From positions 30,001-62,000 of the forward strand of contig CAZECW010000113.1 of NCBI GenBank assembly GCA_964510585.1: a stretch of DNA of 32,000 nucleotides. The letters are read 5' to 3'. The notes below the pieces were generated by a model. The model did no database searches. It was not told the origin of the DNA and was given only the letters and a program-made list of their open reading frames with translations. Position 1 is the first letter of the stretch. The number at the start of each line of letters is the position of its first letter. Positions 1 through 32,000 of the stretch are shown here, piece by piece. This DNA comes from an uncultured archaeon. Its GTDB lineage: Archaea; Asgardarchaeota; Jordiarchaeia; Jordiarchaeales; Jordiarchaeaceae. The position numbers and the translations under genes were made by a program.

Positions 1-86
1 AAATGAAGCGCTCACCGCTTAAACTATAAAAAAATAGTTATTGTTTCATAGGAATAATTCAGGTTACTTAAAAAAGGGGAATTCAA

Positions 87-1553
87 ATGGTTTTGGAAAT
101 CCAAAAAGCCGCTGAGGAAATAGCACAAAAAATAGGAGAGGAAAAAGTTTCTACAGAGAAATTCCACAGAATAGCCTACAGCAGAGATTGGTCACCCAGA
201 AATGCAAAAGAAGCCCAACTACCAGATGTAGTCGTAGTACCCTCAACCACAGAGGAAGTAGCAGAAGTAGTAAAAATCGCATACAAGTACAGGATTCCAA
301 TAGTCCCCTTCGCAGGAGGAACAGGAATGGGGGGAGGTGTTTCACCAATAAAAGGCGGCATAACTGTTGATACCAAAGGCCTCAACAAAATTTTGGAAAT
401 AGACAAGGAGAACTTAACCGTAACTACACAGGTGGGAATAACAATTCTAGCGCTAAACCAGGAACTTGAAAAACACGGCTTGTGGTGGCCCCATGACCCT
501 GAAAGCAAACCCGCCTCAACGGTAGGAGCCGCCATATCCTGTGATAACGACAGCACCTTCGGAATAAAATACGGTAAACTTGGAGACTACCTCCTCAACG
601 CAGTACTCGTAACAGGAACTGGAGAAATCTTAAGATTGGGGCACCGAAAAGCACTATGCACTTCCTCAGGATACAAACTACACTGGCTACTAATCGGGGC
701 AGAAGGCACACTGGGAATCGTCACAGAAGCTACACTGAAAGTCTTCCCAAAACCCCAAACTAGAAAAGTGGAAGCAGTGGTCTTCAAATCCATATCCGAA
801 GCAATAAACGGCTTAAAAAGGCTCCTCCAGGCAGGCCTAAGCATAGAAAGCGCACATATAAACTGTAAAAGACGCCTAGGATTCTACACCCACGCCTACC
901 GAGAAAAATACAAGAGGGAACCAGACATCCCAGAGTGGGCCGAAGCATTGCTATTTGTTTCATTCAACGGAGACGAAGAAGTAGTAAAGTTCTCACACGA
1001 GTACGCCCTAAAAATACTAGAAGAATTCGGGGGACAAAAGGTGAAAGAGAAGGAAATAATCGACGGATGGTGGACAAGTAAACACACGCTCAAATTTGAA
1101 CCCTTCAAACAAAAATGGCCCGACTCCCAGAGAAAGAAAAAGTTTGGAGCCGCAGACCTGGGCATACCCATAGGAAGAATAGAAGAAGCATACCAAAAAT
1201 TCCTAAAAATAGCAGAAAAAAACAAAATGGAAGTCTTGGGAATGTGCGTATACAACGAGAGACCCAACCGCATAAGTCCCAGCATAAGCTTCGCAGTCTT
1301 CGTGGACGACACCGATCCCGACGAAGTGAAGCGCTTCTACAAATACGTTGAAGAAATGAGTAAAATGGCCGTTGACCTAGAAGGAACAATGAGCACCTAC
1401 ATAGGAGACGGAGACCGACTGGGAGGCTTCAACAAATACGAGCACGGCGAAGCACTAAAATACATGAAAAAAATCAAAGAGGTATTCGACCCCCAAAACA
1501 TAATGAACCCCGGTAAAAAATTCGAATCCTGCTGGATAGAACTAGGAAAGTAG
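87..1553 (+). CDS. FAD-binding oxidoreductase, GlcD/D-lactate dehydrogenase-like family (FAD_binding_4 + FAD-oxidase_C), atypical active site
   Basis: PDVVVVPSTTEEV, PFAGGTGMGGG, WWPHDPES, LIGAEGTLGIVTEATLK and C-terminal KEVFDPQNIMNPGK are family hallmarks. Confidence 0.87.
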   Translation: MVLEIQKAAEEIAQKIGEEKVSTEKFHRIAYSRDWSPRNAKEAQLPDVVVVPSTTEEVAEVVKIAYKYRIPIVPFAGGTGMGGGVSPIKGGITVDTKGLNKILEIDKENLTVTTQVGITILALNQELEKHGLWWPHDPESKPASTVGAAISCDNDSTFGIKYGKLGDYLLNAVLVTGTGEILRLGHRKALCTSSGYKLHWLLIGAEGTLGIVTEATLKVFPKPQTRKVEAVVFKSISEAINGLKRLLQAGLSIESAHINCKRRLGFYTHAYREKYKREPDIPEWAEALLFVSFNGDEEVVKFSHEYALKILEEFGGQKVKEKEIIDGWWTSKHTLKFEPFKQKWPDSQRKKKFGAADLGIPIGRIEEAYQKFLKIAEKNKMEVLGMCVYNERPNRISPSISFAVFVDDTDPDEVKRFYKYVEEMSKMAVDLEGTMSTYIGDGDRLGGFNKYEHGEALKYMKKIKEVFDPQNIMNPGKKFESCWIELGK

Positions 1554-1601
1554 CATAATGCGAGGAGGAATTAATCAAAATTAAAAGATGGTGGATTGAC
1601 G

Positions 1602-2720
1602 ATGCGTATAGAAGAGTATGAGGAGGATATATATACCTGTAATCGCACCCGCTGCGGATTTTGTAGAAACGAGTGCCCCGTATATCAGGAGAAGGGGTTC
1701 GAATCCTACTCTTGCCGTGGAAAAATGCTCATAGCCAGAGGACTGCTTGAAGGCGTCTTGGAACCCAGTAGGGAGCTTCTAGACTGCGTAAACCTGTGTG
1801 CAACCTGTAACTATTGTGGCTCACGCTGCGCATTAAGGAATGTGGAAATCATTGAGGCTCTCAGAGCGGATCTGGTGGAAGCAGGCTTCAGAGACCAGTA
1901 TCATGAGAGGGGAATAGAGGAGATTAAGAGGAACGGCAACCCTTACCTTAAACCTAGAAATGAGAGGGAAACTTGGGCTAAGGATATCCCATTCTCAAAA
2001 TCGGCGGATACACTACTTTACGCTGGTTGCACTTATCCCTACATTTTCCCAGACTGGTTGAGAACCGCAGCCCAGACACTCACAGGTATTGGGTTGAAAC
2101 TGAATTGCTTGGGCAATGAGGAGTTTTGCTGTGGAAACCTGATGCTCACAACCGGCTTTTTAGAAGACTTCATGGAAACTGGAAAAAAGAACATAGAGGC
2201 CTTCCGAAAAGCTGGCGTAAAAAGAATAGTCACCGGCTGTCCGGGATGTTACAAGATTTTCGCCGAGGATTATCCTAAATATTTCAGCAATTTTGACATA
2301 GAGGTGGAGCACATAACCCAGCTTGTGGCAAGATTGATAGATGAGGGAAAAATAAAACCAACCAGACCAGTGAATTCCGTCATCACATATCATGACCCCT
2401 GCCACCTTGGTAGACATATGAGGGTAATAGAGGAACCCCGCAAGATTCTGGACAGTATCCCCGGACTGGAACTAAGAGAGATGGAGCATAACAAGTTCGA
2501 TGCAAAGTGCTGTGGAGCTGGAGGAGGAATGATGGCCGCTTACCCAGAGGTTGCAGTAAAAATAGCAGAAAAAAGAGTAAAAGAGGCAGAAGCCACTGGA
2601 GCAGAAATGCTGGTAACAATCTGCCCCATTTGCGAATTCAACTTTGACAGAGCCATAAGATACACAGACTCAAAAATAAAACTAGTCGACCTAATGGAGA
2701 TACTCAAAAAATCCATTTAG
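1602..2720 (+). CDS. (Fe-S)-binding protein with 4Fe-4S dicluster and two CCG domains (GlcF/HdrD-like)
   Basis: CNRTRCGFCRNECP and CATCNYCGSRC cluster motifs; EEFCCG, VTGCPGC, YHDPCHLGR, KCCGAGGG, VTICPIC. Start is ATG 1602 or TTG 1596. Confidence 0.88.
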   Translation: MRIEEYEEDIYTCNRTRCGFCRNECPVYQEKGFESYSCRGKMLIARGLLEGVLEPSRELLDCVNLCATCNYCGSRCALRNVEIIEALRADLVEAGFRDQYHERGIEEIKRNGNPYLKPRNERETWAKDIPFSKSADTLLYAGCTYPYIFPDWLRTAAQTLTGIGLKLNCLGNEEFCCGNLMLTTGFLEDFMETGKKNIEAFRKAGVKRIVTGCPGCYKIFAEDYPKYFSNFDIEVEHITQLVARLIDEGKIKPTRPVNSVITYHDPCHLGRHMRVIEEPRKILDSIPGLELREMEHNKFDAKCCGAGGGMMAAYPEVAVKIAEKRVKEAEATGAEMLVTICPICEFNFDRAIRYTDSKIKLVDLMEILKKSI

Positions 2721-2765
2721 CCGCGCATCAATCACACCCCATCACTAAGCCAGAAAACATCATAA

Positions 2766-2788
2766 GGGGACAAAGATTAAGGGTCCCC
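2766..2788. terminator. Possible hairpin terminator between convergent genes
   Basis: GGGGAC (2766-2771) / GTCCCC (2783-2788), 11-nt loop, between stops at 2720 (+) and 2892 (-). Confidence 0.3.
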
Positions 2789-2891
2789 ACAATCAAAAAT
2801 TTTTAAATGTGTTTTCCGAAAAAAATTAGGAAAGAACTGTTTCCGAACCAATTTTACTATTTTTAATCGTGTTGCAGGCTGAGCAGGTTTA

Positions 2892-3839
2892 TCATTCAAA
2901 ACATTTGGATGAGAGGTTCTCATCCTTGGCCCCGTAGTAGGGTTCGCGGAGTTCAACTGCTTTTAGAAACAGTTCTCTGAGAGTTTTGGAATCCGCACCT
3001 CCTCTGAGGGGGCCTATAATGTCAATAAGGTTGTCGCTTCGCATAAGGCAGGGTTTCAGCTTGCCATCACTTGTGAGGCGTATTCGGGTACAGTTTGAAC
3101 AAAAATCGCTGTTATGTACCGGTCTTACAATTTCCACTTCTGCACCGCCGGGTAGAAAGTACTTTTTTCTGTTCTGCATACTTTTTCTAGTAACCACCCT
3201 TTCTGCATAGCCTCCCAACTCCACCTCTAAGGGCTCCACATCCACGTGAAAACGCTGGAAAACCTCGTTTCCCAAATCCACAAGCTCAATCACCTGCAGA
3301 ATGGCGCCCTTGCTTTGAGAAAAACGCACCAAATCCCAAAACTCATTTTCATTCAACCCCCTCAATAAAACCATGTTAAGCTTAATGGGTCTAAGCCCAG
3401 CCGCCGAAGCCTCATCAATCCCACACAACACAGAGTCTAATTCATCAAAACCGGTAATTACCTTATATTTTTCAGGGACCAAGGAATCTAAACTAACATT
3501 TACCCTCTTTAACCCCACCTCTCTCAATTCCCAAGCCTTATCCGCAAGCAGAGTAGCATTAGTAGTCATAGAAACCTCCTCAATCCCGGGTACCGAGGAA
3601 ATCCTCTCCACCAATTCAAAAATATCCCTCCGCAGCAAAGGTTCCCCACCAGTCAACTTCACCCGCCTAACACCCTCAACCGCCGCCACTTCCACGATTC
3701 TCTCAATCTCATAAGCCTCCAACTCGCAACTAGGATTAATCTCACCCTCACCATGACAATAAATACACCTAAGATTGCAACGATGAGTAAGGGAAACCCG
3801 AATGTCCCTAATAGGCCTCCCATATCTGTCGCAAACCAT
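2892..3839 (-). CDS. moaA: GTP 3',8-cyclase (molybdopterin biosynthesis radical SAM enzyme)
   Basis: DRYGRPIRDIRVSLTHRCNLRCIYCHGEG (CxxxCxxC), LTGGEPLLR, NVSLDSL, C-terminal FCSNCTRIRLTSDGKLKPCL. Confidence 0.94.
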   Translation of the reverse strand: MVCDRYGRPIRDIRVSLTHRCNLRCIYCHGEGEINPSCELEAYEIERIVEVAAVEGVRRVKLTGGEPLLRRDIFELVERISSVPGIEEVSMTTNATLLADKAWELREVGLKRVNVSLDSLVPEKYKVITGFDELDSVLCGIDEASAAGLRPIKLNMVLLRGLNENEFWDLVRFSQSKGAILQVIELVDLGNEVFQRFHVDVEPLEVELGGYAERVVTRKSMQNRKKYFLPGGAEVEIVRPVHNSDFCSNCTRIRLTSDGKLKPCLMRSDNLIDIIGPLRGGADSKTLRELFLKAVELREPYYGAKDENLSSKCFE

Positions 3840-3970
3840 AATTGCACTCCCAAGATTCTAAACTAACAACCACAAAGAAACTTAAAACATTAACCCCACA
3901 AAACAAAAAAACATAAACTAACCAGAAAAGCCAAACCCACAAACAAAACACTAATCGCAAACCCAAAAAG

Positions 3971-4204
3971 TCAAAATTTAACTTCCCTAACCCGCGACGG
4001 CTTCTTAAAATCAATTCTTATAGCGTCAACAGGACAACGCGAAACACACATCTTACAACCCAGGCAGCTACTCTCATCCATAACCACAGCCAAACTCCTG
4101 TCCCCCAAATCCACAATTTTATAGATTCTGGCCCCCTTTGGACACACAGCCCTGCAAATACCCTCACCTCTACACTTCTCCGGATCAACAGTAATCCTGA
4201 CAAT
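3971..4204 (-). CDS. Dicluster-type ferredoxin
   Basis: CRGEGICRAVCP and CLGCKMCVSRCP. Start uncertain: GTG 4219 (ORF track) or ATT 4204, 7 nt after SD GAGGTG. Confidence 0.87.
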   Translation of the reverse strand: MVRITVDPEKCRGEGICRAVCPKGARIYKIVDLGDRSLAVVMDESSCLGCKMCVSRCPVDAIRIDFKKPSRVREVKF

Positions 4205-4326
4205 AAAAAACCACCTCACAAACTATAAAAAGCACATCCAACAAAACATAAAAACTTTAGCCTGAAAAATCAAAATCCAGAACAAAAATAAACCCACTCT
4301 AAAAGTCAAAAAAGGAATTCCAGACC

Positions 4327-4875
4327 TTAATCCGAGTCTTGGGAAGCCCTACTTAATAAGCTGCGCAAGAGACCGCCGGAAGGCTTCGCGCCATATTCCT
4401 TCACACTCTCAGAAGCCCTGGATTCCATTCTAACTTCACCAGCTTTAACCTCAGAAAGAACACTAGCAACAGAACGCAAAAAGTCGGGGTTAATACGCCA
4501 CTCCGTAGTATCCTGCCCCGCCCTACACTCCAAAAAATCAGAGCCCAAAACCTGCTGAGACTGAGTCAAAATAGTGCTTACACGCACCAGACCCACTCCC
4601 CTGTCCCAACTCCGTGCAACACGACACAACTCAAAAACAGTATACCAATTACCACTACTCAAAACGTCAAAAATAGCCCTCTTACACATGTCCCCCCCAA
4701 TCAATCTCCTCAGCATATCACTCTTACCCGAACTTGAACTCACACCAGAACCGTAACCCCAACTATGACCAGAAACGCTTGAAGAGCCAGACGGAGAATT
4801 AGAAGCAGAAGACTGAGAATTGGAATCACCACTAACCCTACCAAAAATCGACCTATGAGAATTCTCCTCAAGCAT
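4327..4875 (-). CDS. Hypothetical protein, Ser/Gly-rich N-terminus plus possible winged-helix domain
   Basis: 182-aa ORF co-oriented with the ferredoxin and moaA; ~50-aa low-complexity S/G tract, then a helical segment ending in a TEWRINP beta-hairpin-like wing. Confidence 0.65.
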   Translation of the reverse strand: MLEENSHRSIFGRVSGDSNSQSSASNSPSGSSSVSGHSWGYGSGVSSSSGKSDMLRRLIGGDMCKRAIFDVLSSGNWYTVFELCRVARSWDRGVGLVRVSTILTQSQQVLGSDFLECRAGQDTTEWRINPDFLRSVASVLSEVKAGEVRMESRASESVKEYGAKPSGGLLRSLLSRASQDSD

Positions 4876-5889
4876 AAAAGGAATCCTCCAAACCGCAAAT
4901 AACTACAGCTCACAGTTAAGGAATCTATCCGAAAACAAGATAAAAAATTGAGTAACACGCAACTAATACATATATAACTCAAAAAACCATAGAGTTCTTA
5001 TAAAAAAGGGGCCAAAAAAAGCACAAAGCACCACTAGTTTAAACGAGAAAACAATAAAAACACAAAAAACCAAAACGAAATAAACAAAAAACCGAAAACA
5101 ACAGAAAGATTTTTATTTGTAAAATACAAAATACATATTGGGGAAGTTGAACCTCACGCCGCGAAGTCCACACTAAGCTCACTAATCGCTTTCCCCCCTC
5201 ACTTGCATTGTCGTTGTTGGTCTTCTTTTTTTGTTTTGGTGTGGGCGTATGGGCGCGAGGGCTTCCCTGACGTTTACTTCTTCCTCTGGAGAATGATTCA
5301 CCACATAGTTCACTTAATTTGGGTTTTTTACTTATTTTAACAAATTTTAAAATTGTTTTAGTGTTTGTTTTATTTATGGGGAGAAATAAACGTTTTTCCA
5401 GCACATTTTTAAATTCATTTTTCAAATGTTCAGTCTACAAAGAGAGAATGGAAACAATTACAAGTTGCACAACTCAGCAATTTTATAAATGGTTTAAAGG
5501 AAATCTAAAAAATATTTGAGGTGTATGTCTAACCCATGGGGGGGATACACCTTTTTAGCTGAGGATGGGAATCGCTCAGATTTTTAAGGGAAGTGAAGGC
5601 TAAAATTGAGGATAGAAAAAGGGCTCTTTTTTAGCAATTATAGAGGGTTATTCCCAGTTTTCCCCTTACAATGGCTAAATGTGTATGGAAAAGGCTTGTT
5701 CCACTGAATATCACCAAAGTTAAGGCATACGTGGTTCTGCGCTTCTGTGTGTGAAGTACACCGCAGCGCTTTTAATTGCTTTAGAACCCTTTTTCTGGTG
5801 GGTGGGCCCCATTGCTCTTTTATTAGTTGTATTTTTGTGTTGTTCCATCTTTGGGGATGGTGAACTGCTGCTTTATTTTTTGGTGATTA

Positions 5890-6522
5890 TTATTTTTGTT
5901 TGTCTTCGATTATTATTTCTTCGATTCCCTCTTTGGTGATTTTGTGTATTTGGATTCTGCCTCCTGATGCTGTGTCGCGAGCTTTGGCTGCTCTTACTGC
6001 TCTTATGGCTAGGTCTTTTGCTTCTTCTACGGTGATGCCGTCTTTGTATTCGTCTTCCAGTACTCCGTAGGCTATCACGGATCCTGATCCAGTTGCTCCA
6101 AATTTTGGTTCTTCTAGTAGGCTTCCTAGGGGATCTAGAGTGTAGATGTGTGGGCCTGTTTCGTCTACTCCTCCTAGGACTGGCATGGTAATGTATGGGT
6201 TGATTCGGTTTTGGTATAGTAGTACGGACATGAGGTTTGCTGCTGCTTTTACGGTGACGTCTCTTCCTATTTCGTGTTTTCTGAGGGCTAGGTTTGCGGA
6301 CATTATTTTTGCTACCTGCTGGCAGTCGGCAACGCCCCCGGAGATGGTCATGGATATTCGGGGGGCTATTTTGTATATTTTGGGGGCGGTTATGTTGGCC
6401 ACTATGTTCCCCATGGTTGCTTGGGATTCTGTTGCCAGTATTACTCCGTCCTTGCAGACGATTCCCAAAGTGGTTGTGCCGCTTACATATATATTATCGT
6501 TAATTTTATTGTCTCTGCTCAT
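5890..6522 (-). CDS. psmB: Proteasome endopeptidase beta subunit
   Basis: Propeptide ending SG then TTTLGIVCKDGVILA; mature Thr1, Glu17 and Lys33 present; ATGSGS and RDTASGG motifs. Confidence 0.97.
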   Translation of the reverse strand: MSRDNKINDNIYVSGTTTLGIVCKDGVILATESQATMGNIVANITAPKIYKIAPRISMTISGGVADCQQVAKIMSANLALRKHEIGRDVTVKAAANLMSVLLYQNRINPYITMPVLGGVDETGPHIYTLDPLGSLLEEPKFGATGSGSVIAYGVLEDEYKDGITVEEAKDLAIRAVRAAKARDTASGGRIQIHKITKEGIEEIIIEDKQK

Positions 6523-6594
6523 GGTTACCCTACTCCTGAATTTCTGTCTGTGTATTTAGTATTGAGGTTTTTGCTTTTATTGACTTGGTAGGTG

Positions 6595-6608
6595 AAGTAT
6601 TAATACTT
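6595..6608. promoter_or_regulatory. Perfect 14-bp palindrome overlapping a BRE/TATA-like element upstream of psmB
   Basis: AAGTATTAATACTT is self-complementary; the minus strand reads GAAAAAG-TATTAATA about 75 bp above the psmB start. Confidence 0.4.
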
Positions 6609-6938
6609 TTTCATATTAAACCTGCCTAACCTTCCTGCCGGACAGTATCGCCAAAGATGGGAATATGGCTGAATGGGAGGGAAGGACTGCATTGGGATGC
6701 TAGTGTTTTCCCCAATTGTTCAGTTTTTAAACTGGTTTGAAAAATGTGTGAGAAAGATATAGTATTCCCCACCTAAGCGCATCGTCAACCAACCTTCGCA
6801 GAGAAGAAGATAATTCTCCCAAAAATACTTGAGATAAATGGGATAAGTGTTTAAAGAATAGTTATGTTGTGTTAGCAATAGGTTTATGACTTATTATTGA
6901 GGGTTTGGTGGTGGTTTTATATTTTTGAGTTTCTTTTT

Positions 6939-7973
6939 TTAGAAGGTTTCTGTGGAGTCTACTACGTCTTCTAGGAATTTTTGGTATTTGAGGACTACTT
7001 TTTCTTTTAGGTCCATTGCTAGAACTGGGTTTACTTTGGCGATTTTTCTGAGTAGGAATTCGACGAGGAGTTCGTTTGTTTCTCCGTTGACTTTCAGGGC
7101 TATATTGTCTGAGCCCATGCATTCTAGGAGTACGCTTAGAATTTCTTCTCGGTCTTCGCTTCCACCGTAAGAGAAGAGGCGTAGGAGTTCGTTTCCGGCG
7201 ATTCTTGTGAAGAAGAGTTTTAATTCTTTTAGATCTTTTTTGAGGAGGTTTGAGACTCCGGCTTTGATTATGCTCCAAACGAAGTCGTAGGCAACTCCCT
7301 CTCTTCTAACCACGAAAACGCACAGGAGGATGTCCTCTAAATCTTTAGTGTTTTTTTCCCTCTCAACGGCTAGGGCAATTTTTTGCCTGTCAAGCTTCTC
7401 AACGAAATCTTCCACAAGTAGGGGGTCTATTTCAAGGAGACACCGCAAACATAGGGCTAGAGAGGACAGGTCTTCTCCGGTGCTCAGCCTTTCTATTATG
7501 GTGCCCCAATCCATTTTTAGGGCCAGTTCCCTGGCGACTGTCTTATTTACTGAACCTAATGCTTCCAGAAAAAGGACCGGGTCTGTAAAATTTCCAGTAT
7601 AGTTGTTGAGTTTATTAAGTAGGGATTCTTTGTTCATGTTGTCGGCCAGCCATTCTGGAACCCAGCTGGAGGGCAATCCTTTGGAGCCTTGCCCAAGATA
7701 ACTGAAGAATTTTCTAATCACTCCCAAATCTTCTTCACTATTCAACTTCTCAACCAAAACAGGCAAATCTAATCCATTAAGTAACTCTTCAACCAAGTTT
7801 TTGGTCTCAAAACTCATCTGAAAAACAACCAGTCCAATCTTGCTCAGTTCTGGATTTCTATTAAGCTCATCCATAACGGCTTTTAGCTCCTCCACTGACA
7901 AGAGAGCTCTGCGCACCAGCTCTCTACTCTCATTCAATAAACGGTCAGAATCTGAATGGTCTCCCTGTGCCAT
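6939..7973 (-). CDS. Hypothetical alpha-helical repeat (solenoid-like) protein
   Basis: 351-aa ORF (GTG 7994 or ATG 7973 after GGAGG), Leu/Glu/Lys-rich, with visible ~40-aa degenerate repeats. Confidence 0.8.
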   Translation of the reverse strand: MAQGDHSDSDRLLNESRELVRRALLSVEELKAVMDELNRNPELSKIGLVVFQMSFETKNLVEELLNGLDLPVLVEKLNSEEDLGVIRKFFSYLGQGSKGLPSSWVPEWLADNMNKESLLNKLNNYTGNFTDPVLFLEALGSVNKTVARELALKMDWGTIIERLSTGEDLSSLALCLRCLLEIDPLLVEDFVEKLDRQKIALAVEREKNTKDLEDILLCVFVVRREGVAYDFVWSIIKAGVSNLLKKDLKELKLFFTRIAGNELLRLFSYGGSEDREEILSVLLECMGSDNIALKVNGETNELLVEFLLRKIAKVNPVLAMDLKEKVVLKYQKFLEDVVDSTETF

Positions 7974-8802
7974 CGAGTCTTGACTCCTCCACAATTATAA
8001 ACTAGCCATCCCATATTTCACGTACTAGACGGGGGGTCTACACCCTTAAAAGATAAATGCGCTATCCCGAATTATTAACGTTTTCTAATCTAACACAAAC
8101 TCTAAACGATCATACTCCTCGATTTGCTATTTAGAGTATCTACAGACCAACGGGAAAACCACGTATGCTTACAGGCCTCAAACAAAGCCTCGTATGTTTC
8201 CACGATCCAGATAATACAGAAATAAGGTCTTCAAATATTTTAGGAAATCCTCGAATATGTGAATTTCTGCGTGGCTTTCGCTATTCTCAGCGGTTTTTAT
8301 CATATTCAGTTTGCCATTTGCATGGCCTCTTAATCAATATGTACGCGCTTCCTGTCTAAATGGGGTAGACAAAAGAAAGTTTGGGAAGAAGACTCAAGAT
8401 GATGTAGTTTCGTTCAATTTCGCCTTTGAAAGAAGCTTTCGTAGGGCTTCTTTTCCGATTTAGAGCCTCAAAATGGAGGGTAGAATCGGACTAATCTGCA
8501 TCGCCGAGGACTCAATCAGAAAAGATTTAAATATTCTCTTTGTTTTTTTCTTACTGTCATGGAGGTCAACGGAAGTGTATCGCCGCCAAATTTGACAGCT
8601 AAAAGGCAAAACTACTTCTCAACTGTGAAAAGGCTAAGCCTTCCGTTGAAAACTTTTAATAACATGCATAAAATTATTTCTGGGGAGCTAGTTTCCCAAA
8701 AAATTCCTTGTAAAAGGTATTATGACAAAATTTTTCAGGATAAATCATTCTCTAACAATCTTCTAGTGATAACAGAAAAATCTTGCGCTGGAAGTGAAAA
8801 GT

Positions 8803-11800
8803 ATGCCCCTCTATAAGGACGTTGAAACTACACCTGATTATCCAAAAATCGAAGAGGAAATCCTAAAATTCTGGAAGCAAAACAAGATATTCCAAAAAAC
8901 CCAAGAATTCCGGGAAAAAAACAATAAGGGATGGTTCGTTTTCCTTGAGGGCCCGCCCACCGCAAATGGGTTGCCCCACGTAGGCCACGTTCTAACCAGA
9001 GCGGTAAAAGATGTGGTTATGAGATACAGGACAATGAAGGGCGAGTATGTAAACCCTCGACGGGCTGGGTGGGACACTCATGGTCTTCCGGTGGAGCTTG
9101 AAGTTGAAAAGGCTCTGGGTTTGAATAGCAAGAAGGAAATTGAGGAGTACGGTGTTGCAAAGTTTAATGAGAAGTGTAGGGAAAGCGTTTTCCGCTACGA
9201 GAAGGAATGGGTTAGGATGACGGAGCGTGTAGCCACCTGGATGGATATGGATAATCCCTATGTTACACTTGAGCCGTATTTTATTGAGTCTGTTTGGTGG
9301 TCTTTGAAGCAGATTTGGAGCAAGGGTAACCTGTATCGTGATTACTATGTGGTCTTGTATTGTCCTCGCTGTGGCACCCCTTTAAGTGCACATGAAGTGG
9401 CTTTGGGTGGCTATAAGGATGTTAAGGATCCCTCTATTCATATTAAGTTTAAGCTGTTGGGGGAGGAAAACACTTATTTTTTGGCTTGGACGACTACGCC
9501 TTGGACCCTGCTTTCTAATGTGGCTTTGGCGGTTCATCCAGATTATGATTATATTTTGGTGGAGTATAAGGGTGAGCGGTTGATTCTAGCTAAGGCTCTC
9601 CAAATGGTTCTTGAGGGTAATTACAAGATTGTTCGGGAGTTTAAGGGTAAGGAATTGGAGGGCTTAGAGTATTGGCCACTGTTTGATTTCGTTAAGCCAG
9701 AGAAGAAGGCTTTTGTTGTGGTTTTGGCGGATTTTGTCACCCTCACTGAGGGTACCGGTATTGTACATATGGCTCCAGCTTTTGGCGCTGAAGACTTTGA
9801 AGTCGCCAAAAAATATGACTTGGCAATTATACAATTGGTTGACGAGGCCGGCCGCATAAAGGAAGAAGCCAAACCCTTTGCCGGGATGAAGGTTAAGGAT
9901 GCGGATAAAAAGATAATTGAAGCTTTAAGAGAGAAAGGACTACTCTTCCGCGAGGGAGTTTTGGAACACGCTTATCCCTTCTGCTGGCGCTGCGATACCC
10001 CTCTTCTCTATTATGCCATTGAAACATGGTATATTAAATTGAGTGCTCTGCGGGAGAATCTACTCCGGAACAATGAGAAGATAAACTGGTATCCTCGACA
10101 CCTTAAGCATGGACGCTTCGGCAACTTTCTCGAGGAGGGCAAGGACTGGGCTCTAAGCCGTAACCGATTTTGGGGAACACCACTTCCCATATGGAAGTGC
10201 GATAATAAACACTATGTTTGTGTGGGAAGCTTCAAGGAGCTAGAAGAGTATGCAGGCCCTCTACCTAAGGATTTTGATCCCCATAGACCCTACGTGGACC
10301 AGATTACTTTTGCCTGTCCTGAGTGCGGTGCAAATATGAAGAGGGAGCCCTACGTAATTGACTGTTGGTACGATTCTGGTGCAGCATCATTTGCGGAGCA
10401 TCACTACCCATTTGAAAACAAAGAATTTTTTGAGAAAACTTTCCCAGTAACATTCATCACAGAAGCCATAGATCAGACTCGAGGCTGGTTCTTCAGCCTG
10501 CACGCTGTGGCAACCGCTGTTTTCGACAGTCACGCATATCAGAATGTGGTTTCCCTAGGCCACGTTCTAGACGAACACGGACACAAGATGAGTAAATCTC
10601 GGGGAAACGTTGTTGACCCGAATGTAATATTTAGAAATGAGGGCGCGGATGCAATGCGCTGGTACTTCTTTGTGTCCAGCCCACCTTGGGCACCTAAAAG
10701 ATTCAGTGAAAAAATGGTGATTGAAACCAGAAACCATTTCCTGAATACTCTCTGGAACGCCTATTACTTCTATGTCACCAACGCCAACATAGACGATTTT
10801 AATCCTTACGATGATAAATTCAAGAAAAAGGATTCGCAGAACATTCTTGATAGGTGGCTTAAAAGCAGACTGAACCGCGTTATCAAAATTGTGGACTCAA
10901 GTATGAAGAGCTATATGATCCACACCGCTGCCAGAGCAATCGATAAGTTTGTGGTGGACGAGTTAAGCAATTGGTATATTAGAAGGTCTAGGAGAAGATT
11001 CTGGAGGGCGGAAATGGACGAGGACAAAATCGCCGCCTATCACACACTCTTTGAAGCCCTGGAAAAAATAGTGAGAATTCTAGCACCATTTATACCACTA
11101 ATATCTGAGGCCATGTACCAAAACCTTTCCAAGGGAAACGGTGAAGCACCTGAAAGTGTACATATGACAGACTTCCCAGAATTCAAGGAGGAACTATTCG
11201 ATGATGAACTAGAGAAAAGTATGGGTTTAGCCATTGAAATTTCAAGTGCAGGACGCGCCGCCAGAGCCAGCAAAAACATAAAACTTAGACACCCCCTCCA
11301 AGAGCTGGTGGTAGTGGCAGATTCGGAAAGTCTAGATTACATAAAACCCTTAGAACACGTATTAAAGGACGAACTTAACGTTAAAAATGTCAAATATGAA
11401 ACTGACGATTCCAATTATGTCACCTACAAGCTTAAACCCAACTACAAAAACATCGGTCCAAAGTTTAAGAACCTAGCACCGAAAATAGTTCAAGAATTAG
11501 AGAGACTGGATCCTAAGGAAGCTGCACAGAAGCTTGCGGGACAGGGCAAGCTCACATTGTTCATTGGCGGTGAACAAGTGGAACTAACAAGTGAAGAAGT
11601 TGAAGTTGAAACTCTTGAAAAGGAGAATTATGTGATGGGCCAGGCCGGCCACGTAAAAGTATTTCTTAACACCATAATTACCCCCGAACTGGCAGAAGAA
11701 GCTCTGGCTAGAGAAATAGTGAGAAGAATACAGACTATGAGAAAAGAGATGAACCTTGACTACATGCAGAGAATAGAAGTATACATAGACTGCAGCAACA

Positions 11801-11955
11801 AAATGTTCCAAGAAATAGAAGAGAATAGTGATTACATTAGAGAGGAAACATTAGCAACCATTCTAAAACAAGGGAAAGGCAAAACAAAAGGCTACCAAAA
11901 GAAATGGAAACTAAAAGACGAACAAATAACCATCACCATAAATGAGGCAAAATAA
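8803..11955 (+). CDS. ileS: Isoleucine--tRNA ligase, archaeal/eukaryotic type
   Basis: EGPPTANGLPHVGH, GWDTHGLPVE, WTTTPWTL editing motif, GTGIVHMAPAFG, DWALSRNRFWGTPLPIW, KMSKSRGN. ATG 8803 preferred over GTG 8794. Confidence 0.98.
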   Translation: MPLYKDVETTPDYPKIEEEILKFWKQNKIFQKTQEFREKNNKGWFVFLEGPPTANGLPHVGHVLTRAVKDVVMRYRTMKGEYVNPRRAGWDTHGLPVELEVEKALGLNSKKEIEEYGVAKFNEKCRESVFRYEKEWVRMTERVATWMDMDNPYVTLEPYFIESVWWSLKQIWSKGNLYRDYYVVLYCPRCGTPLSAHEVALGGYKDVKDPSIHIKFKLLGEENTYFLAWTTTPWTLLSNVALAVHPDYDYILVEYKGERLILAKALQMVLEGNYKIVREFKGKELEGLEYWPLFDFVKPEKKAFVVVLADFVTLTEGTGIVHMAPAFGAEDFEVAKKYDLAIIQLVDEAGRIKEEAKPFAGMKVKDADKKIIEALREKGLLFREGVLEHAYPFCWRCDTPLLYYAIETWYIKLSALRENLLRNNEKINWYPRHLKHGRFGNFLEEGKDWALSRNRFWGTPLPIWKCDNKHYVCVGSFKELEEYAGPLPKDFDPHRPYVDQITFACPECGANMKREPYVIDCWYDSGAASFAEHHYPFENKEFFEKTFPVTFITEAIDQTRGWFFSLHAVATAVFDSHAYQNVVSLGHVLDEHGHKMSKSRGNVVDPNVIFRNEGADAMRWYFFVSSPPWAPKRFSEKMVIETRNHFLNTLWNAYYFYVTNANIDDFNPYDDKFKKKDSQNILDRWLKSRLNRVIKIVDSSMKSYMIHTAARAIDKFVVDELSNWYIRRSRRRFWRAEMDEDKIAAYHTLFEALEKIVRILAPFIPLISEAMYQNLSKGNGEAPESVHMTDFPEFKEELFDDELEKSMGLAIEISSAGRAARASKNIKLRHPLQELVVVADSESLDYIKPLEHVLKDELNVKNVKYETDDSNYVTYKLKPNYKNIGPKFKNLAPKIVQELERLDPKEAAQKLAGQGKLTLFIGGEQVELTSEEVEVETLEKENYVMGQAGHVKVFLNTIITPELAEEALAREIVRRIQTMRKEMNLDYMQRIEVYIDCSNKMFQEIEENSDYIREETLATILKQGKGKTKGYQKKWKLKDEQITITINEAK

Positions 11956-12066
11956 GAACAATCCTACTACTATCTTCCTCTCCCTATTTTTCAACTACAT
12001 AATAATCACATTAAAATACCGGAAAAATACGAGAAGTTAATAATAAAAGGAAAGGAGGATTCAAAG

Positions 12067-13710
12067 ATTTCCATACTTTTAAAGAATGGAAGAATATTAG
12101 ATGGTACTGGTAACCCTTGGTTCAAATCAGACCTACTTGTGGAGGGTAACAAGATTTCAAGAATCGAGCCCTCAATAGAACCAGCTGGCGTCGATGATGT
12201 CATCGATGTTTCTGGATTAATTGTAGCACCCGGATTTATTGACATTCATTCTCACTCTGACATCACCATATTTTTGGAGCCAACGGCAAAGAGCAAAATT
12301 TCCCAGGGAGTAACAACAGACTGTGTGGGAAACTGCGGCTTCTCGGCATCCCCCTTTCCCAAAGATCCAGAGAGAAGGGAAGAGCTGCTCAAAAAAATGA
12401 TATGGATCTCTGAAATGCAAGATTTAGATATACGGTTTCACACCATAGAGGAGTACATGCAAGAACTAAATAAGACCAAGATTGGAATAAACATAGTTTC
12501 CTTAACTGGACACGGGATATTAAGAGCTATTTCTATGGGTGTCGAGAACCGAGAACCAACATCAGACGAGCTTGAAACAATGAAAAATTACTTGGAACAG
12601 GAACTAAAACTCGGCTCATTCGGACTGAGTACTGGCCTTGATTATCCTCCTGGATCCTTCGCTAAAACCGAAGAAATAATAGAACTATGCAAAGTGGTAG
12701 CCAAATATAATGGAATCTATGCTACTCACTTTAGATATGTTTCCGGCTCTCTATCTTCTGCAACCCGAGAAGCCATAAAGATAGGAGAAGCATCTGGTGT
12801 TCCAGTTCAGATTTCACACTTTAAAGCCTTTGGAAAACTATTCTGGGGAACACTTGGAGATGCCTACAGAATAGCTATGAGGGCGAGGAAAAAGGGAGTT
12901 GAGGTAACATCAGACACCTACCCCCATCTGGTAAACTCCACGAGACTGTTTATGACGATGCCTTTCCACCTGTACCTGAGGGATGGAGCACTAGACCCAG
13001 AAGGCTTTCATGAAAAAATTAAAAGAATCAGAGAAGATCCGAAGCTAGAAGCCCAAGTTAAAAGGGAAATAGATCAAATTGCTAGCGATGTGTGGGGAGT
13101 GGATGTAAAATCTGGTGACTTGTCCGAGTGGAGAAAAATTATTGTTTCCACCAAGGGAGATCCCATATATAATGGAAAGTCGTTAGAGCAAATAGCAAAG
13201 GAACAGAAAAAGGATCCCAGAGATGTGCTCATAGATATTTTCATCAAACACGGAATTAAGCCCGGAGGCACGTTTCTATCTTTGAGGGAAGAAGATAACC
13301 AAGTAACATTGACACATGAGATTTCAATGATTTCCTCGGACGGCGGGGTTGTTCCAAATAGAGACACTTATGTTAACCCATATTATTATGCTGCATTTAC
13401 CCAAACACTGGCAAAATATGTTAGGGAGAAGAATTGGCTCACTCTGCCCGACGCGATACGCAGAATGACTTCGTTTCCAGCCCAGAAGCTGGGTTTAACT
13501 AAGAGAGGATTGTTAAGAGTTGGAAACTACGCCGACATCACCATATTTGACCCTGAAAAAGTTCAAGATCTCTCGACAAACGAAAATCCGCACCAGTATT
13601 CAGTGGGCATAGAATACGTCCTAGTGAATGGCCAATTTGCTATTAAAGAGGGAAAATTCACGGGAATAAGGGCAGGCAGAGGAATCTTGAAAAACAGGCA
13701 AGAAATTTAA
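12067..13710 (+). CDS. N-acyl-D-amino-acid deacylase / amidohydrolase 3 family
   Basis: APGFIDIHSHSD, VGNCGFS, STGLDYPPGSFA, YATHFR, QISHFKA, MISSDGG, RGLLRVGNYADITIFDP. Conserved N-terminal LLKNGRILDGTGNPW lies upstream of the ORF-track GTG 12139, so the start is extended to ATT 12067. Confidence 0.88.
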   Translation: MSILLKNGRILDGTGNPWFKSDLLVEGNKISRIEPSIEPAGVDDVIDVSGLIVAPGFIDIHSHSDITIFLEPTAKSKISQGVTTDCVGNCGFSASPFPKDPERREELLKKMIWISEMQDLDIRFHTIEEYMQELNKTKIGINIVSLTGHGILRAISMGVENREPTSDELETMKNYLEQELKLGSFGLSTGLDYPPGSFAKTEEIIELCKVVAKYNGIYATHFRYVSGSLSSATREAIKIGEASGVPVQISHFKAFGKLFWGTLGDAYRIAMRARKKGVEVTSDTYPHLVNSTRLFMTMPFHLYLRDGALDPEGFHEKIKRIREDPKLEAQVKREIDQIASDVWGVDVKSGDLSEWRKIIVSTKGDPIYNGKSLEQIAKEQKKDPRDVLIDIFIKHGIKPGGTFLSLREEDNQVTLTHEISMISSDGGVVPNRDTYVNPYYYAAFTQTLAKYVREKNWLTLPDAIRRMTSFPAQKLGLTKRGLLRVGNYADITIFDPEKVQDLSTNENPHQYSVGIEYVLVNGQFAIKEGKFTGIRAGRGILKNRQEI

Positions 13711-13984
13711 ACAAGTTTTCCTCACATTCCTCACATCTTGCAAATTTTTCGTATTTTTTTTTTCTTTTTAACCCATTTCTGTTTATATCTCCTGCAGAAT
13801 TTGAAGGCTGCCAAAAAATATTTGCTGAAGGTCTGGCATTCTTCGTATCGACTTGTAAATATCGCAAAAATAGAAAAAAATAAACCAAGGGTTTGGGAAA
13901 TGAGATATACAAATAGCTTTGGGAATAGCTTTTATAAGGTCACACCAACACTTAGTATTGTAGATTCTTAAGGAGGAATGAAGA

Positions 13985-14629
13985 TTGGTAAAGGTTAAAT
14001 GGTGGGGTCATGCCACATTTGAAATCAAAGGAAGCAAACTAACAATCATCACGGATCCTCACGGGGGCTCAGTGGGATTACCCAATCCCAAATGTTCCGG
14101 GGATATTATTCTGGTTTCACACGACCACTTCGATCACTACTCAAAAGTCGAAGACGTATGCAAGGGTGGCGCCGAAAAGGTTTTGTGGATGACAGGCACC
14201 AAAACAGTTAAAGGAATTCCAATAAAGGGAATACAGGTATTCCATGATGAGAGTAAGGGCAGTCAAAGGGGCAAAAATGTCATCTACACATTTGAAATGG
14301 ATGGAATAAAGTTCTGCCACTTGGGCGACCTAGGACATGTTCCCTCGGAATCCCAAATTAGAGAAATCGGTGAAGTCGATGTACTTTTCATTCCAATCGG
14401 CGGAGTCTTCACCATCGACGCCTCAGGAGCCACCGAGGTGGCGGATCTAATAAAGCCAAAAATAGTAATTCCCATGCACTACAAGACTCCCGGTTTATCA
14501 CTCGGTTTAGGCGACATAAAAGCATTTACTAAGGGTAAGCCTAGAGTGAAGGAAATCAAATCCTCAGAAGTGGAAATAACAAAAAGCAATCTACCAAAGG
14601 AAACCGAAATTTGGGTACTAAAACTGTAA
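13985..14629 (+). CDS. Metallo-beta-lactamase-fold hydrolase (small, Lactamase_B_3-like)
   Basis: WWGHATFEI, ITDP, LVSHDHFDH, FHDESKG, CHLGDLG, DVLFIPIGG, IPMHY. TTG start 8 nt after GGAGG. Confidence 0.9.
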   Translation: MVKVKWWGHATFEIKGSKLTIITDPHGGSVGLPNPKCSGDIILVSHDHFDHYSKVEDVCKGGAEKVLWMTGTKTVKGIPIKGIQVFHDESKGSQRGKNVIYTFEMDGIKFCHLGDLGHVPSESQIREIGEVDVLFIPIGGVFTIDASGATEVADLIKPKIVIPMHYKTPGLSLGLGDIKAFTKGKPRVKEIKSSEVEITKSNLPKETEIWVLKL

Positions 14630-14769
14630 AACTTTTTGATTCTTTTTTACTTTTTAAAAATAAAATCAGAACCTTTTTATTTCCTCGGCATCCTCTCTAA
14701 CAGGACGAAAACTTTATTTTCCATAAAACTCGCAGCATCACCTCTATTCTGAAAAAGGGAGGATTGATT

Positions 14770-15951
14770 TTGGACGTTGAGAAAATTAGAGAGGATTTTC
14801 CCGTAACTAGAGAGTGGGCCTACTTTAACACGGGTTATTATGGCCCCCTGCCTCGCCCAGTTGTACAAGCTATGAGCGATTTTTTAGTGGAATGTATGTG
14901 CACTGGACAAGGAAACTGGGAAAACTTGTTCGATTTTGAAGAGAAAAAAGAGAGGACAAGAATAAAACTGGCAAACATGCTGGGAGCCTCACCAGACGAG
15001 ATTGCATTAACTAGAAGTACTACTGAGGGCTACAACCTAGCATTGCAGAATATTGATTGGAAGAAAGGAGACGAAATAATCATCAATAGTGTAGAGTATC
15101 CACCTAACCGCTATATATACAACTTTCTAGTCGAAAAGTTCGGAGTACAACTCGTAACTGTAGAAGCTGACGAGGAGGGTATCGTCAACCCAGCAGATGT
15201 GGAACAAGCCATAACAGAACACACCAAACTCATATCTATGTGCCACGTTACCTACCACCCAGGAACTATTTTACCCGCGGAGGAAATTGGAAAAATTGCT
15301 TCTGAAAACAATATTCTCTACGCTCTGGATGGTGCCCAAGGACCAGGATACATTCCAGTAAATGTGAAAAAACTCGGATGTGACTTTTATGCTGTAGCGG
15401 GGCACAAGGCTCTCTGCGGACCCGTGGGTACGGGCTGTCTATATTTCAAAAGGGAGCATGGGGAAAAAATGCAACCACTAATAGTAGGTGAACCATTCCT
15501 CTTCGGCGCAGAACCAACCGAAACCATCTCAGAGAAGGGAAGATGGTTGGCCCCCTATAAGTTTGAGGCAACTTCCCTAAATTATCTGGGGTTCATTGGT
15601 TTGGGCGCCGCAATAGACTATATGAATAGAATTGGGATTGAAAATATTAGAAGAAGAAACATGATGCTCACTTCCTTTGCAATTGATGAGCTAACTAAGA
15701 TCCCTAATCTTAAGATTGTTGGTACAAAAGACGTTAATAAAAGGGTTGGCCTACTGTCCATAGATCTTCCCGGTTACCCTGCGATAGTGTTGATGCCCTT
15801 CGCTGCAATAAGGAAAGTTATTTTTAGGCCGGTTAGGGGTAGCATCTCTCGAATTAGTATACACTATTTTAACACTGAGGAGGAAATCCTGAGAGTGAAG
15901 TCTGTCATAGAACAGGCCATTAAACTCTCAAAAATCAGAGAGCTCCTATGA
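14770..15951 (+). CDS. Aminotransferase class V PLP enzyme (cystine lyase C-DES/CefD-like, no desulfurase Cys loop)
   Basis: DVEKIREDFP, YFNTG, RSTTEG, LDGAQGPG, AGHKALCGPVGTG (PLP Lys), RISIHYFNTEEEI. TTG 14770 lies 7 nt after GGAGG. Confidence 0.88.
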   Translation: MDVEKIREDFPVTREWAYFNTGYYGPLPRPVVQAMSDFLVECMCTGQGNWENLFDFEEKKERTRIKLANMLGASPDEIALTRSTTEGYNLALQNIDWKKGDEIIINSVEYPPNRYIYNFLVEKFGVQLVTVEADEEGIVNPADVEQAITEHTKLISMCHVTYHPGTILPAEEIGKIASENNILYALDGAQGPGYIPVNVKKLGCDFYAVAGHKALCGPVGTGCLYFKREHGEKMQPLIVGEPFLFGAEPTETISEKGRWLAPYKFEATSLNYLGFIGLGAAIDYMNRIGIENIRRRNMMLTSFAIDELTKIPNLKIVGTKDVNKRVGLLSIDLPGYPAIVLMPFAAIRKVIFRPVRGSISRISIHYFNTEEEILRVKSVIEQAIKLSKIRELL

Positions 15952-16152
15952 AACATTTTTCCACCCTTTTGGAAACTTCTCCCAGGTTTTCTTTTTTTGT
16001 TCTGTTTTTGCTTTGTTTCGCTTTCCTTTTTTGGGTTTGAAGTTTGATGGGGTGTGTAAAAGTATTAACAATAGTAAAGCTTAAATAGATTTAATTATTT
16101 GTTTAGTTGTGCAATATCCGTGCAGAACCGTAAGTAAAACCGAGGTAATAAG

Positions 16153-16446
16153 ATGATAGTAATAGAACTATTCTATTCCAAGAACTGTCCCTACTGCCCT
16201 GCGGCCAGGAAAATGATTGAGGAATCAGTCCAAGAAATAGAAAAGGCATTTAACGAATGTATAATAGTAAATGAAATAGATGTGGGAACAAAAACAGGCC
16301 GCGAAAAGGCAAAACTGTATCAGGTGGAGGGCGTACCAACCATTGCGATAAATGGTTTAGTGACTTTTGTGGGAGTCCCACCCAGCACCCAATCCCTAGT
16401 AACCGCAATTAGAAAATTCATAGACCCCAATCAAATATATGTATAA
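16153..16446 (+). CDS. Thioredoxin-family redox protein
   Basis: ELFYSKNCPYCP (CxxC), GVPTIAING cis-Pro motif; SD GAGGT upstream of ATG. Confidence 0.9.
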   Translation: MIVIELFYSKNCPYCPAARKMIEESVQEIEKAFNECIIVNEIDVGTKTGREKAKLYQVEGVPTIAINGLVTFVGVPPSTQSLVTAIRKFIDPNQIYV

Positions 16447-16527
16447 TGAGATATAGGATTAGATTTTTTATTCTTTAAATTTAAAGCGAATTATTGCTTC
16501 TTCTAAACTTGTAAATAAAAAACCAAA

Positions 16528-17751
16528 TTGTTTGAGGAAAATAGATTAACAAGAAAATCTACCATATTGTCGGGTGCAAACTTGCCTAAAGAGCTAGTAT
16601 CTTTAAGAAGGCTGTTAAAAAGGTATTTCAGATTAATTGCAGACTACTCCAAGGAACTCTACTCGGTGGACGACGGGTTCACAAAGCAAACAGAAAAGGA
16701 ATTTAAACAATATAAAACCAACCTTGTTCTTGAAGTAATCCAACAGTCTACCAAGTCTCTATCACAGTTCATATCATTCCTAGACACGCTTGTAAACGCC
16801 CTGAACCTCTGGTTTGAATTTTTCTTCAGCATAGTTAATTCTCTCGGGACACAGCAGTATTATGATATTATCCGCGGGAAAGTACGACTCGAAGAAATTG
16901 TAAAACCCGAAAAGGTTGACCTACACTTCCTGAGGTTTAACGTGGAAAACTCTGTAGCCTTCATTTATCCAAAAATAAAAGAACTATTCTCGGTCTTACT
17001 ATCCGAGGTAAAAGGTATGCTTAGCATTTTAAAAACCATAAAGTCTGAAGTCGCGGAACAATTTATAAATGAGTTGGAAGAAACATTAAAAAAGTGGCTG
17101 GCATCTGAAGAAAACCTCTACTGCATAATTGAGGAGGCACTACAAGACCAATCGGTAAACAGCGTAAATAAAATCATAAGCCTAGCTAACTATCTAATCG
17201 ATTTCGCCCGAAACTTTCTCCACTGCATTGGGTATATTAGTCCATCTATAAAGGCGGGAGAGGAGTACGAACTAGACGACTTCGTTACAGTCCTGGAGCA
17301 GATTAAAGGTATACAAAAGGATTTAACATTAATCCTTGATTTTCGAAGAAAAGCATATGAACATTCAGAAAAATTCAATGAGCAAATACCAATAGCTCTT
17401 TGGGGAGACAGAGAGACAGCTCTTAAAAAGTTCGAAGCCTTTGCCCGTTTCGAATTAAAAACTGATAAATTGATTCCGGAAAATGTTAGTGCCGAGGATC
17501 TGGCCTTTGGTTTAGTGCAGGCAAAGGCAGAACTCAACATTGTTAGTAATGCAATCGAAATGGAAAAAGAAAAAATATATGCACTTAAAGCCGCTGCGGA
17601 TCTTCTTGAGAGTCCTATCCTAAAAATCCTATATCAAGGCATATTAAAGAGAAGAAAAATAGCAAAAAAGTATATACAGCTTCTCTACCAAAATTTGGAT
17701 GATTTACAGAGAGAAACACAAAAAGTTCTAGAGTCAAAAGGCCAACATTAA
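16528..17751 (+). CDS. Hypothetical all-alpha protein
   Basis: 407-aa ORF filling the gap between thioredoxin and gdhA; amphipathic helical pattern throughout; no family recognised. Confidence 0.8.
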   Translation: MFEENRLTRKSTILSGANLPKELVSLRRLLKRYFRLIADYSKELYSVDDGFTKQTEKEFKQYKTNLVLEVIQQSTKSLSQFISFLDTLVNALNLWFEFFFSIVNSLGTQQYYDIIRGKVRLEEIVKPEKVDLHFLRFNVENSVAFIYPKIKELFSVLLSEVKGMLSILKTIKSEVAEQFINELEETLKKWLASEENLYCIIEEALQDQSVNSVNKIISLANYLIDFARNFLHCIGYISPSIKAGEEYELDDFVTVLEQIKGIQKDLTLILDFRRKAYEHSEKFNEQIPIALWGDRETALKKFEAFARFELKTDKLIPENVSAEDLAFGLVQAKAELNIVSNAIEMEKEKIYALKAAADLLESPILKILYQGILKRRKIAKKYIQLLYQNLDDLQRETQKVLESKGQH

Positions 17752-17871
17752 ATGTTACAAAATAAGTTGAAAGAGATTAATTTTACCAGATTTTTGGGCT
17801 CTTTCACTAATCCTTAAATAAAAACTATGACAAAAGAATAGTTGAGAAATTTTTTCAGGTGGTGTTTCCCC

Positions 17872-19140
17872 ATGACGGAAGAAAACTCATTCCAACATGT
17901 TCTACACCAATTGGATAAAACTGCCGAAATAATGAATCTCGATCATAACATTCACAACTTTCTAAGAAAACCCCAACGCTCCCTTGAAGTGTCCATACCC
18001 ATAAGAATGGATGATGGTAGTATACAAGTCTTTGAGGGTTACCGGGTGCAATATAATTATGCTCGTGGACCATGTAAGGGCGGAGTTAGATACCACCCTT
18101 CCGTGACCTATGACGAGGTGAAGGCTCTAGCCGCCCTTATGACTTGGAAATGCGCAGTTGCAGACCTGCCCTACGGTGGAGCTAAGGGAGGGGTTGTTTG
18201 TAATCCCAAAGAAATGTCCCAAACAGAACTAGAAAGACTAACCCGAAGATATACTTATATGATTCTTCCAATAATTGGGCCAGAAAAAGACATCCCCGCC
18301 CCAGACATGTATACTAATGAACAAACGATGGCTTGGATGATGGACACCTATTCAATGATTACAGGTTACTCTGTACCCGGTGTTGTAACTGGCAAACCCC
18401 TAGAAATTGGAGGGACAAAGGGAAGATCGTACGCCACAGGTAAAGGCGTAATGTTCATAACTCGAAAAGCCCTCGAAGACTACAACATACCAATAAAAGG
18501 CGCCACTATAGCCATTCAAGGCTTTGGTAAAGTTGGTTCCTACGCAGCCCAGTTTCTAGCTGAAAAGGGGTGCAAGATAGTCGGCATAACAACCATGGAA
18601 GGGGGACTATTCAATCCCGACGGTATAGATATACCAAAACTATTGAATCACGTAAGAGAACAAAAACCATTTGCGGAGTACGAAGAAAAAAACTTGGAAT
18701 ACGTCCCTGACATGGAAAAAGCAAATAAACGGCTAATCAGTCTGGACGTAGATGTACTAATTCCAGCGGCTATGGAAAACCAAATAACACATGAAAACGC
18801 AGGAGACATAGAAGCAAAAATCATAGTGGAAGGAGCAAATGCCCCTACAACACCCAAAGCAGACGAAATCTTAATAGAACGTGGAATACCAGTAATACCC
18901 GACATCCTAGCAAACGCAGGAGGCGTAGTGGTCTCATACTTCGAATGGGTCATGTCCCTTCAGGCTTTCCTATGGAGCGAAAGGGAAGTTAATGTGAGAC
19001 TTAGAGATTTAATGCTCAAAGCATACGAAAGTGTATCTTCAATCCATAAGAAAATGAAAGTAGATTTACGCACCGCAGCCTACATATTGGCAGTGAGCCG
19101 TGTAGCCAAAGCAATTGAGTTAAGAGGTCTGTTTCCCTAA
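17872..19140 (+). CDS. gdhA: Glutamate dehydrogenase (Glu/Leu/Phe/Val family)
   Basis: [81 protein letters not shown] 17872 after GGTGGTG. Confidence 0.96.
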
Positions 19141-19505
19141 ACATCCTATAACCAGCTCAACAAAGTTATTCCATTTTTCATCTATTTTCTTTCACAAATT
19201 TAGAGAAGCAATAATCATACTCTTGCAGGATTAAGTTAACTCCATTTTTAAAAAATGAGGAAATCTCAGTTAAAAATAGGTATTTGGAGACTAATCTTGA
19301 CTGGGGCGATGCGGGTTGGCAACTATATTTTAATCGTTTTTTGAGACTTGAAAAATGAACTATAAATTTTTCAGTCTGGAAGCCAAACCTAATGAATCCA
19401 TAAAATAGGGTGAGGAAGGATTATATAGGACTAATTATTTGTACTGTTAACGTTGATTTAGTAACCGCGAACAAACTTACCTGAAACTTTGGAGTAGTGA
19501 TTATT

Positions 19506-19850
19506 TTGGATATAACCATTACACAGATGGCACTAGAATACATTGCCAAAGCGTCGGAAACAATTTCCAACAGCAAAGAAAAACCAGCCTTAGCCATTTG
19601 GGCGGATAGAGTCTACACTTGAGGCGGTAGCCGGGTGGAAATAAGGTTGGATGTGTATCCTGAAAATGAAATCCTAGAAGTTGAAGGATTTGAAAACAAG
19701 GGTAATTTGAATGGCACTGATATACCGCTCTACATACACAAAAACGCTTATGACTTCCTGCCGGAGAAACCGAACATTGACTGTTCAGGACTTCTCTTAA
19801 AGAGACTATTTATCTCCAACTTTACACCCGTACGCTTTGGACGATGTTAA
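19506..19850 (+). CDS. Probable HesB-like selenoprotein (in-frame TGA at 19620-19622 read as Sec39)
   Basis: One frame from TTG 19506: MDITITQMALEYIAKASETISNSKEKPALAIWADRVYT-TGA-GGSRVEIRLDVYPENEILEVEG...PLYIHKNAYDFLPEKPNIDCSGLLLKRLFISNFTPVRFGRC. HesB-like N-terminal ITITxxAxEYI pattern, xUGG motif, C-terminal Cys. GTG 19497 is an alternative start. Confidence 0.72.
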
Positions 19851-19854
19851 ATAC

Positions 19855-19930
19855 GGGGAAAGGAAATGATTCATCTCCCAAAAGTATAAAGGGATGATAA
19901 TCAGACGGACAAGCACCGTCAAAATTCCCC
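19855..19930 (+). promoter_or_regulatory. Structured 3' element, SECIS candidate
   Basis: Closing stem GGGGAA (19855-60) / TTCCCC (19925-30). Hairpin 1: TGAT/ATCA plus TCATC/GATGA with A-rich loop, preceded by ATGA (19866). Hairpin 2: GACGG/CCGTC. Begins 5 nt after the stop. Confidence 0.4.
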
Positions 19931-19990
19931 AAAAGTTTTCTCCCCACCAAATTAGTATGCATTATCTCTCATTAGATCCACCGCTTGGGG

Positions 19991-20794
19991 TCATATTGTT
20001 AATTTTAGCGAGTCGTATCCAATTATGATTTTTTTTCGAAGGGGGTCCACTTTTTCTTGTAGCTTTTCGTGGGGAGGATTTAGGTGAGCAAGGTGGATTA
20101 GTACCGTTTTTTTGGCATTCAAGGTATTTGCTAGTTCTTTGGCCTCATTTACAGTCATATGGTGGTCTAAAAAGTGGGTTGGCTTGTCAATGAATGCATC
20201 AGTTATAAGAAGGTCTGGATTTTTTATGAGTCGGAGTGATTCTTCGGGAATTTTCACTCCAGTATCACCCGTAATCACAAGCTTTTTGCCATTTATATTA
20301 AAGCTGTAGCCTATAGGTTGTATGTACGAGGCGGGATGGGTAACATTCCAGGTGGGGTGATAGACGGGAAAGGCTTGAAACTGAATATTGTGATAGTCCA
20401 CGGTTTCGTAAAGTTTTATTTCTTTACGCTTTGCGTTAATTATTTTGAAGCCCATTCTTTCTAGGACAAAGTCTAGAGTTTCCTTTAATCCGAACACTTT
20501 AATGAAATTCTGTACACGGTAGAACTCACTGAATCCCAGAATGTGGTCATAGTGGTGATGTGTGTAGAGAACCGCGGCGATTCTCCTTATCCCTTCACGG
20601 ATTAGCTGAGCCCTGAGGTCTGGGCCGGTGTCTATAGATATGTTTCTGTCTTTTTCTGGATCACGTATAAGTATCCCAAATCGAGTTCGAGAGTTAGGAA
20701 TCCCCTGCTCCCTCGCCAAGGTACACGATTCACAGTTACAATTCAACGTGGGGGTTCCAACAGTATCTCCGCTTCCCAGAATAATGATTTCCAA
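19991..20794 (-). CDS. Metallo-beta-lactamase-fold phosphodiesterase, PhnP-like
   Basis: ILGSGDTVGTPTLNCNCESC (Zn site), IDTGPDLRAQL, THHHYDHILG, ITGDT, HHMT, LIHLAH. Confidence 0.9.
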   Translation of the reverse strand: MEIIILGSGDTVGTPTLNCNCESCTLAREQGIPNSRTRFGILIRDPEKDRNISIDTGPDLRAQLIREGIRRIAAVLYTHHHYDHILGFSEFYRVQNFIKVFGLKETLDFVLERMGFKIINAKRKEIKLYETVDYHNIQFQAFPVYHPTWNVTHPASYIQPIGYSFNINGKKLVITGDTGVKIPEESLRLIKNPDLLITDAFIDKPTHFLDHHMTVNEAKELANTLNAKKTVLIHLAHLNPPHEKLQEKVDPLRKKIIIGYDSLKLTI

Positions 20795-20982
20795 CTCAAA
20801 CCATCTCTCTCAAGAAATAAGTTAACTCGCTTATTGAATATTGTTCTGCATCACCATACCAAAACTTATGACAGCTGTATCCCAATGGCTTCTCACTATG
20901 ATTAAACTTACAATATTTTAATATAAATACTACTGGTTTACCAATTAGAAATTAAAGTGTAAGATAGTTGTAAGGAGCCTTT

Positions 20983-21888
20983 TTAATCAGGTTTAGTGTA
21001 TTTTGTTAGAAATCCTTGCGCTAAAGAGCGGGCGAGATCCCTTGCGTGGTTTGGTGCAAATTCATCCAGACCTTTTCCATAGGTTTGAACAATGAACTCA
21101 ACCACTTTTTCCAGGTCTTGTTCTTCTTTGTAGACTTTAATTATTTCGTTATTCCACTTGTAAGTCACTTTAACTGTATCTTTTAGTGATAGATAGCCTT
21201 CACGTGCTGTTTTGGCTCCGAAGTGGGCAAATCCTATAATTTCAGGTTGGTAAGATTCGATTTTCCTTATTGTCGCAACAAATGTTTCTAAATCGAATTC
21301 TGGTGGGAAAGCTGTGGGTGTGATGGTTTTGGTTTGAGGCATGTGTATACCGACTGCGTCTCCAACGAACATGAATCTGCTTTTGGCTTCGTAGAAACTT
21401 ATGTGGTCTTTGGAGTGCCCTACTGTGTCCAAAATTTCTATTTCCACCCCATTACCTAAATTGACTAAATCGCCCTCCTTTACTACATCAAAGTTTTTTA
21501 TAGGTTTCATTTCGATGGTGGGATCACCGAATGTTTGTCTTCCCCCCTCAACAAGTTTCTCAATTATTGCGGGTACTGTGAGACGCTTGGAGTCCTTATC
21601 TGAAACCAGCACCCTAGCTTTACCAAACGCATCCTCCAAGTAAGCCGCACCTCCCGCATGGTCGAAGTGACAGTGGGAAGGCATTATGTAAGCAATATCA
21701 TCAATCTTTATTCCCAAGTCCAGTACTCTTTCAACCAAGTTTTTAACAGTACTGTTGGAGCCCGTGTCAAGAATAGCTGCCTTTTCTCCCTTAACCACAA
21801 ATACGGAAGTGGAACCCAGCTTCCCATGCATTTTAACATCTACCAGATATATGTTTTCGCCAATTTTAGAAGTTTTGGTAAACCACAA
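20983..21888 (-). CDS. Metallo-beta-lactamase-fold hydrolase (glyoxalase II-like)
   Basis: ILDTG, SHCHFDHAGG, TVGHSKDH, FVGDAVG, PTAFPPEFD, FAHFG. TTG 21888 after GGGTG preferred over GTG 21924. Confidence 0.9.
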   Translation of the reverse strand: MWFTKTSKIGENIYLVDVKMHGKLGSTSVFVVKGEKAAILDTGSNSTVKNLVERVLDLGIKIDDIAYIMPSHCHFDHAGGAAYLEDAFGKARVLVSDKDSKRLTVPAIIEKLVEGGRQTFGDPTIEMKPIKNFDVVKEGDLVNLGNGVEIEILDTVGHSKDHISFYEAKSRFMFVGDAVGIHMPQTKTITPTAFPPEFDLETFVATIRKIESYQPEIIGFAHFGAKTAREGYLSLKDTVKVTYKWNNEIIKVYKEEQDLEKVVEFIVQTYGKGLDEFAPNHARDLARSLAQGFLTKYTKPD

Positions 21889-22061
21889 AAGAGACACCCA
21901 CAAAACCTTTTGGTATATTTCCACAATTTACTAGTGATACTTAACATTTACGTATTATACACCCAAAATTTAGGAGTAAAGTTGTAAAAACCAAGTTAAA
22001 CGCTGTTTGTAACAGTTTCTGAAATGCAAGTATATGTAATAATCTTAGTCTTCTGCCAAAG

Positions 22062-22988
22062 TTATGTGGGAGAAGCTTTTTTAGGTTCGGGCTCATTCCT
22101 AACTGCGGTTTTCTTATTTGTTCGGCTCTGTGTTAAGTAAACTCCAAAAAGGGTTAAAGCCATTCCCAGTATGCTTACTTCTGTGTAAAATTCGTAGAGA
22201 AAAATGGCTCCCAAAATTGTAGTTACTATGGGCACCAAGAGTAGTGCGATGCAGGCTGTTGAGGCCTCTATATCGTGAAGGACTTCGTACCAGACGAAGA
22301 AGGTTAAGACCGAAGACACTATTCCAAGAGTAACTAGGGAGGTCCAACCTAAACCAGATAGGCGTGTAACGGGGACAAATCCTTCGGCGATAAATGCTGT
22401 TATAAATAGCAGAATGGTTCCAAAAGGCACCGATGTTGCAGTCATCAGATAGGAATCTATATTCGCCGCTATTCTCTTGGCTAGAATTGCCCCAACCGCC
22501 CATGAGAATGCAGCTCCGAACACTACAATGTTCCAAATGCTTCCTGACAGAGTGGGATTAGTTGCTATAACCACAAGTACAACTCCCGTGTATCCCAAAA
22601 GAAGTCCTACCGCTTTTCTCCTTGTTATTTTTTCACCTAGGAATATTGCAGCAAGTATTGTAACTATTATTGGGTCTGTGTTCACAATTATTGATGCCTG
22701 TCCAGCGGGCACGTACTGCAGCCCATAAACTTCTAAAAAATAGTATGAGAATACATTAACAGCACCCAAAGTGCAAATAGAAAAAGTTTCCTTCCTAGTA
22801 AATTTTAAGATTTCCCTATATTTTCCAGTTATCATTAGGGAAACTATGAGGATGCTTGAGGCTAGGAGGAAGCGGTAAGCAGTAAATGTTATGGGGGGCA
22901 TATCTCTGAGAGCATACTTAATGAATATGAATGAGGAACCCCATGTTAGTACCACAAAGGTTAAACCGCCTGCGGTGCTAGGCTTCAA
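22062..22988 (-). CDS. EamA/DMT family transporter
   Basis: LTWGSSFIFIK, YRFLLAS, AAIFLGEKIT, second repeat ending LGAIFLYE; about 10 TM segments; TTG 7 nt after GGAGG. Confidence 0.93.
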   Translation of the reverse strand: MKPSTAGGLTFVVLTWGSSFIFIKYALRDMPPITFTAYRFLLASSILIVSLMITGKYREILKFTRKETFSICTLGAVNVFSYYFLEVYGLQYVPAGQASIIVNTDPIIVTILAAIFLGEKITRRKAVGLLLGYTGVVLVVIATNPTLSGSIWNIVVFGAAFSWAVGAILAKRIAANIDSYLMTATSVPFGTILLFITAFIAEGFVPVTRLSGLGWTSLVTLGIVSSVLTFFVWYEVLHDIEASTACIALLLVPIVTTILGAIFLYEFYTEVSILGMALTLFGVYLTQSRTNKKTAVRNEPEPKKASPT

Positions 22989-23052
22989 ATTTTTTCCTCC
23001 AATATGGTTAGCCTTAAATTGTAAAAGTTATTAAGCTTTTTTCATTAAAATA

Positions 23053-23077
23053 GAAAATTTTCAGGAGAAAATTTCTC
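23053..23077. promoter_or_regulatory. Tandem palindromes, candidate Lrp operators in the divergent eamA/lrp intergenic region
   Basis: GAAAATTTTC (23053-62) and GAGAAA-A-TTTCTC (23065-77); AT-centred palindromes of the kind bound by archaeal Lrp proteins. Confidence 0.4.
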
Positions 23078-23193
23078 ATAAAATAAAGTTGACTACTTAA
23101 AATTTATTAAACTGAAAATAGAATATAAACCAATTAAGAAACAATAAAAAAATATAACCACATTATACTTTAGTAACTTTGAGGTGTAATTAA

Positions 23194-23652
23194 TTGGTCA
23201 AACTGGATGAGATTGATATAAAGATACTAAACATACTCCAAGAAGATGGAAGAATAAGCGTAGCTGAAATAGCGCGCCAGGTTAAACTGGCATCTCCCTC
23301 GGTTCATGAACGAATCTCCAAACTGGAAGAGGAGGGAATAATTAAAGGTTACACTGCCATACTGGATGCGAAAAAGCTGGGTAAAGATGTCACCGCCTTT
23401 ATTGGAATAAAGGTAAACCACGCACTCGCCAGTGGTGATTCGGTCATGAACGAACTTATGAAGATTGATAGCATTGTGGAGTCCCACACAGTTACTGGGG
23501 AGGACGACATTCTCATAAAAGTCAAAACCGAGAACACCTCATCTCTAGAGGATATACTAAACAGGATATATTCCATAAAAGGAGTATTAAACACCATAAC
23601 CACAGTAGTTTTATCAACAGCACTGGAAACGCTAAAAATTAAAATTGGATAA
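23194..23652 (+). CDS. Lrp/AsnC family transcriptional regulator
   Basis: LDEIDIKILNILQEDGRISVAEIARQV...SVHERISKLEEEGIIKGY HTH; RAM domain with VTGEDDILIKV; TTG 7 nt after GAGGTG. Confidence 0.95.
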   Translation: MVKLDEIDIKILNILQEDGRISVAEIARQVKLASPSVHERISKLEEEGIIKGYTAILDAKKLGKDVTAFIGIKVNHALASGDSVMNELMKIDSIVESHTVTGEDDILIKVKTENTSSLEDILNRIYSIKGVLNTITTVVLSTALETLKIKIG

Positions 23653-24082
23653 AACACTAAAAATAGCCAAAAACCCAGGAACAGTTTTTAATACTCTTTA
23701 ATATCTATTACAACCTATCGCTGGATAATCCTATAGGGAAACGCTTCCATCAAAAAGGGGATTTAACGGATAATACTCCCGTTGATGATAGAAAGCCAAG
23801 CACTGGTCGTAATTTTGAATCCCAAACTGAAGCGGCAAAGTTCTACTTATTTCACCATTTCTCTGATTTCTGTCATAGTATATCTTTTTTTCCTACCATG
23901 TTACTCGAGCTCACAATCCGATTCAGATATCATATTTTTATCACTTTTTGAAGAAATAAACTTTTTTAGTTAATTTATGAATAAAAAAATTTAATAAATA
24001 AATATATAAAAAAATGTTTAACATTCTGTGGGATTCAAATACTCAAAAAAGGAAAAGACTAAAAACCCAAAAACTAACCGAG

Positions 24083-24661
24083 TTGAACACATTGATAATA
24101 CACAACATTTACATTATAAGCTCTGAAGGAATATGCCCCCTAAGCATAAAACTAGGCTCCATAGATACAGATCCACAAATAATAGCAGGAGTATTTGCAG
24201 CTTCTCAAAAATTTTGGGCCCACCTTACAGGCGAAGACCCTCAATCCATAAACTTTCACAACTTAAAGGCGCACTTGAGGCAGTTTAGCACAGGAGAAAA
24301 AAATTGGTACCTTGTAATTATTTTAGAATTTGAAAATCCACAACTACTACGAACAGTTGAAAAAAGCATATTAGAGGTGGTAATGAAGAACAAAGAGATT
24401 TTCGAAAAATTTGTCGCCGACACAAACGAAATCAGCGTGAATGTTAAAAACCAAATCTTAGAAAGATTAAGAAAAATTCGTTGCCCCTATTTACAGGTAA
24501 AAATCTTCAAACACTTTTGCAAATTAAAAATCAATAGACTTGAAAAAAACAACTGTAACATCATAGCCATATCTGATTGCAAGGAAAAGATAAAAGAGCA
24601 ATTACACCCTATCGAGAAAAAAGTTTCTAATCAATTAAATTTCCAAAGTAGTAGTGGATGA
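24083..24661 (+). CDS. Longin-like domain protein with Cys-rich C-terminal module (paralog 1)
   Basis: IIHNIYIISSEGICP...DPQIIAGVFAASQKF pattern typical of longin beta-hairpin plus helix. TTG 24083 matches the paralog's N-terminus; ATG 24014 is possible. Confidence 0.72.
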   Translation: MNTLIIHNIYIISSEGICPLSIKLGSIDTDPQIIAGVFAASQKFWAHLTGEDPQSINFHNLKAHLRQFSTGEKNWYLVIILEFENPQLLRTVEKSILEVVMKNKEIFEKFVADTNEISVNVKNQILERLRKIRCPYLQVKIFKHFCKLKINRLEKNNCNIIAISDCKEKIKEQLHPIEKKVSNQLNFQSSSG

Positions 24662-25059
24662 TGGCAATGAGTCTAAGATTTAGTATAGGATTATTTTTCG
24701 ATTGTCCTATTAATTGTTTTCTGTCACCCTTTCTTCGCCTGGAGGATTGTTTTTATACTCCAAGCCCTTTAGGTGGAAATTACCCTTTAGGAATAGGGTT
24801 TAAACATAATACCTCCAAAGCAAAATATAATGGAAAGTGGATGAGAAGGAACATAGATGTCAAGGAATAGTAATATATACACCTTGTGGAAGCACTTCCT
24901 CCAATCTTTGGTTCAAATTGCACTAGAGCCTTTTTATGTTCCAAATAAAACATTTATAAACAAATTTGAGATTAAGTATACAAGATGAAACTGATTTCGT
25001 TGAGTCCTTAGGTATAGTGAGGTTAATGAAAATTACAAAACTGGAAAGCACACCTTCGT

Positions 25060-25644
25060 TTGGAGTGGAAAGATTTGATTATTCATAATATCTATATCAT
25101 AAATTCAGATGGGATTTGTCCCGTAAGCCTAACTCTTGGTTCTATTGAGGCAGATCCCGATTTGATTGCGGGAATTTTCACCGCTTCTCAGAAGTTCTGG
25201 GGGGAGGTCACAGGAGAGACACCTCAATCCATCTCCTTTAAAAATATGAATGCCTATATTAAGCCTTTCTCTACAGGTGAAAAGGACTGGTATTTGATTC
25301 TGATATCTGAGGCAGAAAAACCGGAGCTTTTGAAAAAAGTAGAAGACATCATATTCAAGATTATAGAGGAAAAAAAGGAGCTGTTTGAAAAATTTTTTGC
25401 AGATACAACAGATATCAACAACATTGTGGGCGGAGCCATAATAGAAGCATTAACTTTAATTCCCTGCCCCCATATAAGTAAAAATCTCTTTAAAAATGTG
25501 TGTGAAATTGACGGTAAACAGATAGAACCCAAATATTGTAACTGTGTTTCCATGGCAACATGTAAAACCAAAATCAGGGAATACCATAAGGAAGATTTCT
25601 CGGTTGTAGGGCTACTTGACAAGTTTTTCGAAAGCCTAAGATAA
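25060..25644 (+). CDS. Longin-like domain protein with Cys-rich C-terminal module (paralog 2)
   Basis: IIHNIYIINSDGICP...DPDLIAGIFTASQKF; aligns without gaps to paralog 1. Confidence 0.75.
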   Translation: MEWKDLIIHNIYIINSDGICPVSLTLGSIEADPDLIAGIFTASQKFWGEVTGETPQSISFKNMNAYIKPFSTGEKDWYLILISEAEKPELLKKVEDIIFKIIEEKKELFEKFFADTTDINNIVGGAIIEALTLIPCPHISKNLFKNVCEIDGKQIEPKYCNCVSMATCKTKIREYHKEDFSVVGLLDKFFESLR

Positions 25645-26094
25645 GAAAAAACGTATGCTCATAAAGTAACCAAATCCTACCTCCCGTCTTCCACAAAAAC
25701 ACAATTCCATTACACTCACAAACACGTCAAATCTAATACCTTCTATAAAATTTGACGCCGACACTCCTCTTCTTTGTAAACACCCATATAGAAAACACGG
25801 AGGGCAGGAATTGCGGATTTATATAGTAGTCATTCCATAATAAGTCACTCCCTATTGTATTCCAATATGTGGATCATATTTAACCAGTGAATACTGGTTC
25901 GGCCCATACTACTATTTTTCCAAGAATTATCTGATTTTGGTATTTTTCCCTAGAGAGCATTGGTCATCAAAAATCAGAGCAGGCATTATTTAGCGTTAGG
26001 AGCTTATTTGTTGCTTTTCACAAATTATAAATACTTCACGCCACAATTAATTTTTTAACATATTCTTAAATAATAGTTACTATCTATAACGACT

Positions 26095-26919
26095 TTGCCG
26101 AAAAGGGTGCAGTTTATGCTGAGTTTGGCGCAATTTATAATTTATGCGTATTTCCTTAGCGATTTTTATCGTTTATCTGCTGTTTTCGGCGTCTCTTCAG
26201 GGATGTATACCAAGCTTTATTTCTCAGCGTTAGCATCACTGGTTGCCTTTTTAGTTTCAGCTTCGCTTTTTATTAGATCTCGAAAACAACCTCCGGGCAA
26301 GAAAACATTCGTCCTTCTATCCATAGCAACTTTTGTTGGTGGACTCTCCACACTAAGCGTGGCCATTGCTTCGTATTTCTACATCACAACGCCCAGCCTT
26401 TTCACCTTCGTTCCCACGGTGACATTAGTGATGTACCGCATACACTTTGTTTCCATCCCTCTGATCTTGGTGTTTTTCTGGCTATTCTTCTCACAACTAA
26501 TACGGGTAAGGAGAGTAATAATCTACGTTTTCATCATAGTATTCCTAATAATGCTAATTCTTAATTCTATTACCCCAATTACTGCAGAAGAAGTACAGCT
26601 AACGCTTTCTGTTAACATGAGCTTGGTCGCCTCCCTAGTAACACTCGTCACCTGGCTGGTTGCTTTCTTGATAATCGCCCTCTCCTTCTATTACTACGCT
26701 TCCAAACAAAAAGACGAGCGCCGCATAATGGGCATGATTCTGGGAACCGCCGCGATCTCCGCAATAATGGTTCAAGTATCCAATTTGTTTGCACTCCTCC
26801 TGAGCAACGCAGTTCTGGAAGCCAGTGTATGGTTATTTGCGGCATTGGCCTTCACACTAATGTACTTTGGATTACTGCCCCCAAAACGCCTCTTACCCAA
26901 GCAACAAACTGGAGAGTAG
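26095..26919 (+). CDS. Polytopic membrane protein (~8 TM), sensor-like, no catalytic domain
   Basis: About eight hydrophobic 20-26 aa segments with basic loops; ends YFGLLPPKR. Confidence 0.82.
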   Translation: MPKRVQFMLSLAQFIIYAYFLSDFYRLSAVFGVSSGMYTKLYFSALASLVAFLVSASLFIRSRKQPPGKKTFVLLSIATFVGGLSTLSVAIASYFYITTPSLFTFVPTVTLVMYRIHFVSIPLILVFFWLFFSQLIRVRRVIIYVFIIVFLIMLILNSITPITAEEVQLTLSVNMSLVASLVTLVTWLVAFLIIALSFYYYASKQKDERRIMGMILGTAAISAIMVQVSNLFALLLSNAVLEASVWLFAALAFTLMYFGLLPPKRLLPKQQTGE

Positions 26920-27024
26920 CCATTTCCCTCCCATTATCCCCCTACCATATTTTTTATTTTTTGTAAAAGTTGCAATAGTTATTAATAGTGAGAGTTGTTT
27001 CTTGGAAATAAGAGGTTAAAAATA

Positions 27025-28437
27025 ATGCGTGACATCCTTAAAGAGTTTGAGCCGGTTTTCTTCCCCAAATCTGTAGCCATTATTGGAGCCTCGAGAAACC
27101 CCAGAAAACTCGGATATCAGAGCCTAAAGGCGCTAATTGAGGCGGAGTACAAAGGAAAAATTTATCCCATTAATCCAAATGCACAAAATGTGGGGGGATA
27201 CAAGTCTTACCCCAGTATTCTGGAAGTTCCAGATCCCATTGATCTGGTGATAATTTCACTGCCTCCCGATGGGGTATTAGACGCGGTTAAGGAATGCGCT
27301 AAAAAGAGGGTGAAGGGACTGGTAATCTTTGCTTCCGGCTTCAAGGAGCTGGATGAGCAGGGTGCCCAAACTGAGAAAGAAATGGCAAGAATATGTGATG
27401 AAGTGGGAATCAAGATTATCGGGCCCAATACTATAGGGATGATTAACTCTTACTGCAATTTGAATGCCAGCTTCGCCCCCATAGGAAAATTGTCCAAGGG
27501 AGACATATCTCTTGTTAGCCAATCTGGGGGAATGGGTACAACCCTTCTGTCCTACATCATTGAGGAAAATTTGGGATTCAGCAAGTATGTAGGTGTAGGA
27601 AACCGAGCCAACGTAGAGATAGCGGACATGCTACTCTATCTAAAAGAAGACCCCACCACCAAAGTCATCTGCTTGTTCATAGAAGGTCTGGATAAAGCCC
27701 GCGAATTCTTACAGGCAGCAAAAGAGGCGGCTAAAGAAAAGGCGGTAATAGTATACAAGGTGGGAAAGACAGAAGTATCCAACAATGCCGCCTTCTCACA
27801 CACAGGGTCCCTCGCAGGAACCTATCAACTATATAAAGCGGCATTCACCCAAGCAGGAATACTTGAAGTGGTGGAACCCTCAGAACTAATTGATGCCGCC
27901 AAGGCCATCTCCATCCTTCCCCCAGCCAAAGGAGAAAACGTAGCCCTAATAACCCACACAGCAGGCCCCAGTCTTGTAATAACCGAAGTTTTAGAACGTT
28001 ATGGAATTAAAATAGCGGAACTTTCTGAAGAAACAAAGAAACGCATCCAGAAAGAAATTCCCATAAAGATTAACGTTCAAAACCCCGTCGACCTTACTGG
28101 CGTGGCCTATGTGTTCTCCAATCTTTATGGAACCGTGGGGGAAATAATTCTTAGAGACAAAAACGTTGACGTTCTAGTCGCAGTGTATACCCCCTCATTT
28201 CAATCCGAAATTCCACTACCAGCAAAAGAACTAATTGAAATAACAAAGGAAACCAGTAAGCCAGTTATTGCGGCACTAATATCACCAAACACGCGTCCCA
28301 TCCAAGAAAAAGCCCAACTGGAAAAAAACGGTGTAGCAGTCTACCAAAATCCCGAAAGAGCAGCCAAAGCCACCGCAAACTACATCAAATACTGGAAAAT
28401 AAGAAGAAGAACACAACTATCGAATATAACCTCATAG
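27025..28437 (+). CDS. acdA: ADP-forming acetate/acyl-CoA synthetase alpha subunit
   Basis: PKSVAIIGAS, IYPINP, IIGPNTIG, SQSGG, VGVGN, SHTGSLAG (phospho-His), NPVDLTG. ATG 27025 follows GAGGT. Substrate specificity unknown. Confidence 0.88.
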   Translation: MRDILKEFEPVFFPKSVAIIGASRNPRKLGYQSLKALIEAEYKGKIYPINPNAQNVGGYKSYPSILEVPDPIDLVIISLPPDGVLDAVKECAKKRVKGLVIFASGFKELDEQGAQTEKEMARICDEVGIKIIGPNTIGMINSYCNLNASFAPIGKLSKGDISLVSQSGGMGTTLLSYIIEENLGFSKYVGVGNRANVEIADMLLYLKEDPTTKVICLFIEGLDKAREFLQAAKEAAKEKAVIVYKVGKTEVSNNAAFSHTGSLAGTYQLYKAAFTQAGILEVVEPSELIDAAKAISILPPAKGENVALITHTAGPSLVITEVLERYGIKIAELSEETKKRIQKEIPIKINVQNPVDLTGVAYVFSNLYGTVGEIILRDKNVDVLVAVYTPSFQSEIPLPAKELIEITKETSKPVIAALISPNTRPIQEKAQLEKNGVAVYQNPERAAKATANYIKYWKIRRRTQLSNITS

Positions 28438-28632
28438 ATAATAGGCCCATCCACAACACTATCATCAAAAAAGTTATTTCCCTATCTGAAAACAAACATA
28501 TTACCTTGAAGAATCAAACTTAAATTTGAAACGTAAAAAGCAGTATTACTTACTATGCAACTGCTTTTCAAAAGTATAAATAATCGAAAAATAATATAAT
28601 AGAAAGTATATGTGGAAGTTGCTGGTGATTCT

Positions 28633-29760
28633 ATGTATTTAGAGTGCGCGGTTTGTGGAAAGCGTATAGGGGACAATTCGATTCTATGTCCCGATTGTAA
28701 AGGGCCAATCCAAGTATATTACGAGTATGATTCTATGCGGTTGAGCCGGGAAGATTTTCACGGCAGAACCATCTGGAGGTACCGCGAACTACTTCCCTTC
28801 GAAAAGATTACCCGCCTCGTAACACTAAATGAGGGAAGCACACCTCTACAGAGAAGCGACACCATAGGAGATGACCTAGCACTAGACCTATGGTTTAAGC
28901 TAGAGTCACACAACCCCACGGGATCTTTTAAGGATCGCGGGAGCGCTGTGGAACTCACTAAGGCGCTGGAGAGGGAGGCAAAATCGGTTGTATGTGCGAG
29001 CACTGGGAACATGGCCAGTTCTGTTTCCGCCTATTCTGCTAAAGCGGGGCTTAAATGTAAAATGGTTGTTCCAAAGAATGCGCCGGTGGCTAAGATAACT
29101 ATGATGGAGCTCTACGGAGCGGAGGTGGAATTTGTAGATGGGGGGTTTGACGAAGCTGTGGCCACCGCAATGGAATATGCTAAAGACCCCAGCGTGCAGT
29201 TTGCTGGGGATTATTATTGGAGGAGAGAGGGGCAAAAAACCATTGCCTTTGAGATCTGGGAGCAGTTGCCGAATGTAGATTGGGTTGTGGTTCCTGTTGG
29301 TTCTGGAGTGCTTCTCTCCGCCATCTATAAGGGATTTTGGGAATTAAAGAAATTGAAGCTTACTGATAGGATTCCTCGTTTAGTTGGCGTTCAAGCAGAG
29401 GGTTGCAGCCCGGTGGCCTTAGCTTGGAAAGGGTACAAGCTCAGAAAGTGGGAGAAGGCACAAACCGTTGCGAGCGCAATTGAGGTTTTGAATGCCTTTG
29501 ATGCTCCTCTTGCTCTTGAAGCAGCAAAAGAAAGTGGAGGCAAAATTATTTCGGTTTCTGATAAAGAAATCATGGAATCCCTTGTCGAACTAGCGCGCAG
29601 GGAAGGGATTTTTGTAGAACCCGGCGCCGCAGCCTCAATAGCAGGAGTGTTGAAGAATTGGAAAACATTTGATGGAAGGGTTGTATGTGTATTGACTGGT
29701 TATGGGCTTAACGATTTCCAAACGGTTAAGGATTACTTGGAAGGGAAACTCAAGTTCTAA
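28633..29760 (+). CDS. thrC: Threonine synthase
   Basis: CAVCG..CPDC, IWRYRELLP, TLNEGSTPL, HNPTGSFKDRG (PLP Lys), CASTGN, REGQKTIAFE, VPVGSG, EGIFVEPGAAAS. Confidence 0.88.
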   Translation: MYLECAVCGKRIGDNSILCPDCKGPIQVYYEYDSMRLSREDFHGRTIWRYRELLPFEKITRLVTLNEGSTPLQRSDTIGDDLALDLWFKLESHNPTGSFKDRGSAVELTKALEREAKSVVCASTGNMASSVSAYSAKAGLKCKMVVPKNAPVAKITMMELYGAEVEFVDGGFDEAVATAMEYAKDPSVQFAGDYYWRREGQKTIAFEIWEQLPNVDWVVVPVGSGVLLSAIYKGFWELKKLKLTDRIPRLVGVQAEGCSPVALAWKGYKLRKWEKAQTVASAIEVLNAFDAPLALEAAKESGGKIISVSDKEIMESLVELARREGIFVEPGAAASIAGVLKNWKTFDGRVVCVLTGYGLNDFQTVKDYLEGKLKF

Positions 29761-29806
29761 AAAATAGGGGGGCGAGGGTTTCTGGAGCAGTTTTTGGAGG
29801 AATAAA

Positions 29807-30379
29807 CTACTTTTTGGTGAAGTGGTCTAGGGTTAATTTTGCCTTTTTATTCTCTTCGGGTTTTGATTTTTTAGAAGACTTCGTTTTCTGCTTTGTTTCT
29901 TCCTCTATCTGTTTTTCTTTTACCTCCGTGTCTTCCTTAGATTTTTCTTTTTTAATCTCTTCCCCGGAAGTTTTTTGGATTTTTGGGGGTTCTTTGAACT
30001 GAACTATTGGGGGCTTTTCTTCTTTTGTAATAGTTTTTTGTTGGATTTTTAATTGTACTTCTTTGCATTCTATCCTGCTTTTTATGCTGTATGGTTTAAT
30101 ATTTATTAATTCTTCAGGTCTAACGTTTATATTCAATTTGTAGAGTGGTGGGAGTTCTATGCGTTCTTTAATAGTTAGGGTTTCGTTTTCTTTTTCCAGA
30201 ATCTTTTCTTCAAGGGCGAGGGTAAGAATTTTTTGGGCAGTTGAGGGCGGTAGATTTTTGTGTATACCCCAGTTGAAGGAGAGGTAGAAGCACCAGTCAA
30301 TTGGACTTAGATGTTCTTCGCCGGATAATTGAAAAGGTATCTGTGAAAGGAAGGTTAGATCTCTTCTGTCTATGGGCAT
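29807..30379 (-). CDS. DUF2240-like protein with charged C-terminal tail
   Basis: FYLSFNW..LPPSTAQKILTLALEEKIL resembles the archaeal DUF2240 pattern; K/E-rich tail ending LTLDHFTKK. Confidence 0.65.
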   Translation of the reverse strand: MPIDRRDLTFLSQIPFQLSGEEHLSPIDWCFYLSFNWGIHKNLPPSTAQKILTLALEEKILEKENETLTIKERIELPPLYKLNINVRPEELINIKPYSIKSRIECKEVQLKIQQKTITKEEKPPIVQFKEPPKIQKTSGEEIKKEKSKEDTEVKEKQIEEETKQKTKSSKKSKPEENKKAKLTLDHFTKK

Positions 30380-30524
30380 TTTGCATACATCTCGTTAATC
30401 CTCATTATTTTAATGAGTCCTTGGATATATTAATAGCGCTTATTCTTAACCGGTGAAAGGACTTCTTTTGCATATAACGCCACCCTTTAATCGCAAATTT
30501 CTGAAAATGTTTCTATATTGGGCT

Positions 30525-31571
30525 TTAATGTTTCTTGTAAGGAGATGCGACCATTAGGGCCATGGCATAAGCTGTGGACATAGTGGCTCCCTTATCCCCA
30601 ATGATTTGCCCCAAATCAATTATTTCTTTAAAACCCACAGCTTCGGCGGCTCTGCGGGCTAAAAAATTCCTACCCATTCCCGCTACAACCACTCTACTAA
30701 TCGTTGGATTCCCAGAAGCAACTTGGAGTATAGCTTCTTTTATTTGGTCTAATTGACACTGATAAATATGCTTTGCAATCTCGTAAATCTCTTCCCTCCG
30801 AAGCATATTGGTGTCGGCACATATCACACGAGCCAAGCGTGCCAAACTATGTTCAACAGTTTTGCTTCTGCCATCCGCTGTCTCACAGGAATATTCCTCC
30901 TCGCTAATGTTGCTGAGAATCAAGTGTACATCAGCTGAGAGAGCAAATTTTTCAGAGGAAACCCTACACTCCCTACCCCAAACGGGAACGCGGCTCACAA
31001 TGGCGGGTATAACTGTTCTAAGTGCACCGGTATAAACAAGTTCCCCCGAAATCAGTCTCTCAGTATCAGTTTTTCCCACAGTAAAGGGTTTTCCATCCAC
31101 AACAGGTATGATGTCGGTGGTAGTGCTCCCCACGTCTATCAGAAAACAATCCTTAATGTGGCGGCCTACCATCCAGGCCGAAGCAGCCCAATTAGCAGCA
31201 GCAACCCTTAAGGGATTTCTCCTAGCTTCAACCGGATTTAGAAGGTTAGCCTCAACATCAACCACCCAAACGTTGGTTTCGGGAAAAGCTTGCTCAACGG
31301 ATTCTAAAACATGGTTTACACCCTCACGCTTTGTTTGGTAAGCATCAGAAAGTTCAGCGGTCATTGTCACGCCCACAGAGTAGGGTTTTCTATCTTTACA
31401 AAGTTCGTCCCGCATTTGTGCCAGTAATTGGGGTAGTTCAGAGAGAGAGTGTTGCCATACGGGAAAAAATACCGAGAGAGACTCGTAGTTCTCCACTTCA
31501 CCCTTGGGATTCGTGTATAACGCCACAGCTTTGGTGTTCGCACCTCCAATATCCCATCCCAGAAATAGCAA
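30525..31571 (-). CDS. mfnF: Methanofuran biosynthesis protein MfnF (hydantoinase/oxoprolinase family, H4MPT-linked C1 pathway)
   Basis: GWDIGGANTK, VTMTAELSDAY, AAANWAASA, IDVGSTTTDIIP, TDTERL..GELVYTGALRT, SEKFALSADV, LARLARVICAD. Confidence 0.87.
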   Translation of the reverse strand: MLFLGWDIGGANTKAVALYTNPKGEVENYESLSVFFPVWQHSLSELPQLLAQMRDELCKDRKPYSVGVTMTAELSDAYQTKREGVNHVLESVEQAFPETNVWVVDVEANLLNPVEARRNPLRVAAANWAASAWMVGRHIKDCFLIDVGSTTTDIIPVVDGKPFTVGKTDTERLISGELVYTGALRTVIPAIVSRVPVWGRECRVSSEKFALSADVHLILSNISEEEYSCETADGRSKTVEHSLARLARVICADTNMLRREEIYEIAKHIYQCQLDQIKEAILQVASGNPTISRVVVAGMGRNFLARRAAEAVGFKEIIDLGQIIGDKGATMSTAYAMALMVASPYKKH

Positions 31572-31587
31572 CCCGAAACCTCCTCAG

Positions 31588-31998
31588 TTAACTCTTTATT
31601 AGGCCCTCCTTCTTGGCCATCTCAATTAAACCGGTTGGTGCAGTTAATCCCCTCTCATCCATCATTTCTGTGACTCTTAATAGGATCCTGCTCCAATTAT
31701 TAATTGCTTCCTCGCCGAATCTCCGTGTTTTTTTATCCTCCTCACTATCGGTGAGTTTGTCCAAAGACCATTTTAGTATGCTGACCAGGTCAAAACAGGC
31801 CTCTGCAACTCCAGAAGCCCTTCCCAGAAATGCGCGGGCGTCCTCTAAATCCTGAGAAAAAAGCGTCGCCGCAATAAAGGATTCTACAGTAGCGTTTAGA
31901 GCTTGACAAGCATGGGCGAAAGCCCTAATGGAAATGAGAAGACATTCCCTGCTACTTTTTGCCCCCAATATTTCCTGAATGTTCCCCGCACTGAGATT
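31588..31998 (-). CDS. Hypothetical helical protein, probably 5'-truncated by the window edge
   Basis: The frame stays open above TTG 31968 to the window end (NLSAGNIQEI-LGAK...); co-oriented with mfnF, ending 16 nt above its start. Confidence 0.6.
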   Translation of the reverse strand, partial: NLSAGNIQEILGAKSSRECLLISIRAFAHACQALNATVESFIAATLFSQDLEDARAFLGRASGVAEACFDLVSILKWSLDKLTDSEEDKKTRRFGEEAINNWSRILLRVTEMMDERGLTAPTGLIEMAKKEGLIKS

Positions 31999-32000
31999 AC

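Follow-up and report, generated by a model that had tools for sequence, protein, structure and literature searches.

HesB-like selenoproteins are established in archaea (PMC11097638; PMC13188914), and one of them, MMJJ_08070 of Methanococcus maripaludis, has been demonstrated by 75Se labelling (PMC11097638). Their selenocysteine (Sec) motif is tabulated as UxGP in a 2026 review that counts 11 selenoprotein families for all archaea (PMC13188914). An Asgard-wide survey that used known selenoprotein families as queries, HesB-like included, arrived at seven families with no HesB-like one among them, as far as the portions of that survey available to us go (PMC11227280). Of the lineages closest to the one considered here, Jordarchaeia are credited with HdrA, Prx and MvhD only (PMC9723677) and Freyarchaeia with HdrA, Prx-like, SPS and VhuU only (PMC11291895). 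The Asgard decoding signals of the eSECIS-like type I are described, in the accessible parts of the sources, as having an AUGA_[G/A]A core and an adenine-rich loop (PMC11227280, Huang 2024; PMC4989117).

Here, we analyse a 32,000-nucleotide stretch of DNA (the window) from a metagenome-assembled genome (MAG) that is 96% complete, with 4.8% contamination and 217 contigs. Our reading, to which we give a probability of roughly 85%, is that the window encodes one 117-aa selenoprotein in which UGA 19620-22 stands for Sec, with the fold of the HesB/IscA A-type carriers and with a distinct Sec family of its own. This reading draws on recoding signals, conservation, fold and co-occurrence with the Sec machinery; the function is inferred, and selenium incorporation and read-through are without experimental evidence. 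A full-text search of the literature for Asgard, selenoprotein and IscA together found nothing, and the family is not listed in the published Asgard selenoproteomes (PMC11227280, PMC9723677, PMC11291895), a statement limited to the parts of these that could be accessed. We rate it as a new selenoprotein family inside a known superfamily and with a known recoding system. The features of the locus are as follows.

19421 to 19427, + strand: TTATATA, a putative archaeal TATA box ~70 nt before the start codon
19497 to 19850, + strand: predicted coding sequence of the selenoprotein (IscA/HesB-like fold), with a GTG start and 117 codons before the TAA
19620 to 19622, + strand: predicted UGA Sec codon (residue 42), located in the loop that joins strands 30-39 and 45-55
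19845 to 19847, + strand: codon of the C-terminal Cys117 (the protein ends in G-R-C), likely partner of Sec42
19855 to 19930, + strand: three-way-junction 3'UTR element with the predicted SECIS, closed by a basal helix of GGGGAA (19855-60) with UUCCCC (19925-30)
19862 to 19903, + strand: predicted SECIS kink-turn hairpin of the AUGA_AA type, with AUGA at 19866-69, a helix of 7-8 bp, AAAA at 19880-83 and UAAU at 19898-19901
19904 to 19920, + strand: GACGG-ACAAGCA-CCGUC, a second hairpin that adjoins the SECIS hairpin on its 3' side

On the + strand, one frame runs from GTG 19497 to TAA 19848-50, and its sole in-frame TGA, at 19620-22, lies inside Y-T-U-G-G-S. Open reading frame (ORF) calling with table 11 splits this frame into pieces of 41 aa (19497-19622) and 71 aa (19635-19850), which is the truncation by standard gene callers that a preliminary description of the locus had anticipated. 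That description had the frame begin at TTG 19506 and gave it 114 aa and a single TGA; the open frame and its single TGA stand, but the start and the length probably do not. Of the homolog loci, 7 others retain GTG at the start position and 2 have ATG instead, and an N-terminal fragment in the databases (P0007) also starts at the position of GTG 19497. The start is thus likely GTG 19497 and not TTG 19506, and the predicted product has 117 aa with Sec42 instead of 114 aa with Sec39. Further upstream, the TTATAT core and the sequence 3' of it are conserved in an alignment of 3 homolog loci at ~60% protein identity, and a promoter role for TTATATA 19421-27 is inferred in the absence of promoter data.

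A word-indexed protein search returned two full-length homologs of 118 aa at ~60% identity (P0003 and P0004), both displayed with a tryptophan at the Sec position. Such a Trp in homologs had been named beforehand as something that would refute Sec; however, the DNA behind both proteins has TGA at this codon, and the W is an artefact of gene callers that translated these short contigs with TGA=W. A check at the protein level only would, for this reason, have wrongly 'refuted' Sec. The profile search over 1.84 billion representatives recovered mainly N-terminal fragments that stop exactly at the TGA and C-terminal fragments that begin past it, and reading through the DNA of these fragment loci revealed a TGA at the aligned codon in all of them. 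The same codon is TGA in 5 loci from named MAGs, assigned to Candidatus Jordarchaeia, Ca. Jordarchaeum madagascariense and Ca. Freyarchaeota and including the closed genome CP147778. One hit of the representative search, a 1887-aa repeat protein (P0010), looks like a spurious repeat match and was set aside.

We then scanned 400 Asgard genomes in six frames with the family profile, which gave 23 matches in 22 genomes. Exactly one TGA interrupts 22 of these 23 matches and the remaining one has a Cys at this position. The TGA form occurs in 21 of the 400 genomes, among them all 10 other genomes of the window's order, five out of five in the window's own family (f1) and five out of five in its sister family (f2). 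All TGAs fall into one column of the 23-sequence alignment, and the homologs, metagenome contigs among them, range down to ~30% identity. In 7 pairwise comparisons among 6 homolog sequences, the differences concentrate at third codon positions on either side of the TGA, over 41 codons upstream and 75 downstream of it (as in the counts [6,7,17] and [17,8,41] for the three positions), which indicates that both halves are under protein-level selection in one frame; codons neighbouring the TGA also change synonymously. As far as the sampled sequences can tell, the conservation of TGA at this one codon is far beyond chance.

The genome encodes most of what would be needed to read such a codon. PSTK, SelB and SepSecS are grouped on one contig (C146), its SelD is itself a Sec protein with U in GUSCK, and two mvhD genes carry two TGAs each. 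The tRNA-Sec was harder to find: RF01852 gave no match in the genome at default settings, ARAGORN reported just 6 tRNAs and no tRNA-Sec, a scan for anticodon and acceptor gave nothing convincing, and Rfam models found nothing on the Sec gene cluster at E<=1. A relaxed search returned a candidate of 106 nt at C146:17140-17245(-), 1.1 kb from SepSecS, which scores 22.6 bits against a gathering score of 47 for RF01852; its anticodon, UCA, lies in an anticodon loop CUUCAAA, its D-arm region is extended and its acceptor stem is poor, and it may contain an intron. A tRNA-Sec has been reported for Jordarchaeia (PMC9723677) and for Freyarchaeia, the lineage of a genome of the same genus (G117) (PMC11291895). 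The Sec machinery that had been proposed as a check is thus encoded in its PSTK, SelB, SepSecS and SelD parts, with the tRNA-Sec present only as this sub-threshold candidate.

The predicted 3'UTR element begins 5 nt past the stop codon and places the SECIS 246 nt after the UGA, inside the range of 30-500 nt given for Jordarchaeia (PMC9723677). When homolog loci are aligned, the 3'UTR matches the coding sequence in its degree of conservation, and in the window it folds with a minimum free energy of -25.3 kcal/mol (z = -4.4), a stability matched by none of 200 shuffles. A covariance model built from 9 loci (R1) recognises 6 further loci, 3 of them from distant Asgard genome families, and finds the element behind homolog genes left out of training. 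Over a 15-locus alignment, 95% of the cells are paired and compensatory double changes occur in 16 of 20 pairs, with none of 500 shuffles reaching this covariation and slid controls falling far lower, with the caveat that this alignment had been fitted to the R1 model. The second hairpin is paired in 100% of its cells, and 4 of its 5 pairs covary.

At the 5' side of the core, all 15 loci have UGA with A (12) or G (3) in front of it, and the 3' side reads U-[G8/A7]-A-U over the same 15 loci. The window has AAAA in the apical loop; most homologs have AAA or AAAA there, and the GC-rich loci of family f2 have AAG. There is no apical mini-stem, and unpaired adenines open the apical loop, as a type I element should have it. 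Judged from these alignments, the predicted 3'UTR element of the window is an Asgard eSECIS-like type I element of the AUGA_AA variant. It shares with the lokiSECIS and eSECIS-like type I elements, as far as the available parts of their descriptions go, the place in the 3'UTR, the AUGA_[G/A]A kink-turn (K-turn) core and an apical loop rich in A that lies ~10 nt past this core. What sets it apart from them is a three-way junction, in which the SECIS forms one arm and a second conserved hairpin, with a loop close to RAAGCR, forms another, and no mention of such a junction or hairpin was found in the parts of PMC11227280 and PMC4989117 that could be accessed. Both Sec-mvhD genes of the genome are followed by the same architecture, and there too a second hairpin is present, its loop being (A)AAG(G)C. 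Within its own genome, the full three-way-junction model R1 matches strongly at the selenoprotein locus only, and the mvhD 3'UTRs were therefore compared by eye and by folding. An Rfam scan of the locus and its 3'UTR gave noise only and no match to a SECIS model; Rfam SECIS models likewise miss Lokiarchaeal elements, according to the part of the source available to us (PMC4989117, Mariotti 2016).

AlphaFold2, run with a nine-sequence alignment, models the read-through protein as a single domain that covers both halves (pLDDT 88.7, pTM 0.81). Nine of the best 10 matches in the PDB have the HesB/IscA fold, namely IscA (1r94, 1s98, 1x0g), SufA (2d2a), DsrR (2k4z), AQ_1857, HI1723 and two Lactobacillus 'Fe-S biosynthesis' proteins; the best five reach Z scores of 8.0-8.7 over 93-98 residues, and unrelated chains start from Z 2.5. 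A Foldseek search of AFDB/Swiss-Prot agrees, with IscA, ErpA and the NfuA N-domain at a probability of 1.00. The comparison with IscA/HesB structures that had been suggested at the outset is thereby met, with IscA, SufA and DsrR as best matches.

At the sequence level the link is much fainter. The read-through protein has no relevant match in Pfam or NCBIfam, nor in a sequence-profile search of the PDB, and PF01521 matches neither the window protein nor its genome at the gathering threshold of 26.3 bits. On distant members, PF01521 gives weak scores below that threshold, with 24.0 bits for a TGA-form (G124:C38) and 19.4 and 17.5 bits for Cys-forms. When profiles are compared with hhalign, the 23-sequence family aligns with 16 Asgard PF01521 proteins at an E value of 1.8e-6 and a probability of 79%, with Sec on the cysteine of GGC(S/A)G, the first invariant cluster-ligand Cys of IscA, and with the terminal Cys117 on the C-terminal Cys region of IscA. 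The first invariant ligand is what we take to be Cys35 of Escherichia coli IscA. The family is thus a distinct branch of the HesB/IscA superfamily, linked to it at the level of fold and of profile-profile comparison only.

In common with IscA, SufA and ErpA (PF01521; 1r94, 1s98, 1x0g, 2d2a), the window protein has the fold, an N-terminal helix that starts with I-T-(I/L)-T-x-x-A, a ligand residue in the beta2-beta3 loop and a Cys-bearing C-terminal tail. Unlike them, it does not meet the C...C-G-C ligand set: the first ligand is Sec42 instead of Cys, and the C-terminal C-G-C pair is reduced to the single Cys117. DsrR and the N-domain of NfuA, also among the best structural matches, show that this fold is used without the full set of three cysteines; whereas those proteins are without the cysteines, the window family retains the first ligand position, as Sec. 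Taken together, the conserved TGA, the predicted SECIS, the Sec machinery and the IscA fold bear out the proposal of the preliminary description that the gene encodes a Sec-containing protein resembling A-type carriers.

The single stop-free match of the Asgard scan (locus L061 in genome G310) has a Cys in the Sec column, and a family HMM from which it was left out still matches it along its full length with 46 bits. Together with four database proteins (P0014-P0017), it forms a small Cys-form subfamily, whose members bear the precomputed Pfam label PF28096.1; the Sec forms bear none. In G310, which is 96% complete, a full-length SepSecS is missing, the best match being at paralogue level (47 bits), whereas a full SepSecS (355-435 bits) is found in all 10 TGA-form genomes tested. 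Throughout the family there is one Cys partner per Sec, in a location that varies by subgroup: a terminal G-x-C is conserved across the Jordarchaeia/Freyarchaeia-type subgroup and the Cys-form, a second subgroup without the terminal Cys has a Cys at U+6 (S-U-S-G-Y-F-C and similar), and two sequences have it at U+1. The extra Cys that had been singled out in IDCSG turns out not to be a feature of the family, as relatives have Y or Q in place of the window's Cys96; it is the C-terminal Cys that is conserved as the partner. Around Sec, the motif is U-G-G-S in the window and URGS, USGY, USRT, UTMA or UCGT in relatives. Over the genomes sampled, the family is distinct and almost exclusively Sec-containing, present in all genomes of the Jordarchaeia/Freyarchaeia order and scattered in other Asgard lineages.

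Could the TGA nevertheless be a true stop that separates two small ORFs or marks a decayed pseudogene, with the structure behind it being a terminator or an unrelated RNA? Table-11 callers do yield two ORFs, and public databases store the halves as separate proteins. However, a TGA that stays fixed at one codon across lineages down to ~30% identity, while its flanks change synonymously, is not what such an arrangement predicts; one confident domain covers both halves, a Cys-form of it is known, and the RNA has an invariant K-turn core and no U-tract terminator, so that we regard this explanation as very improbable. Even less can be said for a genome-wide change of the code, in which TGA would stand for Trp, Gly or another standard residue. 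The short-contig homologs that gene callers translated with TGA=W speak for it, but TGA is an ordinary stop in this genome, where it ends 298 of 1457 long open frames (about a fifth), including that of the adjacent MBL-fold gene at 19991-20794; in-frame TGAs are seen only in the known selenoprotein genes selD and mvhD, and the full Sec machinery is encoded. We see next to no room for it.

If the codon is read as Sec, the protein could still be an ordinary member of the known HesB-like selenoprotein family (TIGR01911) of Methanococcales and anaerobic bacteria. The two have much in common: a length of ~100 aa, the HesB/IscA superfamily fold, one Sec at the first conserved HesB/IscA Cys and an origin in archaea or anaerobes, and HesB-like selenoproteins are, as stated above, known from archaea. 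Nevertheless, TIGR01911 (cut-off 66.35 bits) matches neither the protein nor its genome at E<=10, scores above its cut-off in none of the 400 Asgard genomes and has no match at the loci of the family; the homology-based Asgard survey with HesB-like queries reported none either. The motif differs as well, the published one being UxGP (PMC13188914), in contrast to the UGGS, URGS, USGY and similar variants seen here. The decoding signal is a further difference, with the Asgard eukaryote-like K-turn SECIS here and the methanogen GAA_A or bacterial in-frame SECIS there, and within the searches made, the window family is confined to Asgard genomes. We consider membership in TIGR01911 unlikely. Of the earlier suggestion of a divergent, perhaps lineage-specific subfamily, the divergence and the lineage specificity hold, but a place within the known HesB-like selenoproteins, as TIGR01911 models them, does not, since neither that model nor PF01521 matches.

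For the distinct Sec family that we favour, we propose the following mechanism. The Asgard Sec machinery would read UGA 19620-22 as selenocysteine, directed by a eukaryote-like kink-turn SECIS within 19855-19930. In the folded protein, Sec42 would take up, in the beta2-beta3 loop, the place that the first invariant cluster-ligand Cys has in IscA, and Cys117 would stand in for the C-terminal CGC ligands. The resulting Sec/Cys pair may bind and pass on an Fe-S cluster or a related Fe/S/Se species in the manner of an A-type carrier, or it may cycle via a selenenylsulfide. The function, as a carrier of Fe-S, sulfur or selenium or as a Sec-Cys redox protein, is thus inferred and has not been demonstrated. 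Of the three ligand positions of IscA, two have a counterpart here and the third has none, so cluster binding cannot be taken for granted; one Sec and one Cys could form either the two-ligand site of a bridged Fe-S cluster or metal, in the manner of A-type carrier dimers, or a redox pair of Sec and resolving Cys.

A selenol/thiol redox protein with an IscA-like fold, in which Sec42 forms a selenenylsulfide with a resolving Cys and no Fe-S cluster is carried, is a real if minority possibility. Each member has exactly one nearby Cys, at the C-terminus, U+6 or U+1, which is typical of resolving cysteines, and the family does not have the CGC ligand pair found in true A-type carriers; redox roles are presumed for the majority of uncharacterised selenoproteins (PMC13188914), and IscA-fold proteins without cluster ligands exist, DsrR being one among the best matches. 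Against this, Sec occupies the exact IscA ligand position, one member adjoins a cysteine-desulfurase-like gene with IscU nearby, and no thioredoxin-like partner or reductase is linked to the gene. We rank a carrier of Fe-S or Fe/S/Se with a Sec ligand somewhat above the redox protein, with neither of them demonstrated.

The genomic neighbourhood contributes little to this question, as it is not conserved outside the window's order and so gives no functional clue there. Within the window's genus, the gene order is GDH, the selenoprotein gene, two MBL-fold genes and EamA; the neighbour in family f2 is SIR2, and other lineages have assorted genes. The Fe-S context rests on a single case, a closed genome of 6,035,313 bp in which a cysteine-desulfurase-like gene (class-V aminotransferase) and a gene for a small membrane protein precede the member, with IscU (NifU_N) and ferritin 4-5 kb away and a PP-loop ATPase opposite.

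None of the 11 genomes of the window's order has a PF01521 protein, and all 11 have the Sec family. An Asgard-wide version of this idea, in which the family 'replaces canonical IscA', is weak, as ~358 of the 400 genomes hold neither protein. For Jordarchaeia and Freyarchaeia, we advance only as a speculation, and with considerable doubt, that the Sec protein is their sole A-type-carrier-like protein and that late Fe-S (or Fe/S/Se) trafficking would then depend on selenium, through a selenolate ligand.

Annotation pipelines split this gene into two 'hypothetical' fragments, and the published Asgard selenoproteomes were built by homology to known families; the gene would add a family that such methods miss. 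Its predicted SECIS, a clean, covarying and eukaryote-like element with an extra hairpin, is relevant to the evolution of SECIS recognition between archaea and eukaryotes. What the family would bring to the biology of these archaea is a Sec at a cluster-ligand position of an Fe-S-carrier fold, in a family that is universal in the sampled genomes of one Asgard order; if the carrier function is true, it would be a Sec-ligated Fe-S carrier, which is unknown in any domain of life.

The SECIS design of the window's probable IscA/HesB-like selenoprotein gene recurs within the same genome, G000, where an [A/G]UGA kink-turn hairpin followed by a small second hairpin lies 3' of both mvhD genes that contain Sec.

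G000 C76:15778-15866 (= L100:1897-1985), 3' element of a Sec-containing mvhD
G000 C150:29660-29732 (= L099:1900-1972), 3' element of a Sec-containing mvhD

In both elements the loop of the second hairpin contains (A)AAG(G)C, and in that of C76 a basal helix visibly encloses the two hairpins. We found no mention of a second hairpin 3' of the SECIS in the SECIS passages available from two papers on Asgard SECIS elements (PMC4989117 and PMC11227280).

Two further loci of G000 concern the Sec machinery.

G000 C146:17140-17245 (= L009:1055-1160), minus strand, tRNA-Sec candidate matching the Rfam model RF01852
G000 C193:53341-53700 (L003), selD, with its Sec codon in GUSCK

The tRNA-Sec candidate has the anticodon loop CUUCAAA and lies 1.1 kb from the gene for SepSecS. 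It is 106 nt in length, its D-arm region is unusually long and its acceptor and T stems are weak; it scores only 22.6 bits against RF01852 and may contain an intron. Only six tRNAs were detected by ARAGORN in the entire 3.78-Mb genome, which suggests that many of its tRNA genes contain introns or are otherwise atypical. Besides its Sec codon, selD carries an in-frame insertion of roughly 30 nt with a TAA, within the conserved DVY-A-IGG motif.

Further loci hold remnants or paralogues of the family.

L034-L036 and L050 (G116:C56:2799-2978), N-terminally truncated remnants adjoining a resolvase gene
L054/L062 (G273:C89:10016-10300 and 10600-10875), tandem paralogues of the U-x5-C subgroup

The remnants do contain a TGA, but at a different, non-homologous position, and their 3' element retains the second hairpin without the kink-turn hairpin; they resemble decayed copies that a recombinase has displaced or disrupted. 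Each of the tandem paralogues contains a TGA and comes with a separate SECIS-like 3' element. Another homolog, L048 (G112:C153), shows an apparent frameshift near the C-terminus, with the match to the SECIS model starting inside the apparent end of the ORF, a feature that probably reflects misassembly in a MAG that is 73% complete.

Upstream of the window gene, positions 19428-19496, from a putative TATA box to the GTG start, show nucleotide-level conservation between loci that share only about 60% protein identity; judged from the alignment alone, this appears to be more than expected for a plain leader sequence. Farther upstream, the following ORF has no Pfam match.

Window 16528-17751, plus strand, ORF of 407 aa located 5' of the glutamate dehydrogenase gene

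The family is also represented in G137, a closed Asgard genome of 6,035,313 bp.

About L104:7806-8102 (L104 = G137:C1:2047000-2063000), family member

Here, the family member comes after the genes for a class-V aminotransferase (cysteine-desulfurase-like) and a 130-aa membrane protein, with NifU_N/IscU and ferritin encoded upstream and a PP-loop ATPase lying opposite, the sole Fe-S or sulfur-relay context seen for the family.

Follow-up and report, generated by a model that had tools for sequence, protein, structure and literature searches.

The window analysed here, a 32,000-nucleotide stretch of an Asgard archaeal contig, carries two tandem genes on the forward strand whose products share a tail with four identically spaced cysteines; the question is what proteins of this kind do. 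The earlier note on this DNA took the two ORFs (A, 24014–24661; B, 25060–25644) for longin-like paralogs, within 24083–25644, and proposed a longin plus Zn/Fe–S module, possibly a redox- or metal-sensing heterodimer. The explanation preferred here, given a probability of roughly one in two, is that A and B are cytoplasmic proteins of about 180–190 aa in which the longin part forms a dimer that serves a small GTPase as a non-catalytic platform and carries a structural zinc knuckle as an accessory docking element. The pair itself would go back to one of several duplications, each specific to a lineage, that an old longin-Cys4 fusion has undergone; tandem duplication as such is ordinary.

Table 1. 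Features of the longin-Cys4 locus, with positions in the window.
Feature	Position	Strand	Basis or remark
AT-rich conserved block 5′ of A	24005..24056	+	Ortholog comparison; putative promoter/leader
Paralog A, longin + Cys4 tail	24092..24661	+	Likely start TTG 24092; frame open from ATG 24014
Longin domain of A	24092..24478	+	Assigned via gapless alignment to B
Cys4 module of A	24482..24580	+	C-x11-C-x11-C-x7-C
Paralog B, longin + Cys4 tail + short C-terminal helix	25075..25644	+	Likely start TTG 25075 (alternative 25060)
Longin domain of B	25075..25461	+	Predicted β-β-α-β-β-β-α-α; structural matches
Cys4 module of B	25465..25563	+	Predicted: Cys1–Cys2 flank a basic β-hairpin with hydrophobic tip; Cys3–Cys4 lead into and lie within a helix
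Stand-alone ~7-TM membrane protein	26095..26919	+	No Pfam/NCBIfam family; candidate partner

A BLASTP comparison aligns A and B without gaps, with 88 of 173 residues identical (51%, E = 5e-68). As had been described, the identity decays along the proteins, from 12–14 per 20 residues at the N-terminus to 3–7 per 20 in the tail; the original count of 39 identities among the first 55 aligned residues holds for a start at B residue 6, other start offsets giving values down to 36. The tail Cys residues occupy positions 157, 169, 181 and 189 in A (P0001) and 136, 148, 160 and 168 in B (P0002), which confirms the identical C-x11-C-x11-C-x7-C spacing. Among the genome's 24,931 stop-to-stop frames, only A and B have this exact pattern; the B tail has a fifth Cys, C162, which is not conserved. 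Since the two are gap-free paralogs at 51% identity, a common spacing is expected, and the real evidence lies in the invariance of the Cys across distant homologs.

The starts listed in Table 1 are likely because TTG 24083 is TGG in the ortholog from G003, the ATG at 24014 is missing from G001, G003 and G004, and close relatives of B are mostly called as 189-aa proteins. Both copies are under purifying selection; dN/dS values against orthologs are 0.08–0.27 for A and 0.04–0.23 for B. The AT-rich block upstream of A is probably a promoter or leader, judging from its conservation among orthologs, and a related block precedes the lone B-type gene in G005. A promoter and terminator scan gave results at chance level with a sigma70 model, which is unsuited to archaea. 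The 70-aa ORF between A and B (24658–24870) is not conserved in orthologous spacers. Neither a signal peptide nor a TM segment was found in the A and B sequences.

In eukaryotes, the longin fold serves in the regulation of small GTPases. The AF2 model of B has a pLDDT of about 90 for residues 1–130, and DSSP gives strands at residues 3–10, 17–20, 52–54, 59–66 and 71–78 and helices at residues 28–46, 83–99 and 112–126, in the five-stranded longin order. Its best structural match is the VAMP7 longin (Z = 12.3, RMSD 2.3, 113 aligned residues); further matches are AP-4 μ, δ-COP, TRAPP and Mon1–Ccz1 (Z = 10.6–12.2). The best 25 rows of a VIA structure search are all longin-containing chains (Z = 10.4–12.3), and the best roadblock protein scores Z = 10.3 over 98 residues. 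The modelled topology and the ranking of longins above roadblocks identify the N-terminal ~130 aa as a longin fold, as the earlier note had supposed. At the sequence level, Pfam and NCBIfam gave no significant match for A, B or 25 homologs, and PDB searches with the proteins gave none; untailed relatives match PF19036 (Fuz_longin_1; E = 2e-6 and 6e-6), and the ESM Atlas neighbour cluster of the family is 22% PF19036 (score 0.91).

Longin-Cys4 is thus a member of the longin fold family and neither a roadblock nor a GAP-type longin. Roadblock/LC7 proteins are expected to have an N-terminal helix before the sheet (PMC10933270), and the modelled protein starts with strand 1. GAP longins are marked by a GP motif and an arginine finger (PMC12290439); in the longin-Cys4 alignments the GP motif before strand 2 is replaced by G-[IVL]-C, and there is no arginine finger, no column having ≥30% Arg. 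Longin strand 2 opens with a Cys (G-x-C, 25117–25119 in the window) that is near-invariant in the family and common in the other Asgard longins of the genome.

Behind the longin, the four Cys columns are invariant in 44 tail sequences, some merely 13–30% identical to B, and all four Cys are kept in 78 of 81 non-identical full-length homologs (68 counted by regular expression and 10 read by eye). The three exceptions are near-identical to one another; they are of the Ca. Freyrarchaeum guaymaensis type and have a shortened variant of the arrangement. Conservation of the Cys, on which the earlier note had made its proposal depend, is thus found in orthologs and also in distant homologs, though the spacing, 11/11/7 in the host genus, varies elsewhere (9–15/10–20/7–8).

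The closest named homologs come from Ca. Jordarchaeum and Ca. Freyarchaeum deiterrae, which places the host among the Jordarchaeia/Freyarchaeia. Tail-only profiles run against ~400 Asgard genomes found the tail in the host and 13 further genomes, namely 5/5 of the host's own family, 3/3 of the family containing Ca. Atabeyarchaeum and 5/5 of the Ca. Borrarchaeum family, the last assigned through one named cluster member. It was not found in the ~30 other Asgard families searched, which include many incomplete MAGs. All the significant matches that were opened lie behind a longin in a longin ORF, and the search with the tail alone, which the earlier note had suggested, places the tail in three Asgard lineages. 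Weak matches in other families (E = 1e-3 to 1e-2) turned out to be shadow frames or unrelated genes, e.g. F420-ligase-like. Scanning 1.84 billion representatives brought in further, divergent members from metagenomes, and several of these have an extra winged-helix-like domain; a search for longer fused forms of longin-Cys4 found none, which is weak evidence. When the tree is restricted to the longin part, the tailed proteins cluster (2 label changes vs 12.6 when shuffled), and a single tailed clade has p-AU = 0.76; this tree does not reject a single origin of the tailed longins, nor prove one.

Copy number is fluid. In G000, G001, G003 and G004, the pair lies between an Lrp/AsnC gene, upstream of A, and the 7TM gene, downstream of B; in G002, one contig ends with A and another starts with B. 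The complete genome G005 (Ca. Freyarchaeum deiterrae) has a B-type gene alone at the locus and three paralogs elsewhere. The A-type proteins form a clade of their own (support 99/98) and fall outside the group of B-type proteins and paralogs from the nadE locus, whose support is weaker (88/92). This branching is consistent with an early duplication and a later loss of A from G005. Separate duplications gave two copies in the Atabeyarchaeia genome G021 and two to four at a gdhA–nadE locus, and two Atabeyarchaeia genomes have one longin-Cys4 copy.

An obligate or dedicated A–B heterodimer is therefore unlikely: the B-type gene stands alone at the G005 locus, two Atabeyarchaeia genomes have single copies, and other loci have 2–4 copies. 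The heterodimer of the earlier note is not borne out in this form. A model of A + B + 2 Zn, which gives no interface to compare with longin dimerisation through helix 1, reached a score of 0.56, the best control reaching 0.00; contacts agreed at ≥90% across runs, and the partner pLDDT was at least 74. This is a weak pass, since the pass mark is reached by 58/80 solved and 2/110 mismatched pairs, and at scores ≤0.60 by just 7 solved pairs and both mismatches. Longin dimers are textbook pairs with solved structures; the score may reflect likeness to these dimers, and it does not separate a homodimer from a heterodimer.

The predicted structure of the tail is less firm than that of the longin. 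Modelled alone from the 44 sequences, it gives a β-hairpin and a helix at pLDDT 89.8 in the best model and 69–76 in the other four; within the full-length model its confidence is low (pLDDT 54–75). In the tail model, Cys1 comes after longin helix 3, Cys1 and Cys2 bracket the hairpin, and Cys3 and Cys4 lead into and lie in the final helix. The Cys1–Cys2 segment has a mean net charge of +2.4 and, in 45 of 68 sequences, at least two hydrophobic tip residues; in P0028 and P0042 the tip is not hydrophobic. A basic hairpin with a hydrophobic tip would suit a docking or membrane-touching loop. Tail sequences gave nothing significant in Pfam, NCBIfam or PDB and no usable match in ESM Atlas, and the tail model gave no match in PDB or BFVD at E ≤ 0.001 (best VIA Z = 2.7). 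Many of the weak rows are zinc ribbons or fingers, none significant; the tail may be a new small metal-binding fold, of which the absence of matches is no proof.

In the preferred explanation, the four invariant Cys would together coordinate a single structural Zn ion. Pairing of longin domains would by default give homodimers, with A + B mixing possible, and the dimer would be a GEF- or adaptor-type platform for a small GTPase. The zinc knuckle would hold the basic, hydrophobic-tipped hairpin as an accessory docking surface, and the hairpin would dock on the membrane or on a protein in it, the adjacent 7TM protein being one candidate. Roadblock/longin dimers are reported to serve as GTPase platforms (PMC10933270), and one Borrarchaeum locus, with three Ras-family GTPase genes beside longin-Cys4, is an indirect hint from gene context. 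The same paper reports that some longins function without GTPases, which counts against the platform, as does the lack of a GTPase gene near A and B in the window.

The 7TM protein is also the basis of the first alternative, in which longin-Cys4 is the cytoplasmic coupling subunit of the adjacent membrane protein, relaying a signal from receptor through longin-Cys4 to small GTPase; it is compatible with the platform, and as an explanation in its own right it is possible but unlikely. The 7TM gene of the window directly follows B in all 6 genus genomes, and its family was found in that genus only. Stand-alone 7TM genes adjoin longin-Cys4 in 3 of ~10 distinct contexts against a background of 2.3% (host genome), a binomial value of ~1e-3 that was calculated by hand, post hoc and on small numbers. 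These contexts are the Jordarchaeia B gene together with the distant P0030 (7TM homolog, E = 1e-9); Atabeyarchaeia, where the genes are co-directional and, in L080, the 7TM begins immediately after the longin ends; and Borrarchaeum L043 with P0031. No mutual homology was detectable among the three 7TM groups, including the window and Atabeyarchaeia proteins. In Borrarchaeum G314 (L146:6116–10322), a 7TM gene (9471–10322) and a longin-Cys4-wHTH gene (8459–9238) converge on three tandem Ras-family (Rab-like) GTPases (6116–8369). Against such a subunit, most contexts have no 7TM, its orientation relative to longin-Cys4 varies, 450 bp separate B from the 7TM gene in the window, and next to a second 7TM copy in G002 the neighbouring genes seen include no longin; no fusion with a 7TM was found, which is weak evidence. 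A more far-reaching form, in which longin-Cys4 would link a stand-alone 7TM receptor to a Rab-like GTPase through a metal-bound membrane-docking finger of an undescribed fold, is doubtful. If true, it would be an Asgard receptor–GEF–GTPase relay with parts unlike the eukaryotic GPCR/G-protein pairs, and open to testing with three small genes.

Other arrangements were seen in these neighbourhoods. Two Cys-rich paralogs lie upstream in L146 of G314 (3366–4882). In L095 (5001–6904), longin-Cys4-wHTH heads an apparent operon with V4R-like and V4R (PF02830) genes, a set resembling the TRAPP core (longin + TRAPPC3), and a second longin-Cys4 gene lies 3 kb off. Longins with a predicted winged helix and without Cys4 converge on a stand-alone 6–7TM gene in G000:C98:13378–14007, L025 and L027, so longin–7TM adjacency extends past the Cys4-tailed subfamily. 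The genes at L029:7207 and 10352 (−), L030:7566 (−) and L153:3499 (+), which are the three G005 paralogs and one gene of another genome, have in common a three-block element of ~100 bp upstream, a candidate shared promoter/operator. The first of its blocks, near-palindromic and of AATATTGCGCA type, does not occur in the window. Six Cys in three CxxC-type pairs mark a 50-aa protein (L152:3485–3637; L153:3937–4089; L159:1492–1644, G000:C110) that has no Pfam match; its gene is single-copy in all six genus genomes and lies 5′ of longin-Cys4 in some and in an unrelated place in G000, and a search of the other relatives did not find it. Several paralogs are large proteins with a longin and a long coiled-coil at their end (G000:C191, C79, C27, C125, C21).

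A second alternative concerns the metal: the tail could hold an Fe–S cluster or labile metal, which would let the longin dimer sense redox state or metal. The four invariant Cys and the anaerobic host would suit it, and irregular Cys spacing is compatible with some Fe–S sites. Papers also report cases of Fe–S in zinc-binding domains. Sequence cannot separate Zn from Fe–S. The tail contains no ferredoxin-type, radical-SAM-type or other canonical Fe–S Cys pattern, no Fe–S family was matched by sequence or structure, and redox or metal genes are not consistent among the neighbours. A YkgJ/CxxCxxCC domain (PF03692) was rejected: its CxxCxxCC and C-x-[FL]..C..Y..RP..C motifs are absent, hhalign gave 9.2 against a null mean of 10.4, and one homolog reached E = 0.11 at most. 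Homology to the V4R/TRAPPC3 zinc site, four Cys on an α/β V4R domain, found no support; hhalign with one template stayed within the shuffled null, the domain is absent among the fold-search matches, and C-x7-C is the sole common feature. A structural Zn site is thus likelier than Fe–S, and the sensor is rather unlikely. The longin-plus-module architecture of the earlier note survives as one matching no described family; redox sensing found no support, and no tested point favours Fe–S or redox sensing over structural Zn.

No GTPase gene lies near A and B within the window, where the neighbours are metabolic. A third alternative is a regulator of amino-acid or nitrogen status by analogy with the GATOR1/FLCN longins; Liu et al. 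(10.1101/2020.10.19.343400) link NPRL2-like Asgard longins to amino-acid starvation. Such a role would fit the Jordarchaeia copies, which lie near genes for glutamate dehydrogenase, Lrp/AsnC, Gln-dependent NAD synthetase, SHMT and amino-acid permeases. This context is not conserved in Atabeyarchaeia and Borrarchaeum, and longin-Cys4 lacks both marks of GAP longins, the GP motif and the Arg finger (PMC12290439), which makes such a role improbable. Also in the window, at 16528–17751, a 407-aa ORF without a Pfam match at E = 1e-4 lies 5′ of glutamate dehydrogenase and is conserved in close relatives. Cytosolic disulfides are used by thermophilic archaea, and the even Cys number and a crude IVYWREL growth-temperature estimate of ~61 °C for the host genome would allow two stabilising disulfides with no metal, but this is very improbable, as the Cys are equally invariant in the soil-derived Freyarchaeum and Atabeyarchaeum deiterrae, which keep the module, and there is no signal peptide or TM segment.

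Among known systems, VAMP7, the AP/COPI σ/μ/ζ/δ subunits, TRAPP Bet5/Trs23 and Mon1–Ccz1/Fuz (PF19036) have the fold and the strand and helix order in common with longin-Cys4 (Z = 10.6–12.3 over 109–131 residues). The identity to eukaryotic longins is 8–16%; longin-Cys4 lacks their SNARE, μ-homology and DENN parts, and none of them matches the Cys4 tail. The GAP longins FLCN, NPRL2, SMCR8 and C9orf72 and their Asgard GP-motif relatives (PMC12290439) have the same fold and a conserved Gly before strand 2, but this is Gly–Pro in GAP longins and Gly followed by I/L/V-Cys in longin-Cys4, which has no conserved Arg and no DENN domain.

Asgard longins belong to the same superfamily, as does the Loki longin dimer PDB 8yqg (Z = 10.5), and an iterative HMM search found ~30 longin paralogs in the host genome. 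Asgard longins and many lineage-specific fusions of them are already known (10.1101/2020.10.19.343400; PMC10933270; PMC4917890), and domain shuffling by lineage is reported as typical of them (10.1101/2020.10.19.343400; PMC10933270). The fusion partners reported there include GTPase and roadblock domains as well as TRAPPC3/V4R, DENN and two-component domains; the Cys4 module, found in three lineages only, differs from these and does not appear in the passages searched. The earlier note did not recognise the architecture, and it remains without a match in Pfam, NCBIfam, PDB or the literature searched, which covered few subscription papers. Other Asgard longins have appendages too: P0050 combines a longin with a TRASH metal-binding domain (PF24273, E = 9e-7), likewise a Cys metal-binding appendage, and P0043 combines a longin with V4R; TRASH and V4R are known to Pfam and the Cys4 tail is not. 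Gene order does not reveal the partners of the dozens of longins that Asgard genomes hold (PMC10933270). The tail of the longin-Cys4 subfamily is diagnostic and sharply distributed: every genome sampled in three families has it, and it was found in none of the ~30 further families searched. Candidate partners recur (7TM proteins; in one case three Rab-like GTPases, in another two V4R/TRAPPC3-like genes), which makes specific pairings testable.
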